Assembly (NCBI GenBank): GCA_030627725.1
Contig: DAOVSZ010000002.1
Span: 1 to 32,066, forward strand
Direction: 5' to 3'
From: Desulfobulbaceae bacterium
GTDB lineage: Bacteria > Desulfobacterota > Desulfobulbia > Desulfobulbales > DAOVSZ01
DNA: 32,066 nt
Part shown: positions 1 through 32,066 of the stretch, one piece after another
How the letters are laid out: each line of letters begins with the position of its first letter
How positions within the stretch are numbered: the first letter of the stretch is position 1
Translations under genes and position numbers: made by a program
Notes under the pieces: generated by a model
Database searches by the model: none
Told to the model about the DNA's origin: nothing
Seen by the model: the letters and a program-made list of their open reading frames with translations, nothing else

Positions 1-169
1 CGATAACCCTTAAGGGATAGCCTATCCCCAACTCCCATAGAACAGTATACTTTTTCCCCGGCCCCGACCGCATGTTCACCTTTTTGCCGCCAATACTCAC
101 CATTTCGGCGTGGCCGACAGAAAATGACAAAAAAACAAATAAGAATGTAAGAAAAAATAATCTTCTCAT
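1..169 (-). CDS. Secreted bacterial SH3 (SH3b) domain protein, N-terminal fragment running off the window
   Basis: My own minus-strand translation from the ATG at 169-167 gives MRRLFFLTFLFVFLSFSVGHAEMVSIGGKKVNMRSGPGKKYTVLWELGIGYPLRVI. It has a signal-peptide-like N-terminus followed by a 'VNxRSGPG..Y.VLW....GYPL.V' SH3b-type pattern. An AGGAG (176-180) lies 6 nt upstream. It is absent from the ORF track because it is truncated. Confidence 0.55.
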   Translation of the reverse strand, partial: MRRLFFLTFLFVFLSFSVGHAEMVSIGGKKVNMRSGPGKKYTVLWELGIGYPLRVI

Positions 170-191
170 CCGGTTCTCCTGTGTCTGATCA

Positions 192-1097
192 CTACCCATT
201 CTCCTTAGGAGCAGTCTGAAGCGGGCCTCCAGCCAGAGTACCTCCCAGAGGAATACCGCCTGCTTCAAGAGAAATTGCATCATATTTACAGGCCTGGTGC
301 ATGCATTTCAGGCAGGTAATACACTCGGCATCATCCGGGGACTCATCAAACTTAACACCCATGGGACAGACGTGATGGCAGGCCCCGCAATGGGTGCATC
401 TTGTCGTATCAAGCCGGAGTTTCACAAGCCTGACACGGTGAAAGAAAGCGTAGAATGCACCGAGCGGGCACGTTGTCCTGCAAAAAGGCCGGCTCGACAG
501 CACACTCCAGACAATGAAAACTATCATGATAATAAGTTTATTAAAAAACAACAAGCCCACGGCGGACGTCAGACTTGGCCGCAACGCCAGCAGGGGAAGC
601 CCTGCCTCAAGAGTGCCGGCAGGACAGATAAATTTACAGAACCAGGTCTGGCCAAAACCAAACTCATCAACAAGAAAAAGAGGAAAGAGAACAACAAAAA
701 ACAACAGAATAAAATATTTACAGAACCGCAAAGGCCGGGGAACGTCAAACTTTCTGGAAGGAATTTTATGCAGCAGCTCCTGGAGCAGCCCGAAGGGACA
801 TGCCCATCCACAGATAAGACGCCCGAAAAAACCGCCCAGCACTCCTAAAGAACCGATAACATACAGCCCCACATGATACTGACCGACTTCAAAAGCGGAA
901 CGCACCCCTGCCAGCATCTGCTGCAGAGAGCCTATAGGACAGGCCATGGTTGCGGCAGGACAAGAAAAGCAGTTGAGCCCGGGAGAGCAGATGACCTTGA
1001 TCGGCCCCTGATAAATCGTCTTTGTGACCGGGAAGGCCCAATAACCGTTGTACAGAATAGCGGTAATCGTCTGGACAAACTTTCTGATGACTTCCAT
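192..1097 (-). CDS. Membrane-bound 4Fe-4S polyferredoxin (NapH/MauN/YccM-like)
   Basis: 301-aa ORF. Hydrophobic segments alternate with the Cys motifs CFSCP..CPIG, CGWACPFG, CKFICPAG and CRTTCPLG. The C-terminus carries two ferredoxin-type clusters, CTHCGACHHVCP and CITCLKCMHQAC. Confidence 0.8.
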   Translation of the reverse strand: MEVIRKFVQTITAILYNGYWAFPVTKTIYQGPIKVICSPGLNCFSCPAATMACPIGSLQQMLAGVRSAFEVGQYHVGLYVIGSLGVLGGFFGRLICGWACPFGLLQELLHKIPSRKFDVPRPLRFCKYFILLFFVVLFPLFLVDEFGFGQTWFCKFICPAGTLEAGLPLLALRPSLTSAVGLLFFNKLIIMIVFIVWSVLSSRPFCRTTCPLGAFYAFFHRVRLVKLRLDTTRCTHCGACHHVCPMGVKFDESPDDAECITCLKCMHQACKYDAISLEAGGIPLGGTLAGGPLQTAPKENG

Positions 1098-1194
1098 TTC
1101 AGCCGATCCCTATACAGCTTAAGCATATCTGAACTGCCTGGGAAAGTACCTGCGGCGGTTCACCTGTGACAACACCAACCAGCAAAAGGGCAAG

Positions 1195-1225
1195 AAAAAA
1201 GGCCACTATTACAAAGGGCCTTTTT
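1195..1225 (-). terminator. Possible weak intrinsic terminator after the PilZ pair
   Basis: AAAAAAGGCC (1195-1204) and GGCCTTTTT (1217-1225) form a stem around a 12-nt loop. There are only 4 G:C pairs and the U-tract is partly inside the stem. Confidence 0.25.
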
Positions 1226-1304
1226 CGCAAATGAAACTGTTGTTTTTTGTCATTCGATGACGAATTCTTCATACAAAGACTCTCGTGCCAAACCCTCTTA
1301 CAAA

Positions 1305-1727
1305 TCAGTAATCCTTTTCCTGGGCCATTTCCAACTCCCGCGTCAACTGATCAATGCTCTTGGCAACCGGTTTTCTGGTGCTCGTGCAGATAATGTCATC
1401 CGGATTCACGTGCGCAATGTAGGCGATATTTTTCAAGTGATAGAAGCAGTCACGATTGACATCAAGAAACTCGAGAGCGACTCCATCCTCCTCCACCCGG
1501 ACAACCTCTCCTTTCAAATTGAGAGTAAGCTTGCTTGCTTCACCGATAAAGGTAATAGTGATCTTGCACTTCTCCCCTTTATCAAGGCCATCAACCCCCT
1601 CGACAAAGGCCCCCATCACACTTAAATCCCGCGTGTTGAGTGTCTTATGTTCTTTGTCGGAAAAGATAAGATCTACGGTGGTCCTGTACGGAACTCGGGA
1701 CTCTTTGCGGCGTTCTTGGCTTTTCAT
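1305..1727 (-). CDS. Stand-alone PilZ domain protein (c-di-GMP receptor candidate), paralog 1
   Basis: 140 aa. Both canonical PilZ motifs are present: RRKESR (RxxxR) and DLSVMG (D/NxSxxG). GGAGAAG lies just upstream of the ATG. Confidence 0.8.
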   Translation of the reverse strand: MKSQERRKESRVPYRTTVDLIFSDKEHKTLNTRDLSVMGAFVEGVDGLDKGEKCKITITFIGEASKLTLNLKGEVVRVEEDGVALEFLDVNRDCFYHLKNIAYIAHVNPDDIICTSTRKPVAKSIDQLTRELEMAQEKDY

Positions 1728-1816
1728 TTTGACTTCTCCAGCCTGCTATCCTGTCTAATTTTTTTAAAACTATAGTGTTTTTTTACGGTCACAACAAGAA
1801 GGAGCCCGTCTCCATG

Positions 1817-2203
1817 TCAATGATCTACAAACACTCCCCCAACCCCTTCATCATCAACCACATTGGCAACTTCGTCCGGATTTTCCGTATTATAATAGAC
1901 AATATTTTTCAGATGATAAAAACTGTCCAGATCAATCTCGAAAAAGCATATGGCAACGCCATCTCCCTGAACACGAACAACTTTCCCACGCATTGTCAGG
2001 TTGAGGTCACTGGTCATTCCGGAAAGGTGGAGAATCACTTCACACTCATCTTCAACCTCAACACCCTGAACACCAAGAACAAAAACGTCCTTGATGCTTA
2101 AATCCCTGGTCTCGCACTTATCAAAACTCATCTCAGGGAATTTTAAGGAAGCAGTCGTGTGAAAAGAAACCCGGGTATTTTTCCGCCGTTCATCATGTTC
2201 CAT
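1817..2203 (-). CDS. Stand-alone PilZ domain protein, paralog 2 (degenerate second motif)
   Basis: 128 aa. RRKNTR (RxxxR) is present, but the second motif reads DLSIKD, with D in place of the conserved G. It shares TRDLS, G(E/K)VVRV, DGVA and (C/S)FYHLKNI blocks with paralog 1. A strong SD (GAGGGAGG) precedes the ATG. Confidence 0.75.
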   Translation of the reverse strand: MEHDERRKNTRVSFHTTASLKFPEMSFDKCETRDLSIKDVFVLGVQGVEVEDECEVILHLSGMTSDLNLTMRGKVVRVQGDGVAICFFEIDLDSFYHLKNIVYYNTENPDEVANVVDDEGVGGVFVDH

Positions 2204-2486
2204 TTGTGACCTCCCTCATCGTGACCAGCCGCAGACATTCAAGACTCCCATGAATTTTCTCAGCCTGCCGGGCTGTAATGAAAACCCTCAGGAACAGCCC
2301 TTTTCAATGGCCTGATGTTGTACACACTTTTTTTTAAAATACTTCTCCCACTATTATATAATTTTCAACTGCAAGCAAGAACTTCCGTCAGATTTGAGCA
2401 GTGCCCATGCACATTTATCATCGATTTGTACAGCTGTCAAGTGACCCGACAGAAGGCTGTTACCCTTGAAAAGGAGTTGAAGGAGT

Positions 2487-2508
2487 AAAAAAACAGCAGC
2501 GCAGCTGC
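2487..2508 (-). terminator. Possible intrinsic terminator after the 456-aa gene
   Basis: On the minus strand, GCAGC-tgc-GCTGC (2496-2508) is followed by TG and TTTTTTT (complement of the A-run at 2487-2493). The stem is short (5 bp). Confidence 0.35.
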
Positions 2509-2533
2509 GTATAATAATTCCGGCTCGCCGAAA

Positions 2534-3904
2534 TTATGTCATCACGAGGAACCCTTCACGCCGCAGCACAGGCACGACGTTAAGCAACGGGACCTCCTCT
2601 CCATCTGCGGTGAAGGCAATACCGGCGATGTCGCCATTCCGGTCTTTCCTGAATTTTTCCATGGTCTTTGTCTCTGCATACACCTCTGAGCAAAGAACCA
2701 CTCCACACCATTGTCCATGGCAGACCACAAGCAGTTCATTCGCGTTATCATCCGGCATATCCGGAAGTTCCATCCCTCGCGGGACCATGACAGGCAGAAT
2801 GATTTTTTTGAGTTTTTTACTTTTGACCGCAGAGAGAGCGCCCTTGAACTGTTTTGACAGGTCTCGCATGAAGCGACTGAAATCGCCGAGAGGAACATTG
2901 TTTTTATCCAGATAGGTCTTTCGCTGTTTTGAGGTAACAGCCCTGTGGATTGAAATAACACTTTCCGGCATCGCTACAATTTTTTCGCCCAGGGTGATAC
3001 ATCGTATCTCTGTTGCCGGGCACGCCTTTGTTTCCTTCTGCTCTCGAACCGGATCCGTCAACACCTCTTCAGGCGGCTGGTCTTCTGCTCTACCCGTATC
3101 AGAACCTATAACCTCTGCCCTCTGTTCAGGTCCAGGTCCAGGTCCTTCTGTTTTTTCCGCTCGTTTTTTCTGCTCTGTGGTCAGTTCATCCAACAAATCA
3201 CGGATTGCGGCGCCGACCTCCTCAGTCTTATGCAGTGAAGCTTCGAGTTCGCTGACCAGTTTATCTATTGCCACACCCTCAATTGCATGATCATTCGGTT
3301 TTTGCAAAAAAGAAACCACTGTAGGCTGTTCATTTTCATCCAAGGAGTCAACTCCTTGCTCCTGTTCATCCTGAACAGAGGCATCTTTCTCATCCTCCTC
3401 ATCAGGGACCACTGTTGCCGGAGACGACTCTTCCACACGTCCAGGCGCTGCCAGAGTTGCAGTCAGGGTTATCTCCCGGGCCACCTCTTTCTTCGCGGCC
3501 TCTTTCTCTCCCTTCTCTCTGTTCGTAATCTCCTTCTGTTCCCGGCCTTGCGCTTTAATTTTCTTTTTCAGACTTTCAAAGCGTGAATAGACAGTCTGAA
3601 AAAGCTTCTCATCTTTTTCAGGATCAAAAACAGGGTCCTCATAGAGTGTCACGATATGGGCCATCGCCTCTTTCAGAAAATCTATCGAATCAGGCGGCAA
3701 CTTATCACCTCGTTTCTTGACGTACTCAAGGACATTGGCGGCCATCACAAGGATCGCCAGCGCAGCCTTTCTGCTCTTAAAACGCTGCTTCATACATGAA
3801 ATGGCAGCATCAAGAAGGTCTGCCCTTTTCTGATTCAACCGCCAGTCAGGCGCGATTATCTCCGATTTGAAGCGTTGGATCGACTCATCAATTGATAAAA
3901 TCAT
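2534..3904 (-). CDS. Hypothetical protein: helical N-terminus, long acidic low-complexity middle, CheW-like C-terminal domain
   Basis: 456-aa ORF. The middle third is E/D/K/Q-rich and contains GPGPGP. The last ~150 aa (ITLGEKIVAMPESVISIHRAV ... LLVVCHGQWCGVVLCSEVYAE ... EEVPLLNVVPVL) follow the CheW-domain pattern. The CheW call is by eye only. Confidence 0.6.
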   Translation of the reverse strand: MILSIDESIQRFKSEIIAPDWRLNQKRADLLDAAISCMKQRFKSRKAALAILVMAANVLEYVKKRGDKLPPDSIDFLKEAMAHIVTLYEDPVFDPEKDEKLFQTVYSRFESLKKKIKAQGREQKEITNREKGEKEAAKKEVAREITLTATLAAPGRVEESSPATVVPDEEDEKDASVQDEQEQGVDSLDENEQPTVVSFLQKPNDHAIEGVAIDKLVSELEASLHKTEEVGAAIRDLLDELTTEQKKRAEKTEGPGPGPEQRAEVIGSDTGRAEDQPPEEVLTDPVREQKETKACPATEIRCITLGEKIVAMPESVISIHRAVTSKQRKTYLDKNNVPLGDFSRFMRDLSKQFKGALSAVKSKKLKKIILPVMVPRGMELPDMPDDNANELLVVCHGQWCGVVLCSEVYAETKTMEKFRKDRNGDIAGIAFTADGEEVPLLNVVPVLRREGFLVMT

Positions 3905-3960
3905 AAGTTCACTTTGAAAATGAATTGCATTATCCTGATCCGTCTCTTATTAACATGAGA

Positions 3961-4096
3961 GTAACTATTCAGCTGCACCCCATCTTCGGAGTCTCCGCTA
4001 CGCTTCGCTTACCTGAACGATCAGGCCTGCTCACATAGGCGGGCTATAGACTCGCAGGCCTGCTTGTCCAAATATGGGGCACATCTGAATAGTTAC
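3961..4096. repeat. Long imperfect palindrome 'element A' (136 nt), possibly a MITE-like element or structured RNA
   Basis: The terminal inverted repeat GTAACTATTCAG (3961-3972) / CTGAATAGTTAC (4085-4096) is extended by TG/CA and CCCCA/TGGGG pairs. The interior carries CAGGCCTGCT twice (4022-4031 and 4055-4064). It shares the blocks TCGGAGTCTC (3986-3995) and TCGCTTACCTG (4005-4015) with element B. Confidence 0.6.
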
Positions 4097-4188
4097 AGCA
4101 TATCGTTTAGAATAATTTTGCAGCCACACCTGAACAGTTACACAAGATATAACTTTTTTCTCCTCCGGCATCATCAAAAAAATCTTTT

Positions 4189-4968
4189 ATGATGGAAAAT
4201 CTCCCTTCCATAATCTCTTTTATTTTCGGGGCCGTTGTCGGCAGTTTCCTGAATGTTGTCATTTTAAGACTTCCGGAAGAAGAAAAATCAATCGTCTTCC
4301 CCCCCTCCCACTGCCCATACTGCAAAAAAAATATCAACTGGTATGACAATATTCCACTCATCAGTTTTCTGCTTCTGCGGGGCGCTTGCCGAAGCTGCAG
4401 AAAACCGATTTCCTGGCAATATCCTCTGGTCGAACTTTCTATGGCCCTGCTGTCTCTCTTTTTGTATAAAAATTTTTCATTCTCCGTTCCATTCGGAATC
4501 TATTTTGTCTTTTCTGCCGCTCTCCTTGCGATAATCTTCATTGATTTCAGACATCAGATCATACCGGACCTCATCAGCCTGCCAGGGATTATTGCAGGAT
4601 TTGCCTTTTCTTTTATCAACCCTTTTGTGTCTTGGCAGGATTCCGGATTAGGGATTCTGCTCGGAGGAGGCAGCCTCTACGCCGTGGCAATAGGGTATTA
4701 CCTGATAGCCAGAAGGGACGGCATGGGCGGCGGTGACATAAAACTCCTCGGAATGATCGGCGGCTTCCTGGGCTGGCAATCTCTGCCATTTGTCATCTTC
4801 AGCAGTTCGCTGACCGGCGCTGTTGCGGGCATCGGGGCAATGATCAAGCAGGGGAAAGGTGGAAAAACAGTCATTCCGTTCGGACCGTTTCTTGCGCTCG
4901 GGAGTTTGCTCTATCTCTTTTTTCAGCCTGAAATCATCTCTTACACCAAAATGTTGCTGTTTCCCTGA
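4189..4968 (+). CDS. pilD: Prepilin peptidase / N-methyltransferase (A24 family)
   Basis: 259 aa. The N-terminal Cys-rich segment CPYC..(17)..CRSC sits within '..NIPLISFLLLRGACRSC..'. The protein has multiple TM segments and the A24-typical GMGGGDIKLLGMIGGFLGW block. Confidence 0.9.
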   Translation: MMENLPSIISFIFGAVVGSFLNVVILRLPEEEKSIVFPPSHCPYCKKNINWYDNIPLISFLLLRGACRSCRKPISWQYPLVELSMALLSLFLYKNFSFSVPFGIYFVFSAALLAIIFIDFRHQIIPDLISLPGIIAGFAFSFINPFVSWQDSGLGILLGGGSLYAVAIGYYLIARRDGMGGGDIKLLGMIGGFLGWQSLPFVIFSSSLTGAVAGIGAMIKQGKGGKTVIPFGPFLALGSLLYLFFQPEIISYTKMLLFP

Positions 4969-4992
4969 CAAGGCAAAACCTTGTATTTTTTT
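4968..4992 (+). terminator. Weak intrinsic terminator after pilD
   Basis: ACAAGG (4968-4973), loop CAAAA, CCTTGT (4979-4984), then A and TTTTTTT (4986-4992). Confidence 0.4.
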
Positions 4993-5063
4993 CATCCACC
5001 ACCATTTTTTTTAACACACTTAAATTTCTTTACAGAAAGACAAAACAATAATATTCTAGAATT

Positions 5064-6440
5064 ATGATAAAAACTGAAAACAAAAAAGTCCTGATCGTCG
5101 ATGACGATCAGGTCCTGCAGGAACTTCTGTCAAAACTTCTGGCCGACAACGGGTATGTTACCGATCTGGCCGACAACGGGCAGGAGGCCTTGGAAAAGGC
5201 TGAGAAAAAGGCATACGATCATATCATAACCGATATCAATATGCCGGTGATGGACGGGCTTGCTCTTCTGGAAAATCTGCGGCAAAAAGATATCCGGGCC
5301 AGCGTGATCGTTATCTCGGCCCATTCCGACATGGAAAACGTTGTCAAGGCTGTCAAATTAGGGGCCAGTGACTTTATTGCCAAACCTTTTCAGTCTGAAG
5401 AGGAGATCCTGCTCACCTTGAAAAAGGTTGAGGAAAAGGATTCTTTGCTCAAGGAAAATTTCCGGCTCAGACAAGAGGTTGAAGATAAGTATACCTTTTC
5501 AAAAATTGTCGCCAAAAGCGGCAGCATGTTGTCAATATTCAAGACCATAGAAAAAATTGCCGACTACAAGACTTCAGTGCTCATCACCGGCGAGAGCGGC
5601 ACGGGTAAGGAACTCATTGCCAAGGCAATCCACTATAACAGCAACCGGAAACACCACGCTCTTATAGACATAAATTGCGGCGGCATTCCGGAGACGTTGC
5701 TTGAGAGTGAACTCTTCGGATACGAAAAAGGGGCCTTTACCGATGCCTACCGCAGCAAAAAAGGTCTCTTTGTTGAGGCGGACGGAGGGACATTATTTTT
5801 AGATGAAATGGGAGAACTGCCCCTGGCTCTTCAGGTGAAGCTTCTCCGCGCCCTTCAGGAAGAAGAAATCAGACCTCTGGGCGGTTCCAATTCAGTCAAG
5901 GTGGATGTTCGCATCATTGCCGCGACCGCCAGAAATCTCCGAGAGGAGGTATCAAAAGGGACCTTCAGAGAAGACCTGTATTACCGTGTAAACGTTCTCA
6001 CTATTGAAATTCCACCTCTCCGCGACCGAAGAGAAGATATTCCACTCCTTATTGACCATTTTATAAAAAAATATAATACCCGACTTGGAATCGACATTGA
6101 TAAGATCGACGGCAAATGCATGCAGATTTTGCTTGAGTATCCATGGCCGGGAAATGTCCGGGAACTTGAAAACATCATTGAACGGTGCATGGCACTTGCC
6201 GACCATAATGTGCTCACCGCAGAAAATCTTCCGCCGGATATATTCCGCAAGACGGAAGTGAATGCTGAAGGTTTTCAGAGCGCGGGGCTTTCTATAAAGA
6301 AAAACGCAAAAGTCCTGGAACGGCAGCTGATTTCCAAGGCACTTGAGGAGACGAAAGGAAATAAGACAAAGGCGGCAGAGATCCTTGAAATCAGTCTGCC
6401 TGCACTTTTATACAAGATAAAGGAGTACAAAATCGGTTGA
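5064..6440 (+). CDS. Sigma-54-dependent response regulator (NtrC family: REC + AAA+ + Fis-type HTH)
   Basis: 458 aa. The REC domain has VLIVDDD and the acceptor context ITDINMP. The AAA+ domain has Walker A GESGTGKE, Walker B LFLDE and the sigma-54 contact loop EKGAFTDA (a variant of GAFTGA). The C-terminus is an HTH, KTKAAEILEISLPALLYKIKEY. Confidence 0.9.
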   Translation: MIKTENKKVLIVDDDQVLQELLSKLLADNGYVTDLADNGQEALEKAEKKAYDHIITDINMPVMDGLALLENLRQKDIRASVIVISAHSDMENVVKAVKLGASDFIAKPFQSEEEILLTLKKVEEKDSLLKENFRLRQEVEDKYTFSKIVAKSGSMLSIFKTIEKIADYKTSVLITGESGTGKELIAKAIHYNSNRKHHALIDINCGGIPETLLESELFGYEKGAFTDAYRSKKGLFVEADGGTLFLDEMGELPLALQVKLLRALQEEEIRPLGGSNSVKVDVRIIAATARNLREEVSKGTFREDLYYRVNVLTIEIPPLRDRREDIPLLIDHFIKKYNTRLGIDIDKIDGKCMQILLEYPWPGNVRELENIIERCMALADHNVLTAENLPPDIFRKTEVNAEGFQSAGLSIKKNAKVLERQLISKALEETKGNKTKAAEILEISLPALLYKIKEYKIG

Positions 6441-6464
6441 ACAACTCTCAAACCGGAAAAGGCT

Positions 6465-7406
6465 ATGCATAATCGTGACCAATTACTCGACCACCTGAGC
6501 ATCGGGGTAGTTGTGCTTGATTCGTTCCTCGAGATTGAATTCTGGAACAAATGGATGGAGGAGCATAGTCTGCTGGACCGTTCAGAAGTACTTGGAAAAC
6601 CTATTTATGACCTCTTCCCCTCTCTGATCCATAAAGAATTTACAAAAAAAGCCCGCGAATCTTTCCGAAACGGAACTCCTGCCTTTTTCACAAATAAGGC
6701 AAACCAGTATCTCTTTCCCTTTCCTTCAAGCCGCTCCCTTCTCTCTAACAAGCTGTCAAATATGCAGCAGACGGTTATTCTCTCGCCACTCAAGGACAAA
6801 ATGGGAGAAACCGTCCGCCTTCTGGTCTCAGTCTTTGACATAACTGACTGGATAACAAACCAGCACCAGCTGATGGAGTCAAAAGAAAAGCTCGAAAAAC
6901 TGAGCCAGATTGACGAATTGACCGGTATTCAGAACCGAAGAAGCCTGATGGAAAAACTCAAGATGGAACTGTGCATTCACGCCCGCAAAAAGAGGCCGCT
7001 GGCCCTGGCAATGATCGACATTGACCACTTTAAAAAAATCAATGACACGTATGGTCATCAATGCGGTGATACGGTTCTGATCAAGATGGCAAATCTTTTT
7101 GCTGAAAGCTTAAGGGGATATGACACCTTAGGCAGGTATGGCGGAGAGGAATTCGTGATCATCCTGCCTGAGGCAACACCTGAAGAAGCTCAACGTATCT
7201 GCGAACGTATACGCCAAAACGTTGAAAAAAAAGTTTTCTATTACGAAAAGGAAACAATACAAATGACCATCAGCATCGGTGTTGCCTTCAGTGACGCACA
7301 CTCTTTTCCCGAGGCGGAAGAGCTTCTCAAAAAGGCGGATGACAGCCTGTATCAGGCAAAAAACAACGGCAGAAACCAAGTGGTTGTCTTTGTAGAAGAG
7401 GGTTAA
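6465..7406 (+). CDS. PAS-GGDEF diguanylate cyclase with an intact I-site
   Basis: 313 aa. The N-terminus is PAS-like ([21 protein letters not shown]). The active site is GGEEF. RGYD (RxxD) lies five residues upstream of [19 protein letters not shown] is typical of GGDEF domains. Confidence 0.9.
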
Positions 7407-9280
7407 AGCAAGCCGATTTTTTTCAAATGCACCTGCAGAACGGAGATCGCGGCCGGTGTTATTCCTGAGATTCGCGAGGCCTGTCCCAGTGACTTCGGCC
7501 GGATCCTGGTCAATTTCTCAACAACCTCATTGGACAATCCTGAAAATTCCGCATAATCGATTTCTTCCGGCAGGGCAACAGACTCGATCCTCTTGAACCT
7601 CTCCACCTGTTCCATCTGACGCTCAATATACCCCTTGTACTTCACCTGGACCTGGACCTCGTGGCTGACATCATCTGAAATCCCGGACTCAATATCAATC
7701 AGGTCTTTCAGATCATCAAACGTGAGTTCCGGTCGACGCATAAGGTCGGACAATTTTACAGGCTGCTTCAGCGGCACGCTGCCCAATTCCGTAAGGAGCA
7801 CATTCACCTCCTGTCCGGGCTTCACCGTTGTTGCCTCCAGATGAGAAATGGTCTTTTCAACAGCTTCTCGTTTTGCCTGAAAAGCCTCATAGGTCTTTTG
7901 ATCGACCAGCCCCAGTTCATAGCCGATGTCCCGTAGCCTAAGGTCGGCATTGTCTTCCCGGAGCAGAAGCCTGTATTCCGCCCGCGAGGTAAAAAGACGA
8001 TACGGCTCTTTTGTTCCCAGAGTCACCAGATCATCGATCAATACACCGATATAGGCCTGGGCCCGGTCCAGTATCAGCGGCTCCTCGTTTCCGGCATATT
8101 TGACCGCATTAATTCCCGCCACAAGCCCCTGCGCCGCCGCCTCTTCATATCCGGAAGTACCGTTGATCTGCCCGGCCAGAAACAGTCCCGAAATCCGTTT
8201 CGTCTCAAGAGAGGGAGTAAGCTCCAGCGGATCAACATAATCATACTCTATCGCATATCCGGGCCGTATCATCTTGACCTGCTCAAGACCCTTTATGCTC
8301 TTAAGCATTGCCATCTGTACATCAACAGGTAGACTTGTCGGCACACCGTTAGGATATACCTCGACCGTGTCTATGCCTTCCGGCTCAAGGAATATCTGGT
8401 GTCGTTCCTTTTCAGGGAACCGCATTACCTTATCTTCCACAGAGGGACAATAACGGGCGCCGACACCTTCTATGATCCCGGCGTACATCGGAGACCGGTC
8501 CGTGCCTGCCCTGATGATATCGTGGGTTTTCCGGTTGGTATATGTAATATGGCATGGAAACTGGGGAAGCGCAGGACTGCCTGTCGTTGAAAAAGAAAAA
8601 TAACATGGCGGGTCATCACTGTATTGGGCTTCCAGAACAGAGTAATCGATGGTTGTCGCATCAAGCCTCGGCGTTGTGCCCGTCTTCATCCTGCCCATCG
8701 CAAATCCCAGTTCCTTCAGATGGCCAGGCAGCTTCAACGACGGCACATCTCCCATCCTGCCGGCAGGAAAATTCTTGAGTCCGATATGAATCAGTCCGTT
8801 TAAGAAGGTGCCGGTGACAATGATGACCGCCTTGGCCTTTATGACCTCATCAAGAGAGGTAACAGCCCCTGCCACACGCCCCTCTTCTATCAGCAACCGG
8901 TCAACTGTTGCCTGTTTTATGTCGAGCCCTTCCTGTCTCTCCAGCACGGACTTCATGCGAAGCCGGTATAAGAGCCGGTCTGCCTGAGCGCGCGACGACC
9001 AGACCGCAGGGCCTTTGCTGGTATTAAGCCGGCGAAACTGGATGGCGGTGGCATCGATGTTTCTGGCCATTTCGCCACCCAAGGCATCTATCTCCTTTAC
9101 CAGATGGCCTTTGGCCAGACCGCCGATGGCCGGATTACAGGACATGGCCCCGATGCTGTCGACATTGATCACACAGATCGCTGTCTTACAGCCCATCCTG
9201 GCGGCGGCAAGCGCCGCCTCACATCCGGCATGACCCGCTCCTACCACCAGAACATCATAGGCATTATCACGAAACTCCAT
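7403..9280 (-). CDS. mnmG: tRNA uridine-5-carboxymethylaminomethyl modification enzyme MnmG (GidA)
   Basis: The FAD-binding N-terminus reads [16 protein letters not shown] and the length of ~625 aa fits MnmG. The ORF opens at 9292 (MGNV-MEF). The ATG at 9280 gives the usual spacing before the DV..GxGxAG motif, but either start is possible. Confidence 0.93.
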
Positions 9281-10775
9281 CACGTTTCCCATTTTTTATC
9301 TGCTGCCAGCGAAAGACCGGCTTGCGGGCCATGGCCCAGAACCCGGGGGTCAATAATACCGCCACGGTGTAAAGCTCCAGTCTCCCGGCCAGCATGCAGA
9401 AAATCAATACGCATTTTGCCAGGACAGGAAGATGACCGAAATTCTGGGCCGGCCCGACCAGATGCAGACCAGGACCGATATTATTGAGTGTAGCAATAAC
9501 AGCCGTAATTCCGGTTACAATATCAACTCCTGTTGCCGTCACAAGCAGGCTCGCAAATATAAAAAAGGCGCTATACAACGAAAAAAAACCAAGAATGGCG
9601 ACTTTTACCTCCCGGGGGACCCTCACTCTCCCCATCTTGATCGTACCGACCGCCTTTGGATGCACAAGAGTATGCAGCTGCAAACGGGCATATTTGAAAA
9701 AAAGAAGAAAGCGGAACACCTTGATCCCGCCGCCGGTTGACCCGCCACAACCGCCGACAAACATGAGCGAGACGAGCAGGACCTTACACACCGGGGGCCA
9801 ATGGTCAAAATCAGCCGTGCCGAAACCGGTCGTCGTGAGGATTGAGACGACCTGAAAAGAGACCGCCCTGGCATTATCCTGAATATGCTCATAGATCCCG
9901 CCAAAGGCATTGGCGACCATGATTATCACGACGGCAACAACGATCAGACTTACGTACAGCTTAAATTCTTCGCTTTTCCAATAGGAGGACACCCGGCCCC
10001 TGATGAGGCCCTGATAGTGGAGTGAAAAATTGACCCCGGCCAGAAACATGAAAATGATAATGACTGTTTCTATATACACGGACTGAAAATGCCCGACACT
10101 CTCGGTATGGGTCGAAAAGCCTCCTGTTGCCAGGGTGGCGAATGAATGACAGAGAGCATCATAAAACGTCAGCCCGCCAAGCATGAGAAGGAGAATCTCG
10201 ACAAGCGTGAACAGAACATAAACGGTCCACAAAATTCTGGCGGTATCCTGAATCCGCGGCGCCAGCCGGTCTTTGGTCGGACCCGGCATTTCCGCCTGAA
10301 ACAACTGCATCCCGCCGGCGCCCAAGAGCGGCAGGATAGCAAGCGAGAGAACGATAATACCCATGCCGCCAAGCCAGTGGGTTGTGGCGCGCCAGAGCAG
10401 GACGCTCTCCGGCAACACCTCGATCTTCTCCAGGATTGTTGAACCGGTAGTGGTAAAACCTGACATCGATTCAAAAAAACAATCCACAAACGAAGGAACC
10501 TGACCGGAAAAATAAAAAGGGAGGGCGCCCAGAAAGGCAAGTCCAACCCAGCTTAAGACAACAACCGCAAAACCATCCCGGAACCCCAGGTCCTCGTCAG
10601 CGACAAAGAGAGCGACAAGTATTCCGCCAAGCAAGGCGCCCAAGGCAGAACTGAGCAAAAAGGCCTTCACCATGCCGTCGCTGTAATAGATACTGAAGGG
10701 GATGGGAATAAGCAGAAAAAAAGAAAGCAGGATCAGGAGCTTGCCAATTACGTTTAAGACTCCGCCGGTTCGCAT
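9267..10775 (-). CDS. trkH: Trk-type K+ uptake membrane subunit TrkH
   Basis: 502-aa polytopic protein with the TrkH/KtrB-type repeated pore-loop motifs TTTGST, ATGGFST, TTTGFGT and [10 protein letters not shown]. It sits directly downstream of trkA. Confidence 0.9.
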
Positions 10776-10780
10776 ATTTT

Positions 10781-12130
10781 TTACTCCGCGGCAAAATACT
10801 CTTCAACGGCATGGAGGGCGTCTTTCGTGAAAAAGATAACCAGATTGTCATCAGGCTGCAGCCTGGTGTCTCCCGAAGGGATAAGCACCTGCCGGTCACC
10901 GCCGTTTCTGACAATCGCCCCGACAATGGCGCCTCTCGGGAAAGAAAGGGATTTGATGGGAACATCCCGGAAGAGGTCCCGGTCCGGCACCTTGATTTCA
11001 ATGACCTCGGCATCACTTCCAAGGAGCGTTGCCACGGAAACGATCGTTCCCCCGCCGCGGACAAAACGTAAGATCATATTAGCAGCCACCTGCCGGGGGC
11101 TCAAGGCGACATCAATGCCGAGCTTACCGAGAAGCGGCACAAAATCAGGCCGGCTGATATGAGTAATGCATTTCGTGGCGCCGTGATGTTTGCCGAGCAG
11201 ACTGGAAAGAATATTTGTCGTATCGCTATCGGTCACGGATATAACAAGATCAGCGCGATCAATCCCTTCCTCGAGCAGATCATGCGCTTCAAGCCCGTTA
11301 CAGTTCAGCACCACCGTTTTTTCCAGCTTTTCGCTTAAGTACTCGCAATGCACGGCATCCTTCTCAACCAGGGTCACGCTGATATTTTTCTGTTCCATCC
11401 GGCGGGCAACCAGATAGCCGATGGAGCCTCCGCCAATGACAAAAACCTTGTCAGGAGAACGGCTTTCAAAATGAAAAAAATCTTCGACAGCAGAGATATC
11501 TTTTTCCCTCGTCACAAGATAAATCTTGTCGCCCGCTTCTATCTTGTCGTCACCTCGGGGAATAATGGTCTCCTCTTCCCTCGTGATTGCGACAACAACC
11601 CCCTTGAGCTCTCCGAGCATGGAAAGAGACCTGCCGACGCGGGGATTTCCCTTGAACAGTTCATAGCCGAGAAGAACGACCTGCCCGTCGGCAAATTCGG
11701 CAATTTCAAAGGCATCCGACCTGGTGGAGAGCTTGATGATCTCATCGGTCATAGCCAGATCAGGACTGATCAAGAGATCAATTCCAAGCGCTTTTTCGCT
11801 TAACGGCACACCCTGAGAATAAAAGTCCTCATTCCGGACACGCGCGATCCTGGTCTTGACGTTGTATTGATTCGACATGATGCAGGCAACCAGGTTGACC
11901 TCATCGCTGTCGGTAACAGCGATAAAAAGATCGGTCTGATGTATCCCCGCCTCTTCAAGGACCTTAGCTGACGCGCCACTGCCGTGGATCGTCAGGATGT
12001 TCAGGTCTTTTTCAATTCGGCGCAACTTTCCCTTGTCGTTATCAACCAGCACCACTGCCTGGCCTTCGCCTGAAAGCTTTTCACTTAAGTGATAACCGAC
12101 CATGCCGGCGCCAACAATCATGATACGCAA
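10781..12130 (-). CDS. trkA: Trk system NAD-binding subunit TrkA (tandem RCK modules)
   Basis: 449 aa with two Rossmann GxGxxG sites (IVGAGMVGY and IGGGSIGY), each followed by an RCK_C-like segment. The start is a TTG at 12130, with GGGAGG 5-6 nt upstream. An in-frame ATG lies at 12121. Confidence 0.9.
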   Translation of the reverse strand: MRIMIVGAGMVGYHLSEKLSGEGQAVVLVDNDKGKLRRIEKDLNILTIHGSGASAKVLEEAGIHQTDLFIAVTDSDEVNLVACIMSNQYNVKTRIARVRNEDFYSQGVPLSEKALGIDLLISPDLAMTDEIIKLSTRSDAFEIAEFADGQVVLLGYELFKGNPRVGRSLSMLGELKGVVVAITREEETIIPRGDDKIEAGDKIYLVTREKDISAVEDFFHFESRSPDKVFVIGGGSIGYLVARRMEQKNISVTLVEKDAVHCEYLSEKLEKTVVLNCNGLEAHDLLEEGIDRADLVISVTDSDTTNILSSLLGKHHGATKCITHISRPDFVPLLGKLGIDVALSPRQVAANMILRFVRGGGTIVSVATLLGSDAEVIEIKVPDRDLFRDVPIKSLSFPRGAIVGAIVRNGGDRQVLIPSGDTRLQPDDNLVIFFTKDALHAVEEYFAAE

Positions 12131-12157
12131 TAGGAACCTCCCGGAAAAAAAGGGGCT

Positions 12158-12186
12158 ATTATAAATGGCCGATGGATTTTTTGCAA
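12158..12186 (-). promoter_or_regulatory. Sigma-70-type promoter candidate for trkA-trkH-mnmG
   Basis: On the minus strand, TTGCAA (12186-12181), a 17-nt spacer, then a perfect TATAAT (12163-12158). It lies ~25 nt upstream of the trkA SD. Confidence 0.5.
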
Positions 12187-12261
12187 ATTAAAGCTGAAAA
12201 GAGAGATTGCGATACAGGAAATCAAAAGGATTTTTTTTTAATAAACAGAAAAATCATCGAC

Positions 12262-12411
12262 TTTAAACGAATACAGGTGACGAAGATGGTCACAGATAAG
12301 CGCAGACTTCGAGCAGGGTGGATGACTATAGTAGACTATGTCGGAGTCTCGCAAGCTCGCTTACCTGGACGCACTGATCGTGGCCAGATTCGGTGCCTGT
12401 ATTCGTTTAAA
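12262..12411. repeat. Long imperfect palindrome 'element B' (150 nt), related to element A
   Basis: A perfect 16-bp terminal inverted repeat, TTTAAACGAATACAGG (12262-12277) / CCTGTATTCGTTTAAA (12396-12411). It contains TCGGAGTCTC (12341-12350) and TCGCTTACCTG (12357-12367), identical to blocks in element A. Internally, AGACTTCGA (12304-12312) can pair with TCGGAGTCT. The element ends 1 nt from the stop codon of the FmdB-like gene. Confidence 0.6.
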
Positions 12412-12412
12412 A

Positions 12413-12727
12413 TTAGTCGCTGATCTTTTTATGCAGATGCGGCATCGTCTCGGGTTTGGATGCGTCCCAGATCTTGCTTTCATTGCCGGTTGCGGTCACG
12501 TTCTCATACACGCCATTATCTCGCTTGACAAGCTTGGTGAAGCCTGCGCTCTTCAGGTCGCTGTTGGTTTTGGGTGTATTAACAGCGACAAGGGAGATAA
12601 GCCGTTTTACTTCCTGGCCGCACTCAGGACACTTTACAAGCTTTTCACAGGTGATCGACTGGGTGAGTTCAAAGACCTTGCCCCGACTGCACCCATTGTT
12701 GCAATGTTCATATTCGTAAACAGGCAT
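12413..12727 (-). CDS. FmdB-family putative regulatory zinc-ribbon protein
   Basis: 104 aa. The MPVYEYEHC..C.. start and the second knuckle CPECG..VKRLIS match the FmdB/CxxC_CxxC_SSSS pattern. The first knuckle is the atypical CNNGC. Confidence 0.65.
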   Translation of the reverse strand: MPVYEYEHCNNGCSRGKVFELTQSITCEKLVKCPECGQEVKRLISLVAVNTPKTNSDLKSAGFTKLVKRDNGVYENVTATGNESKIWDASKPETMPHLHKKISD

Positions 12728-12787
12728 GGCAGCGTTCTCATGTAACAGTACATTTACGTTTTAGCAATCAGCCGTATATCAGCATCT

Positions 12788-13597
12788 TTATTGGACGAGA
12801 AGAACCAAAAAAACTATTCCGGCGACGAGAAATCGATAGTAGGCAAAGACTTCAAAGGAGCGTGTTCTGATATATTTGAGAAGAAAGGCGATAAAAAGAT
12901 AGCCTGAAAGGGCCGCTGTCACGATGCCTGAAAGAAAAAACAAAAGCTGTCCATCAGATATCCCATGTTGAAGTATCTCCGGGACATGGTATATCCCGGC
13001 GCCAAAAATTATCGGTGCGGAGAGAAGAAAGGAGAACCTGGCAACCGCCTGTCTGTCAAGGCCGAGGAAAAGCCCCGCTGTCATGGTAATGCCACTTCGC
13101 GACACACCGGGAACAAGCGCAAAGGCCTGGGAGAATCCGATAAAAAGCACATCCACAAAAGTGATTGAACCGAGGTCCCGATTATGCCTGCCGACCTTTT
13201 CCGACCAGAGGAGAAGCGCCCCTCCTCCTGCCAGAGCGCAGGCGACAATTGCCGGCTGACGCAAAAACGTTTTTGCAGCCCCTCCCCATACCAGTCCGGC
13301 AATAACTGCCGGCACTGTAGCCACACAGATAAACAGAGCCAGTTTCCGCATCTGTTTTTCATTATCCCCCTGAGCCGTGAAATAAAACACAGCCCTTGCC
13401 ATTGCAACAAAATCATGACGGAAATAGACAAGAATCGCCATGACGGTCCCAAGATGCAGGGCAACATCAAAGACCAGTCCCGCCTGTTCAACCTCCAAAA
13501 AAGCCTCCATCAACACAAGATGCCCGGAACTGGAAATCGGCAGAAACTCGGTTGCTCCTTGGAGGAGACCTAAAAAGACAGCATAGAAATAATCCAT
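12788..13597 (-). CDS. uppP: Undecaprenyl-diphosphate phosphatase
   Basis: 269-aa polytopic protein with the typical UppP/BacA motifs LPISSSGHL near the N-terminus and PGVSRSGITM. Confidence 0.9.
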   Translation of the reverse strand: MDYFYAVFLGLLQGATEFLPISSSGHLVLMEAFLEVEQAGLVFDVALHLGTVMAILVYFRHDFVAMARAVFYFTAQGDNEKQMRKLALFICVATVPAVIAGLVWGGAAKTFLRQPAIVACALAGGGALLLWSEKVGRHNRDLGSITFVDVLFIGFSQAFALVPGVSRSGITMTAGLFLGLDRQAVARFSFLLSAPIIFGAGIYHVPEILQHGISDGQLLFFLSGIVTAALSGYLFIAFLLKYIRTRSFEVFAYYRFLVAGIVFLVLLVQ

Positions 13598-13685
13598 GGG
13601 CTGAAACTGTTGGGGGAAAAATTTTATGCGTCAACTATGCGCGATATCAAAAAACGCATCAACAAGCATTTTCAAGGACTGGTAC

Positions 13686-13722
13686 AAAAAAAAAGTCGCC
13701 CGGCCATCCATGCCCGGCGACT
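13686..13722 (-). terminator. Intrinsic terminator after the small secreted-protein gene
   Basis: AGTCGCCCGGC (13694-13704) pairs with GCCCGGCGACT (13712-13722), giving 10 bp with one C:C mismatch and a 7-nt loop. On the minus strand it is followed by a U-tract of up to 9 (complement of the A-run at 13686-13694, whose last A can also extend the stem). Confidence 0.65.
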
Positions 13723-13757
13723 TTTCTACAGAAAGTGCTTTTTTCAAACTATTGGAA

Positions 13758-13970
13758 TTAGCAGCCTTCCATTTGTTTCTTTTTCTTCTTGGTGATGCTG
13801 ACCTTATCTCCGACCTTCAGTTTGCCGGCTTTTTTCTCGTTGCAGTCTTTCAGGACAAGATTGCCACCATCAATAGATTCTACGGTGCATTTGAACTTTG
13901 CATAGCTGATGCCCACAGATGTCAACGTAAAACCAATAACCAAAGCCAGCGTAAGTAATTTCTTGCTCAT
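13758..13970 (-). CDS. Small secreted Lys-rich protein with 3 Cys (hypothetical)
   Basis: 70 aa. The signal peptide MSKKLLTLALVIGFTLTSVGISYA is followed by a 46-aa mature part, KFKCTVES..KDC..KKKKKQMEGC, that ends in Cys. AAGGAGA lies 8 nt upstream of the ATG, and the gene has its own terminator. Confidence 0.6.
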   Translation of the reverse strand: MSKKLLTLALVIGFTLTSVGISYAKFKCTVESIDGGNLVLKDCNEKKAGKLKVGDKVSITKKKKKQMEGC

Positions 13971-14067
13971 TCTTTCCGTCTCCTTGTTTTGATTAGTAAA
14001 ATTGCAACTGTTTAAAAAATATAAGTTCTATACAATCGTCAAAATGTCAATAAAGAAAAGCTTTGTT

Positions 14068-14580
14068 TCAATGCATCAACGCATTAATATCTCGTTCAAA
14101 GACCTTATGGTCGACAAGTCCGGGATAGCTCTGGATAAGATTGCCTGCCCGATCAAACAGAAATGAGACCGGTACGCCGAAGATGCCGCCAAAGTCCTTG
14201 GCGACCTTAGAGTCCCCCATGACAACCGGATAGTTGATCTGTTTTCTTTCAACAAAATTCGAGACTCTCGACATGCTGCGGTCCATTGAGATGCCGATCA
14301 CGGAAAAACCCTGCGGCCCGAACTGTTCCTGCAGACGCATAAGGGCCGGGATCTCCAACCGGCATGGTCTGCAGCTGGTCGCCCAGAAATTCACCAGAAC
14401 GATCTTTCCCCTGTAATCACGAGCATCAACAATAGACGTATCTGTTACCGACGGAAGGAGAAATCCCGGCGCATTGGCGGCGCTACAGAGAGTGGCATCT
14501 CCTAAAAGGGAAAAAACCAGCATAACAAAACAGAGCGCGATATTTTTAAAGTTATACATATGATAAAAAGCCGAGAACAT
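14068..14580 (-). CDS. TlpA/ResA-like periplasmic thiol:disulfide oxidoreductase (redoxin)
   Basis: Thioredoxin-fold motif VNFWATSCRPC (CxxC) with an N-terminal hydrophobic anchor. The ORF opens at 14643. I prefer the ATG at 14580 (MFSAFYH..), which has GGAAGG ~8 nt upstream. The ATG at 14559 is also possible. Confidence 0.8.
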   Translation of the reverse strand: MFSAFYHMYNFKNIALCFVMLVFSLLGDATLCSAANAPGFLLPSVTDTSIVDARDYRGKIVLVNFWATSCRPCRLEIPALMRLQEQFGPQGFSVIGISMDRSMSRVSNFVERKQINYPVVMGDSKVAKDFGGIFGVPVSFLFDRAGNLIQSYPGLVDHKVFERDINALMH

Positions 14581-14670
14581 TACTTTTGCCTTCCATGTCA
14601 GGGTCTGCTCAAAAGAGTGACTATCTCCACAAAATGTGGTCAATATTAATCGAGATCATCTCTTCATGCA

Positions 14671-14700
14671 AGGATTTGGAGGAATTTGGAGGAATTTAAC
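14671..14700. repeat. Short tandem repeat, about 2.7 copies of a 10-bp unit GGAATTTGGA
   Basis: aGGATTTGGA GGAATTTGGA GGAATTTaac lies in the divergent TlpA/MFS intergenic region. TGGAGGA can pair with TCCTCCA at 14722-14728. Confidence 0.7.
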
Positions 14701-14905
14701 CAATTCTTAAAATTTTCGGAATCCTCCAGCGAAATAATTTATGGCACTTTGAAAAGTTGATATGTATCGTGAAAACCAGTTAATTATGAACATTTCTTGA
14801 TTCCTTCTATTATACTATAGACAGAAGGTTCTTTACTACTTTATAGATGAATAATTTGCGGATCCGTCAAAATCCGACATCCCTCTCTCTCACCGAGGAG
14901 TAGTT

Positions 14906-16339
14906 TTGCTCCAACCTGAAAAGAATAAGTGGCCGATATTCCTGACTGTTGCTGTCGGCGTCTTCATGTCCACCCTGGACAGCAGCATGGTCAATATTGC
15001 CCTTCCGTCCATTATGGATGAGTTTGCGAGCCCGCTGCAGACGACCGAATGGGTCGTCATGATCTATCTCTTGACCATTACATCAAGTTTGCTTGTATGG
15101 GGAAACCTGTCCGACCGAATTGGCCGCGGAAAAGTTTATTCTTCCGGCATGTTCATCTTTGCCGTCGGCTCGCTTGCCTGCGCTTACTCTCCCTCACTTT
15201 CATGGCTGATTGCCTCCCGTTTTCTCCAGGCACTCGGGGCCGCAATGATGATGTCAACAGGGCCGGCCATTATCAAGGAGACCTTCCCCCCTGAACAGCT
15301 TGGACGCAGTCTCGGGCTGATCGGAATTTCCGTTTCGCTCGGCTTGATGACCGGCCCCTCGCTGGGTGGTTTTCTGATCGAGTATTTCTCATGGCGGTCC
15401 ATCTTCTTTCTTACTGTTCCGATCGGTTTTCTTTTTTCCTATCTTGCCCGCGCTGTTATCCCGATGCACAAAAAATTAAAAATCACCAAACGGTTTGACT
15501 GGCTTGGCGGGGTCGCCTGGGCCATTACACTTCTCTTCGCTTCATTTGCCTTCAGCCATGCAACCTCTCCTGACTGGTCGTATCAGGCCTTAGTCCTTTT
15601 TCTCCTTGCCGCCGGGGTCAGTTTTTTTGTTTTTTATCGCCTGGAAACAATCACCCCTCATCCCTTGCTGCCCCTTCATCTCTTTCATCAAAAATTCTTC
15701 AGCGCAGCTATTTTCAGCGCTATCCTCTCTTTCACCGTCCTTTTTTCCGTCATTATGCTGACGCCTTTTTATCTCGATCGCGTGATCGGACTCTCAAGTT
15801 CACGCATCGGCCTGATCATGATGGCAATACCCATGACGGTTATGGGGGTGGCGCCGTTAGCAGGCTGGCTCTCAGACCATATCGGCGCGCGTTTTTTGTC
15901 AACCTTCGGCCTGCTCGTAAGTTCTGCCGGTCTTTTTTTGCTGGCCGGGCTGACGCCTGATTCTAGGCCGGTTGAAGTTGCGGCGCGGCTCGCCCTCTTA
16001 GGATGCGGGCAGGCCATGTTTCTCTCGCCAAACAGCGCATCCGTGCTGCGCCGGGTCAAAACAGAATTCACTGGCGCTTCTGCCGCCCTGCTCGCCACGG
16101 CAAGAAACCTTGGCATGCTCCTTGGAATCGCCCTGGCAGGGCTCGTCTTTACGGTCCTTTTCAGCCGCCTGACCGGTGGCCTGGACATGAAAGACTTCTC
16201 CACAGTCCATACAGACCATTTCATGTCGGCGCTGAAATATGCCTACCTGACAGCTGCCGCAACAGGCATTCTAGGTGCCCTGATCTCATGGATGCGTGGA
16301 AAGGGAAAAGCCAAAGCGATCGCCGGCCATAGGAAATGA
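14906..16339 (+). CDS. MFS transporter, DHA2 (EmrB/QacA-like, 14-TMS) family
   Basis: 477 aa with about 14 hydrophobic segments. It has the MFS motif-A-like LSDRIGRGKV and the typical DHA2 N-terminus (VFMSTLDSSMVNIALPSI). The start is a TTG at 14906, with GAGGAG 5 nt upstream. Confidence 0.85.
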   Translation: MLQPEKNKWPIFLTVAVGVFMSTLDSSMVNIALPSIMDEFASPLQTTEWVVMIYLLTITSSLLVWGNLSDRIGRGKVYSSGMFIFAVGSLACAYSPSLSWLIASRFLQALGAAMMMSTGPAIIKETFPPEQLGRSLGLIGISVSLGLMTGPSLGGFLIEYFSWRSIFFLTVPIGFLFSYLARAVIPMHKKLKITKRFDWLGGVAWAITLLFASFAFSHATSPDWSYQALVLFLLAAGVSFFVFYRLETITPHPLLPLHLFHQKFFSAAIFSAILSFTVLFSVIMLTPFYLDRVIGLSSSRIGLIMMAIPMTVMGVAPLAGWLSDHIGARFLSTFGLLVSSAGLFLLAGLTPDSRPVEVAARLALLGCGQAMFLSPNSASVLRRVKTEFTGASAALLATARNLGMLLGIALAGLVFTVLFSRLTGGLDMKDFSTVHTDHFMSALKYAYLTAAATGILGALISWMRGKGKAKAIAGHRK

Positions 16340-16341
16340 TT

Positions 16342-17460
16342 TCAAGCGGTTACATCAAGGATGGCAAAGGATTTAAGGCCTGCTTTTTCCTGCAGGGTTT
16401 TATGTAACTGCTGAAGAGTCCCGCTTCTGCTCACCGAGCAGGAAAAATTCACCGGCGAGTACCCGAGGTTCTCGACTTTTTCAGTCAGTTCCGGAAGAAA
16501 ACTTTCAAGGTGGGCCAGCGCCGGCTTGCTTGACAAAACAATCGAGCCGTTGAGCGCCGATTCTTTGATCTTCACATGCGCATGCACATCGCCAAGCCTG
16601 CTCATATTCAGAAAAAAATCAAGATGATACCCTGAGGATTCCTGATCTGCTTCCGGACCATCCCGGTCAAAGCTGAACATCCATTCCCCCCAGCCATTGG
16701 CGCCTGAAAAAAAACAGGGGAAAAGGAAAAACGGCACATCACTCTTTTCAACAGGGTACGTATTGACTGACCGCATCGCCTCAAGCATCTCAGCCATTTT
16801 TTTTAAGGAGGCAAGGCCTGCTTTCTCCTGAATTATCAGCCCCTCTCCCTGCTTCTCCATCAAGGACACGAGAGTGTTTAACTGCTTCATGAGACTTGCC
16901 GGGAATACTGATCTCTTTTCGCTCTGAACTCCGCCATGAAACCAGGAGATTATTTTAACGAGTTTTTCCAGGTCCGCCTCCCGACCAAGTGAATTCTCCG
17001 TAATTCCCTGAAAGATCCGGTTAAGAAGCGCCTGGGCCTCTGAAGAACCTTGGGCTGGTAGTTTTCCAGAACCACCTGCGAGCGCCTCAAGCGCCTTAGC
17101 CGGTTGAGGGCTGTCAAAGAGAAAGAACCGAAGCAATTCGGCAATCGCCCCTTTTCTCCCGGCCGTGGCAAGAAGAGGAACCTGGTCCGCCTTTTTGACC
17201 TCCAGCCAGAATTCGTCCCCGACTTTGAGAGGAGTAAGGCTTTTGGCCGTCATCTCCCGGCCTTCAAGGTCGAGCACAACACGGCCATCCGCCTCAATCA
17301 GGACCACCCGGGCCTTAAATAATTTCCCAAGCGCAAAATCAATCCCGCTCAAAGAAGGTGCAGTGACCTTCTGAGCGGGTCCGGTCATCTGCGGCTTGGC
17401 TGCGGGCTGGCCGCCTTTAGCCGCAGTCGTAATGTCTGCTATCTTTTTAGATTCTATCAT
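16342..17460 (-). CDS. Hypothetical protein with a FliK-C-terminal-like (hook-length-control-like) domain
   Basis: 372 aa. The C-terminal segment LGDVHAHVKIKESALNGSIVLSSKPALAHLESFLPELTEKVENLGY follows the Flg_hook pattern (LG.V.v.l....l...i......L...lp.L...L...G). There is no clear SD before the ATG at 17460, so the start is uncertain. Confidence 0.5.
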   Translation of the reverse strand: MIESKKIADITTAAKGGQPAAKPQMTGPAQKVTAPSLSGIDFALGKLFKARVVLIEADGRVVLDLEGREMTAKSLTPLKVGDEFWLEVKKADQVPLLATAGRKGAIAELLRFFLFDSPQPAKALEALAGGSGKLPAQGSSEAQALLNRIFQGITENSLGREADLEKLVKIISWFHGGVQSEKRSVFPASLMKQLNTLVSLMEKQGEGLIIQEKAGLASLKKMAEMLEAMRSVNTYPVEKSDVPFFLFPCFFSGANGWGEWMFSFDRDGPEADQESSGYHLDFFLNMSRLGDVHAHVKIKESALNGSIVLSSKPALAHLESFLPELTEKVENLGYSPVNFSCSVSRSGTLQQLHKTLQEKAGLKSFAILDVTA

Positions 17461-17603
17461 TGGAGGCAGGAGTGAAGATTCAAGAGCGTTTCATCCGCTC
17501 TTGGACACAATTCCCGGCAGGATTACAGACGATCGCACACGTCTGATGTCTTGGAGCCCGGCAGTTACTTCACGGATTTTTTCAAAACCACCACTTTGGG
17601 TAT

Positions 17604-17733
17604 CTTGAATAATTAGAATTTTTCGTTGAGAGCAAGGAGTGTCAAAATTAAAAAGCGCAGCATACATAAGGTATGTGAGCATTTTTAATTTTGACAACGA
17701 CGCAGCTATCGACGAAAAAGGCAATTATTCAAG
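17604..17733. repeat. Nested long palindrome 'element C' (130 nt)
   Basis: Outer arms are CTTGAATAATT (17604-17614) plus TTTTTCGT (17619-17626), pairing with ACGAAAAA (17712-17719) plus AATTATTCAAG (17723-17733). The inner perfect 14-bp arms are GTCAAAATTAAAAA (17641-17654) / TTTTTAATTTTGAC (17681-17694). The apical hairpin is CATAC-ataag-GTATG. Confidence 0.6.
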
Positions 17734-17803
17734 GCAGCCAATTGTCGGTTGCGCAACTAAGCGCGGAACGCTAGGATTGCCGGGATGCGGTGCTTCTGAA
17801 CGT

Positions 17804-19762
17804 TTACTTTTCTTGTTGCGTTTCATCCTTACATGCAGCAGGCAGATGAATCTTCACCTTCATTCCCACCTCTTTTTTCTCCAGTTCAAAATGCCCGCCA
17901 TGTGCGGTGAGAACGCGTTCCACCATTGTAAGGCCCATTCCAGTCCCATACGTTTTGGTGGTAAAAAAAGAGTCCTTTGCTTTATCGAGATGTGCATCAG
18001 CCATCCCGACGCCGGTGTCGGTTATGGTTATTTGAATCCAGTCTCCTTCAACGTGCACCAGGAGTCCAAGAGTACCGCCTGATGGCATTGCCTCAATCGC
18101 ATTCTTGAAGATGTGCAGAAACATCTGCCGCATCTGCCTGGGATCTGCAAACAAGGCTGGTTCCAGTTCATGAAAATCCTGCTCAACGACAATATTCTGG
18201 TCAGTCAGGTTCTTCTGAACAAGCATCAGGGTCTTTCTTATCAGGTTGTAGAGTGATACCTGCTCCTTCCTGAGCTGAGACTGGGTAACAAAATCAAAAA
18301 GATCCTCAAGCGTTGATTCCAACCGGGCTGTCTCCTTGATCATGACCGTGAGATATTTTTCCCACTCCTTGTCCTTGACCTTCTTGGCCAGGATTCTCGC
18401 AACGCCGCCAATAGAGGTAATAGGATTACGAATGACATGAACCATCTGGGCAGACATCTGTCCCAGCGCTGAATATCGTTCGGCATCAACCAGAAGGTCC
18501 TTGTTTTTATCGAGTTCGTGATACAACTCCTCCTGCTCATGGATCTTTGCCTGCATATCCATATAGAGGTGACTATGCTCAATGGCAAGGCTCGCCTGAC
18601 TGGCAAAAAGCTCCAGCGCGCTGATGTGACTGTCGGTAATTGGATTCCTGGTAATAAAATTATCAGCAATAATCACCCCAAAGGACCTGCCAGGGGAGTA
18701 TAAGGGAACAACGACAAAATTAGCTTCGTTTAAAAGTTCGATAAGCCCATGAGGAACCTCTAACCGCAGGCCGGAGGAACCATTATTGTCTCTCCTGTCA
18801 AGATGCTCCGGAAGGGTGTCGCCGTTCTGGGCGTTCACCCAGATATTTCTTCGCTCCAGAAGAATGGGTGCGCAGCCGTTTTCTTCACTGACCCGGATAC
18901 TTCTTCGCTCAAGCGCAGATTTAATCAAAATATGATCGGTATCCGTGATTGGAACACGGATATTCTTGATCACGTTATTTACTTCGGAATCGTTCTGGCA
19001 CTCACTCTCTCTGATGTTCTTGACAAGGTCCAGGAAGTTAAAACCCTTTTCCTCCAATTCATGCCATATCCTGCTCGCAGCCTCCCTGCAGGTCGATCCG
19101 ATCGCCATACGGCCTTCCAGGACCTGATTTTTCTCATCGAACATGACGAGAAAGGCCCTGTTGAACCGCAAGCCCTCGTTTGCAGTGATACCTACCAGGA
19201 TAGCCCGAAGAATTTCATCCAGCTCCACCGTACTGAGATAGACTGAATTCATATTCAGGGAAAGCTGATGCATCAATTGGATTCGAAAATGGGCCTTTTC
19301 CAGGTCTTCCTGATACTTCCGATTTTCGAAGATAAGGCGCCGTTTCTCAAGGGTCTTTTTAACCACAAAGAGGATTTCATGAAATTTGGACGGTTTTGAG
19401 AGATAATCATCGGCGCCTTTACGGATACAGTCCAGTGCTGTCTGAAGGTCCGCAACACCGGTAAGCATGACAATAGCCATGTCAGGATACTCTTTCACCA
19501 GTTCCGGGATAAGAGTAACACCATCGGTGTCCGGCAGGCCGATATCCAGAAGGACCAAGGCGACTTTGCGCGAGGAAAGCACCTGTTTCAAATCAGTGGC
19601 ATTTGAAGTATCCTCAACAGCCAGGCCCTGATCGCTGAGATACATCTTCAAAGGTTCCCGAATAGCAGGATCATCATCAACAATGACGACAATCTCGCCA
19701 TTGGTAAGGAGCAGATCAGGACTCAGGGAAGCATGATAATAGCCTGCAACGTTTTTTATCAT
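17804..19762 (-). CDS. Hybrid sensor: REC - GAF-like - HisKA - HATPase_c histidine kinase
   Basis: 652 aa. The N-terminal receiver has VVIVDDD and LVLLDIGLPDTDG. The central domain is GAF-like (ILVGITANEGLRFNRAFLVMFD ... VVVPLYSPGRSFGVIIADN). The H-box is QMVHVIRNPITSIGG. The ATP-binding G-boxes are DTGVGM and GTGMGLTMV. Confidence 0.85.
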   Translation of the reverse strand: MIKNVAGYYHASLSPDLLLTNGEIVVIVDDDPAIREPLKMYLSDQGLAVEDTSNATDLKQVLSSRKVALVLLDIGLPDTDGVTLIPELVKEYPDMAIVMLTGVADLQTALDCIRKGADDYLSKPSKFHEILFVVKKTLEKRRLIFENRKYQEDLEKAHFRIQLMHQLSLNMNSVYLSTVELDEILRAILVGITANEGLRFNRAFLVMFDEKNQVLEGRMAIGSTCREAASRIWHELEEKGFNFLDLVKNIRESECQNDSEVNNVIKNIRVPITDTDHILIKSALERRSIRVSEENGCAPILLERRNIWVNAQNGDTLPEHLDRRDNNGSSGLRLEVPHGLIELLNEANFVVVPLYSPGRSFGVIIADNFITRNPITDSHISALELFASQASLAIEHSHLYMDMQAKIHEQEELYHELDKNKDLLVDAERYSALGQMSAQMVHVIRNPITSIGGVARILAKKVKDKEWEKYLTVMIKETARLESTLEDLFDFVTQSQLRKEQVSLYNLIRKTLMLVQKNLTDQNIVVEQDFHELEPALFADPRQMRQMFLHIFKNAIEAMPSGGTLGLLVHVEGDWIQITITDTGVGMADAHLDKAKDSFFTTKTYGTGMGLTMVERVLTAHGGHFELEKKEVGMKVKIHLPAACKDETQQEK

Positions 19763-19870
19763 CTCACTCTATGCTTAATTTCTCAATTTTCACTACTGCA
19801 TTCTCGTACGTATACCTATTATGCTACAAGATCGCAAAACTTCAAAAGAATTTTATTGAAATCGACAAAG

Positions 19871-19893
19871 AAAAAAAAGGCCCCAAAGGGACC
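19871..19893 (-). terminator. Intrinsic terminator ending the YedE-TusA-DsrE operon
   Basis: On the minus strand, GGUCCC-UUU-GGGGCC (19893-19879, with one G:U pair) is followed by U8 (complement of the A-run at 19871-19878). The same position is a C:A mismatch on the plus strand, so the element is oriented for the minus strand. Confidence 0.65.
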
Positions 19894-19933
19894 TTTTTAC
19901 TTCTCTAAATATCTATGATGTAACGAGCCGGGA

Positions 19934-20107
19934 TTACCACCAGCAGATGGTCTGGTCGGCATCATATATCTTGTCGACAAGTGCGTCATAATCAGGGCTG
20001 TCGCCACTTAAGTCAACACTGTCTGAATCCCGGTCCCTGGTAACGATCTCAACCAATTTCTTTGTTGTATCATCTGGTGCGGAACGATATACATTCAAAA
20101 TTTTCAT
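19934..20107 (-). CDS. Small conserved-hypothetical protein, last gene of the sulfur-relay operon ('CHP2')
   Basis: 57 aa from the ATG at 20107: MKILNVYRSAPDDTTKKLVEIV...DADQTICWW. GAGGAG lies 9 nt upstream. The ORF-track start at 20116 is a TTG that abuts the SD. The protein is acidic and ends in C-W-W. Confidence 0.6.
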   Translation of the reverse strand: MKILNVYRSAPDDTTKKLVEIVTRDRDSDSVDLSGDSPDYDALVDKIYDADQTICWW

Positions 20108-20127
20108 AGCATTCAACTCCTCGTGCT

Positions 20128-20433
20128 CTATTTGATCCCGTAAGGAATGATGTTTGTCATCTCACGCAGTTTTTCGCCGAGTTCCTCGATGGTTATGCTC
20201 TCAACGCCGTTCTTTTCACAATTCACCGTTTCGGTGGAGTAGATCTCTCCCTCCATGTCGCGGAGCATCTCAAGAGCTTCCTGCTGATCTTCATTCAGCG
20301 TATCCATTTCATGACCCAGGACCGCTCCGTAGGCATACATATTTTCTACGGCCAGACCGAGGGCGGAACGCATTCCATCAATGGTGTAATCCTTATGCCT
20401 GTACATAAAGCAGACTTTCTTGTATTCTGACAT
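20128..20433 (-). CDS. DsrE/F/H-fold-like small protein ('CHP1') of the sulfur-relay operon
   Basis: 101 aa. The N-terminal KKVCFMYRHKDYTIDGMRSALGLAVENMYAYGAVL resembles the beta-alpha start of DsrE/DsrF/DsrH-family proteins. It begins 10 nt after the DsrE-like gene, and GGGGGTGA precedes the ATG. Confidence 0.55.
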   Translation of the reverse strand: MSEYKKVCFMYRHKDYTIDGMRSALGLAVENMYAYGAVLGHEMDTLNEDQQEALEMLRDMEGEIYSTETVNCEKNGVESITIEELGEKLREMTNIIPYGIK

Positions 20434-20443
20434 TCTTCACCCC

Positions 20444-20758
20444 CTATAAATTAATGTAACACTCGTAATCTTCAAGAATAGCGCCATGCTGGGCCTGTGT
20501 ACCCATTTCTTTTTCGGTCAGGCCGGCCGGCACGTCGGTAACTTCATAGCCCATCTTTTTGTAACTGTCAGCGCAGATCGAGACATCGTCGGCAAGCTCA
20601 CAGAGAGCAGGGAACTCATCTAATTTCGCACACTTGGTGCCGGACCATGTAAAAAAGACCTTTACTTTTGAGCCCTTTGCCTTGGCTGCCTTGGTGATAC
20701 CCATCACGTGACGCCAGTTGTCAGGGTTTGTGACAAAAATTCCTAAACTCTTAGCCAT
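20444..20758 (-). CDS. DsrE-like sulfur-relay protein
   Basis: 104 aa from the ATG at 20758 (MAKSLGIFVTNPDNWRHV..). GGAGGA lies 4-5 nt upstream. The ORF-track N-terminal extension overlaps the SD. The DsrE-type pattern includes a candidate active Cys in VSICADSY. Confidence 0.7.
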   Translation of the reverse strand: MAKSLGIFVTNPDNWRHVMGITKAAKAKGSKVKVFFTWSGTKCAKLDEFPALCELADDVSICADSYKKMGYEVTDVPAGLTEKEMGTQAQHGAILEDYECYINL

Positions 20759-20838
20759 GTTGTCCTCCATATCAGAGTAATATGCCGCTTCAGAAGATAT
20801 CCTCTGAGGCGGCATACCATTTTTAAGTCTTTGCAGAA

Positions 20839-21075
20839 TTAGCCTTTTTTGATGAAGAATCTAAAGAAACCCTCTTCGTCCTTTGCGCCAAGGAACTCAT
20901 GTCCGGATCGCTCACACCAACCGGGCAGATCATTCTTTGAACCGGGATCGGTTCCCATGACCTCCAGAATCTGGCCGGAACTGATCTTGTTAATGGCCTT
21001 TTTTGTCCGCAGCAGGGGCATCGGGCAGCTCAACCCTTTGGCATCCAATACTTCATCAGCTTTAATGTCATCCAT
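20839..21075 (-). CDS. tusA: TusA/SirA-family sulfur carrier protein
   Basis: 78 aa with the diagnostic LDAKGLSCPMPLLRTKKA (CPxP active-site Cys). AAGGAGG precedes the ATG. Confidence 0.9.
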   Translation of the reverse strand: MDDIKADEVLDAKGLSCPMPLLRTKKAINKISSGQILEVMGTDPGSKNDLPGWCERSGHEFLGAKDEEGFFRFFIKKG

Positions 21076-21149
21076 AATAATCCTCCTTGTTCAGGTATTA
21101 AGTGGTTTGTCAGTTACGAAAACGTAATTATATTTTTGCTAATGATAAA

Positions 21150-22412
21150 TTACATCTCCAGCGTAAATTTATTTGTGTCCTCATTCCAGTCTACAAGCAC
21201 GTACCAGACTCCCATGACAAGAAATATCAAAGCCAGGGTGCCGCCATAGCCCAGAAAGGTGTTGGGCAGATAGAGAAAGGAACCAAGTTTTCCGGCATTG
21301 GTGATCTCCTCTTCCACAAAGGCTTCCATACCTTCCAGCTCGTTCAGTTTGACTATCAGGCTGCCAAGCGCACAGGTAATGCCGAAGAAAGGTGTTACGA
21401 TCCACAGCTTGATCTGGCCCTCGCCAACACGCCAGAGGGTGCCGGTTCCACATCCGCCTGCCTGAATGGCGCCGAACGCAAAGAGAATTCCGCCGACAAC
21501 GCCGCCCCAGCCAAAGGTGCCGCGTACATATTGCATCCAGTACCAATCAAAATCATCCATGGCGGAGAATCTGTACTTTATAATAGCGATGCCGGCAGCC
21601 AGAATAACAACACTCAGAGCCACGGATTTGGCAAGCTCGCAGTCACCGGTCATGTGGGGCTCCCTGAAGCCCTGGATCATGCACCAGCGGGCACGCTGAA
21701 ATACATATCCAAGCGCCGCTGCAATGGCCAGTATCCCGGACAACTTATGAAGGCCGTCATCTTCGCTGCCGGCATAGCAGTAAACACCGTAGACCAGAGC
21801 GATCAGTGCGCATATCCCTAAGACTGTCTTCAGAGCGCCCGGCAATTCAATGGTCTTGCCGCCGGTAGTGCCCCATTCTATATGTTCCATCTCCCAAAAG
21901 ACATATTTCAGGCCCAGGATTGCGCCGATAACAAGTCCGAGCATCATTGCAAAACCGTGGGCTGAAAGGTTGCCGATGGCATTATAGAAACCGCCGACAT
22001 TACAGCCGCCGGCCAAGGTCGCGCCAACGCCCATGAAGATACCGGCAAACATCGCCTTGATCATCTCCAGCTTAGGCGGGATATTAAACGCAAAATCCCC
22101 TCCAAGGCAGGCGGAAAGAAAGGCGCCTCCGACAAACGCGATACCGATGACCGAACCGGTATGAGTCAGAAAAGCGCCAGGCTGGTCGGACAACTCACTG
22201 AAACCCAGGGTGTCCCAGAGGCCGACGCCGTAAATAATCCATTCGCCCCAGTTCCTGACGGCGCCTACCGCGCCCCAGGGACGGGCCCAGGCCAGCATAA
22301 GAATACTCAGCAAAGCGATGAGGATTCCTGCTGTATTCGCACTCCAGTTGTCCTTACACAACACTTTGTAAAGCCCACTGATCTTACTGCCCATTACATT
22401 CTCATCACTCAT
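21150..22412 (-). CDS. yedE: YeeE/YedE-family membrane protein (thiosulfate/sulfur-compound transporter-like)
   Basis: 420-aa polytopic protein with Gly-rich helices and family-typical Cys loops: SACLGGDF, LAGGCNVGGFY and QAGGCGTGTLW. GAGGAGGGGG precedes the ATG. Confidence 0.85.
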   Translation of the reverse strand: MSDENVMGSKISGLYKVLCKDNWSANTAGILIALLSILMLAWARPWGAVGAVRNWGEWIIYGVGLWDTLGFSELSDQPGAFLTHTGSVIGIAFVGGAFLSACLGGDFAFNIPPKLEMIKAMFAGIFMGVGATLAGGCNVGGFYNAIGNLSAHGFAMMLGLVIGAILGLKYVFWEMEHIEWGTTGGKTIELPGALKTVLGICALIALVYGVYCYAGSEDDGLHKLSGILAIAAALGYVFQRARWCMIQGFREPHMTGDCELAKSVALSVVILAAGIAIIKYRFSAMDDFDWYWMQYVRGTFGWGGVVGGILFAFGAIQAGGCGTGTLWRVGEGQIKLWIVTPFFGITCALGSLIVKLNELEGMEAFVEEEITNAGKLGSFLYLPNTFLGYGGTLALIFLVMGVWYVLVDWNEDTNKFTLEM

Positions 22413-22528
22413 ACGCTCCCCCTCCTCTCATATCTGGTTATCTTAAAACTGAAACCCGCAGTTCCCCGCAGGCAGATTAAGCTTTGAAGAAAATCACGAA
22501 ACCGCTTTTAAAGAAATGACTTAACCAG

Positions 22529-22570
22529 TGAATCATTTGAATCATTATTTTAAAAATGAATCAGCATTCA
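22529..22570. promoter_or_regulatory. Candidate operator: three TGAATCA heptamers between the promoter and yedE
   Basis: TGAATCATT TGAATCATT (22529-22546) is a tandem 9-mer. A third TGAATCA at 22557-22563 is embedded in the palindrome TGAAT-CAGC-ATTCA (22557-22570). Each heptamer is itself TGA-A-TCA. The site lies just downstream of the predicted -10. Confidence 0.4.
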
Positions 22571-22578
22571 GAAATTTT

Positions 22579-22607
22579 TTATTACTCATAACACGGGGTT
22601 TTGTCAA
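22579..22607 (-). promoter_or_regulatory. Sigma-70-type promoter candidate for the yedE operon
   Basis: On the minus strand, a perfect TTGACA (22607-22602), a 17-nt spacer, then TAATAA (22584-22579). It sits in an AT-rich 390-bp intergenic region. Confidence 0.5.
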
Positions 22608-22794
22608 GTTTTGTTATAGAAAATCTCCTAATTTATCTTTACAAAGGTGTTTTTTCTTCGTCCGACTCCATCCCCCTTTAATGGCGTAAGCAGCGGTAAC
22701 CTGTTAATAACAAAAATGATCCTGCAGCACAGGGCGAACAGCATTGCCCAAAAATAAAAAATACCACATAGTAGTGTTTTTTTGCAAACAGGAG

Positions 22795-22824
22795 AAAAAT
22801 GAAGACCTTTGCGGCAAAGGTCTT
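22795..22824 (-). terminator. Intrinsic terminator after the 110-aa gene
   Basis: A perfect 10-bp stem AAGACCTTTG (22802-22811) / CAAAGGTCTT (22815-22824) with a 3-nt loop. On the minus strand it is followed by CATTTTT. It begins 8 nt after the stop at 22832. Confidence 0.6.
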
Positions 22825-22831
22825 GCGGGTA

Positions 22832-23164
22832 TCACGCCTTAATCTTCTCTTCAAAAAGCAGTGTATCAATAAATTGAAGAAGGAAATCCCTCTGGGCAAT
22901 TGTGGCATAGCTGATACACGAACAGTGCAGGTTACTCTGACTTCGCACCAGCAATTCAAAGATCAGACAATTTTCACTCAATTCAACCGGGAAATAAAAA
23001 GGACCGCATGCATCATGTCCCTGCTGGGCATCTGCCAGAAGATCCGGCGGGAGCTGCAGCCAGAACATACCGTCAATCGCGCCGGGCAAAAGCGTTCTTT
23101 TCAAGTAACTGTCGATATTTGCCCTTTCCTCCCGGGTCAGCTCATCAATTCGAAATTGTCTCAT
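22832..23164 (-). CDS. Hypothetical protein (110 aa)
   Basis: I prefer the ATG at 23164 (MRQFRIDELTREERANIDSYL..), which has AGGAG 8 nt upstream. The ORF opens at 23239. The composition is protein-like, unlike the overlapping plus-strand ORF. I recognise no family. Confidence 0.55.
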   Translation of the reverse strand: MRQFRIDELTREERANIDSYLKRTLLPGAIDGMFWLQLPPDLLADAQQGHDACGPFYFPVELSENCLIFELLVRSQSNLHCSCISYATIAQRDFLLQFIDTLLFEEKIKA

Positions 23165-23329
23165 AAAATGTGCTCCTGTTTTGTTCTCCTCTAAAAACCT
23201 TTTTCTTTCGATTTTGAAGTTTTTACCGTAAACCGTCAACTGTCAACCGTAAACTTAATCGAAGCAGAAGCATGTATAGTCACCTTTATACACAAGATTT
23301 AAACCAGAGAAAATTTTTCTAGGTAAGCG

Positions 23330-23659
23330 CTAAACATCACCATTTCCGCCTTTCCCCCAGAGCGGATCCTGACCGAAACGGTCCATCCACCAGTCCTCGG
23401 CATCATGGACCTCTTCGGCCTTGCCGGAAAGGGGGCAGCGATAGCTGGTACAATAGTTCAGCAGGATCTGGTACGCCTCGGTCAACTCATGCATATCAAC
23501 TATCCCTTGTCCGCCGATTTTCCCGGAATCCGCTACATCCGGATGACATTTTTTACACATCCGCCTGTACGCTTTTTTTACCTCCAGCAGACTGGCGCGG
23601 TCCTTTAAGCCGAGAAGGAGAGCCGCCTCAGTGATTTTCTTCCATTTCCGTTTGTTCAT
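23330..23659 (-). CDS. Small J-domain (DnaJ-like) protein
   Basis: 109 aa. The J-domain signature is LLEVKKAYRRMCKKCHPDV (HPD tripeptide). There is no Gly/Phe or zinc-finger region. Its ATG overlaps the plsY stop (ATGA at 23656-23659). Confidence 0.8.
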   Translation of the reverse strand: MNKRKWKKITEAALLLGLKDRASLLEVKKAYRRMCKKCHPDVADSGKIGGQGIVDMHELTEAYQILLNYCTSYRCPLSGKAEEVHDAEDWWMDRFGQDPLWGKGGNGDV

Positions 23660-24261
23660 TCTTTCGGGGCCTTTTTCCAGCTTTTTTCTTCATGATGGAT
23701 AAGCCGGACGATATTCTCGCGATGCCTGAGCCAGATGAAAAAAGCAATGCAGACGGCAAGAACGGTCTTTTCCAGCGAACCACTCAGAAACCAGACAAAA
23801 CAGGGTGTCAAGGCTGAGGCGGCAAGCGAGCCGACAGAGACATATCCTGTCAGAAAAACGGCAAGGGCAAAGACAACAAGGGCTGCAGGCACTGCCGGGG
23901 GAACACAATAGAGAACTACACCCAGTGCCGTGGCGACCCCTTTGCCTCCTTTAAATCTCAGGTAGACAGGATAAAGATGACCGAGAAAAGCAAAAAAACC
24001 TGAGAGCAGTATCCAAAGTTGCCTGGAGTCGTTGCCGGTCAGTAACCAGCCTGTCAATGCCATGGGCAGCAGGCCCTTGCCGGCATCACCGGCTAGCGTC
24101 AGAACGCCCAGTTTTTTACCCAGAAGCCGGTTGACGTTCGTTGCGCCGATATTGCCGCTGCCGGACTTCCGGATGTCCGTTCCCGCCACTTTCCCCATCA
24201 AAAGACCACAGGGAATCGAGCCGACAAGATAGGAGAATATCAGAAGAAGATAAGAAAGCAT
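23656..24261 (-). CDS. plsY: Glycerol-3-phosphate acyltransferase PlsY
   Basis: 201-aa membrane protein with LVGSIPCGLL, GSGNIGATNV and the HLYPVYLRFKGGKGVAT motifs typical of PlsY. Confidence 0.92.
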   Translation of the reverse strand: MLSYLLLIFSYLVGSIPCGLLMGKVAGTDIRKSGSGNIGATNVNRLLGKKLGVLTLAGDAGKGLLPMALTGWLLTGNDSRQLWILLSGFFAFLGHLYPVYLRFKGGKGVATALGVVLYCVPPAVPAALVVFALAVFLTGYVSVGSLAASALTPCFVWFLSGSLEKTVLAVCIAFFIWLRHRENIVRLIHHEEKSWKKAPKE

Positions 24262-24373
24262 AAGGGAATATAGTATCTTTTTTTATGACGTGCCGTATTT
24301 TTTTTGCCTTCATGAAGACAACCTGGCAGGCCCAAATCCATGCGGGGAAATAAGGGCTCGCTCAGAAATAAAA

Positions 24374-26311
24374 TCACTCCACCGCCTCAATTTCAACCCG
24401 GCGATTGGTTTTTCTGCCCTCAGAGGTTTTATTATCTGCAATGGGATTTTCAGGCCCCAGGCCCCGGGATCTTATTCTCGAAGAACCGACACCTTTGCCA
24501 ACAAGATATCCTTTAACAATATTCGCCCGAAATCCGGAAAGACGCTGATTGTAGTTCAATACCCCGGTGTTATCCGTATACCCCGTTATAATGATTCTGA
24601 GATGAGGATGTTGGTCCATCAGCTCGGCAAGCCGGTTCAGAGTTGCAAATGCTTCATTTGTAGGATAGTTCGTATTAAAATTGAACTGGATAATAATTTT
24701 TGAAAAATCATAAGAAGGAGGAGGTCCGGATTCTGTTTTCACAGAGTCTCCGGTTTTAAGCCTTTTTTCTCCCAATGCACTCCCCTCTTCAGGAGGCATG
24801 GCAACGGGCATATCATCGACGCCTTGCTGCGGTTCTTCCTGCTGAAATGATGCAAGATTTTGTCGGTCTCGCGAAGAACGCGAGACCGACGCGTTAACCG
24901 TCTCTATCTTATTGAAATCATTGGAGACAAATCTAGCGTTTTCGACTTTTTTCCCGCCTGCATTTTTTTGACCGATCTCAACAGGATCGGCAGATTCCTG
25001 CATCATTTCAGGTGCGGCAGCAGGAGAGCTCTGCCGATCGGAAGCCGCCTCTTCCGGAGGGGAAAGAGGAGTAGATTCTTTGTATATGCCCAAGGTTTGC
25101 GCATAATCAGTAACACGTATAATCAACGTATCCCGTGTGTCCGCATCATAGACGAGATATCCTCCTGACAAAAGAACGAGAAGAACACCCAGAACAAGAA
25201 ATCTGCCCATCCCCAAACGCAAAGGCCCCTGGTCCACATCGAAATTCGACAATGCTTCCGGACCCTGCTCTTTCCGTTCGATTTCTCCCTCAGCATGGGC
25301 GGCACCGGGCTCTTTTTCAGAAGCGCTCCCACTATCATGCCGGTCATTCTGAACAGACGGCGCACGCTCTTGAAAAGCAGGTTGCAGGACCTGAGCATTC
25401 CGTGGTTCTCCGGCCGCCTCCAGGGCAGCAGAACGAGCCTTCCCGACTCCGGGTCGTCCAGCTTGCCTGTCGGAGATTCCGTTCTTCTTCACTGCTCTCC
25501 TGGCCGGCCTGAATATCTCCAGTTCTTCCGCACATTCCTCCACAATCTCAGGGGTTATTGTCCGCACGTCCTCCACATAGCCGGTCAACAGCGAACGATC
25601 ACAAAGCACATTGATGCGGCGGGGGTATCCATGGGTACAGGAAAAAAGAGCGCCAACAGCCTCTTTGGAGAAAATTCTCTTCTCTGTTCCCGCGGTCTTC
25701 AGTCGATAGCTGATATACTCGGCGATTTCCTCCTCCGTCAGGGGATCAATATTAAAATTAACTGTTATCCTCTGACGGATCGCCCTGTTCCTCTCTTCCA
25801 GGATGAGGTCGTTGAACTCATGCTGACCGACGAAAAAGATATTTATCAGCTTGCTCTCCATCCTTTCAAGATTGGAGAGGAGACGAATTTCTTCAAGAAG
25901 TTCGGAGGTGAGACGCTGCGCCTCGTCAATGATAAGAAGGACCTTCTTGCCGTTGGCGTGCGCGTTGTGAAGAAACTTACTGAAATGAACGAGAAAGGAT
26001 CCCTTGTTTGAAAACTCCCTGTTTATGTCAAAGCTGGCGGCAATAAAATTAAAAAGATCCAGATGATCCAGGCCCGGGTCCGGCACCGTAGCGACGATAA
26101 CCTCTTTACCCAGACTGTTCAAAAGGGCGTTGATGAGCGTTGTCTTTCCCGTCCCCACATCACCGGTGAGCAGAAGGAATCCCATGTTGCCCAGGATTCC
26201 GTATTTGAGCGTGGCAAGGGCCTCCTGGTGTTTTTCACCAAGCCACAGAAACTTAGGGTCCGTGCTTATCTCAAATGGTTTTATTTTTAAGTTGAAGTGG
26301 GAAAGATACAT
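24374..26311 (-). CDS. ExeA/MshM-like AAA+ ATPase fused through one TM helix to a periplasmic OmpA-like peptidoglycan-binding domain
   Basis: 645 aa. The N-terminal ~270 aa have Walker A LTGDVGTGKTT and Walker B LLIIDEAQ, resembling ExeA/GspA. A Pro/Glu/Ser-rich linker follows, then a TM segment FLVLGVLLVLLSGGYLVY. The C-terminus is OmpA_C-like: ITGYTDNTG..YNQRLS..RA..V..YL...G......GLGPENPIA........NRRVEIE. Confidence 0.8.
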   Translation of the reverse strand: MYLSHFNLKIKPFEISTDPKFLWLGEKHQEALATLKYGILGNMGFLLLTGDVGTGKTTLINALLNSLGKEVIVATVPDPGLDHLDLFNFIAASFDINREFSNKGSFLVHFSKFLHNAHANGKKVLLIIDEAQRLTSELLEEIRLLSNLERMESKLINIFFVGQHEFNDLILEERNRAIRQRITVNFNIDPLTEEEIAEYISYRLKTAGTEKRIFSKEAVGALFSCTHGYPRRINVLCDRSLLTGYVEDVRTITPEIVEECAEELEIFRPARRAVKKNGISDRQAGRPGVGKARSAALEAAGEPRNAQVLQPAFQERAPSVQNDRHDSGSASEKEPGAAHAEGEIERKEQGPEALSNFDVDQGPLRLGMGRFLVLGVLLVLLSGGYLVYDADTRDTLIIRVTDYAQTLGIYKESTPLSPPEEAASDRQSSPAAAPEMMQESADPVEIGQKNAGGKKVENARFVSNDFNKIETVNASVSRSSRDRQNLASFQQEEPQQGVDDMPVAMPPEEGSALGEKRLKTGDSVKTESGPPPSYDFSKIIIQFNFNTNYPTNEAFATLNRLAELMDQHPHLRIIITGYTDNTGVLNYNQRLSGFRANIVKGYLVGKGVGSSRIRSRGLGPENPIADNKTSEGRKTNRRVEIEAVE

Positions 26312-26319
26312 AGAAATTC

Positions 26320-27039
26320 TTATTTTCTGCCATATTCCTTTAATGCAGAAAGAAAGGGACCGAACAGTTCCTCATTTTCCCGCATCCCTTTCCGAAGGAT
26401 AAGATCCATGTGGCCGAGTTCAGTATCATTCACGACGAGATTGGCGCTGTACGCAAGTGCCTCAAGATCGTAAAGGGTATGAAATTCCGGCCCGACAAGA
26501 ACGTAATACATATATCTCCGCTTGGACATGGCAAGACCGCTTACATAGGTGTGAAAGGTAGACTTCTCAAGACCTCCCTCCTCTAGTATCGTATGGTAAA
26601 CGACCGCGGCATAGTTCACAAAACGCATCTTTTCAATCGCGTCTTCTGCTGATTCCGCATAAATCGACTGATAGCCGATCCCCTCAAGCGCCTCACTTAC
26701 ATGATGTCTCTCAGGACTATCATTCATGAGGATAAGGACCATTGGAACATCTTCAATAACGTCCTTTTCCTCAAAGGCCCCGCTGGAAAGCCAGCCAAGG
26801 TCAGGCGCTTTGGGTGGGGCTACGTGTGTGTCCTGGGCCAAAGCTGCAGCGGGAGGGGGTGATGGCGTTTCACCGGCGGATTTTCCATCAGCATCAAGTT
26901 CAATCGGCTGCTGGCAGTTGGGGCAACCCAATTTCAGAAATTTTCCCGGCTGCAGGGCTACCAGGGCGTTCTCAACTTTTGCAAGCTGGGCTTCATTCAA
27001 ATTAAGGTCTTTTTTGCAATGCGGGCACTGGGATAACAT
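26320..27039 (-). CDS. Zinc-ribbon protein with a C-terminal receiver-like (pseudo-REC) domain
   Basis: 239 aa. The N-terminus has CPHC..(32)..CPNC. A Pro-rich linker follows. The (beta-alpha)5-like segment MVLILMNDSPE..AEDAIEKM..YAAVVYHT lacks an Asp at the expected phospho-acceptor position. It is tightly packed between the PilT-like and ExeA-like genes (gaps of 21 and 8 nt). Confidence 0.6.
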   Translation of the reverse strand: MLSQCPHCKKDLNLNEAQLAKVENALVALQPGKFLKLGCPNCQQPIELDADGKSAGETPSPPPAAALAQDTHVAPPKAPDLGWLSSGAFEEKDVIEDVPMVLILMNDSPERHHVSEALEGIGYQSIYAESAEDAIEKMRFVNYAAVVYHTILEEGGLEKSTFHTYVSGLAMSKRRYMYYVLVGPEFHTLYDLEALAYSANLVVNDTELGHMDLILRKGMRENEELFGPFLSALKEYGRK

Positions 27040-27060
27040 CCTCTGTTCCTCCGAGATTTT

Positions 27061-28230
27061 CTAGAAATAATCTTCCTCTTCTTCAGGCTCCATTTTCAAC
27101 CCGGTGATGCCGGTCGTTGATTCACCTCTGGAAGCTTTCAGCTGGTCAAGACCACGGCCGATGGCGCTCTTTCTGGATCCATACGACATGGCGGTCTCTT
27201 CAGTGACAATCCCCTCTGAATACAACTGCAGAATATGCTGGTCAAACGTCTGCATGGCCTGGGCGGAACCGCTTTCGATCATCTCATAGAACGTTTTTCC
27301 CTCACTTTCACCGTGGAGTATGGCATCCTTGATTCGAAGGTTCATACCCATGACTTCAATTGCCGCCACCCGGCCGCCGCCGACCTTGGGCATCAGTCTC
27401 TGGCCGACAATCCAGCGGATGGTGTCTACCAGACGGTTCCGGATCTGGGCCTGCTCCTCCTGGTCAAAAAAACCGAGAATACGATTGATTGTCTGGCCTG
27501 CGTCAACAGTATGCAGGGTGCTAAAAACCAGATGCCCTGTCTCAGCCGCGGAAAGCCCGATCTCCATGGTTTCACGGTCACGCATCTCACCGACCAGAAT
27601 TACCTTGGGCGCCTGCCTGAGAGCGGCCCTGAGGCCTGAGGCAAAGGAATCAAAGTCATTTCCCAGCTCCCTCTGGTTGAATGTCGCCTTTTTATGGGGA
27701 TGCACGAACTCGATGGGGTCTTCCAGGGTCACAACATGGACAGCATTATCCAGGTTGATTCGGTCCAGAAGAGCGGCAAGGGTTGTTGATTTACCTGAAC
27801 CGGTGGCGCCTGTGACCAGGACAATACCGTTTAACTCCTTGGCCATTTTTCGAAAAACCTTCGGCATATTCAATTGTTCAAGAGTGGGGATGGTTGTTTC
27901 CAGTTTTCTGAGAATGGTGGTAAGATTCATCTTCTGAGAAAAAATATTGACCCTGAAACGCGCTTTTCTTTCCAGCCAGTAGGAAAGATCGCAGGACCCT
28001 CTCGAGACAAGATCTTCCAGCAGGCGTTTGTTGCCGCCAATGATATTCAACGCAAAAAGCTCTGACTGAAACGGTGTCAGTTCCTTTACCGGAGGCCGCA
28101 CGGAAACGGGCTGCAACACCCCTGAAGACTCCACCTGAAGAGGTTTTCCCACAGTAATATTCAGATCGGAGACATTCCCATAGGTCTCAAGCATACAGGA
28201 AATCCAATAGTCAATATCCGGTTGTTTCAT
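27061..28230 (-). CDS. PilT/PilU-family type IV pilus retraction-type ATPase
   Basis: 389 aa from the ATG at 28230 (MKQPDIDYW..), with GGGAGGA 5-6 nt upstream. The ORF opens at 28299. It has Walker A GATGSGKSTT, Walker B ILVGEMRD and the His box LVFSTLHT. The PilT AIRNLIRE motif is degenerate (LRIKDAILHGE). About 40 aa of acidic C-terminal tail are extra. Confidence 0.85.
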   Translation of the reverse strand: MKQPDIDYWISCMLETYGNVSDLNITVGKPLQVESSGVLQPVSVRPPVKELTPFQSELFALNIIGGNKRLLEDLVSRGSCDLSYWLERKARFRVNIFSQKMNLTTILRKLETTIPTLEQLNMPKVFRKMAKELNGIVLVTGATGSGKSTTLAALLDRINLDNAVHVVTLEDPIEFVHPHKKATFNQRELGNDFDSFASGLRAALRQAPKVILVGEMRDRETMEIGLSAAETGHLVFSTLHTVDAGQTINRILGFFDQEEQAQIRNRLVDTIRWIVGQRLMPKVGGGRVAAIEVMGMNLRIKDAILHGESEGKTFYEMIESGSAQAMQTFDQHILQLYSEGIVTEETAMSYGSRKSAIGRGLDQLKASRGESTTGITGLKMEPEEEEDYF

Positions 28231-28330
28231 TGCTGTCCTCCCTGATTCCGGTCTGGCTCTGACCGATATACGAGTCGGCGCGACTACGCCGCTATGCATA
28301 AAAAAACATCACCTAATATTACCAGATCAT

Positions 28331-28358
28331 TGTATAACGGTGTTTAAAAAAGATGCAA
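28331..28358 (-). promoter_or_regulatory. Possible sigma-70 promoter for the PilT-like operon
   Basis: On the minus strand, TTGCAT (28358-28353), a 16-nt spacer, then TATACA (28336-28331). It lies between the mltA stop and the PilT-like start. Confidence 0.3.
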
Positions 28359-28370
28359 TAAAGAAATATT

Positions 28371-29597
28371 TCAGAAATGTTGGCGACTCTTTTTTTTCAC
28401 AAAAAAATAAAGCCGGCCGGGCTCTTTCATCAGGCCTGCCGCATGCCCGGCAGAGGCGCCGTTTCCCAGGAAGATATCAATTCGCCCTGCTCCCTTAATG
28501 GCAGACCCGCTGTCCTGATTCAAGACAAACCTTGAAAATGGCTTCATGCCGACAGGCCTTCCCTGATCATCCATCGCAGGGATTTTGGTCTGCAGAAACC
28601 CAAGGGCGCCGGCAGGAAAGCACCTCTGATCAAGGGCCACTGAGCGGCCGGCGGTCAGGTGCTCTCCGATACTGCCGACAGGGCCGCTGGAACCGAAAAA
28701 GCCTCCATCATCACGCCACTGAAAAAAGATAAACCGGGCGTTGTGATGGAAGATTTCCTCCTGCTCGTCCGGATGATCTTTCAAGTACCGGATAATCCGA
28801 GGCATGTCCACTTCCTCAAGGCTCATTTTACCTCTTGCAACAAGCAGGCGGCCGATGCTGCTGTATTCCAGACCGTTATCTCCCGCATACCCGACCCCTC
28901 TTATGGCGCCGGAAGGAAGTCTGATTCGCCCGGAGCCCTGAATATGGAGAATAAACGCATCAATCGGGTCTTCAAGAAAAACGAGTTCCTGCCCATGAAG
29001 TTTGCCTTCCTTCTCTATCCGGGCCCGTGACCAGTAGGGAACCTGCTTGCCGGCTTCCATCCTGTATACCTTTTTGGGATGTTTTCCCGACGCGGCGAGT
29101 TTGACCAGATCAGATGGCACTGTATAGAGCGGGTACAGATAGGGAGGCCTTTTCTCCAGACTTCCGTTTAACACAGGTTCGTAGTAGCCGGTTACGAGCA
29201 CCTCGCCGGAATCCGCAGCGCCGACTGCCCGATAAATATCAAAATTCTCATAAATCAGCCGGGTGAGCCCCACATGAGAATGCCTTTCCTGCAAAAGATA
29301 ACTGAAAATAAACAGGGAGTTTTTCAAGTGGGCTGCTGTAAAATCGTTCTCTCCAAAGTGGAAGGACCGGTCTTCAGGAATCTTTGACAGATAATTCAGG
29401 CTGCGGGCAATACCGATTTTGAGAGATACAAGAGAAAAATTATCCCGAAACACAGGGCGCTTCGTTTCCGGAATTTTACGTAACCCAGGTTCACTGCAGC
29501 CAAAGGCCTGCATACCTTGAAACGGCCGTATGAAAAAAAGGCAGGAATAAAATAAAATGAAAATAAATGCGGTCCTTACGATCAGCCTGATACGCAT
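28371..29597 (-). CDS. mltA: Membrane-bound lytic murein transglycosylase A
   Basis: The MltA-domain and 3D-domain pattern includes VTGYYEP, ..FFxxxG.. and the C-terminal QDSGSAIKGAGRIDIFLGNG. The hydrophobic N-terminus begins at the ATG at 29597 (MRIRLIVRTAFIFILF). The ORF opens at a GTG at 29645 with no SD, so the start is uncertain. Confidence 0.85.
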   Translation of the reverse strand: MRIRLIVRTAFIFILFYSCLFFIRPFQGMQAFGCSEPGLRKIPETKRPVFRDNFSLVSLKIGIARSLNYLSKIPEDRSFHFGENDFTAAHLKNSLFIFSYLLQERHSHVGLTRLIYENFDIYRAVGAADSGEVLVTGYYEPVLNGSLEKRPPYLYPLYTVPSDLVKLAASGKHPKKVYRMEAGKQVPYWSRARIEKEGKLHGQELVFLEDPIDAFILHIQGSGRIRLPSGAIRGVGYAGDNGLEYSSIGRLLVARGKMSLEEVDMPRIIRYLKDHPDEQEEIFHHNARFIFFQWRDDGGFFGSSGPVGSIGEHLTAGRSVALDQRCFPAGALGFLQTKIPAMDDQGRPVGMKPFSRFVLNQDSGSAIKGAGRIDIFLGNGASAGHAAGLMKEPGRLYFFVKKKSRQHF

Positions 29598-29816
29598 GAT
29601 TGGCGCCCGTAATTCATCTAACTTGTTTATATTAAAAAAGATCACCGGAAAAGGATTATAAAGCCTGCGCTGTTATTTCTCAAATGAAAATAATCCCGCA
29701 TAAACGGGGTCGAACAAATTTCTGGAATTACGAATTATAATCCACTACACTTAAAAAAATAAGGAATGGGAAATAAATAACTTGAACCCAATGAGCTGAG
29801 GAATTGCGTTTTTTCC

Positions 29817-29845
29817 TTGACCATTAAATCGGATATGCGTAGTTT
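29817..29845 (+). promoter_or_regulatory. Possible sigma-70 promoter for acs
   Basis: TTGACC (29817-29822), a 17-nt spacer, then TAGTTT (29840-29845), about 40 nt upstream of the acs ATG. Confidence 0.3.
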
Positions 29846-29884
29846 TACTCACTTAACAATTAATGTATTTTTTTGGAGGGCATT

Positions 29885-31876
<1,992 letters not shown>

Positions 31877-31928
31877 ATATCTCTCGCAGAGAGCGCAGAG
31901 TCACAGAGAAAACCATAAAATAAAAAAA

Positions 31929-31959
31929 GGAGCCGGGAAAAACCGGCTCCTTTTTTTTA
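31929..31959 (+). terminator. Intrinsic terminator after acs
   Basis: GGAGCCGG (31929-31936), loop GAAAAA, CCGGCTCC (31943-31950), then T9 (31951-31959). Confidence 0.85.
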
Positions 31960-32066
31960 TTGGAGATGGAAACGAGGGAAAAACAACAAACTCCATAAAA
32001 AAAATATACGACCGCAGATGCCGGAAATGTTCACAAGAAATGCAGACGAATATAGATACGCTTTTA

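What the first reader, a model, noticed from the sequence alone, without database searches (positions are those of the whole stretch)
19934..22412. Compact five-gene YedE / TusA / DsrE-like / two-small-protein sulfur-relay operon ('YTD'-type)
Seen in the sequence:
- A 420-aa YeeE/YedE-type membrane protein with three GGC/CLGG Cys loops.
- A 78-aa TusA with the CPMP active site.
- A 104-aa DsrE-like protein.
- A 101-aa DsrE/F/H-like protein.
- A 57-aa acidic protein ending in CWW.

All five are on one strand and each has a strong SD. The gaps are 74, 80, 10 and 20 nt. The unit is bracketed by its own TTGACA-N17-TAATAA promoter and a U8 terminator.

Established knowledge: YeeE/YedE together with TusA mediates thiosulfate/sulfane-sulfur import and persulfide transfer. 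As far as I recall, this exact five-gene arrangement has been proposed in the sulfur-disproportionation literature as a genomic marker (the 'YTD cluster'). Its biochemistry, and the roles of the two small proteins, have not been established.

Inference: this is a cytoplasmic persulfide relay that feeds or drains the dissimilatory sulfur pathway. It is the best candidate in this window for a poorly understood system.
Basis: partly seen in the sequence, partly recalled or inferred. Interest (0 to 1): 0.7.

Follow-up and report, generated by a model that had tools for sequence, protein, structure and literature searches.

The report
YeeE–TusA–DsrEFH type II sulfur-relay operon
This is a real five-gene operon for moving sulfur atoms from a membrane channel through carrier proteins towards the dissimilatory sulfite reductase system, but it is the 'YTD' cluster, and a 2026 paper already identified its three small proteins as a sulfur transferase called DsrEFH type II, so it is essentially known.

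Summary
On the minus strand lie five genes of 420, 78, 104, 101 and 57 aa, with gaps of 74, 80, 10 and 20 nt. Upstream is a TTGACA-N17-TAATAA promoter; downstream is a U8 terminator.

Plum-Jensen et al. (ISME J 2026, PMC13293266) showed that the DsrE-like protein and the two "hypothetical" proteins of the YTD cluster form DsrEFH type II. In vitro this complex passes sulfur from TusA to DsrE-Cys67 and on to DsrC. They found it in 985 genomes.

The window's proteins are 70-77% identical to those of catalogued members. They keep the active cysteine (C62, SICADS). The 57-aa protein matches the 6.8-kDa DsrH type II.

No dsr, apr or sat genes lie in the window, so the link to DsrAB/DsrC in this organism is inferred.

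Minor points that appear new:
- yedE is co-directional here, but divergent in about 63 of 69 relatives.
- The yedE gene and the dsrEFH genes have different histories (a mosaic).
- A TGAAT-N4-ATTCA palindrome sits at the promoter in 30 of 73 related loci.
- A terminator-like hairpin separates tusA from dsrE in most loci.

Verdict: already known, low interest.

The parts
22579..22607 (-). Sigma-70-type promoter: -35 TTGACA (22607-22602), 17-nt spacer, -10 TAATAA (22584-22579). It lies about 165 nt upstream of the yedE ATG.
   Evidence: Read directly. The same TTGACA-N17-TAATAR/TAAGAA element is aligned in L076 and L011 while the flanks diverge. It falls below the threshold of the automatic scan.
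22557..22570 (.). Perfect 14-bp palindrome TGAAT-N4-ATTCA, immediately downstream of the -10 box. It is a putative operator for an unidentified dimeric regulator. Further TGATTCA half-sites lie at 22538-22544 and 22529-22535.
   Evidence: The window has 2 perfect copies against 0.12 expected. With at most 1 mismatch it is present in the regulatory region of 30 of 73 related loci, at 1.00 per kb against 0.036 per kb elsewhere. Function is inferred.
21150..22412 (-). YeeE/YedE-family membrane protein, 420 aa, a putative sulfur-compound channel.
   Evidence: Pfam Sulf_transp 1.4e-37. It matches Spirochaeta thermophila YeeE (6LEO) at 3e-12, with the two halves in swapped order. C244, C321 and C137 align with the cysteines of the matching YeeE motifs (RGRIC, AGGCASG, AGGCNIG) and are invariant in 69 of 69 relatives. 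It fails the NCBIfam cut-offs for TsuA and for selenium YedE.
20839..21075 (-). TusA sulfur carrier, 78 aa, with active-site Cys17 in SCPMP.
   Evidence: Pfam TusA 9.5e-27. Cysteine positions.
20781..20816 (-). 18-bp GC-rich hairpin in the tusA-dsrE spacer, 19 nt before the dsrE ATG. It is a putative partial terminator or a transcript-stabilising element.
   Evidence: dG -25.8 kcal/mol, spacer MFE z = -5.5. A hairpin of dG <= -10 is present in 66 of 78 related spacers, and 45 of these are followed by a T-run. The sequence itself is not conserved. In the window the tail has only 4 T in 9 nt.
20444..20758 (-). DsrE type II, 104 aa, the catalytic subunit with active Cys62 (SIC62ADSY).
   Evidence: C62 is invariant in 35 of 35 sequences. 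The motif equals the A-I-C-A-D-S around Cys67 of Electronema aureum DsrE, deduced from the mutagenesis primer. hhalign places C62 on Cys78 of A. vinosum DsrE, but weakly (P = 0.015). Pfam DsrE scores 19.4 bits.
20128..20433 (-). DsrF type II ('chp1'), 101 aa.
   Evidence: 918 homologues of 100-101 aa. It is 77% identical to the Desulforhopalus singaporensis protein and 70% to that of Desulfoprunum benzoelyticum; both genomes are catalogued as YeeE-TusA-DsrEFH type II. The AlphaFold model has pLDDT 88.5 and a Rossmann-like beta-alpha fold. The best PDB match is the DsrE-family protein 3pnx (E = 4e-3, TM 0.64).
19934..20107 (-). DsrH type II ('chp2'), 57 aa, acidic, ending in CWW.
   Evidence: 759 homologues of 57 aa. 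There are 199 clusters at 50% identity, nearly all 54-61 aa. Its mass of 6553 Da compares with 6814 Da for E. aureum DsrH type II. The profile aligns weakly with both ends of DsrH/TusB (P = 0.0014). The structure model has low confidence (pLDDT 64) and no fold match.
19866..19898 (-). Intrinsic terminator: an 11-bp stem followed by T8.
   Evidence: Terminator scan. Sequence.

Best explanation

Proposed mechanism:
1. The YedE-like membrane protein brings a reduced or sulfane sulfur compound across the cytoplasmic membrane. Its three invariant cysteines (C137, C244, C321) line the presumed path. The substrate is unknown; polysulfide or thiosulfate are candidates.
2. TusA takes the sulfur as a persulfide on Cys17.
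3. TusA hands it to Cys62 of DsrE within a DsrE-DsrF-DsrH complex.
4. That complex loads DsrC, the substrate-carrying protein of dissimilatory sulfite reductase DsrAB. [quoted passage not shown]

What is shown elsewhere: steps TusA to DsrE to DsrC, the 1:1:1 complex, and dependence on the DsrE cysteine were shown in vitro for the Electronema aureum proteins.

What is shown here: gene content and order, conserved cysteines, and 70-77% identity to catalogued members.

What is inferred:
- The substrate of YedE.
- The presence of DsrC/DsrAB in this organism.
- The direction of flux in vivo.
- Transcription from one promoter, under an operator-bound regulator, with partial termination after tusA.
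For: - Gene anatomy.
- Pfam Sulf_transp, TusA and marginal DsrE.
- PMC13293266 identifies the dsrE-like gene plus the two conserved hypothetical proteins of the YTD cluster as DsrEFH type II, with in vitro sulfur transfer and a Cys67Ser control.
- The window's SIC62ADS equals the mutated motif.
- The DsrH-II mass of 6.8 kDa matches the 57-aa protein.
- chp1 is 77% identical to that of D. singaporensis and 70% to that of D. benzoelyticum. The Desulfopila aestuarii locus shows 70, 75 and 72% identity for the three proteins. All three species are listed as YeeE-TusA-DsrEFH type II in the paper's Table S5.
- tusA-dsrE-chp1-chp2 is colinear in 77-79 of 80 related Desulfobulbales loci.
- The YedE cysteines align with those of the matching motifs in crystallised YeeE and are invariant.
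- The chp1 model is DsrE-family-like.
- The chp2 profile aligns with the termini of DsrH/TusB.
Against: - No dsrAB, dsrC, apr, sat or qmo gene lies in the 32-kb window, so the acceptor is not shown for this organism.
- Independent support here for calling chp1 DsrF and chp2 DsrH is weak. No Foldseek hit reaches E <= 1e-3, and 2HY5 is not among the top 50. The chp2 model has low confidence and no match. Profile searches against PDB sequences find nothing. Pfam DsrH is hit by only 1 of 122 family members.
- The window's DsrE scores below Pfam's cut-off.
- In E. aureum, thiosulfate did not persulfidate TusA, DsrEFH II or DsrC. The YedE substrate is therefore open.
- In vivo oxidative function of reductive-type DsrAB is still unproven, by the authors' own statement.
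Confidence: 0.82

Rival explanations
1. It is a dedicated marker and machine for sulfur disproportionation, which was the original YTD proposal. On this view it processes thiosulfate, tetrathionate or elemental sulfur specifically in disproportionators, rather than acting as a general module for sulfur oxidation or DsrC loading.
For: All five YTD proteins were more abundant under thiosulfate disproportionation in D. dissulfuricans. TusA of the cluster was up under the same condition in Dissulfuribacter thermophilus. The nearest relatives include Desulfocapsa, Desulfofustis and Desulfurivibrio lineages, which contain disproportionators.
Against: Only 25 of 63 cultured disproportionators carry dsrEFH type II. 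Many plain sulfate reducers do carry it, and there is no correlation with the sulfur species disproportionated. In D. thermophilus the cluster's YedE changed in the opposite direction to TusA. This reading also overlaps with the best explanation, since the oxidative branch of disproportionation would use the same relay.
Confidence: 0.25
2. It is an assimilatory or housekeeping sulfur relay. Either it takes up thiosulfate for cysteine synthesis, like YeeE/YeeD (TsuAB), or it supplies sulfur for tRNA 2-thiouridine, like TusA-TusBCD-TusE-MnmA.
For: The membrane protein matches crystallised YeeE(TsuA) at 3e-12, with conserved cysteines. TusA, DsrE, DsrF and DsrH are the same protein families as TusA, TusD, TusC and TusB. 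The chp2 profile aligns with TusB as well as with DsrH.
Against: NCBIfam TsuA scores are 73 and 64 bits against cut-offs of 400 and 645. TsuB/YeeD scores 17.6 against 147.5. No mnmA or tusE lies nearby, and MnmG is 11 kb away among unrelated genes. The family co-occurs with reductive dsrAB in 73.9% of genomes and transfers sulfur to DsrC in vitro. Thiosulfate did not load the E. aureum proteins.
Confidence: 0.06
3. It is a selenium-metabolism YedE/YedF pair with accessory proteins.
For: The best NCBIfam hit of the membrane protein is selen_YedE_FdhT, colinear over residues 21-412. TusA also hits YedF models.
Against: The scores are far below the curated cut-offs: 89 against 350, and 44.9 against 79. 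No selD, selA or selB, and no formate dehydrogenase gene, lies in the window. The conserved partners are DsrEFH type II proteins.
Confidence: 0.02

Closest known systems
[quoted passage not shown] 2020)
   Same: - Same five genes.
- Same order tusA-dsrE-dsrF-dsrH.
- Same protein sizes, including the roughly 57-aa DsrH.
- Same active-site motif [S/A]IC[A/V]DS.
- 70-77% identity to catalogued Desulfocapsaceae members.
- Same taxonomic home, the Desulfobulbales.
   Different: - Here yedE is co-directional and only 74 nt upstream of tusA. In most close relatives it is divergently transcribed.
- The window's YedE belongs to a separate clade from those divergent copies, while its DsrEFH is closest to a divergent-type locus.
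- Nothing biochemical has been tested for this organism.
Canonical DsrEFH (type I) of Allochromatium vinosum (PDB 2HY5) and E. coli TusBCD (PDB 2D1P)
   Same: - Three small alpha/beta subunits encoded in the order E-F-H.
- One catalytic cysteine in DsrE, receiving sulfur from TusA and passing it to DsrC/TusE.
- The window's C62 aligns with DsrE Cys78.
- chp2 shares the N-terminal (M.iLH...SP) and C-terminal (DY..FV......V..W) signatures of DsrH/TusB.
   Different: - Sequence similarity is at the limit of detection (hhalign P = 0.015 and 0.0014; no phmmer or hmmsearch hit).
- The subunits are shorter: 104, 101 and 57 aa here, against 130 aa for DsrE and 102 aa for DsrH in 2HY5 (DsrF length not checked here).
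- DsrH type II lacks the middle of the DsrH fold.
- By my reading of the DsrH sequence, its Cys20 has no counterpart in chp2.
- Type II is associated with reductive-type rather than oxidative-type dsrAB.
YeeE(TsuA)/YeeD(TsuB) thiosulfate uptake system (Spirochaeta thermophila, PDB 6LEO, 8J4C)
   Same: - A Sulf_transp membrane protein with three conserved cysteines.
- It is encoded next to a TusA-like protein.
   Different: - The membrane protein is 420 aa against 339 aa for the 6LEO chain.
- The two homologous halves match in swapped order.
- The NCBIfam TsuA and TsuB cut-offs are not met.
- The partner is a true TusA (93 bits) rather than YeeD.
- It is followed by dsrEFH type II.

Membership tests
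YeeE-TusA-DsrEFH type II (YTD) cluster | A yedE/yeeE-related gene encoding a Sulf_transp membrane protein, adjacent to the cluster | tested here: met
   Pfam PF04143 at 1.4e-37. It lies 74 nt upstream of tusA.
YeeE-TusA-DsrEFH type II (YTD) cluster | TusA with the conserved CPxP cysteine | tested here: met
   PF01206 at 9.5e-27. Cys17 sits in SCPMP.
YeeE-TusA-DsrEFH type II (YTD) cluster | DsrE type II with the conserved active cysteine (Cys67 of E. aureum; conserved in 99.3% of 985 sequences) | tested here: met
   C62 is invariant in 35 of 35 homologues, in SIC(A/V)DSY. The E. aureum C67S primer encodes A-I-(C>S)-A-D-S. hhalign puts C62 on DsrE type I Cys78.
YeeE-TusA-DsrEFH type II (YTD) cluster | Two small genes, dsrF-II and dsrH-II, directly after dsrE, in synteny | tested here: met
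   Genes of 101 and 57 aa follow with gaps of 10 and 20 nt. The same order is found in 78-79 of 80 related loci. The sizes fit the E. aureum DsrF and DsrH masses of 12.7 and 6.8 kDa.
YeeE-TusA-DsrEFH type II (YTD) cluster | Sequence homology to members catalogued in the defining paper | tested here: met
   chp1 is 77% identical to D. singaporensis and 70% to D. benzoelyticum. The D. aestuarii locus shows 70, 75 and 72%. All three species are in Table S5 of PMC13293266. A direct comparison with the E. aureum sequences was not possible, because they were not retrieved.
YeeE-TusA-DsrEFH type II (YTD) cluster | A DsrE:DsrF:DsrH complex (1:1:1) that accepts sulfur from TusA and donates it to DsrC | not testable with these tools
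   This is a biochemical property, shown only for E. aureum proteins.
YeeE-TusA-DsrEFH type II (YTD) cluster | Co-occurrence with a (mostly reductive-type) dsrAB/dsrC pathway in the genome | not testable with these tools
   Only 32 kb of this genome is available and it has no dsr, apr, sat or qmo genes. The further contigs of the same population are shorter.
YeeE-TusA-DsrEFH type II (YTD) cluster | Predicted folds of the F and H subunits resemble DsrF and DsrH of 2HY5 | tested here: inconclusive
Canonical DsrEFH type I / TusBCD (Pfam DsrE PF02635, DsrH PF04077) | Scores above Pfam gathering thresholds for the DsrE/DsrF and DsrH families | tested here: not met
   DsrE-like scores 19.4 bits against a cut-off of 22.7. 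chp1 and chp2 have no hit. DsrH is hit by 1 of 122 chp2 relatives, at E = 0.013.
TsuA/TsuB (YeeE/YeeD) thiosulfate uptake | NCBIfam equivalog cut-offs for TsuA and TsuB | tested here: not met
   TsuA scores 72.9 and 63.5 bits against 400 and 645. TsuB scores 17.6 against 147.5.
YedE/YedF selenium metabolism | NCBIfam cut-offs for selen_YedE_FdhT and YedF | tested here: not met
   89.3 bits against 350, and 44.9 against 79.

The most novel reading that the evidence does not exclude
This locus may be a mosaic, single-transcript variant of the cluster. A distinct YedE clade, arriving with its own sigma-70 promoter, was joined co-directionally to a tusA-dsrEFH type II module of different ancestry. 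The promoter carries a TGAAT-N4-ATTCA operator for a still unidentified regulator, possibly one that senses sulfur. That regulator would control the cluster across many Desulfobulbales, in both gene arrangements. A conserved terminator-like hairpin after tusA would set the TusA:DsrEFH expression ratio. None of these regulatory features was found in the papers read here.
Probability: 0.45. Interest if true: 0.35.

Novelty: already known. Interest (0 to 1): 0.2.

Why it matters
The cluster matters for the sulfur cycle. DsrEFH type II is proposed to let organisms with a "sulfate-reducer" gene set run dissimilatory sulfite reductase in reverse, oxidising sulfide or sulfur. It may also take part in the oxidative branch of disproportionation.

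That case has already been made and tested in vitro (PMC13293266). This window adds only another uncultured Desulfobulbales example.

The open questions are:
- What the YedE-like protein transports.
- Which regulator controls the cluster.
- Whether DsrAB really works oxidatively in vivo.

The operator motif, the tusA-dsrE hairpin and the two yedE arrangements seen here give small, testable handles on regulation. They do not change the picture.

Tried and rejected
- **Paralogy among the three small proteins.** Profile-profile comparison among the three families (A1, A2, A3) found nothing. The alignments were too shallow, with Neff 1.5-1.7.
- **Sequence searches against the PDB.** Single-sequence and profile searches for the three small proteins found no DsrEFH or TusBCD chain.
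- **Foldseek on the chp2 model.** It gave only generic beta-alpha-beta fragments, from a low-confidence model.
- **Pfam scan of 122 diverse chp2 relatives.** DsrH was hit once, at E = 0.013, which is noise level.
- **Rfam.** No family reached the gathering threshold in the window. In E-value mode over the locus, the only match was a sub-threshold hit on the terminator.
- **Riboswitch or structured leader.** The 164-nt yedE leader is not more structured than shuffled sequence (z = -0.43), so I rejected this idea.
- **Brute-force hairpin scan.** It timed out and was replaced by a lighter analysis.
- **Retrieving the Electronema aureum locus.** I could not get it for a direct comparison.
- **The conserved 110-aa neighbour (22832-23164).** It matched no Pfam or NCBIfam model, so it cannot be proposed as the regulator.
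- **Rival families.** The selenium YedE/YedF and TsuA/TsuB readings were considered and rejected on curated score cut-offs.
Full report
**1. Observation**

The five ORFs are real and lie on the minus strand:
- yedE-like, 21150-22412, 420 aa.
- tusA, 20839-21075, 78 aa.
- dsrE-like, 20444-20758, 104 aa.
- chp1, 20128-20433, 101 aa.
- chp2, 19934-20107, 57 aa.

For the dsrE-like protein, 505 homologues are 104-105 aa. For chp1, 918 are 100-101 aa. For chp2, 759 are 57 aa.

The gaps of 74, 80, 10 and 20 nt are correct, and each start has a Shine-Dalgarno sequence. The promoter is TTGACA (22607-22602), N17, TAATAA (22584-22579). The terminator is at 19898-19874 and is followed by T8.

HMM support is strong for Sulf_transp (1.4e-37) and TusA (9.5e-27). 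It is marginal for DsrE: 19.4 bits against a cut-off of 22.7, with 21 of 35 homologues matching at E <= 0.01. It is absent for chp1 and chp2.

**2. What it is**

A full-text search for "YTD gene cluster" found Plum-Jensen et al., ISME J 2026 (PMC13293266). That paper reports the following:
- The three Electronema aureum proteins co-purify 1:1:1.
- Persulfidated TusA loads DsrE but not DsrF or DsrH.
- A Cys67Ser variant abolishes this loading.
- DsrEFH type II passes sulfur on to DsrC, but not the reverse.
- The genes occur in 985 genomes, mostly Desulfobacterota and Nitrospirota. They are in synteny with tusA and yeeE/yedE, and 73.9% of these genomes carry reductive-type dsrAB.

A later proteomics paper already uses this nomenclature (PMC13490349).

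**3. Membership tests made here**

(a) *Active cysteine.* C62 of the window's DsrE is invariant in the motif SIC(A/V)DSY. The paper's mutagenesis primer encodes A-I-(C>S)-A-D-S around Cys67. hhalign against A. vinosum DsrE and E. coli TusD is weak (P = 0.015), but it places C62 on Cys78.

(b) *Sizes.* E. aureum DsrH type II is 6814 Da and DsrF is 12725 Da. The window's chp2 is 6553 Da and chp1 is 11627 Da.

(c) *Homology to catalogued members.* chp1 is 77% identical to the Desulforhopalus singaporensis protein and 70% to that of Desulfoprunum benzoelyticum. The Desulfopila aestuarii locus gives 70, 75 and 72% for the three proteins. All three species are listed as "YeeE-TusA-DsrEFH type II" in Table S5 of the paper.

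(d) *Synteny.* A scan of GTDB species genomes found 225 relatives. The best 80 are all Desulfobulbales (Desulfocapsaceae, Desulfurivibrionaceae, Desulfobulbaceae), and the best is 83% identical. The window's genome is therefore not itself a GTDB species representative. tusA-dsrE-chp1-chp2 is colinear in 77-79 of the 80 loci.

(e) *Folds.*
- chp1 models confidently (pLDDT 88.5) as a Rossmann-like beta-alpha protein. Its best PDB matches are DsrE/DsrF-family proteins: 3pnx (E = 4e-3, TM 0.64), 2pd2 and 2qs7. None reaches E <= 1e-3, and 2HY5 is not in the top 50.
- chp2 models poorly (pLDDT 64) and has no fold match.
- A deep profile of the chp2 family was built from the 199 clusters at 50% identity, nearly all 54-61 aa. 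It aligns with both termini of DsrH/TusB. MKiLhIlrSePD matches MSILHTVNKSPF, and vDYd.LVd.IF..DkVI.WW matches VDYAGFVDLTTECDTVQAWL. The P-value is 0.0014.
- This fits a DsrH that has lost its middle part, but it is not conclusive.
- Cys55 of chp2 is not conserved in the wider family, so it is unlikely to be catalytic.

**4. The membrane protein**

It matches crystallised Spirochaeta thermophila YeeE (6LEO) at 3e-12, with the two internal halves in swapped order. Query residues 230-346 match YeeE 8-116, and query residues 87-163 match YeeE 244-319. By contrast it is colinear with the YedE/FdhT model.

The YeeE cysteines in the aligned motifs RGRIC, AGGCASG and AGGCNIG correspond to C244, C321 and C137. 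Each of the three is invariant in 69 of 69 relatives. C19 is present in 68 of 69.

Curated cut-offs for TsuA, TsuB, selenium YedE and YedF are all missed by wide margins. The substrate is unknown. In E. aureum, thiosulfate did not persulfidate TusA, DsrEFH II or DsrC.

**5. Context**

The rest of the window encodes:
- a 4Fe-4S protein and two PilZ proteins;
- prepilin peptidase;
- a sigma-54 response regulator and a PAS-GGDEF protein;
- MnmG, TrkH/TrkA and UppP;
- a thioredoxin-like protein and an MFS transporter;
- a FliK-like protein;
- a REC-GAF-HisKA-HATPase hybrid kinase, directly downstream of the terminator;
- a 110-aa hypothetical protein, a DnaJ-domain protein and PlsY;
- an AAA-OmpA protein, a T2SSE ATPase, MltA and acetyl-CoA synthetase.

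There is no dsr, apr, sat or qmo gene. The link to the dissimilatory pathway is therefore inferred from the family, not seen here. The same five-gene locus recurs on six shorter metagenome contigs.

**6. Points beyond the published description (all minor)**

(i) *Orientation of yedE.* yedE is divergently transcribed from tusA in 63 of 69 relatives. It is co-directional only in the window and in L011, L024, L025, L034 and L076.
- The six co-directional YedE proteins form one clade. Mean identity is 76% within the clade, against 59% to the divergent copies.
- On concatenated DsrE+F+H, however, the window is sister to the divergent-type locus L002 (80.5%). It is only 62-69% identical to the other co-directional loci.
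- The yedE gene and the dsrEFH genes therefore have different histories.

(ii) *Promoter and palindrome.* The promoter is conserved in the window, L076 and L011. It is followed at about +2 to +16 by a palindrome, TGAAT-N4-ATTCA.
- With at most 1 mismatch, this motif occurs in the regulatory region of 30 of 73 loci of both arrangements. Its density is 1.00 per kb there, against 0.036 per kb elsewhere.
- The window has two perfect copies against 0.12 expected. The second copy lies inside the kinase gene (19244-19257).
- Three other co-directional loci instead have a sigma-54-type TGG-N10-GC element.
- No regulator gene could be assigned.

(iii) *The tusA-dsrE spacer.* It carries a strong hairpin (dG <= -10 kcal/mol) in 66 of 78 loci. 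In 45 of these a T-run follows. The median z-score is -3.0, and the sequence is not conserved.
- In the window the hairpin is at 20781-20816 and has dG -25.8, but its U-tail is weak.
- This suggests partial termination or transcript stabilisation after tusA.
- It fits the opposite abundance changes of TusA and YedE seen in D. thermophilus. It also fits the report that in E. aureum only tusA-dsrEFH form one transcript.

(iv) *The leader.* The 164-nt leader is not significantly structured, and no Rfam family matches.

**7. Verdict**

The finding is accurate as an observation, and its mechanistic guess is correct. The system, however, has been identified, named and biochemically characterised. 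This is another member from an uncultured Desulfobulbales bacterium. Novelty: already known. Interest is low, at about 0.2.

The residual open questions are the YedE substrate, the regulator, and the in vivo direction of flux. They concern the whole family and are not specific to this window.

Noticed in passing
window 22557-22570 (also 22529-22544); L002, L005, L007-L010, L014, L028, L029, L035, L037, L041-L043, L052, L059, L061-L063, L065, L067-L069, L071, L073, L076, L079 and others: A 14-bp palindrome, TGAAT-N4-ATTCA, sits just downstream of the -10 box of the yedE promoter. It recurs in the yedE/tusA regulatory region of 30 of 73 related loci, about 28-fold enriched over the rest of the loci. 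It is probably the operator of an unidentified regulator.
   Followed up: partly
window 19244-19257: A second perfect copy of the TGAAT-N4-ATTCA palindrome lies inside the coding region of the hybrid histidine kinase downstream of the operon. The window has 2 perfect copies against 0.12 expected by chance.
   Followed up: no
window 20781-20816; tusA-dsrE spacers of L001-L080: A strong hairpin, not conserved in sequence, separates tusA from dsrE in 66 of 78 loci. In 45 of these it is followed by a T-run, so it looks like an internal partial terminator or an RNA-stabilising element. In the window the T-run is on the opposite strand.
   Followed up: partly
window 21150-22412 compared with L001-L080: yedE is divergently transcribed from tusA in 63 of 69 relatives and co-directional in only 6, including the window. 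The co-directional YedE proteins form their own clade. The window's DsrEFH, however, is sister to that of a divergent-type locus (L002). This points to a mosaic origin.
   Followed up: yes
L024 about 4255-4270, L025 about 4260-4275, L034 about 4270-4285 (upstream of yedE): Three co-directional loci lack the sigma-70 promoter and palindrome. Instead they have a sigma-54-type -24/-12 element (TGGAAC-N5-TTGCT), preceded by TTGCA...TGCAA repeats. The same cluster is therefore wired to different regulators in different lineages.
   Followed up: no
window 22832-23164 (-): A conserved 110-aa cysteine-containing hypothetical protein lies next to the cluster in the window and in 26 of 80 related loci. 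It matches no Pfam or NCBIfam family (the listed ORF is 135 aa from a TTG; the likely start is MRQF).
   Followed up: partly
window 17804-19762 (-): A REC-GAF-HisKA-HATPase hybrid kinase of AtoS/ZraS type lies directly after the operon's terminator. Orthologues of 53-63% identity flank yedE, or chp2 where the genes are co-directional (L076), in about 30 related loci. Whether this reflects function or only shared ancestry is open.
   Followed up: partly
window 21150-22412 (-): Relative to crystallised YeeE (6LEO), the two homologous halves of this YedE-like protein match in swapped order, while the protein is colinear with the YedE/FdhT model. An extra N-terminal cysteine (C19) is conserved in 68 of 69 relatives.
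   Followed up: partly
window 21076-21149 (-): The 74-nt yedE-tusA spacer contains a perfect TATAAT and a small palindrome, TTACG-TTTT-CGTAA. An internal promoter for tusA-dsrEFH cannot be excluded.
   Followed up: no

Follow-up and report, generated by a model that had tools for sequence, protein, structure and literature searches.

A PilT-family ATPase and a zinc-ribbon pseudo-receiver, apparently accessory to type IV pilus retraction, beside a lineage-specific ExeA-OmpA gene in a Desulfobulbaceae genome

In a 32,066-nt stretch of DNA from a Desulfobulbaceae bacterium (the whole of which is called the window here), mltA is followed on the minus strand by genes for a PilT/PilU-family ATPase (PilT'), a zinc-ribbon protein with a receiver-like domain (ZnREC) and a fusion of an ExeA-type AAA+ module, a transmembrane (TM) segment and an OmpA domain (ExeA-OmpA), which raises the question of whether the last three genes encode one machine. 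The initial annotation treated them as a single envelope-spanning unit. Open reading frames were called at 27061-28299, 26320-27039 and 24374-26311, all on the minus strand, with gaps of 21 nt (27040-27060) between the ATPase and ZnREC and 8 nt (26312-26319) between ZnREC and ExeA-OmpA; the tight packing of three genes after mltA was thus reproduced. The features are as follows.

29655-29683, minus strand: best sigma-70-like promoter match upstream of mltA (TTGAGA-17-TATAAT, 11/12 matches)
28371-29645, minus strand: mltA, lytic murein transglycosylase A (Pfam MltA 185 bits, 3D 62 bits)
27061-28230, minus strand: PilT', PilT/PilU-family hexameric ATPase paralogue, 389 aa (TIGR01420; ATG supported by a ribosome-binding site)
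27064-27156, minus strand: C-terminal extension of the PilT' clade (RGLDxIKxxRGExTxxIxGLxM, then a charged tail, here EPEEEEDYF)
26320-27039, minus strand: ZnREC, 239 aa, zinc ribbon, disordered Pro-rich linker and pseudo-receiver
26890-27039, minus strand: zinc ribbon of ZnREC, residues 1-50 (CPHC...CPNC; four invariant Cys, Pfam Zn_ribbon_4)
26335-26748, minus strand: predicted pseudo-receiver (CheY fold) of ZnREC, residues 98-235 (AlphaFold2, Foldseek and profile)
24374-26311, minus strand: ExeA-OmpA, ExeA/GspA-family AAA+ ATPase with a single TM segment and a periplasmic OmpA_C domain, 645 aa
25508-26311, minus strand: cytoplasmic AAA+ module, residues 1-268 (Walker A GDVGTGKTT, Walker B LLIIDEAQ)
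25145-25213, minus strand: predicted TM segment, residues about 367-389 (Kyte-Doolittle)
24401-24685, minus strand: OmpA_C-type peptidoglycan-binding domain, residues 543-637 (Pfam OmpA 62.9 bits, cut-off 27.2)
23656-24261, minus strand: plsY, next same-strand gene, 112 nt downstream of the ExeA-OmpA gene and outside the module

The true start of mltA is likely the Met at residue 17, which is followed by a lipoprotein-like signal (ILFYSC). The promoter match upstream of it could drive the entire minus-strand gene string, and is only suggestive because the total of such sites in the region was not above that of shuffled sequence. No terminator-like site was present in the intergenic gaps from mltA to plsY; two weak matches both fell within mltA. 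The plsY gene was absent from this position in all related loci compared. As the initial annotation had stated, no pilin, secretin, PilB or PilC gene was found among the larger reading frames scanned in the window. A prepilin peptidase gene (PilD) does lie inside it at 4189-4968, about 20 kb from the three genes.

For PilT', the ATG at 28230, given in the initial annotation, is a better start than 28299, because a GGGAGG ribosome-binding site lies 6 nt upstream and the homologues begin at an equivalent MKQPxIDYW. The protein scored 365 bits against TIGR01420 (PilT/PilU family; cut-off 319), and its Walker A, Asp box, Walker B and His box were all intact. The AIRNLIRE motif is important for PilT function; its position in PilT' reads RIKDAILHG, and this degeneracy, the acidic tail and the family assignment were all as first described. 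The motif of the C-terminal extension was kept in about 60 orthologues, while the tail after it was variable, yet charged and often with a terminal aromatic residue. The closest solved relatives were PilT proteins (238-282 bits), and PilU scored 234 bits. Orthology to proteobacterial PilU was rejected on these scores: PilT' is no closer to the solved PilU than to the PilT structures and is therefore placed in a separate clade. Judged from its motifs and relatives, this PilT/PilU-family clade is restricted to Desulfobacterota and PilT' is predicted to be catalytically intact.

ZnREC itself gave no above-threshold match in Pfam or NCBIfam. Its family comprises 571 close homologues and 865 representative clusters; C5, C8, C39 and C42 were invariant in 20 homologues, 17 of which matched Pfam Zn_ribbon_4 (best E 1e-10), and the family profile matched the zinc-ribbon domain of Myxococcus AgmX/GltJ (7zok; E 0.002) and response regulators (E 4e-6). 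The AlphaFold2 model had an overall pLDDT of 82, with 90-96 in the pseudo-receiver domain, for which Foldseek returned CheY and the receivers of NtrC/NtrC1 (target-normalised TM score 0.72-0.78). His149, at the end of beta3, occupies the position of the acceptor Asp of receivers, and R174, R175, T188, A194, S198 and V202 were invariant across the family. These results bear out the early description of a zinc ribbon joined to a receiver-like fold lacking the acceptor Asp, and the CheY-fold domain is predicted to be incapable of phosphorylation.

The third protein also agreed with its first description as a bitopic fusion of an ExeA/GspA-type AAA+ module and an OmpA domain. Pfam AAA_22 matched residues 44-169 (90 bits), and TIGR03015 scored 265 bits, under its cut-off of 324.5. 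The predicted TM segment was the sole 19-residue window with a mean Kyte-Doolittle value above 1.6, and the OmpA_C domain aligned with the YiaD, OprF and Pal structures through GYTDxTG...NxxLSxxRA...NRRVEI. Proteins of the same architecture form a large family that occurs in unrelated contexts without PilT'; they are common in Desulfobacterota, where their annotations go no further than 'AAA family ATPase', 'GspA' or 'OmpA family protein'.

The domain calls of the envelope-spanning unit therefore stood; the co-conservation of its three genes in relatives did not. The conserved unit is PilT' with ZnREC, not the trio. ZnREC homologues were present in 35 of 41 Desulfobulbales genomes and in 83 of 301 Desulfobacterota genomes, and PilT' was directly upstream of ZnREC in all of the approximately 63 Desulfobulbales loci having upstream DNA. 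Orthologues of 56-79% identity adjoin ZnREC across the phylum. The same adjacency, with a PilT' orthologue of 48-69% identity, was found in about 40 of the 45 genomes tested from elsewhere in Desulfobacterota, most of which carried a second, canonical-like PilT (37-45% identity) directly upstream of PilT'. In two such loci with called genes (L102 and L103), pilT (360 aa), pilT' (394-396 aa) and ZnREC (240-242 aa) were separated by 5-36 nt. The arrangement pilT-pilT'-ZnREC would be ancestral, with the pair as the tail of the operon, and what the window holds is thus part of a retraction-ATPase locus, displaced from the rest, an outcome that the initial annotation had itself named as contrary to its proposal.

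The two proteins also occur as one chain. In the natural fusion P0164, a PilT' part (56% identity to P0003) is joined to a receiver-like domain (49% identity to residues 70-238 of P0002), and the same fusion was seen in a fragment (P0153) and as a shared open frame in another genome (G201). The fusions may equally fit a receiver-like domain acting on the ATPase or a zinc ribbon that normally serves as a tether. AlphaFold2 modelled the natural fusion as two confident domains with a disordered linker (pTM 0.45), an output silent on domain-domain contacts and hence on the putative binding of ZnREC to PilT'.

The ExeA-like gene is a neighbour in few lineages only, and its link to the pair is lineage-specific. 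It followed the pair in three of about 75 Desulfobulbales loci having downstream DNA and in 7 of 36 pair-carrying genomes of the order, all within three of the 17 sampled families, and was missing in the remaining 72 or so loci and 29 genomes as well as in both phylum-level loci inspected. Other downstream genes were unrelated (rpsA, cobalamin genes, MCP, the T6SS ImpA gene and a methylase). However, the recurrence of ExeA-family genes at this position should be considered. An OmpA-type ExeA followed the pair in families f1 and f12 and a canonical GspA(-GspB) in f7; locus L029 read mltA-pilT'-ZnREC-gspA-gspB. On the PilT' tree, the ExeA-linked pairs fell in at least two separate places, with the window nearest L055 and with L029 and L042 in a separate clade (100/99 support), and the two ExeA groups were different subfamilies (about 38% versus 56-65% identity) with two different peptidoglycan-binding domains. 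Since a genome has few ExeA-like genes, repeated adjacency would be unlikely by chance; a weaker functional link is thus possible, and the two halves may not be independent. Taken further, PilT', ZnREC and ExeA-OmpA, perhaps with MltA, could form one peptidoglycan-anchored module in which the bitopic protein would couple the cytoplasmic ATPases to the cell wall and assemble or drive a secretin or pilus. The tight packing, the lack of a terminator-like site in the gaps and the two cell-wall-related genes flanking the pair are in its favour. Nevertheless, we regard such a module as unlikely, given the many loci without the ExeA-like gene and the wide occurrence of ExeA-OmpA fusions apart from PilT'; moreover, a single ancestral synteny, followed by exchange of one paralogue for another, could account for the adjacency.

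In Desulfobulbales, the pair is uncoupled from pilT, and mltA was upstream of it in 41 of the approximately 63 loci, so its function may have shifted. Repurposing might have taken it from type IVa pilus retraction to a T2SS- or MSHA-like machine, DNA uptake or cell-wall remodelling with MltA, which it would then drive or regulate. The degenerate AIRNLIRE would accord with this, as would the several systems of the same superfamily other than type IVa pili in this genome (an MshE-type ATPase and two T2SS-like clusters). However, PilT' of Desulfobulbales is 56-69% identical to most orthologues in pilT-pilT'-ZnREC operons and the extension motif is conserved within the order, neither of which suggests a functional change. 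Characterised PilT-family ATPases (PilT and PilU) retract type IV pili, as the NCBIfam name of TIGR01420 also indicates, and the linkage to mltA may be plain synteny because acs is also conserved beside mltA. Repurposing is accordingly considered improbable.

Machines on which the pair could act were found on other contigs of the genome. A canonical PilT is on contig C44 (AVRNLIRE present; 391 bits to P. aeruginosa PilT), and a canonical GspA (AAA_22 and PG_binding_1) is paired with GspB on contig C136; two secretins, GspF/PilC platforms and four ATPases of the PilB/GspE type are also encoded outside the window. This supports the earlier suggestion of action in trans. We therefore favour, with moderate confidence, the explanation that two separate things stand side by side: a conserved PilT'-ZnREC module, which appears to be an uncharacterised accessory to type IV pilus retraction, and a lineage-specific ExeA-OmpA neighbour. 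With its ancestral place at the tail of a pilT-pilT'-ZnREC operon, PilT' would most likely serve type IVa pilus machines encoded elsewhere as an accessory retraction motor similar to PilU. ZnREC, with its AgmX/GltJ-type zinc ribbon, disordered linker and CheY-fold domain, would be its dedicated partner, and we infer that it binds PilT' as an adaptor or regulator of its recruitment, localisation or activity. The canonical pilT of Desulfobulbales would have moved away (here to contig C44), leaving mltA upstream of the pair. By analogy with Aeromonas ExeA, ExeA-OmpA probably links ATP turnover in the cytoplasm to the binding of peptidoglycan and helps secretin assembly, possibly in a T2SS, type IV pilus or MSHA-type system; cooperation with the pair would be a further inference.

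The nearest known parallel is the PilT-PilU tandem of type IVa pili in Pseudomonas aeruginosa, Vibrio cholerae and Neisseria, with MXAN_1995 as the PilU of Myxococcus. The gene for PilU lies downstream of pilT, and the protein depends on PilT for access to the machine and touches PilT with its C-terminal extension (bioRxiv 10.1101/2025.10.30.685630; PMC13584747). Likewise, PilT' is an additional hexameric ATPase of the PilT family, in which the Walker, Asp and His boxes are intact, AIRNLIRE is lacking and a clade-specific C-terminal extension is present. In most Desulfobacterota its gene immediately follows a canonical pilT, and the genome studied here retains a separate canonical PilT. However, pilT' of the window and of its order is unlinked from pilT, and, unlike PilU, PilT' is almost always beside, and sometimes fused to, a zinc-ribbon pseudo-receiver; we found no such partner of PilU described in the literature.

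ExeA-OmpA has the N-terminal AAA_22, single TM segment and periplasmic peptidoglycan-binding domain of ExeA/GspA of the T2SS of Aeromonas hydrophila and Vibrio, but its periplasmic end is OmpA_C instead of PG_binding_1. It also differs from the ExeA/GspA-ExeB/GspB system in that neither a C39-like domain in the protein nor an adjoining GspB gene was detected.

ZnREC shares the CheY fold with receiver and pseudo-receiver regulators of type IV pilus motors (PilG/PilH, FrzS and cyanobacterial PATAN-REC), among which FrzS also lacks the phospho-acceptor, and shares a zinc ribbon of the Zn_ribbon_4/AgmX type with Myxococcus GltJ/AgmX. The zinc ribbon of GltJ is a protein-binding switch for MglA-GTP (PMC11135422). 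These proteins differ from ZnREC in that they do not have its combination of zinc ribbon and receiver or its conserved RR...T...SxN signature, and are not strictly paired in the genome with, or fused to, a PilT paralogue.

The ORF scan places four genes in tandem on the minus strand of the window, and plsY and then a small J-domain gene are found downstream of the last of them.

Genes of the minus-strand string
28371-29645, minus strand: mltA, longest ORF
27061-28299, minus strand: PilT-like gene (PilT'), longest ORF; the start at 28230 is preferred
26320-27039, minus strand: 239-aa gene (ZnREC), ORF
24374-26311, minus strand: 645-aa gene (ExeA-OmpA), ORF

The last three genes are separated by gaps of 21 and 8 nt. 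These gaps, the ORFs and the profile matches confirmed the three genes and the domain calls of the initial annotation. Its end coordinate of 28230 for the ATPase gene is also taken as the true PilT' start, because a GGGAGG ribosome-binding site precedes the ATG at this position and homologues begin at the equivalent residue. The longest ORF of mltA begins with GTG, and translation probably starts at Met17 (MRIRLIVRTAFIFILFYSC...), where the sequence resembles a lipoprotein-type signal. The top promoter-like site, TTGAGA-17-TATAAT, is upstream of mltA and comes from a scan whose site counts were not above those of shuffled sequence. Terminator-like sites were absent from the intergenic gaps from mltA to plsY, in a scan that overall was likewise not above shuffled sequence, and two weak matches were located inside mltA.

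The conserved unit is the pair of PilT' and ZnREC. In the 80 Desulfobulbales loci fetched with the ZnREC profile, a PilT' orthologue (65-79% identity) was directly upstream of ZnREC in every locus having upstream DNA, and the pair was preceded by mltA in 41 loci and by a divergent acs gene in 32. ZnREC was present in 35 of the 41 genomes of the order. An ExeA-like gene followed the pair in only three of about 75 loci with downstream DNA (L055, L029 and L042) and in three families, and the other downstream genes were all unrelated. The co-conservation of the trio, on which the initial annotation had staked its interpretation, was thus not observed, and the surveys of 80 loci and 41 genomes ruled out the trio as a conserved unit. 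In one relative each (L007 1980-3560; L031 10874-12499), the same-strand gene directly after ZnREC encodes either a T6SS protein of the ImpA/VasJ type or a methyl-accepting chemotaxis protein that contains the zinc-binding domain CZB.

The distribution beyond the order points to the origin of the pair. A survey of 301 genomes from across the phylum detected ZnREC homologues in 83, and the family comprises 865 representative clusters in a library of 1.8 billion proteins; none of the members seen carried an informative name. As judged from coordinates and two fetched examples, the best PilT' orthologue was directly upstream of the ZnREC homologue in about 40 of 45 phylum genomes tested, the majority of which have a second PilT gene, of the canonical type, directly upstream of PilT'. 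Gene calls on two long metagenomic contigs showed a compact pilT-pilT'-ZnREC operon with other pilus genes not nearby. The position directly 5' of pilT' is occupied by mltA in the window and by pilT for orthologues in most other Desulfobacterota. The pair would ancestrally have been appended to pilT, and from this gene order the window locus appears to be a displaced piece of the pilT-pilT'-ZnREC operon.

Natural fusions of PilT' with the receiver-like domain, without the zinc ribbon, were also present (P0164, the fragment P0153 and a shared frame in the sampled genome G201). Fusions of this kind are classic evidence, and suggest that the ZnREC and PilT' products work together physically. The AlphaFold2 model of P0164 showed two confident domains joined by a disordered or flexible linker (pTM 0.45); domain-docking information was not returned. 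Residues 1-190 of P0164 resemble ECF sigma factor region 4 by eye and were modelled as low-confidence helices; they may come from a gene-call merger. Frames of 744-783 aa at PilT' in two other genomes (G299 and G206) were rejected as fusions because the receiver match was in a separate frame of 227-230 aa.

No above-threshold family match was obtained for ZnREC of the window (P0002). In its AlphaFold2 model (pLDDT 82), a small ribbon is connected by a disordered linker to a (beta-alpha)5 domain. Foldseek matched this domain best to the CheY and NtrC1 receivers (probability 1.00, TM 0.72-0.78), which indicates a CheY-like fold, and the family profile reached response regulators at E 4e-6. At the gathering threshold of PF00072, P0002 had no match, while 8 of 20 family members matched weakly (best E 0.003). 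With the register taken from the strands and secondary structure of the model, the receiver active-site positions are occupied by ND, His149, Gly183 and Asn204, and the receiver set of phospho-acceptor Asp, acidic pair, Thr/Ser and Lys is not found. The acceptor position is His in Desulfobulbales and Ser, Asn or His elsewhere in the family, in which R174, R175, T188, A194, S198 and V202 are invariant. As modelled, ZnREC is predicted to be a pseudo-receiver.

The four Cys of the ribbon (CxxC...CxxC) are invariant in ZnREC homologues. At the family level the ribbon belongs to Zn_ribbon_4 (PF13717; MJ0042/AgmX-type finger), which was matched by 17 of 20 members (best E 1e-10), while P0002 alone scored 19.6, under the cut-off of 30.3. 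Through its ribbon, the family profile also matched the corresponding domain of Myxococcus AgmX/GltJ (E 0.002), a type of ribbon that serves as a protein-binding module in another motility machine (PMC11135422). In three proteins of the representative library (P0152, P0155 and P0161) the ribbon is replaced by a short conserved DAFxLFPDLM-like N-terminal motif, followed by the same PPPDxSWL linker and the pseudo-receiver.

Most simply, ZnREC would be an adaptor or regulator of the PilT' motor, since in the fusions the receiver-like domain shares a chain with the ATPase and the AgmX/GltJ-type ribbon binds proteins elsewhere. Research is ongoing into how bacteria with several pilus retraction motors coordinate and regulate them, and the mode of action of PilU has been worked out only recently. 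The zinc-ribbon pseudo-receiver, which nearly always accompanies a phylum-wide PilT paralogue and is sometimes fused to it, is a concrete candidate for a new motor adaptor or regulator in sulfate reducers and related bacteria, for which pili are important in attachment. No description of a zinc-ribbon/pseudo-receiver partner of PilT, PilU or a PilT paralogue was found in the literature, and a search on cable bacteria and PilT returned nothing relevant.

The third gene product, ExeA-OmpA (P0001), has the N-terminal module and membrane segment of ExeA/GspA, with an AAA_22 match of 90 bits and a single hydrophobic segment at 367-389. Matches to PF01471 (PG_binding_1) and PF21327 (C39-like) were absent, and an OmpA_C-like domain (PF00691; 62.9 bits, cut-off 27.2) is present instead. 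Its peptidoglycan-contact motif TDxTG...NxxLSxxRA...NRRVEI aligns with YiaD, and binding is predicted. The canonical GspA proteins of L029, L042 and C136 (a contig of the window's own genome) carry periplasmic domains of the PG_binding_1/C39-like kind, to which P0001 has no match. A GspB/ExeB partner is not adjacent to P0001, the next gene being plsY; GspB follows canonical GspA on C136 and in L029. Assignment of P0001 as the ATPase of an XrtA/PEP-CTERM (exosortase) system was rejected, since the TIGR03015 score of 265 bits was below the cut-off of 324.5 and was exceeded by canonical GspA (284), so that the match reflects only general ExeA-family similarity.

The ExeA-OmpA architecture recurs in more than 100 clusters, whose AAA+ modules show 55-68% identity and which come mostly from metagenome-assembled genomes of Desulfobacterales and Desulfobulbaceae, under names such as 'AAA family ATPase' and 'general secretion pathway protein A'. 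The window's protein also has a partial counterpart of 98% identity (P0272, 580 aa), whose database title is 'MAG: AAA family ATPase, partial [Desulfobulbaceae bacterium]'. The three ExeA-OmpA neighbourhoods inspected were mutually different and all without PilT'. A PilZ gene is close by in one of them, an exosortase gene together with two MshE-type ATPases in another, and genes for polysaccharide chain length in the third. By analogy with ExeA, the protein most likely binds peptidoglycan and thereby assists the assembly of a secretin, and the fusion would then represent a large uncharacterised branch of secretin-assembly factors.

The tie of ExeA-like genes to the pair is real but narrow, extending to two clades and involving two ExeA subtypes. 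The gene is of the OmpA type in L055 and encodes a canonical GspA with C39-like domains in L029 and L042; PG_binding_1 was detected in L029 and not in L042. Among the 41 genomes of the order, the adjacency was confined to three families: that of the window (f1), of which the window genome is the only representative in the set, f12, where three genomes carry the OmpA type at 56-65% identity, and f7, where three carry the GspA type at about 38-41%. In the PilT' tree, L055 was the nearest row to the window, and L029 and L042 formed a separate well-supported clade inside a group whose other 11 members are without an ExeA gene. This pattern may reflect a lineage-specific functional link of the ExeA-like protein with the pair.

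The initial annotation had read the trio as an envelope-spanning, peptidoglycan-anchored motor or assembly module, perhaps acting in trans on a pilus or secretin. This reading is supported in part. The three-gene module is not general, but action in trans is plausible, since pilus and secretion genes are present on other contigs of the genome (the assembly being 78% complete) and a prepilin peptidase is encoded in the window. In the region 6715-15433 of C44, a canonical pilT lies between a PHP-domain gene and comEC, with genes for a sigma-54 response regulator and a CheA-type kinase nearby. Other contigs carry two secretins and four PilB/GspE-type ATPases; GspF/PilC platforms and pseudopilins accompany two of these ATPases, and one is of the MshE type. 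Three further ExeA-family paralogues (on C136, C285 and C300) include the canonical GspA (AAA_22 and PG_binding_1) with GspB on C136 and two short genes. Of the short genes, the one for a 331-aa AAA_22 protein directly follows a secretin, an MshL-MshM-like arrangement, and that for a 297-aa protein adjoins a ParA-like ATPase and a hybrid histidine kinase. The prepilin peptidase PilD (4189-4968; A24_N_bact and Peptidase_A24) is part of a pilus-related plus-strand cluster at 4189-7406, about 20 kb from the PilT'-ZnREC locus, with a sigma-54 response regulator (REC, Sigma54_activat and HTH_8) and a PAS-GGDEF diguanylate cyclase. It is improbable that PilT', ZnREC, the ExeA-family protein and MltA form a dedicated ATP-driven, wall-anchored envelope module, distinct from ordinary retraction, in the window lineage and a few relatives. 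Such a module could be a motor that passes its load to the cell wall via ExeA-OmpA, or it could work in assembly, opening the peptidoglycan and inserting secretins.

PilT' itself is a member of the PilT/PilU family of type IVa pilus ATPases (TIGR01420; 365.1 bits, cut-off 319.1). In alignment to solved PilT proteins, its Walker A (GATGSGKST), Asp box (VTLEDPIEF), Walker B (ILVGEMRD) and His box (LVFSTLHT) are intact. The canonical PilT motif AIRNLIRE is absent, with RIKDAILHG at that position; the C44 paralogue has AVRNLIRE. About 60 orthologues share a clade extension at the C-terminus, RGLDxIKxxRGExTxxIxGLxM, followed by a charged tail. PilU docks beneath PilT via its C-terminus (bioRxiv 10.1101/2025.10.30.685630), and a PilU was newly identified in Myxococcus (PMC13584747). 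PilT' scored 234 bits against the solved PilU (9n32) and 238-282 bits against PilT structures, which does not support orthology with PilU, and by similarity it is a separate clade. However, the two are alike in operon position elsewhere in the phylum and in having a private C-terminal extension. By this analogy PilT' resembles PilU, and a PilT-dependent engagement through its extension is putative.
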